A DNA stretch of 63,912 bases, filler included, from Collodictyon triciliatum (Eukaryota): the NCBI GenBank assembly GCA_043381765.1. It is 6 parts of 6 records of this genome, joined end to end, with 100 filler letters (N's around TTAATTAATTAA, not from the genome) between each part and the next. Parts side by side here need not be neighbours in the genome. Positions count along the whole stretch, not along the records: positions 1 to 16,403 come from JBHJMP010001554.1; 5 more parts are not named here. One strand, given 5' to 3'. A model generated the notes under the pieces. It was not told the origin of the DNA, did no database searches, and saw only the letters and a list, made by a program, of their open reading frames with translations. Shown one piece after another: positions 1-63,912 of this stretch. Each line of letters opens with the position of its first letter. Position 1 is the stretch's first letter. The position numbers were made by a program, and so were the translations under genes.

Positions 1-93
<93 letters not shown>
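1..93. repeat. (TTA)n microsatellite, probably in a separase intron
   Basis: Perfect trinucleotide run. Confidence 0.95.
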
Positions 94-95
<2 letters not shown>

Positions 96-282
96 CATTC
101 TTGAACATAAATAAGTCACGTTGTGCATAGTTTACCATCATAAAAATCTCCACAACCCTTCTGAAATTAAGCTTACATACAGCATAGTAATCGACATTGA
201 TGATAATCTATAATGGGAAATGCACTGGATTGCCTTCATAAAATTCATGAACTAAATACGATTATTATTTTATAATTTGCAG

Positions 283-3200
283 GAGTTGGTTAATATTATC
301 GACGGAATCATACAAACCATGACAAATATTCCTCTACAGGAAAGACAACAATATAAAAAGTATGTTGAAAGTATCATTAAGGTTTTGTCCAGAGCCGCTT
401 ATAAATTGGACCCAAACATCGGTATGCCTTCTGTTTTTCTCCACACATATACCTTGTAATACAAATCGAGAGTCATGGCAGACATGAGGCGAACTTTGGT
501 CGAGTTTTGATTAAATCACAAGCACGCTCATATCTCACGTAATGAAATCTAGCTCATCAGCAAATAGCCACGATACAACTCAAATCATCCCGACTCCAAC
601 AAGTCATGGCGGGACAAGAAATTATCGTGCCAGTGGAAATTTTGTGCAAAGCACTCAATACACTTCACGATAAAGGTTATCCCCTTCACTCAGACTTGAA
701 ATACTTTTGTTAATTTCTTTTAACTGAATGAATGGCTCGTATGGTGATAAAGAGAGATATTTGAAAGTTTAACGAAAAAAAGGAGAATAAAACGGTAAAT
801 CATTCGTTCAAAATCACTCCAACAGGTTGTAAATCCATGGATGATGAGTACTGGGGTATTCTTAAGACTCACGCAAAGAAATTCTCCAGTATGAAGTTAG
901 TTGGAAGAACTTTCTCTCATGACGAGCAATTTTTTGCTTTATCATCTTTGACATGCTTCCTGATTTATCACAAGGTTTTATTTATAAATGATGGTGTACC
1001 TTGCTTTCTTATGTAAATACACGCTTATTCTAACCATATTTTCTATAAATTTAAAACTAAAAGTAATGCATATGGTTCATGTTGATGAATTGTTCTAAAA
1101 AAAGATAGGGGAGACTAAACTATTGAAGAATATTGCATCGATGATTCCTATTCAAGAGTGGATGGAGTCTATATCTGGGGTCAAGTCTATTCTTAAGATA
1201 GGCTCTGTATCTCTCTTTGACTCTGAGCAAGGTTTGCATATTTACCAAAATGGACTTTTGTTTCTGTTCAGTTATCTTACTTTGGCAAGAACATCTCATA
1301 TATTATTTGTTTGTAGGAATAACTATGAAAACCATCGACGAAATACGGTCGAACATATCGTGGATAAACTCTGACGTTTCTTTAGAGGGTATTGACGGGT
1401 TTTACTTTAGTGACCACCCAGCTCCCCTTTTATTGATGAAACTAATGAAGCAAGTAGATGAAATCCGAAAGCATGTCAGAACAGAAAAGAAGTAAGACTT
1501 ATATACATTTTCATTATTATTATTTTTACATATTACATTTCCCCATAGAAAAGATATTGTTTATGTTTCACTGTATTATTCACTACGAATTGGTAACGCA
1601 GACTTACATTTTCTATGTAATTTGGTAGAAGCATACAAGAACAAGAAACATGGGTACATTTCCTCGTTCTTTTAGTAAAACTTTCCCTCTGGATTAGGAC
1701 ATATCTCAACCCTTTACCCGAGAACTTGGTAAAAAATAATGATCCTAGAAAAATAAAATATCATACTTGTTGTCTATATTTTGTTGCATACTAAAATAAT
1801 TAGAACAAAGCTACCAGTAGTGTCCAATTAAATACTGATATTCATTTAGATATGCATGCTATACCCTTCGTCAAATCACTTTCGTGTGATTATCGGCGAT
1901 ATTCTCCAAGATTGCTCACAAGCATGCGTAGAATTCCACGTGCAAGCATCGTAAGAGAATCATGAATTCGTTGTAGCGTGTAGTAATTTACATTTTTGAA
2001 TTTTTCTTCCCTTTTTTTTTTAAGGCCTAAACAGTCTGAGAAGGAAAGTATCAGCTTTGCCAAGATGGGGTTTTCGCTATTGTCACATTGGCTTTCATAC
2101 ATACGGCAACAGCAGCCCACAAACAAAGAATTCCGTTGGATGGCATCCTCGTTAGTTTAATTTCAATTATATGGATTCTAATGTAGAAGACTTTTTTTTT
2201 TTAAAAAAAACTAAAACAAAACAAAACAACTTCTATTATGATATAGCTATACTATCAACATATATGCTTTCAAATTTTAAGTATTAAAATGACTTATTTT
2301 AAAAGTTTTTACAACTTCGGCATACACCTCTACAATAATGCATTTTTCGAGGAATCTGTTCAACCCCTGACCCACGCTTGCCTTTTGTATAAATTATGTT
2401 CAGAAACCGACGAGGTTTTTTTTTAACTTTGAACAACTAAGTCTCATTCTTATCTATTTTCAAAAAAGAAAAAAAGGGAGAAAAGAAATCGCCGTATTAT
2501 TTGAGGAAATTTATTAAAAAAAATTGAAATTCAGTATTGTAGTTGTAAAACTTTGCTATTTATTCTAGAGCGTTAAGAATGGTATCGGGAAACGATTTTA
2601 TTTCTTGGCTCATTCATGCTTGAAGTCAGGTCGCATTCAGGTATGAATAATTATTTTATTAATCTTGTTTGGAAGTACTACCACAACATAGATTTCGCAT
2701 TCTGACCGTGATACAAAAACTAATAAAAAAAAATTAAAAAAAATTCAAGATATTGATGACCACCTTTACTTTTTTTTTTTTATTGTAACATGGTGTCTAT
2801 TATAGTTTTTTCTTTGAAAAAATTCTGATAATTTTCAAAATTATATCTCATAGGAGGCACTGAAATCATCATCAGTAGGATACGTTCTGAGGTTGGGTGA
2901 ACTACAGAACCAGCCTTTCTGTGAAGCCGATGACATTTCAGGAATGCTATTGGATATTATGTTTCGAAGTTTATTCGAGCTATGTTTAGCCGCCAAAACG
3001 AATGAATTTGTACAAAATTATATTGCCTTACTATATCAACACATGTTATCTGCAACCTCAAACGAGATTTCTATTTCTGTTCTTTTGGATTTACTGGAGC
3101 ATTCTTTGTGGGAGTCCTCATCAAAAAATCGAGACATATTGAATGAAATCAGAAACACTATTCTTGAATATATTGGCAAAATTGTTGCCCAAACTTCCAA

Positions 3201-6200
3201 TCCAGTCCAATATATAAGGTATGTAAATACTAATTAATATTAAGATATATTTCATCAGCGGAGCCAAAAAAAAATCAAATGAAATTATTTTGCCTGAAGG
3301 TGGCTCATATGTGGTACTCATATCGAAAAGCACTGCAAAAACAACCCAAACGAAAAACTGCTATTTCAGAATGTGCAATACGGCACTCACTTTATAAAGG
3401 TGTGCACTTAATCAAAAATTGTATCTTATCGCTTCTTTTTTTTCTTTCACATTTCTCTCTTCAAATATAATAGCTATAGGGCCTCTTCTCTAAACCTGAT
3501 TTTCTAAATTTGTCGTTTTAATGTGTGTATTATTATATATCAGCAATCCTCAACATTACCAAAGTCACTCCAACATATATTCGGCATCATGATGGGGGCT
3601 TTGGGCGTATCAATAGTTGATATATTTGATGTAATCACTTTACATATCCTCCCTATTTTTCTCACTTATGCTCTTGATTATTTAACTAAAATGTGATATT
3701 TATGTATGAAGGATTTTATGTAACCAGCATACTCATTTTTAAGAAAAAAACAACAACATGTAATACAATCATGATTGGTGTTGTCGCTATTTTCTCGTAA
3801 ACCACCAACTTTAATGTATTTTGAAGGCTGGTTATTGGACTGAAGATGATGCCAATGAAGCAGCAGAAATTTTTGGGTATGACGAACTCAAGGAGAATAT
3901 CAGTATTGCTACTTTCAACAGTCTTCTGTCGTCCTTTAAGCCTTTTTTGCTTGCTATAAAAGAGTATGGGGCTTATGTGAAAGGTTTGATTCCTCAAATT
4001 CACCAACTGCGACACTATCACCTGACGAAAAAAAAATATACCCTTTCCCCGAAGAAGAGAAAGGCCTCGCACTTAGCTTGTTGCCAGTAGTGTTTCTAAA
4101 AATGAAACACGTAATATCTCAAGATTCACCGCACGAGGCCAAGGTGTATCTTTCAAAGTACTGGGATTTTCTCAAATATTACTACCGTAAGAATAAATAA
4201 CTATATTTCCATGGCTATGTATTCATGTATGCATAACTTCAAAACATCTTACAGATAATATATAAATGTATCAGTAAAATTGAGATAATTTTATATAAAT
4301 ACTTAGGAACACTTTGGGAGCAATCAATATTTCACGGATTCGTACATTTTTCATGTGAAATATCACAAAATCTTCTATCTTTGGCACAGTTCATGAACAG
4401 AGCAACAAACAAAGGTATATCACGGTTCAAAATGTTATTTCTACCGGAAACATATGATGTCTCTGCTCGTATGGAACACTTTTTTCTTAGTAACAATGAA
4501 TTTTCATCACAAAAGATTTGCTGAAATTCAAGGGAATGTACCTTTCTTCTCTAATTCGATGTGGAGACGCTAAAATGGCTTCCAGAGTCGTGGCCGACAT
4601 TCAATCAGATGAATCATGGCACACGAATGAGTTTATTGTTGCAACTATTTCCGACAATGACGTCTGCAAATTTGACGTGAATGCAAGGTTATTTCCCTTC
4701 CTATTTGCGTATTATGCAGTTAATTTAATCATTTTTGGAAAAATTGGGTGCTTAACGTTCCCATCTTGGAATATCCCAACATATCACTCATGTGGATGCA
4801 ATTTAACTATTTTCTCTGCAAAATAATAAACAATAATTAGGATACGCATGCTGTCAGAGGTTTTTCAAGTTTTTTCACAGAAGAAAAGAAAAACGGTATC
4901 AGATGCATGGAAAACTGCAATCCTAGCAATATCCTTGGCCAAGGCATTCCTGATCCAAGTGCTTATTAATCTTTCCTCCTGTTTAATAATCAAATATCAG
5001 TCGCCGATCCATATTTCTTCCTATTACTAAACTCTACGACTCTAAACATCAAATTCTTTCTTAACTCAAAACATGACCCAATTCATTTCGGTCAAAACTA
5101 TCATATTATTTTGTAAATAACTACATATCCTGCGATGGGTTTTGTAGTAGTATTTATCTTTTGGGCTATATGTAATGTGATAGTTATAGATATATGACTG
5201 GATTGACTTTGAATACACCAATCTTAGGGTTCTATCAACGAGTCACAAGAAGTTGTCACAACATGTGTTAGACAACTGTTGGGAATATTTGGACAGGCTA
5301 CGAGCCCTGACGCAGCAGAGAAATCAATGTCTCTTGAATACTCTGCGTCCAGCTATCATTTACTCCCAGTCTCAAATTATGCTTTCCACGAGGTATGACA
5401 TACTTTTGTCTTTCCTTTTTTTCGTAATGATTCCTTAACATCATGGCTATTTCCCCATACATAATTTTTCATTTGATAAAAAAAAAAAGTGAAAAATATT
5501 GACTTATATTTTTTTTTTTGTTTACACTACGCAAGGCTTTCAGAGAATGCTTCATGCTCCTGGGAAGGATATATGAACTTATGGGACGGTCATCTGAGTC
5601 GCTTCTTTATTACAGATATGGTAATTTACATAAAGAATGCTTATCAATTGACGCTCCCATCCTTCGGTCAAGAACAACGCACCTGAAGTTTAAATCCTTG
5701 AAACTTTGAACTTAACACAGGACTTGATTTGGGTATAAAAACCTTCAATCTGGATGTTTGTATATCATTCGCACTGCGTGTCGCAGGGATTCGCCAACGA
5801 ATGAAACATCATCAAAAGTCAAATTTATATCTTCGAAAAGTTTCGGCCTCCCTTGGCAATGTACAAAAAGACAATAATGTTACTTCTAAACACTCATTCT
5901 GAATCTACTTCACATCTACAAATTTGATAAGAGAAAAACACTCCTTTTATTTGGCTTATCTTTTTTTATTTCAAACCATGTATTACTTTGACTTTTTTGT
6001 TGCTTTTTTTTTCCACTTCATGACTTAAAATTTTACTTTATACTTTCACTGAACCTCTTTACTTCCAGGCTGCAATGTCGTGGCATCATTGGGCAGTTGT
6101 CAATCGAAAGTACGCGGTGCTAATGTTAAGAACAGCTGATAGTCTACTGGAGAGCACACACTGCGCCGAGGCATTACGAATATACGAGGATTTAGAGAAC

Positions 6201-9200
6201 TATCTGGTAAGCATCTACCAAACAAATGCCTCATTGAGCGAGCAAATAAGTGATAGGTATGTGATCATAATATATCAATCATTTCAAAAATGTACAATTA
6301 GCTTTGTTTTTGTGACATAGAAATGTATACCAAATAAAATTTGTAATGATAAACACATTTCACTAAATTGTTGGGGAAAAAATCGTTGATACAGAAACTC
6401 TCTCCCTCACAAGAATTTATCGAGAAAAACAACAAAAGGTCTGAATCGCAATTCATATTTTTTTCCTTTTATATCTAGAATCAAACCAGTCGGCCTTGTC
6501 GTTTGTAATTGATTTTGATTTCATTTAGTTTGTGACATAATTGAGTTGAATGCCTTATTGCACGAGCGTATCTATCCATTTGATTCATCTTTACTGGCAC
6601 GGGTTAAATGGCATAAATGTAGTGTTATCCTCATAATATTGTGACATACAATTGTGTTTGTTCCATAAATTTCACATACAATTGATATAGTGAAAAATCT
6701 TGATATACCCCTTGGAAAAATAAAAAGACAGGGGTTGCAGGGAGTTCATATATGGCATATAATTAATCATAATAATCACAGCGAAAGCTTTTACGTACAT
6801 CAAGGACTACGCAAATGCTCAAAAAATACTTGAAGATGCTTTATCCATTAGCTGTGACCCTCTAACAAGAGTATGTCGCCACCTTCTTAGTTTCTTGTCA
6901 AATTAATTTGTTTTTTGTTTTTTTGGTATATCATGCCTTGCTACGACCATCGTATTTTTAGACTACCTTTGTGTAGGAAAAATATCAAAATTCACAAATA
7001 TGCACAGGCTTTCTGTTCTTTCAAAATGGCGGAACTCAGTTTCTCACGGCTCTCTCTCGACGGGTTACTCGCCGATGTATGGGCTTATCGGCCTGTCAAT
7101 AAACAATTTGGAGGTAACCTCATATTGAAAAACGATAGTTTTTAAATATATATGCTATATGTGTAAAGAAAGAATATAATTATACGGTATAGTCTTAATT
7201 AAAGTATTTTTTTAAAAAAAATTACCTAAATTCAATACCCCTTGATTATACCCTTACGATGCAGTCACTAGCTCCGGGAAAAAAGGGTATCGACAAACCA
7301 GAACGCCTAAAAAACCACAAAATACGGTTATATCAGTCGAACAAGTGCGCATTCAGTTCCTAGATTCGTATGATTTGTTCTCTAAACTGAACCTTGCAAA
7401 AGTAAGACTCAATTTCATAATAATCATCGACTTAACGAAATACGATTATTGCCTTTTACATGAATACTTCCATCGCAGCACATGTTTTTATTTTCTTTTA
7501 TAATACAAACACAATCTTGTTTATCTCCTTAATTGTGTCTGGGCAGGTTGTATCGAAGCTCCTCTCTTTTGTTTCATGTACATATGGACGGCTTGATGCT
7601 GCTTCATGTTCTTATTATCAACGTAAGAGCGTTTCAAATACCATATTAGAATATCATCCTTATACAAAATACTATTGATCTATTTCGTGGAACTCAATGA
7701 ATCCTAGATATCCCGTCATAAACTGGTGTTGTATTTGTTACATATTGCAGTATCATTTAATTAGTTGAAACGAAGAACAAAAAACAAACAGTGATTGTGA
7801 TTCCCATATACAAGGGCTAATGACGACTCATCGAATCATACAACTGTCTCGTAGATATGTATCTTCTAACAGAAAATATCTAAATGAATAGAAATGTCCT
7901 TTTTCATCGGCCATGGACATTTATTGACTGAGCGTCTGTCAAGGAAAGAAGCCGATAGGGGTATTTGCACAACTGTGGTATCTCTTGATGACACTCCAGC
8001 TTCCTGTCCGAATGACATTGAGCGCACCACGTCAAAGCTGTCAAGTCTGTCCTTAGTGGATATTGGCTCCGAGACAACTCCAAGCAGGTCGCCCGTGAAG
8101 CGCGCCAAGTCTTTGAGTGCATCTGAACCAACTGGAGCGGAACTCCCACCATCACACAGGCTGACTGCATTGCAAAGTAACGAAATCAAGTCTATCATCC
8201 CGGATAATTGGACTGTTTGCGGTCTATCAATTTCTCCAGATTCAAAGGCCATGGTGGTAAGTCGTCTGACGAAGTCACGCCCAACGCTTGTTTGGACCAT
8301 CCCCTTCCCGCTCACTACAAATTCGAGCTATCAGAGCCTCATGAACGAGTTTCAAGCTCTCATGGACGAAGTAAGTACCTTTATATTTGTTTTTTTTTTG
8401 TATTTTTTTGTATTTTTTTGTATTTTTTTTGTATTTTTTGTATTTTTTGTATTTTTTGTTTTTTTATTGTTTTTTATTGTTTTATATTGTTTTATATTGT
8501 TTTATATTGTTTTATATTGTTTTATATTGTTTTATATTGTTTTTATATTGTTTTTATATTGTTTTTATATTGTTTTTATATTGTTTTTATATTGTTTTTA
8601 TATTGTTTTTATATTGTTTTTATATTGTTTTTATATTGTTTTTAATATCGGATAGATATGAAGGAGCCTTGAAATGAGCTCATTCTCATGTATAACCACA
8701 AAATTAAGAACACCTTTTTTTAAAAAAAAAAATGCATCCTATTACTTTCTATTATTGCAGCATTTGTTTTTCTTTTGTTTGCGTTTATTGTAGTTTTTCC
8801 CTTCAATTATTTTGTATTGCCGATTGTTATATGTTAAACGCTAGTTAATCCTTGGAACAGAGCAAAGAAACAATACAGAAGTCAGGGTCCTCAGACGGAG
8901 AAGAACACAGGTCGGCTTGGTGGAAGAAAAGAACTGCACAAAATGAAAAGCTCCAAAAAATATTAAATTCCATAGAAAATGATTGGTTTGGACCGTGGAA
9001 GGTGCTTTTTTTTTTTATCATTTAAATGAAAAAGAATCCCCTCAAATTGTCTGATATGGCGAATACGATTGCTCCATGAATTTAATATTTGTGTTTGGTA
9101 TATGGGATAATTATAGTCAATTATATGCTCATCGAATAAAGGGAAAAAAAATAGTCAATTTTATCCTCATCTCCATGTTTCTGTAATACTGTCCCAAATC

Positions 9201-10543
9201 ATGTGTCCCTCTGAATAGATTTTACCCCAGTGTATTGAAGAGTTTTTTTGTAGATAGAATGCATGTTTCTTAAATAGTATTACTACGCAGGGTATCTTCC
9301 TCGGAATTGAATGTTCAAGCACAACTTCAGTGGCAAGTGCATCGTCCGATTCGTGCTCCGACATCACCGAGTATATACGAGTTATTCAAGGAAGTTACCA
9401 GCATCTGAGTGAATCTCAAGTGGGAGAAGCCATCGACCAAATTACAAACGCCGGTGTCTATGACTATGCCACGGTTTCCCGAATGGTTAAGCAGGTATGC
9501 ATATAGCTCGATGATTGGTTTGGTCCTCTTTCCTTCATATGAAAAGAAAAGAAGTATGGCATTAAACATCAGCACTAACTTGCTTGATATACTTATTTAA
9601 TCCCCTTGTATATGAAGCCTACTCTTTATTCTTGAATCAATCGCAAAACAATCATCCATTTAAAGTGCGCAATATTCGGCGGTGTTAATGTATTTGTATA
9701 TATGTATAATGCACATGAATCGCAGCCACGGCCGGACATAGCGGAAGAATCAAACGCAGCCCAGCCGAAGCCACCAACCCAAAAGAGGGCTGCCACCCGG
9801 AGAACGTAATTTGATTATGACTGTTATTTATTTTATTTATTTTTTATTTACATGGAATAAAATTTATGCAACAACTTTCAGAACCAGCAAGTGAGTGGTA
9901 TATGCATGAAATAACCTAATAATCTTCGCATGATGAGCGCGCGAATGAACCACATTTTTTTCTTCTTCTTGTTTGACTGCGTGGGAATAACGTATCTGCA
10001 GAGTTTGCACCGAAACACGACCGCCGATGGAACACAACCCTGCACGAAACAGCGCAAAACATGGTGATGCATCAAAGCGCGGGCCAGTCATTCTCATCCT
10101 GGACGAGCCTCTTCACCAAATCCCGTGGGAGTCGCTCCCCATCATTTCATCGGCCATGCAGCCTGTCACCCGGCTGCCGTCCTGGGCGTTTCTCCAAACG
10201 CTCCTGCAAACGAGTGAACCCCGCTTCCAACACCCAATTCCACGCCCTCGCACAGTCGGCTATGTTTTGGATCCGGCTGGAGACTTGGTCCGGACGAGGC
10301 AGACGTTCCAACCGATCTTTGAGAGGTGCGATATCATATTCCTATTTACTCTCTTGTATTACACTTTTCTTACGTTGTTGGCCGTGGTTTAAATCGCGGT
10401 CCTATGTGTAATCCGCCCTGCTTGCAGTCAAAAAGAGTGGCGTGGGTTTGTCGGCCACACTCCAAAGTCTGAAGAGTGTCGCAACCTCCTCGAGACATGT
10501 GATGCATACATGTGGGTTTTCTTTCCTTTTGCTTCTTTTCATA

Positions 10544-10638
<95 letters not shown>

Positions 10639-11574
10639 NNNNNNNNNNNNNNNNNNNNNNNNNNNNNNNNNNNNNNNNNNNNNNNNNNNNNNNNNNNNNN
10701 NNNNNNNNNNNNNNNNNNNNNNNNNNNNNNNNNNNNNNNNNNNNNNNNNNNNNNNNNNNNNNNNNNNNNNNNNNNNNNNNNNNNNNNNNNNNNNNNNNNN
10801 NNNNNNNNNNNNNNNNNNNNNNNNNNNNNNNNNNNNNNNNNNNNNNNNNNNNNNNNNNNNNNNNNNNNNNNNNNNNNNNNNNNNNNNNNNNNNNNNNNNN
10901 NNNNNNNNNNNNNNNNNNNNNNNNNNNNNNNNNNNNNNNNNNNNNNNNNNNNNNNNNNNNNNNNNNNNNNNNNNNNNNNNNNNNNNNNNNNNNNNNNNNN
11001 NNNNNNNNNNNNNNNNNNNNNNNNNNNNNNNNNNNNNNNNNNNNNNNNNNNNNNNNNNNNNNNNNNNNNNNNNNNNNNNNNNNNNNNNNNNNNNNNNNNN
11101 NNNNNNNNNNNNNNNNNNNNNNNNNNNNNNNNNNNNNNNNGGTTTTTTGGTTTTTTGGTTTTTTGGTTTTTTGGTTTTTTGGTTTTTTGGTTTTTTGGTT
11201 TTTTGGTTTTTTGGTTTTTTGGTTTTTTGGTTTTTTGGTTTTTGTTTTACAAGTCTGCACCAACACAATTAGGCAAAAAGAAAGAAAAAGAACAAAGAAT
11301 GAACCCTAGCCAGTAATTATTCTATCACACACAAACCAGCCCCGCTGTGATTGCAAACCTGTGGGACGTGACGGACCGCGACATCGACCGCTTCGGCAAG
11401 CACCTGATCGAAAGCCAATTCATGCCGGAGAGCAGCAGCATTAGGAACAGCAACGCTGGTGTCCGCGCCGACTTGGCTGCGGCTGTGCAGAGCGCCCGAC
11501 AAGAGTGCCGCATGCGCTTCATTATCGGCGCCGCCCCCGTCTATTACGGCCTGCCACTCAAGTGGGCAGACTGA
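283..11574 (+). CDS. ESP1: Separase (peptidase C50), multi-exon; 5' end lies outside the window and the catalytic His/Cys exon(s) fall in the N gap at 10639-11140
   Basis: Spliced exons give the separase motifs SAWWKKRTAQNEKLQKILNSIENDWFGPWK|GIFLG (8881-9001), PVILILDEPLHQIPWESLP...PVTRLPS...GYVLDPAGDLVRTRQTF (10027-10325) and PAVIANLWDVTDRDIDRF...ARQECRMRFIIGAAPVYYGLP* (11340-11574). Upstream GT-AG exons encode the long helical N-terminus. Confidence 0.95.
8388..8645. repeat. (TTTTATATTG)-type tandem repeat in a separase intron
   Basis: 9-11 nt T-rich units starting shortly after the donor at 8371. Confidence 0.95.
10544..11243. repeat. (TTA)n and (GGTTTTTT)n repeats flanking an N gap inside separase
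   Basis: Direct reading. Confidence 0.9.
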
Positions 11575-11931
11575 GTGCCTTCTCACGCGCCTGTAATATT
11601 CTCTGCGGAGGCAGAAGCCCCATAAACACGGCAGCCATGCAGCCAGCGCGGATTCATTTCCTGCCCTGTGGCCGCGCAGATTCATCTGTTGCCCTTACCC
11701 GGCTCCGTCGGGCTGAGGCAAAAGCGGGAGCAAAGGCAGAAGCAGGCTGGCCTTCTGATTCATCTGCCGTGTGGGCAGCGGATCGGACTGCGTCGGGTTC
11801 TGCCTGCCGAGTAGAGTAGAGTAGAGTAGAGTAGAGTGTGTGGAGGCGTTTATTGTGCAGTGGGGTGGGAAACCGCGTGGGCCGTGTGCTGCAGCAGAGT
11901 CGCTTCGACGGGCGGGCGGGCCTGGGCAGGT

Positions 11932-12438
11932 TTACTTGGTGGCGGGAGCCTTCTCGGCGGGCTTCTCGTTGGAGTTGGGCTTGCGCTTGACTCCGGGGAT
12001 GGCGTTGACGTAGCGCGAGTTGTAGACGATGCGCTTCTTTGCGCGGCCGGTTCTCTTCTTGCGCTTCTCTTGCTTGGCGACCTTGGGGGTTTGAGCGCGG
12101 ACTTTACCGGCACGGGAGAGGGAACCGTGGACTTTGCCTGGGGTGTAGCGGCGTTTGCAGTTAGGTTTTGTTTTGTTTTCTGTCGGGTGTTTCTTTTGCT
12201 TCTTATTTTCTGTTTCTTGTTTGGCCTGGCCCAGCCTCGCAGGAAGGCTTTGCGCAGGAGCTTTAGTTATGTTCTGGGCAAGGGAGAGAGGTCGGTGGAA
12301 CGAGAGCAGGCTGGCTGGGGTTCTGTTTCGAGAGTGTGTGCGTCTGTGTCTCTTGTTTGAAGTGTGTGGGGCTGTTGCTGGGAAGGGAAATGGAAAGAGA
12401 GAGAAAGAATAAAAAAAAATAAAAAGAAACTAACCCAT
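11932..12438 (-). CDS. RPS30: 40S ribosomal protein S30 (eS30), no ubiquitin-like leader; exons 12438-12435 and 12137-11932
   Basis: ATGG|gttagt...cccag|GC gives [69 protein letters not shown]. Confidence 0.97.
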
Positions 12439-13226
12439 GTTTTCTGTCTGGAGGTCTGTGGTGGTTGTCTTGGGTGAACAACTGCGGCTGTGCGGCGGAT
12501 TAGTGCGGGTGAGAGAAGGTTTGATTCATGAGGCGAAAATTTCCCTTCACAGTGGGGGATTCTTGGACACTAATATTCAAGTCCGGTGGCAAACGGAGCG
12601 CAAGGGTGGTAGAGCGATGCAGAAAGGGAGAGAAAAGAAAGTCGACAGGGAAAAAAAAATTGCTCTTCCTAATTGGGTGTGTGATTGGCATTTGAATATA
12701 CGCGATGGCATTGAATGATTTAGAAGAAGGCACTAATACAGATTGAATGCGTTTTGGTAACGCGTTGGTTTGAACCTTGTGGTTAGTTGCTATTCTGGAA
12801 TATAAATCTGGAATATAATGTAAAGCTATATTTGTGTCAGCGTTTATGAGTATCTCGCGATTTTTCTGCAATATTTGTATCACCGAAATGGATGCAGAGA
12901 AGCGCGTGCATAAATTACCAACATTTGAACCAGTCGTGTCTTCCTGTATGATTAATGGCACTCCAACATGGGTTTCTAGGAATCAACTCGGAACGGGCTT
13001 CGTTTGATAACCAGTCACTGGATTGTGGATAATTCCAATTACAAATGCTCATATTGTGAAATTGTGAAATCTTCTTCGGCCAAAGGTTCTCAATTGGAAA
13101 AATTATGACTGTTGAAATAAACTCCACATATAGGATGAATGATTTTATTAATTCTTTTAGGTTTGGCACCACCAGCTTGTCAGGCCAACAAAGGGAGAAG
13201 CCAATACAGGACTGGCTAAGGTGGTT

Positions 13227-15400
13227 TTATATGGAATCTGAATAAATGTCAAGAACTTGGCGCCTGATAGGTGGTCCTCCAGAGTAATGATCGAGAAAAA
13301 AGTCCCACACTTCCTTCACCACGCCTCGGTAATGCTTCGCTGGGGGTCATATATGTTTTTTTAAAATGAGATACCGATGGTCGGCGCATCGAGTTGGATA
13401 ATGGCATCATCATATGCAGAAACCTTTGGCGAGGTCAGGCTTTGGTTGGTTTTCTCTCTCCAACAGCAAGGAGTTGTCAATCGGACCAGGAGGAGGCAGC
13501 GTAGAGCCTTATGTGGTTAGACAGTCAGTATAACATCATCACTGTAGCGATTAAGATACCTGAAGAATCAGTCAGGGATGTATTGTAGTTTGCTATTGTA
13601 TTTCTGGATTCACGGGCAAATAGCTCTATTTGTGAAGTTTGTTTCAATGGCTAGAATTTTCTTAGTGGAATAATGCTCACCGTCCATGGCAAATGCGTTC
13701 CATTTGCGAAGCCACTGGGCATCAATTATATACCTGTGTATGATGATGCATCATTTCAGCCAAAAAAAAAAGCAAAAGCAAAAGCAAAAGCAAAAGCAAA
13801 AGCAAAAACGAGGGGAAAAGAGAGGTTGTTGCTTGTCAATAGTCATATCAAATTACCATAATTCGCCAGGTCGAAGAACTGTTCTATCAATATCCATGAT
13901 TCGCCTCCTTTCAAACCTTCTCCTAGTCTCGATGTCATGAAATTGTTGACGTGTTGGCGCCTAATTGAAGTATATATAAAAGGAAATGGTACATTTTCAT
14001 TCTTTCTGCTTACATTTTTTTATCGATGTTGTTGGGTATTTTTTCTTACATCTACCCCAGCATCGCTACTTTCTGAAGGCACACTTGTGTGAATCTTGTT
14101 CATAAATTTACGGTATTACAAAAAACATCGACAATATCCATTAATCCTATTGTTTAAAAGAACATACCAGAGGAGATACGTGGGATAGTAACTCTGTACA
14201 ATCTCGACTTGGAGATGAATTTTTCGAAGAATTTGAAGACGACGGTCTATCATTCAAGTAAGTTGAGTTCGTGTGTTGCTTATGTGAATTAAAAAAATGC
14301 AATTCTTTTTTTGTCATTGGGCAATTAGGGAGTTGGCGACCTTGAAGTTCCTTTGGGGCTGCAGCCTACAAGACAAACAGTTAACAAGATTAGAGATTAA
14401 CTTTTGAAAGTCGTATGAATTACTTACTCGACGACCCTTTCACAGAATGGGTTGAAGCTTTCGAAACTAACTCATATGAACCTACAAAGTTTGTGCTACC
14501 TTTATCTGCAGATAATGTTTCGCTCTCTATAAATCTAATGGGATGTTCTTTTAACAATATATGTGTTTGTGTATCAATGATAGGTTCAATATATACAACA
14601 GGCGAGTGTGCAATGACTTGTTGCGTATAGTAAGTATTACTTGGCTGTCTTGGAGAATGACTCGAAGGCCATCACCACCTCATCAACTATCCGATTCAAT
14701 GTGATATCTTGTCGATTTGCTTTCTATAGAGATATTCAAATACGTTGCAACATTTTTTTATAGTACAAATTCTTAAAAAGAGTCGAATGAGTTATTTGTC
14801 AGTTGCGATTATCGTCGTAATCTTACAGCGCGATAGGTATTCGACAAGTTTAATTGTATGGCCATTCTTTTTTTTCTATAGAAAAAACAAGAAAAAACAA
14901 GTGGCATATTTTGTGCTTCTTAATTTGTTTCGGATTTTTAGTGCAAAAGCAAAAGATGACAGACCGTCCGACAAATAGGGCACTCTAACTTTACTTTGAA
15001 GCACTCATTGATGCAAGTAAGACAATCTGACAAGTTATTCGCAGTTAAAAATATGAGCCAAAATCATGATAGGTAGAATCGCGGGTGATTAAATGTCGTT
15101 TTCACCATTGAATGGCACAGGAATTTCGTCTGGTGGCATTATAAAAATATATTGTAAACATAGCCATGAACTAAAATGCTAGTACAGTTATGTCCGCATT
15201 TTGGGAGAAGAACCGCATTTCTAAAGGGAGCGATGCATATAGGGCATGTCAGTCTCTGCTCCAGAAAGTCAAGTTCCTGTTCAAGCGACTGGAATGGATA
15301 CCCCATCCTGAATCAAGTTTTTTTTTTTTTCTTAGTTGCGAAGTTACTCGCCAAAACCAGGTTACTTAGTGGCAAGTTTTTGAGAAAAGAGGCAACCCAT
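13227..15400 (-). CDS. Putative N-acylated RING-finger (RAD18-like C3HC4) plus DUSP-domain protein, ~303 aa, 12 exons
   Basis: Phase-consistent GT-AG exons: 15400-15366, 15307-15186, 15026-14965, 14723-14641, 14534-14428, 14365-14341, 14246-14168, 14094-14050, 13960-13857, 13733-13681, 13507-13424, 13339-13227. Translation: MGCLFSQK...LTCPICIAPFRNAVLLPKCGHNYCLTCINECFKVKLECPICRT...LNRIVDEVV, a Ser-rich linker, then WYIIDAQWLRKW...PPPGPIDNSLLL...HYRGVVKEVWDFFLDHYSGGPPIRRQVLDIY. Confidence 0.88.
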
Positions 15401-16058
15401 GGAGTTCTGTATTGGCACCCGATGAGTTTCTGAAGCTTTATTCTTTTGATAATCTTTTTTCTCTCACAGCCCAACTGGTGTTATATCTACAATGTCCATG
15501 AACGATTTCGTGTGTTTTGTTTCTCCATCGTAGCGAAAAACCGAAGCAAAGACACACATAACCGGAAACATCACATACGGAATTCAGCTCGATATTACGA
15601 TATGTGGACCTTTGGCAAAGTTGCGCCCAAAATAAGTTTGAAAAAACAGTTTAGAGTCAAACAATTGTTTTCGGACATAGATTCGTTTATTTGGTAGATG
15701 AGAGGAAGGTGAGGGAGGCGGTTGTAAGATTTTTGTTTCGTGTCTACACAGACAGGCATGATAACGGCGTTTCAATAACAGAGAAGTGGCGAATTGGGTT
15801 TTCTTTCTTTTTTTTGCTATCATTCTGGGAGCAGAAAAGTCAATGGGGTGAGAGAAAAGCATGAACAAAATAATAGCAAAACCCCGATGTCTAGTTGGGA
15901 GTAGAAGAGTTCCAACGTATCTGGGCGGCTCATGTACTTTAGATACCAGAGCTCCTTTAATGGTGTTAAAACATATTAAGTTTCGAGGGGCTTTTCTACC
16001 AAATAGTTGTTCAGAAACGAGAATTGTTTTCTAATAGCTGAGTATTGTAGAGTTACAC

Positions 16059-16231
16059 TCACAAGTCTTTTCTCCAGAGTGTGATTTCTTGTTGCTTAAA
16101 ATAGCGACGATCTTCTTCGTCCACAAGAACAAGATTGAGATAGTATCTCACTGAGAACTTGTTATTCACCTGGCGGTAAGTAGGGGTGATATCGAAGGGG
16201 CTGAGAAACAGGCGCACAGGGATGGATTCAC
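16059..16231 (-). CDS. VPS26: Retromer subunit VPS26, final exon only (the rest is cut off by the contig linker)
   Basis: [57 protein letters not shown] matches the conserved VPS26 C-terminus. Confidence 0.95.
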
Positions 16232-16403
16232 CTTTATTTGATTGAATAAGATTTTAATGGGCACACATAGTAATTGTTACTTCATTCGTTTCTTTGCTGC
16301 TGGGGGGGGGGGGGGGGGGGGTGTTTGTTGGGTTTTTTTTTTCTTTTTTTTTTTCTTTTTTTGTTCTTTTTTTTTTTTTTTTTTTTATTGCTTTTTTTTT
16401 TTT

Positions 16404-16503
16404 NNNNNNNNNNNNNNNNNNNNNNNNNNNNNNNNNNNNNNNNNNNNTTAATTAATTAANNNNNNNNNNNNNNNNNNNNNNNNNNNNNNNNNNNNNNNNN
16501 NNN
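16404..16503. other. Artificial contig linker
   Basis: 44 N + TTAATTAATTAA (stop codons in all six frames) + 44 N; genes on both sides are truncated. Confidence 0.95.
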
Positions 16504-16682
16504 TTTTTCTCTCTCTTTTTTCTCTCTCTTTTTTCTCTCTCTTTTTTCTCTCTCTTTTTTCTCTCTCTTTTTTCTCTCTCTTTTTTCTCTCTCTTTTTTT
16601 CTCTCTCTTTTTTCTCTTTTTTCGTCGACACTGGTAACAACCTGTTCTTATCCGCACGCTTTTGACTAGGGAGAAATTGTAG

Positions 16683-19382
16683 TTGTCATCCCTGCTGACC
16701 AACCAGGAAGAGAGGAAACCGAGATGGCCAAGATACTCTCCCCTTTCAAAGTCAAAGTATCACTTTCACATATGATATTTATTAACAAAAGTGTGAAAGA
16801 AACGGCGAGACTTATACCGCACATATGGTAGGTTTTAGTCATGCGATCTGGCTTTTTAGATCACCGTGTGTTATTGGAGGTTTTCAGAGAAAATAAGCTT
16901 TTGCAATTCTATCATTCGAGTCGGAGAACAACGTTCAGCCTTTTGTTGAGAGGCTTCAACCAAGTGATGAAGGTTTGCTGCTATATGAAAACGAGAAATT
17001 AGTGATGCATTATCAAACGTTTTTTCGGACAAAGCCGCATGCAACCTTTCTATTCCCTTCTAGGACGAATATGAGTCCGAGGGAATCAAAATCTCTTTGA
17101 GACAACTTCACGACCAGGGCGGTCTTTTGGTATATGAGGCTCTGGAGGATGTTTTGATCGACGAGCCCCTCTATTGCCACAGCTGGAGTTATAGCAAAAT
17201 CTTTTTCATGCGAAGTGTGTTCAAGTCGCTATGGCTCTCTCGAATGTACATTGTAGAATCTTCAAAGTTCATGACAAATTACCAGGTTTACATCCACACC
17301 CTTCGTACACAGAAACCAAGCACACGCATGGGATAGTAATTGCTGTATGGTCATGTGTGTTTGCTATTCTCCAGCTCGCTAGAATCTTGCGCCGACTGCA
17401 AGCTTATAATAGAGTACAAAAGGAATCGGACCAGGGGTCCGAAGATATCACCATAGAGAGGTTGAGCAGTCATCTGGAGGTCAGCACAATTCACCCATAT
17501 TCACCGAACCAAACCATCTTTGAATTTGTTTTGAAGAAAAAAAATCAAGAAGTAAATGAGACAACAATAATTTTGTTTCCTTAGATGCTGAAGCAGCACA
17601 AATCGAAGGAATGGATTGATGCGCAACTTGTGGAAACTTTAGTCGAGGAATTAAAATCCAAAGATGAAAGCAAAGCTACCCTTATCTCAAGAAGCGACCT
17701 CGTCCGAGAAATTCAAATGTAAACAAACAGTCACATTATATGTTTTTTTTTCTTCCTTCATGACAATCCAATCAATAGCTCATTATGTAAACGTGATCTT
17801 GTCTTCTTTTTCTCAAAAACAAAACAACATATACATTCCTACAACAGAGACCACGCCTTGAAGCATCCAGACAGACTTTCCATTTACTCCACCAGCGATC
17901 TGGAGAAGGAAGTGAAATACATATTCGACAAGCTTCCATCAACTTGCCTGAATAACGTCACACGAGTATGTGATACCTTCGAACCGTGCGCACAAAGAAG
18001 AAAATGAAAAATCAATCTATTTTCTTGATTAATCGCACAGTCCAATCGCGCGCTTCGAATATTTTAGTTTTGTTTTGTTTTGTTTTGTTTTAGTATGAAC
18101 TGATTGCATCGTATCGGCCGAGACCGATGTCTTTGGGAGGAATCTCGTATAAGATAGTGGAAATCATGGATAATTATCAGGATCGACTCGGAGAATACAT
18201 CCATGATGTTTGGGCGTATGACAAACTGCGAAACGGATGGGCGTAAGCTCGATTGCATACTCTCTCTTCCCTATCTCTATCTCTCCCTCTCTGTGCTCTG
18301 ATTCTTTTTCTCTGTGCATATTTTTTTTTTATTAACAAAGTCCATCACCAATCAACGGAAACATTTGTTTTACAAAAAAAAAAAAAAACGGAAAAGCTAT
18401 GCGCCAAAACGAGACAACGAGAAAAGGCTCCACCACCAACTGGTTGCTTACGACGAGTTGACAGAGTCAGAGAAGAGCTACGACCGCAACATCGCCCGCA
18501 AGGTGCATTCACACAACGGCGCTCGCAATTCAATGCAATACAAAGAGAAAAAAAAGCATTGTTTGCTCCACATGACACAGACATATTATGAATTCCTCAT
18601 CTTTCTCCTAACATGGCTTATTTGCCTACGCCTCAAAGGTCATCGGGCTGATTTTGCAATGGGGATATACAATCCACCCGCCTGCTGAAAAGGGCTTTCT
18701 CACCGCTCCGAAACTCAACCTCGCGCAATACGAGGTAATTTCGTCTTCATTATTTCGCTTTTTGAATCAGAGCCCACATCTTCATCGGAATAATACGCTA
18801 ATGATACACCAGCGAGTAATTTTCCCAAAAGTCCGGCTTGGATAACTCAAAGAAAGAATGATTTTTTTTTTAAAAAAAAAAAAAGAAAAAAAAAAAGAGG
18901 ACTATACCTAGATGTGTTTTCTAATATTCTGGGTTGTGTGGTTCCACAGGCCAAAATAAAGAGTGGATATAAGATAAATCTACCACACTTTAAAGACAAC
19001 ACGCACATGACCGAGTTTGAGCCTTTGATGGAAGTTCTCGCAGAAAGTATTCATGACGAATGGGCAAAGGTGAGCACGCAGACAAGAAATCATGGATAGA
19101 TAAAGAATATGATTTTCAATAAGTGCATCTGGTTCTATTCATTCCCCCAAGCAAACAACACCACCAAAACACAAACATCGTCACCAGGGTCGAATGGAAG
19201 AAGGATTCCGGTATGGACACGTCAAGGAAAAGAAAGAACTGACTGAGCTCACTCCGTATCAATTTCTCAAGCCGGAGGTGAAGGAGTCGAACCGAAACTC
19301 TGTAAAAGGTGTGATTGAGTACCTCTTGTGGACGGGACATGCAATCGCGAGCGCAGAGAAAAAGACTCGCGTCTGCTTCTGA
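16683..19382 (+). CDS. Protein ending in two tandem RyR (ryanodine receptor Repeat12-type) domains; probably 5'-truncated
   Basis: Spliced: YRPRPMSL...RLGEYIHDVWAYDKLRNGWA|YAPKRDNEKRLHHQLVAYDELTESEKSYDRNIARK|VIGLILQWGYTI and LMEVLAESIHDEWAK|GRMEEGFRYGHVKE...LTPYQFLKPEVKESNRNSVKGVIEYLLWTGHAI. The N-terminal exons are less certain. Confidence 0.85.
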
Positions 19383-19614
19383 ATCAGCAAGACATTTTTT
19401 TTTTGAATTTCCGAAACATCCATAAATTAAAGATGAATTTGAATAGACAGGTAGTGATCGGACACAACAGGCGCTCAGGTATTCAAATAAGTCCAATCTT
19501 TGCGTGGCTTGAATGTCTGGATATTATAAGAAACGCCGAAGGTTTTTATTACACCGGTGAATGCTTTCCCTAAATATCTGTTTCGCTTGCATGCTTCGAA
19601 ATGATATGCCGCAA

Positions 19615-21207
19615 CTAGCGGATGAATCGCTCGACATTGGCGCTCTTTGCATCAAAAAATTCCTTTGCAAGTTCCTGTGTCTTTGAAGAGTTGGAATCTT
19701 TCTTCATTTCCTCAGCGACACGTTGCGCAATCTGGCGAAAGGCAAATGGAAGTCACAAGGAGTAATAATGATAACAATATATAATTCTATCATGATCGCC
19801 AGTGTGGTGGCGAGAAGGACGAGTGTTTACTTCATTTTCATTAACACAGAAAAAGTAAACATCAAAAATGCATCTCTCCTCGGCATGAGAAACTGTGCTA
19901 ACCTGACACTTTTCGACAAACGAGTCGAGCTTCCGGGAATATTTTTCAGCAAGATGGGGTTTGTTCGAGTGGTTGTGAGCTGATTTAAATAAAATAGTTT
20001 CTTTTAAAATAATAACAGTAATACATCCCGTAACCAATCGTCTCTGATGGTTTCCTAATTATAGCCCTGTCTTCCTTCTTCTTTTTCCCTCTCTTTCATT
20101 TCGATTGCTTTATATATATGTATTCATATCCAGTATTATTCTGTTTCTCACCTTTCATATGAAGTGCGACGAATTTGATAGCAGACTCTACAATTCCTTT
20201 TCCAGGATATATGGGACGTTTTTCTCCCAGCTCCGTTAGCGACTCGATGAGTGAATGTGCGATGGTTTGTTCAAAGTATCCCAACGTCGGAAGCTCGAAT
20301 AGATTGATTCTAAAGAGAACATGGTTTTGAGAGAAAGAAGTATTGATTAAAAGAACATTAAAGACAACAGTAGGAGGCATTTCACGCTTCTTTAAAAAAA
20401 CATCGTATTAATTTAACAACTGGCTTCCACAAGGTAGAAAGCGAAAGGATTCCTGCTTACTCAATTTTTTTTGGAGGCAGTTTCTTTGGTAGTTTGGCGC
20501 CTGCGTATTTCCACGGAGACTTCATAAACATGTCCAACGAACGCTCGTCCACTAGACTGAATATGCGATTCGCATAGGCAACCAAACATGCTTTGTTTCC
20601 CTCCACAAGTCCATTGTACGCGGCTGAATTGAGAATCGATTGTGTGCTGAAAGTGACTGGACAGTATCCTTTGAAGCCCAACTCGGCTGTGTCGACTTCA
20701 GCAACTTCCTCTGGACTTATTCTTTGTGGTAGATTAGGAGGAAGCGTGTATTTCGTATATGCATTAGGATGTATGACAAAGGCAGCCACTTCATTCGACG
20801 ATGCACACTTGTAATAGGTATCCTAAAATTCATCCAACTCATCAGAGCGTGCGAAAGCTGTGCGCGCATAAGACTAGAATCATACAAGTATATGAATTCA
20901 TCACAGACTCTTTTGGGAGAGTATATACATTTAACTCTAATGACGCACTACCTTGTACTCCACGATGTGCTCCAGTTCGTTGGGGCATTTGATGAGCTCG
21001 CCTCTGGAAACATAGCTTACTGGGCAGTATTCGCCAAAAGGAGAGAGCTTTTGATTGACCTCCTCCAAACTCAGACCAGTATCATAGACGCAGGCCGGGC
21101 GACCTTGTGGGAAGGAATTGATATAAAAATATGGAACATGTAATTCTCGGTTATTTGTTGTTTTGTCTAGAAAAAATAAGAAAGGATATACGTAAATTTA
21201 AGCTTGA

Positions 21208-21289
<82 letters not shown>

Positions 21290-24200
21290 AATAAATAAAT
21301 AAATAAAAATAATAAAAGAGATATTGGGATTGTAAGTAAATAGATTTTCAATCAAATACAAGTATAAAAAGAAGGCACCATTTTCTTTTGCTGACAGATA
21401 ATCCTGGCGACGTCTCAGGGATTTCCCGACAACAGAAAGAGAGTTTGTGCGGAGGGACCATTTTGATAACCCAGCATCCATTTTCTGAACAAGTCCGTAG
21501 CGGTTGTATGCTTTGAAGATGGGAGGTGAGTGCTGCTTGTATATTTGGAGCTGTGCATCTATGATATCACTGGAGTCCAATCTTGGCTCATTTCTGTCGC
21601 ATTACATATAAAGCATATTGTAGATTATTGATAATAGGTTAACAAGAATCTGAAATTCATTAATTGATAGAGGGTGGGAGCATCTTAAAAACAGGAAAAG
21701 TCACATGTATGAATTCCTGCTACAAATTATACCTTTTGTATTGTCTCCTATCTTGATTGACACGCTGGTGAACGAGATGATCGGGTAAGTCTAATTGGAA
21801 GACGTTTGTTGGGATAATTCTTTCCTGTTGCAATAATGCTTGTTGGTATTCCGTCGTAGGATATCCATCCAATACCCACCTGTGATAAAATAAAGTATTG
21901 CATAAATTAAGTTATATAGCATTCCACTCTGCATATAATTGGCGACATATGACTAGTTTATTACCCTCTTTCGATACAATCCCGCGCATTTAAGCGAGAC
22001 TTTAGTCCCTTTACGCAAAGCTCATCACTTAGTGGAGTCCCACGGTTCAGGCAGTAACGAATCTACAGTGGAGATCGTGTCAGAATACACAGAGCTTGTA
22101 GAATCAAACATATATTCAATTCAATTCAATTCAATTCAATTCAATTCAATTCAATTCAATTCAATTCAATTCAATTCAATTCAATTCAATTCAATTCAAT
22201 TCAATTCAATTCAGTGCTAAATGATGGATCATTTTTCTTTTCAACTTTTTTTTGAAGATCGTAAGGAAGCTATCATACTTCTTTCCCAAGGCGTGTCGGC
22301 TGTTTTGCAGCATATGCCAGGACAGAAGGCATGCTTAGATAGACCGACCCGGTGTCTTTGGCCAAGTTTTGTGTCAATGTGGATTTCCCAGACTTTGGTT
22401 GGCCAAGCACAATCAACTGGGGACGAATGAAGGGAGGGCGATAGGCTTGGTTCAGATAACGGAGCGGGTCAGTTTGGAATTCCTGCCAGGTGATGCGAAG
22501 TTGGGTTTGAGAACCACTATTTACTAGAAGAAAAGCATCGGAATAAAATACGAAAAAAAAAACTGATCTCAACTGCCGAGATGTTCTTCATATGTAAATG
22601 CATGTTTACTTTCTGGTTTGCGTCATTATGGAACATGTATATATGATGTCGGTATGTAGAATATCGTGTATTTTCTTTTGGCACTTGAGTGGCAAACTCC
22701 CTAGAATGAAAAAAAAAAACTACGATTGAATCGTTGTTGAACTGAATATGTAACATAATTGGGATTGTATGATAAAATGTTGCAACAGATAACATGAGTA
22801 TTTTAGACCTTTCTTTGGAAAGCTGGACTGGGTCATATCGCCCAAACTTGCTTAGTCTTTTCGTTCCGGAGTCGATCAGTTGACGAGCAATCTCAGGGGA
22901 AACCGAGACAGGAACTGAGAACAGACTTTGCCGGGGCTAGAAAAGGATAGATGAGAGTGGAGCTTGCTATTGGGTAAGCATGTGTATTTTTCTTCTTTGG
23001 AAAGGAAATGAATACCAAAGATCAAATGATAAGGTAGGGGAGGACGCCGTTCTTATTCATATGGTCATAATATCATTTGTATGTGTGATTCATATGAAGG
23101 TTGCTTACGCCTTCGATGATTTTTTTCAGGCCATTTTTTACGTTCATGAGGACGGTTGTTTCGCGGTCATTCGCATCAATGTTTATGACAGACATGTTGT
23201 GTTCGTTGGCATATGCCTCAACTGCCTCCGCAGCCTGGACATATTCCTCGTATCTGCCGCAAAAGCAAAAAGGATTCATTTCATCAACTGCCCGGAAAAT
23301 AGACTGCAAAAAATAAGTCAAAGCGATAACTGATAAAAAAAAATATAAAAAAAAAAGAGTCGAACTTTTTTGTAATGGTCTCTTTTGCATCCTCGTCCAT
23401 GGCTTGCTTTTTCTCTTGAATGGCCTGACGGCGGTCTTCCTCATCCTGCTTTTTTTTCTCGGGAGAATTTTCCTCTGTATTTTCATCGATACTGAAATGG
23501 CAAGTTAATAATCCTTTACATGCGATGAATAGGTAATCAGAGGAGAGCTATACTGACTCACTTTTCTCCAGACTGTTCCTGTTTTACAGCGTTCCTCTCT
23601 TTGTCAACGATTTTTGAGACATCATCCAGCATTGCTGGTTGGAAAATCCTCTTAACCTCCGTATCAGCATTGGTTTGAAGAGAAATCACTTTTTCAGGCA
23701 CAATGTGGAGCTTTTCCATGGCCTCCAACAGACTCGCTGTCACAGTTGGGGTGCCCACTAGGATCATTCCATCGGATTTATACGGCTACCCAGCATTAAA
23801 TCAAAATACTTTAGCTTCATATGTTGCCTTTTCAGATGACCATGGGTAGGGTGTAATGAATGGGAAAATAAAAACAGGGATGCAATAAATACTACGACCA
23901 AATCACTAGAGAAAGCTACCTCGCTGGCTAGAGCCTCGAAAATGGTGTTTGCGACTGCTTGGTCTGTGAATTTCCCATCTTCATCCTTTTGCAACTGAGG
24001 TAGGTCTGCTGATTGTAGGGCGTCTTCCTTTCTTTGCAACAGGGCTTCAATGGTCACAAAGGGAACTCCTGTGTCGGCAGATATCTTCTTTGCAATAGCA
24101 ATCTGAAGAAAGGGATTATGAAAAACATATTCATAGTTTTGATTGCGCTGATACTAAATCTGTTTGGAATCACCAACTCGGGAATGCTCTAGATTATGTG

Positions 24201-27200
24201 CAACGTATGGACATGCATAATAATGAAAGATTCATGAAAACAAAAAATCCACCTTGTTTGACCCCTCTGTTCCTTGAATCAGAACTCTTACTGCAGGTGG
24301 AATCTTCGGTTCCCCAGTTACATAGTTGGATGGATTGGCAATGAATTTTCGTTTATTTTCTTCTTCAGAAAATAAGTAAATGCTTCCTTTGAATACTGCT
24401 GCTAGGTCTTCCTATTGATTATTTGGAGTAATAATAAAATAATATAATATAAATATATTGGAAATTTGAAAAATGAATTACCAACGGTTTAGGGAGGAAG
24501 TTATTACTTTGACCATTTGTACGCAACAATAATAATGAAATTGAATACGTTGGATCAAAATTTACCTTCCCTGGTATTAACGAGTTGTAATCCTTCAAAG
24601 CAACAGGACAGTAGTTTCCCGTATCGCCATAACGCCGATCCTTCAATCAAAAAAAGTTTGCTGGGTTAAGTAATTTTTTTAGGAGAAAATAATGATTGGA
24701 ATTAATGCGTCGCGCTTTCAACTTTCAATCATTTGAGATGTGCTTACGGCTGGTGACAACAGCGAAAAGTCAATATCCTCTGCTCTTGGAATGATTGGGT
24801 CGATGGCATTCATGATTCTCCCAGTAACTTCATCCATGGTTCCGATGCAATCGATGGGATTCTAATATCAGTAATGAATGGGACAGACATTATCAAGACC
24901 TCCTACAATAAATCGCATCATCAGACCATAAATCAGCATTTGACATACATAGCGAGAGCCTGCATCGGTGAATATCCCAATCATTTTAGAATACGATTCT
25001 GAAAAAGCTCTTGCAGAATATTCGACAAAATTTGTCGACGGATATCTAGAGAGAGAGAGAGAGAGGAGTATACGTAAAAGTTTTAGGTTCAGTCTTATTC
25101 GATAAAAGGACCTGATTGCATATTTACGAAAACTTACTTTTCCGAAGCATTCCACCGATTCTTCAATGCGACATCTGGATTATGAAAATTCAATGTGAAT
25201 TTGAAATAATCGATGCAACTAAATTACTAGCTAACGTCTGTATACCATATTTTTGGTCGATATCAATCGAACATAATCACGCATAGACTTCAAAATACCT
25301 GCAGCATTCAGATCTACCAAATTTCCAGGGATAATGCCTCTCTCTACCAAAACAGTGGCCTATGAAAAGTGCTATTGAGTTATATACCGCTGCGAATGGT
25401 TATTTCGAAGGATTTTTCTAGAGGAAATAGTCTACAGAAACCTGTTCCGGTGTGAAGGGATACCCATCCAATACCCAACCGTTTGAATCTCCAGACGAAT
25501 CCTTGAAGAAGTGACAATTAAATAGAAGAATCGATAGCAACATGGTTACTTTTATAATTAAATTCAAATATTCAGTAACCATAGGTACCTCTGCAAGCTT
25601 TGTGGCCTTCGAAACAATATCAGCATAAACTTCTGGTGTAATTGATTGTCCAGTTTCTAACAATCCAATAATCTGTGGAGAATTACCGTTTATATGCTCA
25701 AATAAAGAGAGAGAAAGAAAATATAGTGAAGTATACTAAGACACGTAAAAATGAAATAGCCAAACTAATGAAAAGAATGTGCACCTGTTGCCCAATGTCC
25801 GTCTGGTTAGTGACATGATAATCAACTAATTTCTGGACATCGATGTGAACTAAACTATATTTGTTTGAAATTGCAGCTGCTTGTGTTGATTTTCCTGACA
25901 GCGGTGGGCCAAGAATGGCGAGCTTCATGAAAGGCGGTCCGGGTGTCACTCTGGTGAATAGGTGAGGGTTTTCTAGAAATTCTTTCATCTTTGCTTCATC
26001 TGCAAACATATATAGTTTCCCCTACAGAGAGAGAAAAAAGTGATTCGGATTTCTCATAATAATTCTAAAATCGAAAGATTAGGATTCCATCCATCTTTTC
26101 TTCACACCCATTTAAGCCAGTAGTGTCTCTGGACACGTAAGAGACATAATATCGAAGGCTGAAATTGGATGGAAATGTAATCGATAAAAGGTGCTACTCT
26201 GTAATCAGCTGCATAGTGGGGGTCTGCAGGAACTAGTTTTTCGGAATCTTTGTAGGTTACAGGGCAATTCTCTGCAAACTTTGATAATTCACGAGGAAAC
26301 CCCTCGATGATGTCTGTATTTTTCAGACTTTGTATCATATCTACACGATCTAATGAATGAAAGTGTTTGCATGGCAACTAATTAATATACTTTCTCAATT
26401 ACTTGATACACGTCATTCATAACTCGATAACTATGAAACTATTATCAAACAAACACCTGCTTCATCAACGTTCAACCTCTTTGGTAGTCGTGGTAGAGGA
26501 ACATTGTCGAGCATTAATTGGATATTTTCCACTATATCTGATATTGGCTGCAGTGCATCAACCTTGAATGTTTGGATAGTTCTAGCAGGAAGTGTTCGCT
26601 GCGTACTTTTGATGTCGTTTTCTATTGTCTGGTAATCTGAAATTGATGACACAAGTGCAGCCTCCGTATCTTCCGGACGCCCTACTAGCCTATTACATTT
26701 TTTTTTATTATTATTATTAATTGTTCATATCATAATTCCTATCATCAGCATTAGCACTATAAATTTTCAGACCACTTCGACATAAGAAATTATTCATATA
26801 TATTATTTTATGCTAATGTTTGTGTTGTGTTCCCGATGAAGACTAAATTAAAAAAATTACCAAAAGAAATAGAAAATGGACAAGAGAGCAATTTTCACCT
26901 TGACAATATCGCAACTGGGTCTCCTTTCTTCACAGAGTTTGGGCCTCCTGGACTTTCATCCTCAATTCCTTGTTCATTGTCCTGCTTTTCATCCTCGTCA
27001 TCTTCACTCTGCATTTTCTTACTCTTCATATCAATTTCATCCTTCAAAGCTCGACTATTGTACACCAGCCACGTTTCGGGGTCAATCTGTGTAGAATCGT
27101 GGTTAATTATTGATTGGACATCCTTTCTCTTTTGTGCGAACTCAACTACCAGATTCCCTCATAAAAGACGATTATTTGTTTTACCATCCTGCCGTTGATT

Positions 27201-30200
27201 CTGTCCAGTGCATCTTCATTTGAGATGTCGAGTTCGATGTGCCTAATAGGTTTTTGCATGCCTACAAGAGTCCGTAATTCAACCGAGGTGGATGGAAAGT
27301 CATCCAAGATACATCCTACAGAGTAGTGTTAAAACAATGACCTTATGTCTTTCTCTAGAGACATACGAATGATAAAAGAAAGTGGGATATTTAATTTGAT
27401 TTCTCCTCTCATGCGCAAGTATTGAATTGCATCAAACACTGAAATAGAAATGATATATAAATGTATAAAAGTATTTACACTCACCCTTGAAGGATACCTC
27501 TACAGACTCAATGGCTTCTTCAAACAATTTTCCTTTCAATTCACTTGTGATTGCTCCTCCATTAGCGAGACAATCGATTACCTATGATGCATGATTTTGT
27601 TGAGCTGCATGAATAATGACATTACGATTCTACAAGAATCGAGTCAATAATATTGCCTGTCTCATTTTATTTTATTATTATTTTTGATCGTTCAAATGGT
27701 TCAGATAATAAGAGAGGGACTTTTTGTACATGTTTTATAGAAACGAAAAATATGTATGACTAATTATAAGACCTTCTCAGAGTGAATACTTCTCCCTTGT
27801 GCAGCCTTTTCGATCAAATCGGCCGGGTTCAAATAGACCATTTTTGTCCTCTCTGCCAGGGCTCTACATAGGGACACATGAGCGGGTATTATCAGTTAAT
27901 TAGAACTGTGATTTTGAAAATGCATTATGTGGATGGAAAAGTTTTAAGGTCACCAACTTTGCAACTTCTGTTTTGCCGCAGCCAGGTTTCCCAGATACCA
28001 ATATGCACCAGCTTTCAGTGTGTGCTTCAGCTATTTCCTCATCGTTTACCTCGAAGAAATCGCGCTTGTATGGATTCTTTTCAAAGGCATTATCCCCCTC
28101 CGATTTATCAGACGGTTTTTCAACAAATGTGGCATCCTGGATTACTCCCAAAGTGGATGAGAATGTATTATTTGGGGTATACATATATGAGATACTAAGC
28201 ATTAAACTTATATGAGGTGGCTATACATTTAGTACGATAACATGCGATGATAGATTTGCTACACAAATGGGGAGACATACCACAGTTTCTTCGCTGGGCA
28301 GCATGAATGGAAATGAAGTCGTCTTTGGAGTGACAAAGTCAGCCATACTCTGTCGAAATGAAAGTATGTCTTTCGGCGTGAATATATCTGTCTTTATTTC
28401 CAACGGCTTCGGTGTCATGATGGGGTTAGTGCCAAGGAGATAGGATGTAATACTAGTTCGGCGCAACAGGATGCTAATATCAGCAACATTGTGCAAGCTC
28501 TAAATAGAGATACGTTAAATTCGATTCATCGTAAAATAAGCAGGAGTGTATTTCGTATAGTAGAAGTAGGAACTCACCCGTCGCTCACGAAGAGACGCTC
28601 TAGTGCTCCGACCATAATCGGTTGTTGGGGAAGACGTATTCGGAAGTCCAGGGAGGGTACCAAGAGACATACGACTTGATGACATCGTCTGCGATATTCT
28701 GCCTGTGGTATGACTTGTGTCTACCGCTTTTATGGAGTTTCGTCCGAATGCTCTTGAGTCTGAGGTAGAGCGCGCTAGAGAAAAAAACATTGTTTTTTGT
28801 TTAATAATGAAAGCTTACCTACTTTCCATCTCAGAGAAAAAAAATCATATGTAGAAGGGAGTGTGTGTCAAAGAGTTACTGAGAAATCACACCTTATCGT
28901 GATGGTTTTTGAGAATGGTTATATAAATATAAAACCTCGTCCAGAAACCCGTGAAACATCAAGTCCGGAGAGTACGTCACGACTTGGACTAAATGCAGCA
29001 TTTCCTTCAGCCAACGGAGAACGATCCACTAATTGGCGATGCAGATCATCGTATGTGTTTTTTCGAGTTGTCGAGGTCGGTGTTTGGCTACCCGATGGAG
29101 TTGCCTGCTCCTCCTCATCCACATAATCACCATCATTATCGCCTTCTTCTCGCTGCTCTGCATGCAAGTCTGAAGAACGGATCTGCATTGATTGGAGGAA
29201 AGATGTCGGAAAGTAGATATATGTCGATATATTGTTCGATAGATTGTATGTTGTGGTGCTGTAAGATGCATGTAAATAGAAAAAGGTCGTGTAATAACCT
29301 CGTCATCGGGGTCTTCTTGTTCGCTCTGAATGGGAATTACACCAGAGACGGACCGTAGGAAGGATGTGAACTGGCTTACTTTGGATATTCCTGCGGATTT
29401 CACTGCGTTCCATGTTTCCATCGCGCCTGGTCTATATGACATGCGCGTCGTCAGAGCAATATGAATTTCATAGATTTTTGATTTGAGGGCCAGGGAATAG
29501 TAAATAATATAAACACGGAGTATATACTACAAATTCTTTCATTTCGATATGGATATACCAGCATAAGTAATTAATAACGCTTACGCAAATGAGGCCTGCG
29601 TTTCAATGATGGGTGGTATATTTAGTCTGGCAAAGCCTCCGTCAGTTGATACGTCAGTGTCTCCATCATAATTTGTTTCGTTTCTGCTAACACTAATGCC
29701 ATTTGATAACTCTGATCTGCTCTCTCTTCGGTTTTCTGCCTTTGATATTCGGCGCTTCGCTTGTGGGCTTTCCCCTCTTTTTTCGTCCGCAGTTTGCGAC
29801 GTTTCATGCGCCGATGCTGATACATCGTTCACGGATTCGTTCGTTTCTTCTGCCAAAGTTGGTAAGGACACATCATGAGCCTTTGTATCCATGTCGAGCA
29901 CTTTGCTGGCATTTGGTTCGTGATTGCTTTCATTCACTTCTGAGTTTGAAACGACACCACCGAGTGCCTGTATCTCCAGTTCGTGGTCTCTTTCGATTTC
30001 TACATTTGGCGTTTCGAAATGCAACAATACTCAGTATTCCACCAGCAAAGAAACGATAATAATGAGTGATACTGATGGATAGTGATAATAGTGATAGCAT
30101 TAACATATTCAAAAAATAACAACTAAAGAATGGAAAAATTGCTCTGGTATAGATCAAAGGTGAGTGTCTAAAACCCAAAAGCAATCGTAAGGATGGGTTG

Positions 30201-31971
30201 GGTGAGATGAGTTGATTTTATTACAGGCTGATTACCGGAATGATTGGCCCATGCGTAACGGTATTTGAGTGCACCTTCAGGAAGTGATAGTTTTGGTGAA
30301 CTGTCTTCATCGACGCGTTCACGAGCAACCAGTTGCTTAACAGAACCATCGGCCATGGTCACAACCTTGATGGTGATTCGACGGAAGAGTTTTCTTAAGA
30401 ACCGAGCATAGCTGTTATTCAATCAAGAAAGAAGTTAGACGTGAAAAAAAAGGGTCATATTATTTACATATGCCTTATATTTTAGATGAAGTGATGAATT
30501 TACTCTTCAGCGTCAATGCTATCACACCAAAGGTCAGCAATTTCGAATATGGAGTCGGTGAATTGCCGATAGTCCATTGTGTCAGACCCACGCGTGTCGT
30601 TCTCCCAATCTTCCTGTATTATTTGGTTCATGAGAACTGAAAAATATCATATTCACCAAAAAAAAATAATGAGATAATAAGACAAAGTAATGAGGATTCT
30701 TCAATGTATAGGCGTGGCGAATATTAATTATTTGATGTGATTTTTTTCCATAAATCGGAAATATTTTGACTCCCTTTTTTTTTCCACTGAAGAGATATAT
30801 GAAAGTAAAAATAGTCCTCGTATGGGAGGAGAGGGAAAATACCACTAATGATAATGGAAGTATTTGGATGAAATGCCTACAATCGCCACTTGTCTAGATT
30901 CGCTGATTGTGATGTTAGGTATGAGTGCCTTGTTGATACACATATTCACTCTGACATATTGGTCCTTCGATATGTGGTTTTTTGAATCCTTGCTGTAGGC
31001 ATTCCAGAACTGTATTGACATGGAGATTGAGTATGATAATTTTTGATAAATTTTAATCTATCATATGTTCACTTTATTTTTGTATTATAAAGTGCTTGTT
31101 GAAATGATTATTTCTGCGTTAAATGAAATAAGGTGAGTTGGAAAGAGAGAATAAGACCCTCGGAATAAATTCGGCATAATTCAACTTTCGACCGAGTAAA
31201 AAAAAAAGTAAGATGTACTCACTCTTTTGATAGACTCCACCACGACTGGGTCCTTCTTAAGTCTCCTTCGCTTGGCAATATTGTCTGGTGTATTATACTC
31301 CATATTTCCCTGTAGAAAATATCTGCACACACAATTTCATGATTAATTCCATCGAAATGTTTTCATGTGATCACATAATCCTAAAAGAAGAAAGAAAGAA
31401 AGACAGGAAACGCTTTCATTCCGCCACCATAAATATCATCATTTAGAGCAAGATCAACACCGGTTCCTGAATCAAACTCATGTATCAATACAAATCTAAG
31501 GAGACATGAAAAATGGGAGTCAAATGTGACCAAGCACAACCAAACAGAGTTCAAATGAGTGCATAAATCAGAGATAAACAACATACATTGACAATTACAC
31601 ACGAAAAAAAAAGGCCAGAAAAAAGGCAGAAAAAAAAAAGCAGAATGGGCAGAAAAGGCAGAAACGTACGGGACGGCATCAGGTGTAGCCTTTTCCCTTT
31701 CCACAAAGTCAAACTCCGCCTCGTCCTCCGGTGCTTCAGTCTCGGCTTCTTCGCGCCGCTTTGTGCGGTGTGAATCGGCCTGATCGTCGGCGGGTTTCTG
31801 TTGCCGTCCGGCTTTGACGCGCACACTCTGTGACGATTGAATCGGTCGGCGGTTCTGCTTCTGAGACTCCCCGCGTGGCGTGGAATCGGCCGAGTTCTTC
31901 CCTTTTCCCTGCCCGCTCTTGCGCGCAGAGCCCACGGACGAAGGGTGGCTTGTGATCTTGTGCCGCGGCAT
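19615..31971 (-). CDS. AK9: Adenylate kinase 9-like multi-domain axonemal kinase with a ~700-aa N-terminal extension (EF-hand-like domain plus low-complexity linker)
   Basis: P-loops ILVSGKPGCGKT, LAILGPPLSGKST, a degenerate VLIQGTEGSNK and LIVLGQPKSGKST. YHS-like repeats ENCPVTY, GNYCPVAL, GEYCPVSY and KGYCPVTF. C-terminus LPTLGYFEQ...KFVALHMKAHN. Eleven upstream exons from ATG 31971 join in frame with no stop. The AK9 portion (19615-28136) is secure; the fusion is somewhat less so. Confidence 0.88.
21208..21313. repeat. (AAT)n/(AAAT)n repeat in an AK9 intron
   Basis: Direct reading. Confidence 0.95.
22115..22213. repeat. (TTCAA)n repeat in an AK9 intron
   Basis: Direct reading. Confidence 0.95.
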
Positions 31972-32507
31972 TTTTCTGTGGCCGAGGCTGTTGATGAAAA
32001 CAATATGAATAAAAAAATATAAAAAAAACATGAAAGACAGCAGAATATATATATATATACAAAAGGATAGAACAATAGTCATTGCGATGGATCTATGTGA
32101 AAGAGTCACGAGAGATTGAAAATAAAGGGCATGGAAGTAACCCATGAAGGTAAGAGAAGCAGATCGTCGAAAAAACACAGCGCTGCGAAAACCCGCCGTC
32201 GATCGCCTTCGTGTCATTGTAAAGCGTTGCTTATGCCATTTGTTAAATGGCGCTGTCCAGAATAGGTTGCCGTTAAAATCATTCAGCGCATAAGTTCAGT
32301 GCTTTATCCAGAAATAGAATTTTCAAATACCATGACTTATCTTCATGTGGAATATTTGTGACAATCTTTTTTCTTTTTTTTCTCTGTGCTCCAGCATCCA
32401 CGAACGCAGCTTTTCCGTCTAGATCTCTGGTCAAAAGACAACGCAACACGCTGGCATAACTCTGTTCTTGGCAGCTGATAAGGCCCTCAAACTCGCAAGG
32501 AAGATCC

Positions 32508-32720
32508 ATGAACCTGCAAGATGCGATTCTTGAGGCGATCAGTGTGCAGCCCGTGCAGTCTGCTGATGCGCAGGTGATGCGATTCACAACGCCGCCGTAC
32601 TTGCAGCCTGTCCTTGTGCAGGACATTGGGAGGCGCCACGTGGTCAAGATGGTCTCGAGTCCGCACCAGTCCTGTACTGTGCTCCCAGAACCCGCTGTGC
32701 TTCCTTTATGCAATCAGCCA
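32508..32720 (+). CDS. Probable first coding exon of an unidentified gene, truncated by the linker
   Basis: GC-balanced ORF MNLQDAILEAISVQPVQSADAQ... followed by a GT donor and a T-rich (CTATTCTT)n repeat; divergent from the AK9 gene; no recognisable motif. Confidence 0.35.
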
Positions 32721-32875
32721 GTATATCGTGGGGAAAAGATGAAATCTATTCTTCTATTCTTCTATTCTTCTATTCTTCTATTCTTCTATTCTTCTATTCT
32801 TCTATTCTTCTATTCTTCTATTCTTCTATTCTTCTATTCTTCTATTCTTCTATTCTTCTATTCTTCTATTCTTCT

Positions 32876-32975
32876 NNNNNNNNNNNNNNNNNNNNNNNNN
32901 NNNNNNNNNNNNNNNNNNNTTAATTAATTAANNNNNNNNNNNNNNNNNNNNNNNNNNNNNNNNNNNNNNNNNNNN
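32876..32975. other. Artificial contig linker
   Basis: N44-TTAATTAATTAA-N44. Confidence 0.95.
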
Positions 32976-32976
32976 A

Positions 32977-33060
<84 letters not shown>

Positions 33061-33315
33061 AAAGAGAGAGAAAAGAGAGAGAAAAGAGAGAGAGAAAAGA
33101 GAGAGAGAGAGAGAAAAGAGAGAGAGAGAGAGAGAGAAAAGAGAGAAAAAAGAGCCACGATCAAGAAGACAGACTCGTTCTTTCTCGACAAGTGTCTTTG
33201 TGGGGATGCACAAGCCATGATATGTGTGTATGCCTTTGCTTGAACATTCGACTGTAGAGCAAGGTGCCTGGTTTGATCGTGGGTGGTTTCTCGGGCGTGG
33301 GCGTCGGGTGCTTAC

Positions 33316-33417
33316 CTTGACGTGGTTGCAGGTTTTCATTTCGTCCTTTGACCCCGACGAAGAGGCGCCGCCGCCACCCGCAGGCTTCTTTCCTCCGGCC
33401 TTCCCTTTTCCACTCAT
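33316..33417 (-). CDS. PIN4: Parvulin-14/PIN4 prolyl isomerase, exon 1 only (the rest is lost at the linker)
   Basis: MSGKGKAGGKKPAGGGGASSSGSKDEMKTCNHVK|gtaagc resembles the basic Gly/Lys N-terminus of Par14 up to the 'VKVRHILC' motif. Confidence 0.75.
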
Positions 33418-33477
33418 CTCTCGTTTGGCAGCTCCTTTTTGTCTTTTTTTTTTTTTTTTTTTTTTTTTTTTCTTTTT

Positions 33478-33516
<39 letters not shown>

Positions 33517-34646
33517 TCAAACTTTAGAAGCTTTGTTTTTAGTTTTGTCTGTCAGTCTTGGTTTTCCCAGAGGGAATACGCCGGTTCTTGATTAATTTTT
33601 TTTTTTTTGGCTGAAATGAATACCATCAAACGCATTACATACAAACGCATCATCTTCCTTCCATTTCCTCACCACATTTGCGATATGGCGGATGGCAGCT
33701 GTGAGCACAGCTCTTTTGCATGAAGCTGGTCAGCCTTTCTCAGGTGTGGCCCTGTATTGAGATAACCCCCGATTCTTAAGGCGGTGCATCTGCAATCTGC
33801 AATAGTAATACGTTGCAGTCCAGAGAACTCTTGGGCTAGTGCAATGCCCCAGCAAGAACTCCGTCCGGGTGTTTGGCAGGCGTGCGGTCAATGCTTTCGC
33901 TCGAGCCTGTTTCATGATTGCATGATTCTCTCCCTCAAAGTCTGGTTTTCACAGGGTGGGGAGTGGGCAATCAAGAGAAATGCGGGTGCAAATGGTAACT
34001 GAGCCGATAGAATCGCATCACACCTCGTACATAGGGTGTGGACCAGTCAGACTAGATCATCTGCCCGATGCGAGTAAGGTGATTTTTTTTGTCCATCTTT
34101 TTTTATGTGTGGGGTCATAACAGGCCTTGTCCTTGCCTTGTCAGCCAAGTGCCCAACAACTAGCCACATCTTAGCGAGGTTCAGAAAATAAAATCCAGCT
34201 TATGAAATTTAAAAAGGAGTTTTTCAGAAGGGTTGTGTCACAAAAAGGCTGAGAGAATTGAGAGAGCACATTGGCGCAATATGAAACACAATTTAATTGA
34301 GCGATGGGCATATGACGACGGGTTACTTTGTCCAAGCCAGTTTGCTAATTGAATATAAGTTTGTACTGAACTTGGGAATAAACGAATGACCTCGAGAGCC
34401 CTAATCACGAGCAGCTATTTTTTCTTAAATACAAATAGCTCAAATCCATTTTAGCCTTACTTGTTAAGTACATCGCTAGAATTCGATATTTGAGAAAAAT
34501 TGGTTTATTTAATTATCCATTTCGTTCAAATGAAGAGGTTTGAAGTAGGTGATCAAAAGAATATAAAAAGGCAATACTAAATATTGATAGCCTTTCTAGC
34601 TAGGCTTCTAGGTAGAAAGGAAACTGTCGCAAAACTGACACAAATC

Positions 34647-37600
34647 TTAGATATATGATGCATTTGGATCTAATTCTACGGGGCTCCAGTCTATATTGCT
34701 GATGAAGTTGGTCCAGGGATCAAGAGTAGGCTTGACATAGTAACATATATCGCCATGATTAATTTCACGTGAGATATAGTAGCTGGAGATGACGGGGTGT
34801 TGCTTCATCACAGACTCCATTAACTAATATTATTTAGGCGGAAAAAGGGCGAAATTAGAGCTTTTTAAAATATTTGGCATAAGCTGAATATAACCCTTTT
34901 TTTTTAAAAAAAAAAAAAAAGTTTCTCCAAAACATATTCTATATGAAAGGTTAAGTTAACCTGCACTTGTCTATTCGCTCCTTTCAAGCACCCAAATCGA
35001 CATTCTTCAACTATTTTAGAAAATTATCGTTGTCTCTCAAATGTATGATCTTTGAATATTTTTTTGTTGCAAATACAAAATAGAATGTGCACAAACTGAT
35101 ACGATTTAAATAGAGTACCAGTTCGTCCTATTCGGTCGTACGAAAACCTTGTTTCACCTAGTGTTTGTATGGAACTTCAAATTAAAAAGTATATATGCTG
35201 TTAATTGTGCCCATGAAATAAAACTGCATGAATTTCTACTTAATAAATTGGTGCTTTTTTTTTTTAATGATTATTTATGGTCTTGTAATTCTTGTTTTTG
35301 AAATATTCAGCTATGCTTATCGTATCTACCTATAATTCCGTGCTCTGATTCCCCGTAGGAAATCGCACAAGAGAGATGCACCTCTTTGCTATTAGCAAAA
35401 GTGTATGAAGAGAAAAAATGTTGAACCTAATTTTGGTTGAATATATTAATGTTATTGGAATCAGTCGTTAGCGAACAGAGGGAAAGATACCATGATTTGC
35501 TCAAATCAAGACCTGATTTAAAGAAATTTGATCATCTTTCTTTCATTCTTAAAATGATGAAATAAGACTTTTCCATATTTAACCAATATGAAAATATGTT
35601 TTATATCTAGTGGCCTGTAATATTTTTTTCAAAGCAATCTAAATAGTTAAATATCTAAGACTGAGGTGATGTTAAGGCGGAATGGCACAAACCTCGAAGC
35701 AAAAATTCAACATTTGCTCAAGCTCCTTGTCTGAATACGACGACTTGGGTACCTTCGTGATCTAATTATTGGATATCAGACTTTTTTAAAAGTTTTTTTT
35801 TTAAAAAAAAAAATCTCTCAGTACCAAAGAATAAATTAGGCTGATGAAAGTGAATCAATGGGTTTAATAGTGTGTAATTGTACCATAATTGCAGAACCGT
35901 ACGTTTTTGCGACATCTAGATTGTAAAATTCAGCAGCATCTTGTATGACTCCAAATGTTTCTATCAAAATCAAGTAAATAAGAAACAATAATTTAAAAAG
36001 AAAAGAAGAAAAGACGATAAAAAACATATGCAACTGGAATTCATAGTTACTTTCTATTATTCCAATTGAATTAGATATAGTTTCTGCATGCGCAATATCG
36101 ACGAAGTTTGAAACATAGAACCAAATTATGTAAGCAGATGACTCCACGACATCAGAAATGTGTTCACCGCGTCGAATTTTTGAATAGATTGATGCGGGAA
36201 CGACAGATTCCAAAAAAACTTCCAACTTTTTTAGTTCAAGCATAACACGGTTCATTTCCTAAGTGACATCATATAAACATAATGAATAATAAATAATAAT
36301 AAATAATAATAAATAATAATAAATAATAATAAATAATAATAAATAATAATAAATAATAATAAATAATAATAAATAATAAATAATAATAAATAATAATAAA
36401 TAATAATAAATAATAAATAATAAATAATAAATAATAAATAATAATAATAAATAATAATAATAAATAATAAATAATAAATTGTAAATATGTAAATAATTGG
36501 GTCATGCAATATATGCGAAGGAATGGAAGGGGGAGGGTGCATACCATTTGCTCTTGTATTTTTGATTGGATTTGTTTTGAAAATGTGATGCACTTATGCT
36601 TGTTGATGAATATTCCGCCAAGCAAGAGTGCTCCAGGATAGAAGGCGATGTTGAAAATTGCTCCAAAAAGGGACAATCTGAGATAAGTGTACATAATACT
36701 TGAATTATTTTCGAAATGAATAGCTGTACGTGTATATATATATATATATGGAGGAATATCCTACGCATGATCTACGACGTTTGATTTTTCCCTAATTATT
36801 GAATCGTACCCTATATATTCATGAAGCAAAAGGTAAAGCCTTGACATGTAGAGCATCCAAATAGCCATCGTCCATCGAAAAAAAGTGGTACTTATGTTGG
36901 GTCCAGATAGGAAAACAAAAATGAAGGTGAAAGACTCATTAATGATGAAAAAGAATGCATATGACGAAGCTCCATCGGTGATGAGAACCCAGATATAGTA
37001 CTCGTGTTTGCAAATGATAAATAAACCATAGATGATGAAAAACACTCTGTTCATGTCTGTGAATCGTGATAAATGCCAAGAAATTGTATCTTGTTTAGAG
37101 ATTTGATAGCAAAATACAGCAGTCCAGAGTATGAGCACGTTGAATATTCCATAGCGAATCAAGAAGTAATAAGCCAAATGACTCATATGACTTATTCTAA
37201 CTGCACTAACACTCGTTAAAATAGTAAACTCAACGATTCCCCATACCCAAAAGACAAAAATACCACACGATAGACTAGTTCTGTTATAGAAAGGAAGGAT
37301 AAATATCTGATTTGGTCACGTATTTTTCATCTTCGTCTTTTATAATAAAATACAACGACACAAATGAATTTATCTAGAGGAAATACATAATAAGATAAAA
37401 AAGATATACAAACGTGGTTGTATTTGTTGCTACAAAAGTTGTAGTTTCTCTGTCTGGATCTTCATCAGTTTTTCCATGTAAACAATCAACAGAACTTTGG
37501 GCAAATGCAGAATCTTTCTCAATCGTCTTTAAGGTCAGAATGAAGAAAATGAAAGAATGATTTGAATCAGTAAGTTATCATAAATTCATGATATATCATT

Positions 37601-40600
37601 AAGCAGGTTATGCAACTTCTTACTTTTTTTCTTTTTAATTTTAAATGTTTCAAAATATTTTACATTCTGATCGGGTGCGAACAAAAAGTTTGTGAGGTTA
37701 GACAATGGACTTCGGTCAATCTTAAGGGCCAAGACTGAACTTCCAGGCTCATCGATAAAATTTTCAGTTTCTGTTTCGACATGAATCGGTGTTGCAGAAT
37801 GCATAATCTTGTATACTTTCCGTTCACAGTGGATTCCCACGCAGCACATGGAATAATTAATCTAAAATCAAATATGTTAAATACAAATACGAATGTGTTT
37901 GGAATATTTTACAAAAATTCAATTTTTCTTATCAATGATAACCTTGAGTAATTTTAGAGTGTCATTACAAACGAATGAACATAAATGATCCCCAGATTCG
38001 AAAAATGACATTGTTTCCAAAGAAGTACGAGCTGAGGTGTGTGTTTGTATAGATGAAAAAATCGTTTTAAGATCGATGATTGGTTTGTATTGTAATATAG
38101 AATAATACCAAACAAAATAAGAGAGAAAGCTAGACGTCGACATAATATATCTACGTATTCTNNNNNNNNNNNNNNNNNNNNNNNNNNNNNNNNNNNNNNN
38201 NNNNNNNNNNNNNNNNNNNNNNNNNNNNNNNNNNNNNNNNNNNNNNNNNNNNNNNNNNNNNNNNNNNNNNNNNNNNNNNNNNNNNNNNNNNNNNNNNNNN
38301 NNNNNNNNNNNNNNNNNNNNNNNNNNNNNNNNNNNNNNNNNNNNNNNNNNNNNNNNNNNNNNNNNNNNNNNNNNNNNNNNNNNNNNNNNNNNNNNNNNNN
38401 NNNNNNNNNNNNNNNNNNNNNNNNNNNNNNNNNNNNNNNNNNNNNNNNNNNNNNNNNNNNNNNNNNNATATGCGGAATAGTAGTTAAGTCATAGTTTGCA
38501 AAATACCTCAACCTTTGAGCTTGATTCTGGCGATGCCGATAAAATAAGCAGTTTTTTGAGAAGAAGGTCAACATTGCTTCCATCGGAGGGTGGTTGTTTT
38601 TCTTGAGGAAATAATCCAAAAACTATCTAATATATAAAGAAAATACTATTAAAACCATAGAGACAATAGAAAATTGTGTCATTATAAATAGAGCTTTGAA
38701 TGAGCTGACAAAGAAAAAATGCTAATAGGGGATGATTTGGTAATTTCAAATGAAATATACCATGTACTGATTTCCTTGGGTGAAAAATTATTTATTTATT
38801 TATTCCAAGATGGTCACCATTGTGAATAAATGAAGTTTCAGAACGATTACAATCCAAAATAAATGTGGGTTTAACATAGAGAGGAAACATGAATAGAAAA
38901 TTGTTACCTGATGATTTTATCTTGATGCACTCACAACTATTTTGGTACAAAAATTAGAATAATTAAGATTGAATATATTTAGGAAACAATATGTTCATCG
39001 TCCAAATTCGAGACAAACCTATCGCAGATGGCATCATACTGTCTAATTATATGTATTAAATAAAAGTATTAGCCATTGGTCGTAAACCAAAGGAAAACAA
39101 AAATATATTTGAAATAAATGTACTTATATAACTCTCCTAAAAAGAATGCTTCTCCTCGATGGGCTTGCGCCAAATCGCATACTTTTGTGCGAATTAATAT
39201 TACTGTTGCATCAGATGATATATAATTTGGTACAGACTCGAGCTCGTTCTGTCTCAAAAAGTCTGATATCGGCCTGTTCATATGAAATTAGAATTTCATT
39301 TATAAGATGCATCGTAATAGAATAGTAGTTTTTACCATGGGTATAACCTTTCAAGAACAGAAAGTGTGCGCTTGTGTTCAGAATCGATGAGCTCCTTAAA
39401 GAATTGAATCATTTTATCTTGATCAAACTTTCTAGTGTTTTTACATTAAGATACATGAGAATGCGTCGCTTACACCAAGCAATGTCTATATATTTATGAC
39501 TGAATCTTCGATATTGAGCTTACTTTCTCTCGCTTTTTTCAAGGCTGTAGCATAAAACAAATCCAATCAAGCAGGCTATCCATATTACTGAAGATAAAGA
39601 TAATCCAATGATGATTGGCCACCTGTATAAGTAAAATGAAGTGTACAGCAGGGCTATGATGGAGACCTCGAACAATCGATAACGAAAGAAATTTCGCGCC
39701 AAAGAGCATGATACCTATGGTTTGGAATTTAACTTGAAATAAAACCCCACTTTTTTTTATATATATATATATAGAAAATAGATGCAGGCTATGAAAAAAA
39801 ATTCAAAAAAATGGACGTTTAAGTGCCTCTTTTTATTACCAAAATAATCATTGTTCCGTGAATAGATGGCAACCCGTCTCCTGCGTCAGTTATTACCCAT
39901 GATAGACTTGTGCTTATTATCGAAAACATGCTTAAAGTAACGGCTATATTGAATAATCTATTGTGGATTCAAACATAAACCTTATTATGGTCCTATGGCT
40001 GTTTCAAGTTATCAGAATCGATTTGAGTCAGAAAAATTCGTATGGAAATGGCGTGCCTGTGATAACTGGACTTTGTGAATGTGATATGTAGCCCAATAAT
40101 AGCCATAATGGACTGACATATGTTCAAGACAATAAACCATGATGGGCTAATCGCAAATTGAAAAAAAGAAATAAAAAGAAAATGTATACTATTTAAACCA
40201 ACTACCCGTAAAGTTATCTTTGGGTCACGAATGAAAGATGAATGGAAATAATATTTTGTGACTATAAAGTGGCAGACATAAACCGGCAGAAGGTTACCTG
40301 TTTTTCGATTGAACTGCGACGTAAAAGCATAAAATTGCCAGGAAAGTTCCAAGAAGAATTCTCAAAGGTTTTCTCATGGTATCACGAAAATGCATCTTGA
40401 ATTCATTTTCATGCTCCTCGTTGTCGAACCTGTAAATCAATATTTTCCCCCATTCTATGTTAAGCTGAAGATTTTATAGCCTTATAATCACCAATAATAT
40501 TCCCAAAGATACCAAAGTGTGTATTAATGAACAGAATAGCACGTATGCCTTTTTTTTTTTTTCGTGCTGTGGTTAATAGAAAACGTAAGTTGTAAATGAG

Positions 40601-41459
40601 GTGAAAAGGATTTTTTCAGGGGCCAAGTTTTAGAGAGAGAGAGAGAGAGAGAGAGAGAAACTGAAAGAGAAAGAGAAAGGGAGAAGATATATCAAATTAT
40701 TCATTACGTCAAAAAGATTCGATTTCTCCTCATTCTTTGTCGAAGTAAATCTAGGCGAGATTTGTCATGTGATTTAGCTATTTCACCGCGGAACGTAGAA
40801 TCACCATTATGGTGGGTGGTGCTTTCTTTTATATTGGAACAACCCATTCGATTCAAGTTATCATCAGGGTTGGCAATTTGATAGGAAGGATTATGATTGT
40901 CTATCTGTTTAGCTTTTGCAAATTCTTTAATTTCCTCCATTAAGTGGTCTGTATTTTCGCTGAGCCTATGCCCATGAACCCAACGGCCACTGGAAGCTGC
41001 AATGACAGATTTCATAGCAGTGCTATCTGTAGACGAGATTGACGTGTGTCTCTTATGTTCTTCTGTGGATGGCCTTATCTTTTTACTTGCAAAAATTCCG
41101 CCTTCTTTTATGCCGCCTAAAATTTTATTTGGTCACCAAAAAAAAAAAGAAAAAAAAAGGAATCAGAATCAGAATCAGAATCAGAAACAAGAACAATAAT
41201 AAAATAAAAAAATCAAGATAATGAAGCCGGCTGATGGCCATCTGTGCAAGTGCATAGTCTAAATAATCATTCATTGATGCCAGGTTATTATATATATTTG
41301 TTGCTCACTTTTGTTGTTGTTCAAACTGGGGTTCTGAACGGTGTTCGGCTCGGATTTATACGAACTTTCGCTTTCAGGAAAATGTGATACTTTGTTCTCC
41401 TCACTCCTTTTGACAACGTTAAGGAAGGGAGGATTCTCTTCGGTAGGGTTACCAAACAT
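34647..41459 (-). CDS. Membrane class III nucleotide-cyclase-like protein (TM-C1-TM-C2) with degenerate catalytic residues
   Basis: LTFDNEEHENEF precedes the first hydrophobic block (39520-40350). C1: DATVILIRTK...LYKQYDAICD...CIKIKSSGNQYMIVFGL. Second TM block at ~36550-37290. C2: FLESVVPASI...VAKTYGSAIM...LSCAISYGESEHGIIGETRFSYDRIGRTVEECRF...VQL. An internal N gap lies at 38162-38467. Confidence 0.8.
36285..36478. repeat. (AAATAATAAT)n repeat in a cyclase intron
   Basis: Direct reading. Confidence 0.95.
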
Positions 41460-43000
41460 GAAAGGGCTATTCCCTCAAGTCTGTTATAGCCTACAAGATT
41501 AAAATAAGAAAAAAAAATTGATGGATAATGGAGAGGCGAAGCAAACCATTTCCTTCGGTAAAAAAATAAAATAAAATAAAATAAAATCTATTTGTTTACA
41601 TTTTATATTTCCTATTCGCTATCCGAGCCAAAGAAATAGTTGGTGAGATGCCCAATCGATCCTCTCTTATTGCTTGTAGGTCTCTGCCTTTCGTTGCGCA
41701 GCAGATCATTTCTGGGATCGTTGTTAAGAGAATCATTCCAGCGGGCTGGCTGCTTGGGAATCAAATGTCTGCTTCGCAAAATTTAGCGCGTCACGCACAA
41801 ACAAGTGCTTCGTTGGGCAAGTAAAAAAAGAGTTTGAAAATGGGAAAAAAAAAAACGTTACAAATGAGGAAATACCTGCAAATAGTATGATGGCAAATTG
41901 CTCTGGCTAATTATGTGTATAAGTATCTCATATATTATTTTAATAAATTGTATATATATTATAAGTAAATACGACTAATTTAATCATCATATATTATATA
42001 TAGTATAAATTCCAGAATAAAAAAGACAATTGTTTCGTTTTCACCCCACTTTCGCTGCGTTTCCGGGTATTTTGTTTGGCGAAGCAGCGCGGGAAAAACT
42101 GGCGGTGACCAAGCGCATCGTCATCATTCCAGACTAGGAAGAAATAATGGAATATGTGCAGAAGAAAAAAAAAGGTGTGGCCAGATGTCGACAAATGACA
42201 AAATATGGGTTTATCAAATTTATCCTTTATTCTGATCAAACCCAACCATCCAGTCACAGGCGATGTGGGGATGAAGACTCGTGTGGGCTGCGGTTCTGAA
42301 CAAAGAAGCTCAAGCAAAAGGCGCACTTGCCACAGTCTTGTCTGATCCTTTGAGATCGCTGGCCAGAGTTTCTATGTTGTTGAGAAGAAAAGCCTGGGCA
42401 ATGTCTTTGTTGGCGCAAGAAACCCGTGCACAGGAGGACTTGCCGGGTTGTGGTGATGCAGCACGGCTTCTTTTCGTTAGGCGGAGTCGGTTTGTTCCAT
42501 TCTCGAATCACTTTTGTAATAAAAGAGGGGAAGGAAGAAGAAAGAAAATGTTCGGTTCGGAAAAGAAAAGAAGAAAGAGGCGATAGCTTTCGCGAAGGAT
42601 GGAAAGGAAGTCCATGAGACTCGACATTACAAAACTAGGTGAAGGCTGACTGGTTCTTATGCACCTGTTCTCTTTTCTTTCAAGGCCTAACTGCGAAAAG
42701 TTGAGAGATTGCTAGTGTTATAGTTGCAGTATGCACGCCACAATGCTACTGACAAGAGAGTCCCGTCCTGGTGGGAGCAAACGGCTTATAGAGACACTTC
42801 TCTTTGTTTTGTCTTTTGCCCTCGTTTTTTTTTTCTCTCTCTCTTTCTCTCTCTCTTCCTCCACTACATCTTTGCCTTTGTTTAAGACAATATACTTTGG
42901 TGGGGTCAAACAACCCTGGTTAAAGACTTCCCCTCACCTTCCCGTACCACCATTTGATCTCGTCACTAAATCAGCCCGTTTTCTTCCTAATCCCTGTAGG

Positions 43001-45017
43001 ATGCGAGCCCTTCTCCAAGGTGAGCTGTCTTTCTTAGTTCTCTTTAACTTAAAGCAAAAAAAAAAAAAAAAAACTGGGACAAAACTGTAACTTTGTGTTT
43101 TATTTACGCGTTTTTTTCTTTAGCTCTTTCCATCGCCAAGAGCACCAGCCTTGGCATCCGCTCCTTCAAGAGCCTGAGCCTCCCTGGAGGCTTCATTCAA
43201 CACAAATGTAAGCTAATTTGTCTTCGTCTTTATTTTGCTTACGTTTATTTTTCTCTTGTATCCTAAAGTATCAGACACGACCCTGCCATTCGGTAGAATG
43301 AGTCAATTTTTCTCGCTATTCAAAAGAATAATACCTCAGAGCAACTGAAGTCAAAGTCTAACCAACCCATATACATACTATCGAAAACATCCAGTCAGTG
43401 CTTTGGGAACTCCCTTGGCTCTGACTCAGCAGGTGCGCTTTGCCGGCAAGTACGACCGTAGCAAACCACACTTGAACATTGGAACGATCGGGCACGTGGA
43501 TCACGGCAAGACTTCGCTGACAGCAGCCATCACCAAAGTCCTCGCCGAGGCGGGACTGTCCAACTTTGTTGCGTATGATCAGATCGACAAGGTGGGTGCT
43601 TCCCACGACTCTTTTTCCTTTTTTTCCTCTTACTCTCCCTTCAACTAGCTATTCACAATATTAACCTACTCCCACAAACAACTAATCTACGTTATAGATA
43701 GGAGTGTAAACATACAAAGACACGATCATAATAATTTATTTTATTTTTTTTTTACATCTTTCAACTCTTTAATCATCTCGCACATCCACATATACGCACA
43801 AACACACACACACACACACACATTTTAGATACACTAAGAGTGCAATGCATATGTAGACCCCGTGAAATGAGCGGGTCCCTTTGCACACAAACTTCCACTA
43901 CTCGTCTTTCTGTGTCTATATCTACACCCATATATATCTGGACTCACCACACCCTCCTATCTGCCTGCACAACGGGCACCAGGCACCAGAAGAGAAGGCA
44001 CGAGGAATCACAATCTTTGCGAGCCACGTGGAGTACGAGACCAAGAACCGACACTACGCCCACATCGACTGCCCGGGACACGCGGACTACATCAAGAACA
44101 TGATTACCGGGGCCGCGCAGATGGACGGGGCGATTCTCGTGGTGTCAGCAACGGACGGGGCGATGCCGCAGACGCGAGAGCATCTGCTGCTGGCCAAGCA
44201 TGTCGGGGTGCCTGCGCTGGTGGTGTTCCTCAACAAGGCAGACGTGGTGGACGACGCGGAGATGCTGTCGCTGGTGGAGATGGAGATCCGCGAGCTGCTG
44301 AGCACATACGGCTTTGACGGCGACAACACGCCGGTAGTGGCAGGGTCCGCGCTCAAGGCGCTGGAGGGCGACAGCAGCGCCATCGGACAGCCTGCGGTGC
44401 TGCGCCTGATGGAGGCCGTGGACGCGTTCATCCCGCAGCCGCAGCGCCAGGTCGACATGCCCTTCCTGATGCCCATCGAGGACGTCTTCTCTATCTCGGG
44501 GCGCGGCACAGTGTGCACCGGCAGTGTGGAGCGTGGCGTCATCAAGGTTGGGGACGAGGTTGAGATCCTGGGCTACGGGGCCACCAACAAGTCCACCTGC
44601 ACGGGGATTGAGATGTTCCACAAGATTCTGGACCGCGGCGAGGCCGGCGACAACGCTGGCATCCTGCTGCGCGGGGTGAAGCGCACAGACGCCCGCCGCG
44701 GACAGGTGATTGCCAAGGCCGGCGCATATGCTGCACACCGCCGCTTCCAGGCCGACGTCTACATCCTGAGCAAGGACGAAGGCGGCCGCCACACGCCCTT
44801 TGCAAACAACTACCGGCCGCAGTTCTACTTCCGCACGGCAGATGTCACGGGGTCCATGGCCCTGCCCGAGGGCGTCGACGTCATCCAGCCGGGCACCAAC
44901 ATCAAGCTCACCGTCGATCTGCTCCACGCCGTGTGCATGCACGAGGGCCTGCGCTTTGCCATCCGCGAGGGCGGCCGCACCGTGGGCCACGGCGTCGTCT
45001 CAAAGATCCTCCCGTAG
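43001..45017 (+). CDS. TUFM: Nucleus-encoded mitochondrial elongation factor Tu; exons 43001-43019, 43124-43207, 43395-43591, 43983-45017
   Basis: Presequence-like [24 protein letters not shown]..., then [43 protein letters not shown] and [11 protein letters not shown]. Confidence 0.97.
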
Positions 45018-45100
45018 GGGCCCGCACGTCGGGGAAGGGGAGGACGCCCGGATTAAAGAGCCGCCGATTGCGCTGACGGTCGGTTCCGCGTCCGGCACGG

Positions 45101-46153
45101 TTACTGTTTATGGGGGTCTTCGCAGGGCAAGGGCAAGGGTGGGAGGGCAAGCAGGTGGCAGGCGGTCTCGTAGCCCCAGCGGGCCAGATAGGGGTCGCAG
45201 GCGGCCGGGGAGGGGTCTTCCTGGACGCAGTTTGCGTAGTGGGCGCCCTGGCGCAGGTGCGGGTGTGGGGCCAGCAGGCAGAAGAGGATGGAGGCGGAGC
45301 CGGCGTCCACGGAGCGGCGGAAGGGGGCGCCCAGGACGTGTGCGAGCGTGCGGAGGGGCGGCGGGATGTTGCGGCCGATGGCGGTGGAGACGTAGCCCGG
45401 GTGCAGCGAGACAAAGAGGACGCCCGCGGCGGGCAGCCTGCGCGCCAGTTCCCGGGCCGTCCAGATGTTGGCCAGCTTGGAGGAGTAGTAGGGCCGCTGC
45501 AGGGCAAAGGGCGCGTCCGTCTGCGCCGCAAAGAGCCGCGCCTGGTGCAGCGCCGCGTGCGACGCGAGGGGCCCCGCGGCGGGCGCGTAGTCCGGGCGTG
45601 CAAGCGTGGCGCGGTGGTGCAGGCGCGACGAGACAAAGACCACGCGCGAGGGCGCCGAGGCGCGCAGGCGCGGCAGCAGCAGATGCACAAGCAGCACGTG
45701 GCCCAGGTGGTTGGCCGCCATCTGCGCCTCGAAGCCCTCCGCCGTCTCCCGCCGCGTGGGCAGCCCAAACACCCCCGCGTTGCACACCAGCGCGTGCAGC
45801 GGGCCGCGCATCCCGACCAGCGCCGCCGCACACGCCCGCACAGACGCCATGTCCTCCAGGTCGCACGCCACCGTCTGCAGCTGCCCCCGCGCCGCCCTCT
45901 GCCCCGCCCCTGCCCCTGCCTCTGCCTCTGCCTCTGCCTCCAGTGCGGCCGCGGCTGTCGCCATCTTCCCCACGTCCCGCACCAGCGCGATCACCTGCGC
46001 CCCGCTGGCAAGCAGATGCCGCGTCGTCTCCAGTCCCAGTCCGCTGCTGGCCCCCGTCACCGCAACAACCTGGCCGGGTCCGTACTGTCCGTACAGCCTG
46101 CAGATCTGCGTGCCGCTTGTGTGCCCTCCTGCCTGGCTCGCTGCGTGTCCCAT
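45101..46153 (-). CDS. Short-chain dehydrogenase/reductase, RDH11-14/WWOX-like, intronless, 350 aa
   Basis: TGASSGLG, CNAG, FEAQMAANHLGH, VFVSS, YYSSK (YxxxK) and SLHPGYV motifs. Confidence 0.92.
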   Translation of the reverse strand: MGHAASQAGGHTSGTQICRLYGQYGPGQVVAVTGASSGLGLETTRHLLASGAQVIALVRDVGKMATAAAALEAEAEAEAGAGAGQRAARGQLQTVACDLEDMASVRACAAALVGMRGPLHALVCNAGVFGLPTRRETAEGFEAQMAANHLGHVLLVHLLLPRLRASAPSRVVFVSSRLHHRATLARPDYAPAAGPLASHAALHQARLFAAQTDAPFALQRPYYSSKLANIWTARELARRLPAAGVLFVSLHPGYVSTAIGRNIPPPLRTLAHVLGAPFRRSVDAGSASILFCLLAPHPHLRQGAHYANCVQEDPSPAACDPYLARWGYETACHLLALPPLPLPCEDPHKQ

Positions 46154-46164
46154 GCTTCGGTGCT

Positions 46165-46341
46165 TTGTTTGTTTGTTTGTTTGTTTGTTTGTTTGTTTGT
46201 TTGTTTGTTTGTTTGTTTGTTTGTTNNNNTGTTTGTTTGTTTGTTTGTTTGTTTGTTTGTTNNNNNNNNNNNNNNNNNNNNNTTTTGTTTGTTTGTTTGT
46301 TTGTTTGTTTGTTTGTTTGTTTGTTTGTTTGTTTGTTTGTT
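46165..46341. repeat. (GTTT)n repeat between the SDR and membrane-protein genes
   Basis: Direct reading, with short N runs. Confidence 0.95.
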
Positions 46342-46430
46342 CTCGCTTCGTTTTTCTTTTTGTTCTCGTTTCGGTTTTTGGTTTTGTTTTTGTTTTTCTT
46401 TTTGTTCTCGTTTCGGGTTTGGTTTTGGCT

Positions 46431-48428
46431 TCATCGTGTTTGTTTGTGGTTTCGGTGTGGCGCGATTCCTTGGTCGGCTTTCTGCTTGGCTTCAGGCGCT
46501 GTATTGTTCTCCACAGTGGTGTTTTCGGTTATGAAAAGAATTCGATTGCGATTTCTTTGGTAGCTCCAGACGAACCGGACAAGAAAGATGGCCAGTGAAA
46601 AGTTCGATGATGCGAATGTTACCTTGGATGACACCAGGTTCACCCCGCCGATTGAGATGGATTTGTCCTGGTGGAACGTGCGGCCGATGCTTAATTTGCA
46701 CAGAAGAGCCTCTGCCATCGCCCACGCAATCCCGATTGTGGCGACGTAGGTCAGGTTTCTGTGTCCAATACTCATACTGTCCGTCGCTAAGCACCAGTAC
46801 ACACTGATAAAGTAGTATCCTCTGAAAAGCATCCGAGTGTCCCAATCGCATAAAGTCCCAGAGGAAATACCTACTTTCGTTAATGTGTAGATGACGAACC
46901 AAAAATCGAAAGACTGAACCATGTATCGAACCATTATAAGGTTGCATGTGGTCAACACTTTGAAAACAATAAATACTATGGCTAAACTGGTTATTATTCC
47001 TGCGATGGTTTGGAAAGTATCACCAAGACAAAAACCAACCCCCAAGAGAAATGAGAATATTACTGACAATACCGAAATAAAGTACCCTCCCATATTGAAC
47101 CATTTAGACCAAAGAATTAGTGGTATGCATTGATTTTTGTCGACAATGTATTTATGGAATACTGTCTGATGTAAGTCATAAAGAATCTCTTTTTCCTCTT
47201 GCACTCCCATGGTGAGAAACAACATTGAATCGCTATTTCCTGACCTTCCTGTTTCCCCATTCAAAGCTTCTCTATCAATACTACCCTGAATGCTCATCTC
47301 TATCCCATTTTTCATGACCAGTCTCCCAATGCTCTCTGGAACCACAGATGTTAGCTCTATACCGCTATTGGATTTCTTCTCCAAACCATTATCAACATTA
47401 GTCGAGGATGGGCTAGCTCCCAAATGATCTACTGCTCCGTCTTGAACCCTTCGAACAATAATTTTCCTTGTCAATCCAATATCCCTATGGGATTCATTTC
47501 CGTAATTGTCATGGAATCCTTCACTATCGATTTCATAAAAATTTGAAAGGAATGTGATTGTGGAAGTTTTCTTGCATATGATGCATGTGTACATTATACG
47601 GAACAAATAAATCATCACCGTAGATAAATTGTCAATAGCCAAGAGTCGAACATCAACAATCTCAATACTTGTATCAGGAAAATATATCTTTTCATACTCA
47701 AATTTACCAGCTTGAATGAATAGCAAGACTATGATTGGTGTATACGACAATAATCCTATGAAGACAAAAAATTGAAGCTGTCTGTTCCTTTTCGCAGAAT
47801 GTGCATCAAAGGAAATGAGTAAAAGCATACTGGTCAATGAGTGTATCATTGCAAAAATGTTCACTATGCTTAATTTCAGTAAAGTAAGGACACAAAACTG
47901 AAATGAAATCCCATTCACCAGTGTATACCAAAAATCAAACGACTGAAGGAGCTCTTTGACAATCCCCACACGAACAAAAGTAGAGTGATGCAAAATCATC
48001 ATCAAGGTACAAAATATTTGAATCGGGATATAAATGTACCCTGGAATGAAGCTCGGTTTGTAGCACAAAGACAAAACATGAAAAGTGCACAAAAACCAAG
48101 AGATGATAAATACGTTTACCAGTATCTGATTTCTCAAGATGCGCACCATGAAACGCAACATCGTCTTATTTCTTACCATTTCTGAAAGAAATGTCCTCCT
48201 CTTTTCGATTTTGAATGTCCTTTTTCGAAGTTTTAACTTAATCACCGATGTGAGACTCTGTCTTTTCATGTCCTCAACACTTTCTCCATTCGGAATATTG
48301 ATTGCCTCAGTTCCAATCGCCACGCTATTGTCTTGGTGCCGGGAGTTTCGATCAGCCCACGCTTGATTTTTGGTCTCCGGCATTTGGTCACTTTCTTCAA
48401 CTTCCACTTTGAGTGAAGCAACCTTCAT
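46431..48428 (-). CDS. Uncharacterised polytopic membrane protein with two homologous TM halves (665-aa uninterrupted exon; possible upstream exon 48866-48755)
   Basis: Long open frame with two hydrophobic blocks, each containing QSFDFW. An upstream ...NIF G|gtaagg joins in frame at cattag|AA ATG. Confidence 0.85.
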   Translation of the reverse strand: MKVASLKVEVEESDQMPETKNQAWADRNSRHQDNSVAIGTEAINIPNGESVEDMKRQSLTSVIKLKLRKRTFKIEKRRTFLSEMVRNKTMLRFMVRILRNQILVNVFIISWFLCTFHVLSLCYKPSFIPGYIYIPIQIFCTLMMILHHSTFVRVGIVKELLQSFDFWYTLVNGISFQFCVLTLLKLSIVNIFAMIHSLTSMLLLISFDAHSAKRNRQLQFFVFIGLLSYTPIIVLLFIQAGKFEYEKIYFPDTSIEIVDVRLLAIDNLSTVMIYLFRIMYTCIICKKTSTITFLSNFYEIDSEGFHDNYGNESHRDIGLTRKIIVRRVQDGAVDHLGASPSSTNVDNGLEKKSNSGIELTSVVPESIGRLVMKNGIEMSIQGSIDREALNGETGRSGNSDSMLFLTMGVQEEKEILYDLHQTVFHKYIVDKNQCIPLILWSKWFNMGGYFISVLSVIFSFLLGVGFCLGDTFQTIAGIITSLAIVFIVFKVLTTCNLIMVRYMVQSFDFWFVIYTLTKVGISSGTLCDWDTRMLFRGYYFISVYWCLATDSMSIGHRNLTYVATIGIAWAMAEALLCKLSIGRTFHQDKSISIGGVNLVSSKVTFASSNFSLAIFLVRFVWSYQRNRNRILFITENTTVENNTAPEAKQKADQGIAPHRNHKQTR

Positions 48429-48477
48429 TTCTAATGTTGGGCTTGTTACTTATTAGTGGAGTGTAAATAGCAGGCAA

Positions 48478-48572
<95 letters not shown>

Positions 48573-49324
48573 CAGCAGCGGTATTTATGAAAGTAGTAGT
48601 CTTTGATTGTTTGAGTTATTTTTTTATTCTGTTTTGTCTTCAGTTGCTGTTGTTTTCATTTTTATCTTTGAGTTATTATCGACTAGTAGGCCTGTGCCGC
48701 AACTGCTTTTTCTGAAAGATCCTCTAATACATAGAGACTCACGATAAACCTTACCAAAGATGTTTGAAAGCAGTGGCTGCAACGACTTTCGCATGGCTGG
48801 GTGGCTCTGACTCACTATCAAAACGGGTCGCGGTGTTGTGCTCTTGGAAAGTCCCAAATTTAGCATGATGAATCATAAAATATCGGTCTTGCGATTCGCG
48901 ATAAATGCCCCTATTTACTAAAGTGGAATATATTAATTTCGATAGATTTTTTCCCTTTATTCGGTTCAAAGTGTAGCGAGTTTATGCCATAATGAGTGAA
49001 TAAAAGGCGCGCGTGGTGGAGAGCAAACACGAGTAGGGAGGACACTGCTGTGGAGATTTTAACACCGGAAAGAAATCAGTGATAGCGTGTCGGTCAGATG
49101 GGCGACCCAACTGGTTGATTGGCTGCGTGGGTAGCAAGGGTTGGATATGCTGTGGGAGATACCGCACGACACATTCTGCGTGTTTTTTTTTTGATGCCTA
49201 TATTTTCGTCGGATATTTTACAGATTTGGAATTTGGACGTTCTGGCCTGGGCTCGAGCATTGCCACAGAAAAAACAAACAAAACAAACAAACAAACAAAA
49301 AAAAACAAACAAACAAAAAACAAA

Positions 49325-49424
49325 NNNNNNNNNNNNNNNNNNNNNNNNNNNNNNNNNNNNNNNNNNNNTTAATTAATTAANNNNNNNNNNNNNNNNNNNN
49401 NNNNNNNNNNNNNNNNNNNNNNNN
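49325..49424. other. Artificial contig linker
   Basis: N44-TTAATTAATTAA-N44. Confidence 0.95.
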
Positions 49425-49607
49425 AGTAAAGTAAAGTAAAGTAAAGTAAAGTAAAGTAAAGTAAAGTAAAGTAAAGTAAAGTAAAGTAAAGTAAAGTAAA
49501 GTAAAGTAAAGTAAAGTAAAGTAAAGCAAAGCAAAGTAAAATAAGATAAAAGTATAATAAGATAGAAGTAAAAGTAAGATAAAAGTAAAAGTAAAAGTAA
49601 GGCCAAC

Positions 49608-49858
49608 CATTGAGCGGCAGAGGCAAAGTCCTGGATCGAATAATACGAGTATCCCAGCAGCGAAAGCGCCGCGCGGCTCTTTGGGAATTCGAGCAGCTCC
49701 TGCGACAAAAGACGGATCACCTCCGTGAACTTGCCGTCGCGGATGTAAGTGTAGATTGTGGCGGTGTATTGGCCTTCGGGGATGCGACGCATCGCTGCGG
49801 CTCCACCTGCTCCGGGTGCGGCTGTGGCGGGAACCATCTGGTAAGATGTGCGCTGCAT
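49608..49858 (-). CDS. TTC30: Intraflagellar transport protein IFT70/TTC30/Fleer, exon 1 (truncated by the linker)
   Basis: RIPEGQYTATIYTYIRDGKFTEVIRLLSQEL...PKSRAALSLLGYSYYSIQDFASAA matches the TTC30 N-terminus. Confidence 0.93.
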
Positions 49859-50793
49859 GGCCGACTCTGTGGATGCGCGCTCGTTGGTTGTGTGTCTCTT
49901 TTCGTGAACACAGGTGAAAGAACAGGGACGATCGGGCCTTTTCTTTGTTGGTTCTCTCTTCTTTTCTTTTTTTTTTTTTTTGATCTTTTTTTTGATCGTT
50001 CTCTAGCGCTGGGGCAGGTAATGTTTTGTGGGAGAAGAGGGCGTTAGTTGGGTCTTCCTGAGAATTAAATGGCTACAATGAAGTGAAGAGGTCATTATTA
50101 TTATTATTTTATTTTTATTTTTATTTTTTTTTATTTTTTTTTTACTATTATTATTATGTTGGGCGCAGTGTTGTATTGCTTTGTTGTGCTTGGCTTGCGG
50201 AAGCAGACAATCGGCTTGATTCAAATCGTGATGTTTTGTTTTGTGATTTTGATTTTCGAAAAGTAACGACTTCCACAATTATATTCCTATTTATGGAATT
50301 TATCATAATATCACAAATAACACTATCAAATAAATTTCATATGATGTTATAGTGGCATAATTTATGAATAATTGTACATATAATAATATAAAATAAATCA
50401 AATTGCTCACCACACAAACCAAACACCCCCGTAACTGGAATTTATACCAACTGGATTTTGTGTCTCTTGCGATTCTTTCCTGCAATCACCCAAAAAACCG
50501 AACCTTTCCTCCAGCGAGAACCGCATCCACTGGAAAACCCGGGCTTCCAAGCGAGTCACTAACCAAAACACTCAAGTCTTGCAGCATTAATTCTTTGATA
50601 TTTTCTGGACGTCCAAGCGAGAGTCACTCTGCGGAAGGGAATGGCGGATCGGGTTCGTTTTGTCGCTTTCTTTCTCCCACAATGGATGCACACCCACCTT
50701 TGTTACAGTACTTGTTGCGCGATGGTCTATTCAATATCAAGCAAAACTGTGAGCTTCTTTGAGCCCACGAGACTAACATTGTGGAAATCAACC

Positions 50794-57491
<6,698 letters not shown>

Positions 57492-58188
57492 AACCAAGCG
57501 ATAAAGATGAGAGAAAAGGCGAAGTCAACAACGAATAAAAACCAAACCAAAAAAAAAAAAAAAAAAANNNNNNNNNNNNNNNNNNNNNNNNNNNNNNNNN
57601 NNNNNNNNNNNNNNNNNNNNNNNNNNNNNNNNNNNNNNNNNNNNNNNNNNNNNNNNNNNNNNNNNNNNNNNNNNNNNNNNNNNNNNNNNNNNNNNNNNNN
57701 NNNNNNNNNNNNNNNNNNNNNNNNNNNNNNNNNNNNNNNNNNNNNNNNNNNNNNNNNNNNNNNNNNNNNNNNNNNNNNNNNNNNNNNNNNNNNNNNNNNN
57801 NNNNNNNNNNNNNNNNNNNNNNNNNNNNNNNNNNNNNNNNNNNNNNNNNNNNNNNNNNNNNNNNNNNNNNNNNNNNNNNNNNNNNNNNNNNNNNNNNNNN
57901 NNNNNNNNNNNNNNNNNNNNNNNNNNNNNNNNNNNNNNNNNNNNNNNNNNNNNNNNNNNNNNNNNNNNNNNNNNNNNNNNNNNNNNNNNNNNNNNNNNNN
58001 NNNNNNNNNNNNNNNNNNNNNNNNNNNNNNNNNNNNNNNNNNNNNNNNNNNNNNNNACATAAAAAAACATACATAAAAAAACATACATAAAAAAACATAC
58101 ATAAAAAAACATACATAAAAAAACATACATAAAAAAACATACATAAAAAAACATAAAAAAACATTTAAATACAATCCATTGAAAAAAG

Positions 58189-58655
58189 TGCTTAGACAGT
58201 AAAGGTGGCGCAATCCTCTCCAAAGACGGACATGTTTTACTAAGTCAGATAGATACGACCAACTCAGTGGCAAAACTGGCCATGTCATACATAGCCGAAA
58301 CCGACACAGGTAAATCCTATAATTATTTGAAAATTACCGTAGCAATAGGCCAAAAAAAAAAGTGCATCGAAGTTACATTCTGTTACTTTTATGCAATAAA
58401 TTCGACTTTGAAAGCAAAGCCAAGAAAAAAAAAGATTTTAGCTTGATTAGATGAGGCAAAATAACATCGCTAAATGGATATTTAAGATTAGATAGAGATA
58501 CAGTTCATTAATATATTTACTATCTCAACATCTCCTACCCGATATTGAACGACACCAGATGGAACAATCACATGTTTCATACTTGTCACTCATATCATGG
58601 AGAGCACGATGCAGCTACGGAAACAAGGGTTCCATCCCATCGACATCATATCTGG
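58189..58655 (+). CDS. Divergent group II chaperonin (CCT/TCP-1 or BBS chaperonin-like), internal exons 58189-58309 and 58559-58655; both ends missing
   Basis: CLDSKGGAILSKDGHVLLSQIDTTNSVAKLAMSYIAETDT|DGTITCFILVTHIMESTMQLRKQGFHPIDIISG aligns to the CCT pattern TxDG..LL...AK.....GDGTT.....G.HP..II.G. Confidence 0.75.
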
Positions 58656-59064
58656 GTTATTTCTGTTAGCATATGAATTATGAAAGAGAACTGGAAAACT
58701 GTATTTTATATTAATCTAAGAAACATAAATGTAAGGTTGAACAAGGCATTGAATTATCTTAGACTCAACGCTTTTAACTCACGTCTTGCTCCTCCATCTT
58801 CAAATATTGTAATGTATTGCTTATATTTGAGGATTTTTTCTCCATTTAAATATCACATTTATGACTTCTTACCATTTATCAGCAAGTCGATTTAACAAAT
58901 ACATTTGGTTATGAAGTGATTTATTCCGCTTTCTTTTTTCTTTCGGTAAAATAATTCTGTCACGCAGGAGTGAATTCTGAATTAGTATTATCGTAACTTC
59001 TGTCATCAAACAAAAAAAAAAAAAAAAAAAAAAAAAAAAGGACCACAAAAAAAAAAAATAATAC

Positions 59065-59164
59065 NNNNNNNNNNNNNNNNNNNNNNNNNNNNNNNNNNNN
59101 NNNNNNNNTTAATTAATTAANNNNNNNNNNNNNNNNNNNNNNNNNNNNNNNNNNNNNNNNNNNN
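59065..59164. other. Artificial contig linker
   Basis: N44-TTAATTAATTAA-N44. Confidence 0.95.
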
Positions 59165-59289
59165 AAAAAAAATTAAAAAATAAAAGAAAAAAAAAAAAAA
59201 AAAAAAAAAAAAAAGCATTAAAAATTGACTCGTTGGGTGGCAGGCTAATTTGAAAGATAAAAAATACCATTGAATAAGGTGATATGTAC

Positions 59290-62200
59290 AGTGATTGATT
59301 TGTTGTCGGTTTTCTTAGAATTATGTCAATAACGTCCACAGGAATCGATTGCTAAGTATATTTATTTTTTTATTTTTCAGATTGAAGGAAAGTAAACTGC
59401 ATGTGATGAATAGAAATTCAGATAATAATCGAAGCGAATAAATAAGAAAAATGAAATACCTGAATATCCTGACAAAAGCCTTGGACTATTTCAGAGTCTG
59501 CTTTTCGCGTATTGGACTTTGTCTCATATGGGTGGGTTTCTTGAATATCTGCCGATTGATCCGGACTTTTTGAGCAGACATTTTCTTGGATGTAAAAAAC
59601 TGGATGGGCAATATCATCTCCCAAATTATCTTGAATTTCATCCTTAAATTGGACAAGAGATAGTATCGGACGTAGACAGTAAGATAACAACTGCAAAAGG
59701 ATTTCATCTTGTCTCGTGAATCTATTCATAGCAAGAGTTTATGAGAGCCACACTGTTGGTATGTTATTAAATTTTGAAAGGTCCCATCGTCCTTTAATAA
59801 ACAAGATTTTGTCTTCATTTTTTTGAAATAACATGGTTTTAATTTAACCTGGGCTGCTGATTGTTTCTGTACACTTGAAGAATAGCAACCACCTGCTTTG
59901 AATCGCACTGATATACGCCAACAGAAAGAGCCCTAATGATGCCATTATATGTCGATTGTTACATTCTCTTTTTCGAATGAAATTCGTGAAAGTAAAGACC
60001 ATTGAAATATTTTTGAATGTAGTTTTGAAGTCCTTACGAGTAATCATATTCATTCTGTGATATAAGATCGACACTTTGGTCAAAATGTTTGCTCGTGGAT
60101 ATCTTTGTAGTGTGAAGTAATCTCCCGTTCTTTGCAACATAGCCTGCAATGCCTCTCTGTGATTCAAGTCTGTACGACGTTGACGTGGATGATGAATCGT
60201 CCCCACTGGCGGTCTCGTCTAGAAAGTAAGCTCCATCTTTTTCTTTGAGAAACCTAATAAAAATAAAAATGCTCATCTGCTTTTGTATTATGTAAATATT
60301 AATGTAAAATTAAATCATATAAATTGCATATGGAAAACTTGGGTGTGGAAACACAAACTATAAACTTGAAATATATTTGAAGCCCACCTATTTCCTGAAA
60401 CGTAGAGTTGATGCCGATCAATATCAACTAGGTAAACTGCAGCAACACAGCCCCCGATCAAACTCACAAGACCATCCGTCAGCTAGATTGGGAAGAAAAT
60501 AAACATGTATTTTAATTCATATAGTTATCAAATGGATATACTTTTATGTTAAAAAAATGTATGATTGATTCATGGGCAATTTACTTGTTGGAGAATGTAA
60601 GAAACTCCCTTTGATGGATTCAATTCCGAAGATAATTTAAAAACGTTTCCGATTCGGCTATTCTGGTGCTCGATGGCATGCACTATCCCAAGTTTTGTTG
60701 TGGTGGGACACTTTTCCATGACGTCACGAAGAAAATAAAAGAATTCCTCCGATGAAGAGACGGCAGTTTGCTTTTATTTATTATAAAAAAAAAAGAGATA
60801 TAATGATTAGTTTTCTGATAGAGCATCCTTCTATTGATAAAGTTTTGGTATTGGGAAAACAGTTAGCAGCTTCATGCATAAAACGAAGTGATTTGATTCC
60901 ATCTCATTCAAGTCGATATTAGAATTATACCGGCTTTGATCTTTCGATTTTTGTACCACTTTGCATTTGCTTCAAAGATGCCTCTAGAAATGTTGGATGG
61001 TCGGACATGAACTGATGGACAGATTCTGAAGACATGAATTTTGTTGGTGATGTAACCTTATTGCCTTTGAGAGGAACCTATGTGTTTACAACCAAATCTA
61101 ACTTGAGTCTTCAAATTAATATACAGCAACATTGATGGCAAAAATGTTTAAGAATAGCATCGTGTTATTTTCTCTTAGATATGTGGTCCCTCGGCGTGAT
61201 TATTTGTATAAATTCATCTGTTTTTTTTATACTTCTTCGAATTCCAAATAAAGAGGGGCAAGCTCAGGCGCGTGCAGCCCAAAACTCCTCTTTTTTCTTT
61301 CACTTTCCATTTGCTTAGGTGGTTTTGGAGTAGTATTTTTTACATTTTGACCAGATGTAGAGAAAGAATCTGACACGACAGATGATTTCTATGTTTAAAT
61401 AATAAAAGGATTGATAAATCATTTAGAAGGATTCCAATACGATATCATAGATTTCATAATACTGTGGTTCTAATGATAGACGTGCATTTCAAAAAAAATA
61501 GAGATGCTTACCTGTGAGCGTGCATCAGAAGATACTGATTTGTGGGAATTAACTAGCTCGATACCGTCTGCTCTTAATCGAGACAATTCACCCTGCAATA
61601 GCTGAATAGTTTCCAGGTTCTTCTCGTTCTTTTCTTGTAACTTAACGTACTCGTCCTGTGAATGGTTTTTTTTCTATTTTAAGGGACCGTGTATTGCGCT
61701 TATATTTTTGTGAATTTTATCATGAAATGCGGGGAAAAAAAAAGAAGCAAAAAGATATAAACACAGTAAATGAAAAGGCATGTACATGGAGCTTGTTGTA
61801 GTTGAGTTCGTAAGGTTTAGGAAGCCCTTTCAATTTGTGTTGTAACTAGGGTAATCGATAAGTTTGATTTATTGACCAAACTGTCAATTTTATTAGAAGG
61901 GAATCCAAAGAATATACACAAATAACGAATGGCTGGTGATTTGAAAGTTGCATAAAACTAACGATCGTTAATTTGCTTATCTCTCTTCGGATCTGATTAT
62001 ACTCGGATTTTCGGATGGTGTACATATTTGATTCATGATTTGGATGGTATCCCGTCTCTTTTTTTCCTTTTCCAAGTACTAACCTTGAAAGTAAAGCCGA
62101 AACCTACAGAAAGAGGGGGTTATACATTTTATATGAGATTATTTTAGTTATCTACCACTTCTTATCTCGTGTTGAAATATGACGATGTATTTTTTCTTCA

Positions 62201-62308
62201 GATGAGCTGAAGTGGGATTATAATTGAATGAACCGCTTCTGGGGGTTGGAACAGTTCAGCTTCTGATATATCAGCCTCTTCCAGATCCGTTTCAAGAAAA
62301 GGATCCAT
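59290..62308 (-). CDS. Coiled-coil plus GAF-domain protein (PDE-type GAF), 3'-truncated
   Basis: MDPFLETDLEEAD..., coiled coil DEYVKLQEKNEKNLETIQLLQGELSRL, then GAF AAVYLVD...RGIAGYVAKNGRLL...HFDQSVD...VVAILQVYRN...FTRQDEILLQLL. Confidence 0.8.
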
Positions 62309-62462
62309 CCTAATAAAAAAAAAAAAAAAAAAAAAGGAAGGGGGAAAAAAAAAAAAAAAAAAAAAAAGAGAGAGTGATGATTATATCGAAGTGAAACAGG
62401 AGGAGGCTGTAAAACGAATGAAGAATCGGATATTCCAAAAAAAAAAAAAAGGAAATAAAAAT

Positions 62463-62562
62463 NNNNNNNNNNNNNNNNNNNNNNNNNNNNNNNNNNNNNN
62501 NNNNNNTTAATTAATTAANNNNNNNNNNNNNNNNNNNNNNNNNNNNNNNNNNNNNNNNNNNN
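62463..62562. other. Artificial contig linker
   Basis: N44-TTAATTAATTAA-N44. Confidence 0.95.
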
Positions 62563-63198
62563 TTTCTTTTCTTTCCCTCGTCAAAGAAGCCCATCCTGAG
62601 CGGCCTTTGTGCTTGGGCGTGTAATCCGTCTGGTTGGCTCGGTTGTTTTCGTTCGCACTGCTTTGCTTTTCGCTTTTCACTGATTCGCACGGATTCTGCT
62701 TTGCGTTTGTGTGGATCGCCCAAATGTTGCGTTGTCCGAATGCGCGTCGAGGCAATAGGATCGAATTCTTTCGGGCTTGTGGTCGCTTCTAAATTTGGAC
62801 ATTTGTGTGGTTTTCGTCTCTGAATGCGTTTTGGAAATGCGTTAAATTATCACCTGATTGTGGGATTTTGTCGACATCTTACTTTTGTGGACTATTCCAT
62901 TTCAGCGAAGGGCGTAGGCTGAGTGGATTGCGTAAGATACAGCCAACCCGTCCGACTTCCTTCTCTGCAGCCGATCCCGCAAGGGAATGATCGAAGCTTG
63001 TTTCTTGGGGTTTCTGGCTTGGTTCACAGGCTGCTGAATGCTGCTTTCGCTGGGCCTCAAGAAGCTTGCTTTGGAGAGGAAAAGTGAACTCAAAAGAAAG
63101 AAAATAAACAAGTTCTGGTGTCGTTTGGCGTTTGTCAAAATATAGCGAGTCCCACTGATCATCACCCCTGAAACAGCTCAAGAACTCGTCTCTCTGCC

Positions 63199-63489
63199 AT
63201 GAAAAAAGCCAAAGGAAAAGCGGTCGAAGAACCCCGCGTTGATGTAATGCCGTATTCGTTAGGCTACAATCCTACATGAATATATTCCTCACAAATCTCA
63301 GTCGTGGTTTCATATAATTATGTATCTCAACTCAACTTAAATGCTTTTCTGTCTACAACTCAGCTGGATGTCATCCAAACCCTGAAAAGCATCTATCATG
63401 AGCGAATCAAACCCTTGGAAACCACCTATAACTTCACAGACTTCCACTCTTCTCCCCTGAAGGACTCTGACTTTGACGCAAAGCCCATG
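63199..63489 (+). CDS. EHD1: EH-domain dynamin-like ATPase EHD/RME-1, exons 1-2 (63199-63243, 63364-63489); continues beyond the window
   Basis: VIQTLKSIYHERIKPLETTYNFTDFHSSPLKDSDFDAKPM matches the EHD N-terminus preceding the P-loop. Confidence 0.93.
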
Positions 63490-63912
63490 GTATGTCTCTC
63501 ATTGCTTGCTTCACTCGTGAAGGTGTATTGTGTTCGTTTGCTGGAAATATAATGCCGAATGTAGCCTAGTTTTTTTTTTTAATATCAAGACCCGTTTTTC
63601 TTTTCTTCTTTTTCTATTTCTTTTCTTTCTTTTCTTTTCTTTTCTTTTCTTTTCTTTTCTTTTTCCTTTTCTTTTTCCTTTTCTTTTAAATTCATTTTAT
63701 TTTCTTTTATTTTCTTTGCTTTTTTCTTTTCTTTTTTCTTTTCTTTTTTCTTTTATTTTTCTTTTTCTTTTTCTTTTCTTTTTTCTTTTCTTTNNNNNNN
63801 NNNNNNNNNNNNNNNNNNNNNNNNNNNTTTTTCTTTTCTTTTTTCTTTTCTTTTTTTCTTTTCTTTTTTTCTTTTCTTTTTTTCTTTTCTTTTTTTCTTT
63901 TCTTTTTTTCTT

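Follow-up and report, generated by a model that had tools for sequence, protein, structure and literature searches.

A minus-strand locus of Collodictyon triciliatum, extending from position 15400 down to position 13227, carries coding exons for a RING domain and for a DUSP domain, and we are inclined to regard it as a single gene of ~11 exons for a protein of ~300-330 residues. The locus lies in the window analysed here (i.e., the whole stretch of 63,912 nucleotides), which is eukaryotic in its composition, being AT-rich (GC mostly 29-44%) with short introns and many microsatellites and N gaps. An Rfam search of the window gave no match. Three-frame translation together with a reading of the reverse complement placed the start codon of the candidate gene at 15400, where the translation opens with MGCLFS, and the TAA stop codon at 13229-13227, both ends being in agreement with the first-pass annotation. 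Short open segments with RING and DUSP wording lie between the two, and the RING exons and the DUSP exons occupy the same strand ~680-700 nt apart. Two complete RING-to-DUSP models with all introns of the GT-AG type could be built, which we count in favour of one gene. Model A comprises 11 exons and 10 introns (all GT..AG, 58-241 nt), giving 999 nt of coding sequence and 332 aa, while model B also has 11 exons and encodes 296 aa; the twelve exons and 303 aa of the first-pass annotation were recovered in neither. Six of the ten introns modelled from the sequence rest on domain logic or homology. The features of the locus are as follows.

15366..15400, minus strand: exon 1, start codon plus 11 2/3 codons (MGCLFS), with a GT donor at 15365-15364, read directly
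15186..15307, minus strand: exon 2, a helix and the first half of the RING (CPIC ... CGHN), Pfam half-domain matches
14965..15026, minus strand: exon 3, second half of the RING (CLTC ... CPICR), phase-1 junction with exon 2
14641..14723, minus strand: exon 4, segment following the RING (LNRIVDEVV...), joined to exon 3 in phase 0
13961..14640, minus strand: linker region, in which the candidate exons differ between models A and B
14534-14428, 14358-14168 and 14094-14050, minus strand: linker exons of model A (GT-AG model)
14534-14424, 14246-14168 and 14094-14050, minus strand: linker exons of model B (GT-AG model), which avoid an insertion at 14290
13857..13960, minus strand: exon 8, conserved Arg/Glu-rich helix preceding the DUSP domain, homologue alignments and tblastn
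13681..13733, minus strand: exon 9, start of the DUSP domain (YIIDAQWL...), tblastn and colinear spliced alignment
13424..13507, minus strand: exon 10, middle of the DUSP domain (PGPIDN), Pfam DUSP and tblastn
13227..13339, minus strand: exon 11, end of the DUSP domain (HYRGV ... SGGPPIRR) and the TAA stop codon at 13229-13227, Pfam DUSP and tblastn
13144..13149, minus strand: likely poly(A) signal, an AATAAA located 77 nt beyond the stop codon
13579..14899, plus strand: spliced antisense transcript seen in contigs of RNA run X1, introns 13989-14160, 14258-14328 and 14489-14583

The N-terminal half opens with a predicted exon of 35 nt, the ATG of which is the first past an in-frame stop codon lying 20 codons upstream. 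The phase-2 end of this exon is compatible with exon 2 across an intron of 58 nt; if the intron is retained, the ATG at 15400 opens an ORF of only 12 codons, and the RING protein would start at the ATG at 15306. The MGCLFS start, which depends on this predicted exon, combines Met-Gly with Cys3 and a small residue at position 6. Starts of the MGCxxS type are the myristoylation and palmitoylation pattern of Src-family kinases and G-alpha subunits. The acylation signature pointed out in the first-pass annotation is therefore kept here as a canonical-looking N-terminal Gly-Cys motif in predicted exon 1, which fits a putative modification.

The C3HC4 RING was borne out. When exons 2 and 3 are joined in phase 1, the product contains C-x2-C-x12-C-x-H-x2-C-x2-C-x10-C-x2-C, namely a full C3HC4 motif with the ligand spacing complete and all eight zinc ligands in order. 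Our domain scans were run on single unspliced exons, so that the RING scores are half-domain scores: exon 2 matched zf-RING_UBOX best (E = 5.5e-4) and also zf-C3HC4 (E = 0.0088), and exon 3 matched zf-RING_2 best (E = 0.037, profile positions 26-44 of 44), all of them under the gathering cut-offs because each exon holds half a domain. For zf-RING_2, neither half reaches the cut-off of 27.3 bits by itself (15.4 and 14.7 bits), and only their rough sum exceeds it. Among solved structures, the N-terminal half of the RING was closest to TRAF6 (E = 2.5e-4), followed by TRIM25 and TRIM21, and BIRC7 and MIB1 also stood above RAD18 (2y43, E = 0.012), which ranked 15th among the matches listed. The domain had been described as RAD18-like; judged from these matches, it is better placed as a generic RING of the TRAF/TRIM/RAD18 class than as a RAD18 relative. 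The post-RING segment in exon 4 (LNRIVDEVV) matched no Pfam family and no solved structure. A search with exon 2 against 5.8 billion proteins for proteins of >70 aa returned 4 candidates, none of which scored, and no orthologue of the RING half was found in it. The Pfam scan took in exons 2-6, 8, 10 and 11, exon 7 (15 aa) being under the 20-residue minimum, and, in agreement with the first-pass annotation, no UBZ or SAP domain was matched in the exons scanned.

The DUSP half could be anchored to homologues in other organisms. Two exons matched the Pfam family DUSP (PF06337), a profile of 77 positions: exon 11 over positions 49-76 (E = 3.7e-5) and exon 10 over positions 25-44 (E = 0.036). An exhaustive search with exon 11 against 1.84 billion representative proteins recovered 79 proteins at E <= 1e-3, which we then scanned with Pfam and refer to as the relatives; 78 of the 79 carry a DUSP domain. 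A profile search with a DUSP alignment recovered 4 proteins among a capped set of 8000 candidates and was uninformative. The spliced exons 8-11 are colinear with DUSP proteins from model residues 219-227 to the end, without a gap at the three exon junctions, and the best of these alignments was to P0013 (107 residues at 50% identity, E = 1.2e-34), further examples being P0003 (E = 1.4e-33) and P0010 (E = 2.4e-32). When the 79 relatives were compared by tblastn with positions 10000-20000 of the window, 90 HSPs fell on exon 11, 66 on exon 10, 40 on exon 9 and 5 on the 3' part of exon 8. By this sequence homology, introns 8, 9 and 10 of the models are validated. The conserved motifs PGPIxN, HYRGV and GGGP-like are kept in exons 8-11, and a profile including the exons of the window matched the solved DUSP domains of USP11, USP4 and USP15 (E = 4e-13 to 5e-10); exon 11 alone gave no DUSP match among solved structures. 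The DUSP domain, already recognised in the first-pass annotation, is thus secure. The reported absence of a USP catalytic domain was supported over the interval searched: although 27 of the 79 tblastn queries bear a UCH domain, only DUSP exons were matched between 10000 and 20000 at E < 1e-3, and outside these exons the best score in that interval was no better than E = 0.007. A weak tblastn cluster at 17285-17395 on the plus strand (E = 0.1-0.4) was judged to be a chance match.

The alignments also bear on where the DUSP half begins. Exon 8 contains a single in-frame Met (residue 237), and they start 10-18 residues ahead of it; an in-frame TAG stands at the acceptor of this exon, so that the DUSP half needs an upstream coding exon. 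This need mildly favours one gene. Alternatively, two adjoining minus-strand genes may have been wrongly joined, namely a RING-only gene of ~100 aa and a stand-alone DUSP gene of ~135 aa starting at an ATG in 14317-14103 spliced to exon 8; we give this reading a real but lesser chance. On this reading, a first exon containing an ATG can be spliced to exon 8 in 12 ways, from five ATGs within 400 nt (e.g., starting at 14103 and using the GTAAGA donor at 14049). The RING half could also end by itself. Exon 4 ends in AA|GTAATA, and reading through it unspliced leads to an immediate stop codon (AAG TAA), which would terminate a RING-only protein of ~100 aa. Furthermore, DUSP proteins with no other Pfam domain, such as P0013, P0081 and P0035, are common among the relatives. 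Against two genes, the 3' UTR of the first and the promoter and 5' UTR of the second must all fit into ~535 nt, and neither AATAAA nor ATTAAA occurs on the minus strand past the RING-only stop codon before 13149. Between 15400 and 13227, the minus strand contains no AATAAA at all, compared with ~3 copies expected from the 181 found on both strands of the 63.9-kb window (roughly P = 0.05). The absence of an internal AATAAA, together with the presence of one 77 nt past the stop codon, mildly favours one gene; the poly(A) end observed for the neighbouring VPS26 gene likewise comes after this hexamer. Finally, two domains of the ubiquitin system that are fused elsewhere would lie side by side here by coincidence; as RING and DUSP domains are fused in other organisms, chance adjacency at this locus is less likely than fusion.

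The connection between the two halves is where the single-gene reading is most exposed. We counted the open paths that begin where exon 4 does and reach the exon 8 acceptor. With GT..AG introns restricted to 40-320 nt, and with exons required to be free of stop codons and no shorter than 9 nt, there are 1,655,303 of them. With so many paths, matching splice phases carry no evidential weight for the linker; the first-pass annotation had relied on them, and they are at the level of chance. Its Ser-rich linker fares no better: exons 4, 5, 6 and 8 matched no Pfam family, and linker exons 5 and 6 and the first part of exon 8 found no homologue in the alignments of the DUSP relatives. The lack of homology in the linker counts in favour of the reading as two genes. 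So does a 2-base insertion at 14290 in one low-depth contig of run X1 (depth 5.2), which falls inside exon 6 of model A, is skipped by model B and fits non-coding sequence. Scoring of the linker exons by codon usage, trained on 1343 codons of the window, was dropped, because some wrong frames did at least as well as the known exons, which reached only 0.01-0.24 bits per codon. We therefore count against one gene that the linker exons scanned are without transcript, homologue or family support and that the RNA over 13579-14899 is antisense only. A further count against it is that an N-terminal RING occurs in 0 of the 79 DUSP relatives.

The RNA data came from three runs, which we take as RNA because a poly(A) tail was present on the transcript of a neighbouring VPS26 gene at 15668. 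Run X1, from a close relative or strain (95-100% alike), gave six short contigs, of which the sixth lies on the VPS26 neighbour and the rest cover the locus at 13579-14899 only. The three joints in these contigs (13989-14160, 14258-14328 and 14489-14583) are all GT..AG on the plus strand and hence represent introns of an antisense transcript, which contains small ORFs only (the longest spliced ORF being ~75 aa). No minus-strand junction was found in the X1 contigs, and RING exons 1-3 and DUSP exons 10-11 lie outside their cover. One X1 contig has a loose end of 8 letters at 13868, for which no counterpart was found nearby. Run X2 gave nothing, and run X3 covered the VPS26 neighbour only. The VPS26 gene lies directly upstream of the locus and ends at 15668, where the poly(A) end was observed, with its AATAAA at 15691, 23 nt before. 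Its product is most similar to a protein of Diphylleia (91% identical), followed by those of Rhodelphis, Goniomonas and cryptophytes, the domain being highly conserved. The fusion claimed in the first-pass annotation is accordingly only partly supported: both sets of exons are real and lie on one strand, but the RNA contigs over the locus are antisense, and no joining mRNA is among them.

The same RNA data raise the question of whether the exons are still in use. The RING exons, the DUSP exons or both could be relics of one or more decaying genes, the locus now producing mainly an antisense non-coding transcript. Such decay would agree with the RNA seen over the locus being antisense only, with the exons at the RING and DUSP ends being without cover, and with a polymorphism at 13944, found in the X1 contigs, which alters an amino acid in exon 8 (the codon was read by hand). 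Nevertheless, every one of the ten junctions modelled has GT..AG ends, the reading frames remain open, and neither the RING ligands nor the signature residues of the DUSP domain have been lost; missing cover in one small run is uninformative on expression. We consider decay improbable.

If the locus is a single gene, its product would begin with a Met-Gly-Cys acylation signal and continue with a C3HC4 RING flanked by helices; a disordered linker rich in Ser would then lead to the helix and the DUSP domain that make up the C-terminus. Kept at a membrane by a myristoyl group on Gly2 and a palmitoyl group on Cys3, the protein would recruit E2~ubiquitin through its RING, and the DUSP domain, which is most similar to the C-terminal DUSP domain of deubiquitinases of the USP20/33 type, would select a substrate or partner. 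By analogy, an adaptor role for the DUSP domain is plausible, because the DUSP-UBL unit is described in PMC6333900 as a non-catalytic unit and interaction module of USP4, USP11 and USP15, and because, in work cited there, the DUSP-Ubl of USP4 promotes ubiquitin exchange. We tentatively propose, while holding it to be somewhat doubtful, that a dually acylated, membrane-anchored RING ligase captured the terminal DUSP domain of a USP20/33-like deubiquitinase for its targeting, the DUSP domain then being not an accessory of USP enzymes but a general adaptor that is portable within the ubiquitin system. Part of this proposal is that DUSP domains in protists were separately joined with another RING, with proteases of the OTU and PPPDE types and with an acetyltransferase (GNAT). 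A DUSP domain that is portable in this way may have the same ligand in all of these settings, for example ubiquitin or a partner loaded with ubiquitin.

In the papers that we found, the DUSP domain is discussed as a non-catalytic part of USP enzymes, and its binding targets are poorly defined. If the proposal is true, the DUSP ligase, together with the RING, OTU, PPPDE and GNAT fusions, would offer simple systems in which to ask what the DUSP domain recognises, and ligases and deubiquitinases would share a targeting module. Domain shuffling is common in the ubiquitin systems of protists, which limits the significance of any one such fusion. In the titles and opening parts of abstracts, we found no paper on a single protein with both RING and DUSP domains; those naming both domains concern USP enzymes and separate ligases.

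Several known systems resemble parts of the locus. RAD18 shares the C3HC4 RING, its structure matching the N-terminal half of the RING as given above, and the spacing from the last Cys pair to the L-N-R-I-hydrophobic-D-E motif is presumably similar in the two; RAD18 differs in having UBZ, SAP and a RAD6-binding region, none of which was seen in the exons scanned at the locus. USP11, USP4 and USP15 possess the solved DUSP domains matched by the profile with the exons of the window, but there the DUSP domain is N-terminal and followed by UBL and the protease, and no UBL was found at the locus. The relatives that bear a UCH domain (27 of 79) include complete enzymes, such as P0010 from Gloeochaete wittrockiana, in which zf-UBP and UCH are followed by two DUSP domains at the C-terminus, and zf-UBP was detected in 8 of the 79. 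This order of domains, with the DUSP domains in tandem, is what we take to be the USP20/33 layout. Enzymes of the USP20/USP33 type come closest in their DUSP sequences, the Arg/Glu-rich helix ahead of the last DUSP domain being shared as well (as in P0010), and differ from the locus in combining two DUSP domains with a protease; the locus has one DUSP domain with a RING in the place of the protease, and no UCH or zf-UBP exon in 10000-20000.

P0013, a EukProt transcript of 178 aa, is the best full-length match to the DUSP half. Like the predicted protein, it has a likely acylation signal (it starts with MGNSSCC) in a Gly/Cys-rich N-terminus; it differs in having no RING and a short linker only. 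By analogy, this start weakly suggests that DUSP domains of this subgroup work at membranes, and at the locus such an anchor could come only from the MGC exon upstream. This argument carries little weight, since MG starts show no enrichment in the relatives as a whole (7 of the 65 that begin with M).

The remaining fusions among the relatives bring the DUSP domain together with OTU (3 of 79), PPPDE (1 of 79), GNAT (1 of 79) and a zf-C3HC4_3 RING (3 of 79). The last three proteins (P0001, P0073 and P0075), which like the members of their clusters are uncharacterised and come from protist transcriptomes (MMETSP, Logan and JGI), are like the locus in combining one or more DUSP domains with a RING and no USP catalytic domain, and their DUSP parts align to the locus at E = 4e-21 to 7e-20. 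That the combination recurs in this way indicates that it works in some organisms, which counts in favour of one gene. A Protein Atlas query with P0073 gave a best score of 0.87, to RING-only clusters, and is recorded as a lead only. The three differ from the locus in the reverse order of domains, the DUSP domain coming first and the RING standing at the extreme C-terminus, in the RING subtype and in having no MGC start, whereas the RING at the locus is N-terminal and nearest to those of TRAF6, TRIM and RAD18. The DUSP-RING fusions and the candidate RING-DUSP fusion at the locus probably arose independently. The first-pass annotation had not recognised the architecture, and this is only partly upheld: by domain matches, proteins with RING and DUSP but no USP domain are already present in sequence databases, while the order RING then DUSP is absent among the 79 relatives. 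If the gene is single, it would represent a new arrangement of a rare but existing combination of domains.

A spliced transcript runs antisense across the middle of the RING/DUSP locus, overlapping exons 4 to 9 of the minus-strand model:

13579-14899, plus strand: spliced antisense transcript

Three introns, all bounded by GT and AG (13989-14160, 14258-14328 and 14489-14583), were found in this transcript, the second of which is kept unspliced in one contig. As its open reading frames are small (~75 and ~65 amino acids), the transcript probably represents a natural antisense RNA that encodes no protein.

The locus is flanked by two protein-coding features:

15668-16253, minus strand: VPS26, the upstream neighbour of the RING gene (Pfam Vps26 in the last exon, E = 4e-18)
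11317-11571, plus strand: C-terminal exon of a separase-like peptidase, downstream of the locus (Peptidase_C50, E = 8e-6, just under the cut-off)

The VPS26 mRNA ends at 15668 on the minus strand with a poly(A) tail visible in sequencing run X3, and an AATAAA signal lies at 15691 on the same strand, 23 nucleotides before this end. The 3' untranslated region is ~390 nucleotides long, and only 268 nucleotides separate the mRNA end from the ATG of the RING gene.

Further along the window, the segment 43866-46528 stands out as a GC-rich island, with 69% GC in 44001-46000 versus 27-44% elsewhere. Two ORFs on opposite strands were identified in it:

43866-45014, plus strand: EF-Tu lacking the N-terminal G1 region (GTP_EFTU, E = 1.5e-47)
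45104-46120, minus strand: short-chain dehydrogenase (adh_short, E = 1.4e-26)

Microsatellites and N gaps occur on the flanks of the island, which may represent a scaffolding chimera, a fragment of a contaminant or symbiont, or a transferred segment.

Two additional ORFs were noticed:

46434-48449, minus strand: unbroken ORF of 672 amino acids, hydrophobic by eye, for which the Pfam scan returned no match
49376-50002, minus strand: ORF that weakly matches the TPR family (TPR_16, E = 8e-4, under the cut-off)

By eye, the latter looks like the N-terminal part of IFT70/TTC30, an intraflagellar-transport protein, and this resemblance suggests that the source organism is flagellated.

The C-terminal DUSP part of nine DUSP proteins weakly matched a single stretch at 17285-17395 on the plus strand (tblastn, E = 0.1-0.4), probably by chance. 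Among the proteins matching DUSP exon 11 at E <= 1e-3, which include P0058, P0061, P0071, P0054, P0080, P0046 and P0043, the domain is joined to OTU proteases, a PPPDE peptidase or a GNAT acetyltransferase. Many of these proteins are rich in Ala, Arg and Ser, a type known from GC-rich protist transcriptomes. There, DUSP has apparently been shuffled widely as a module.
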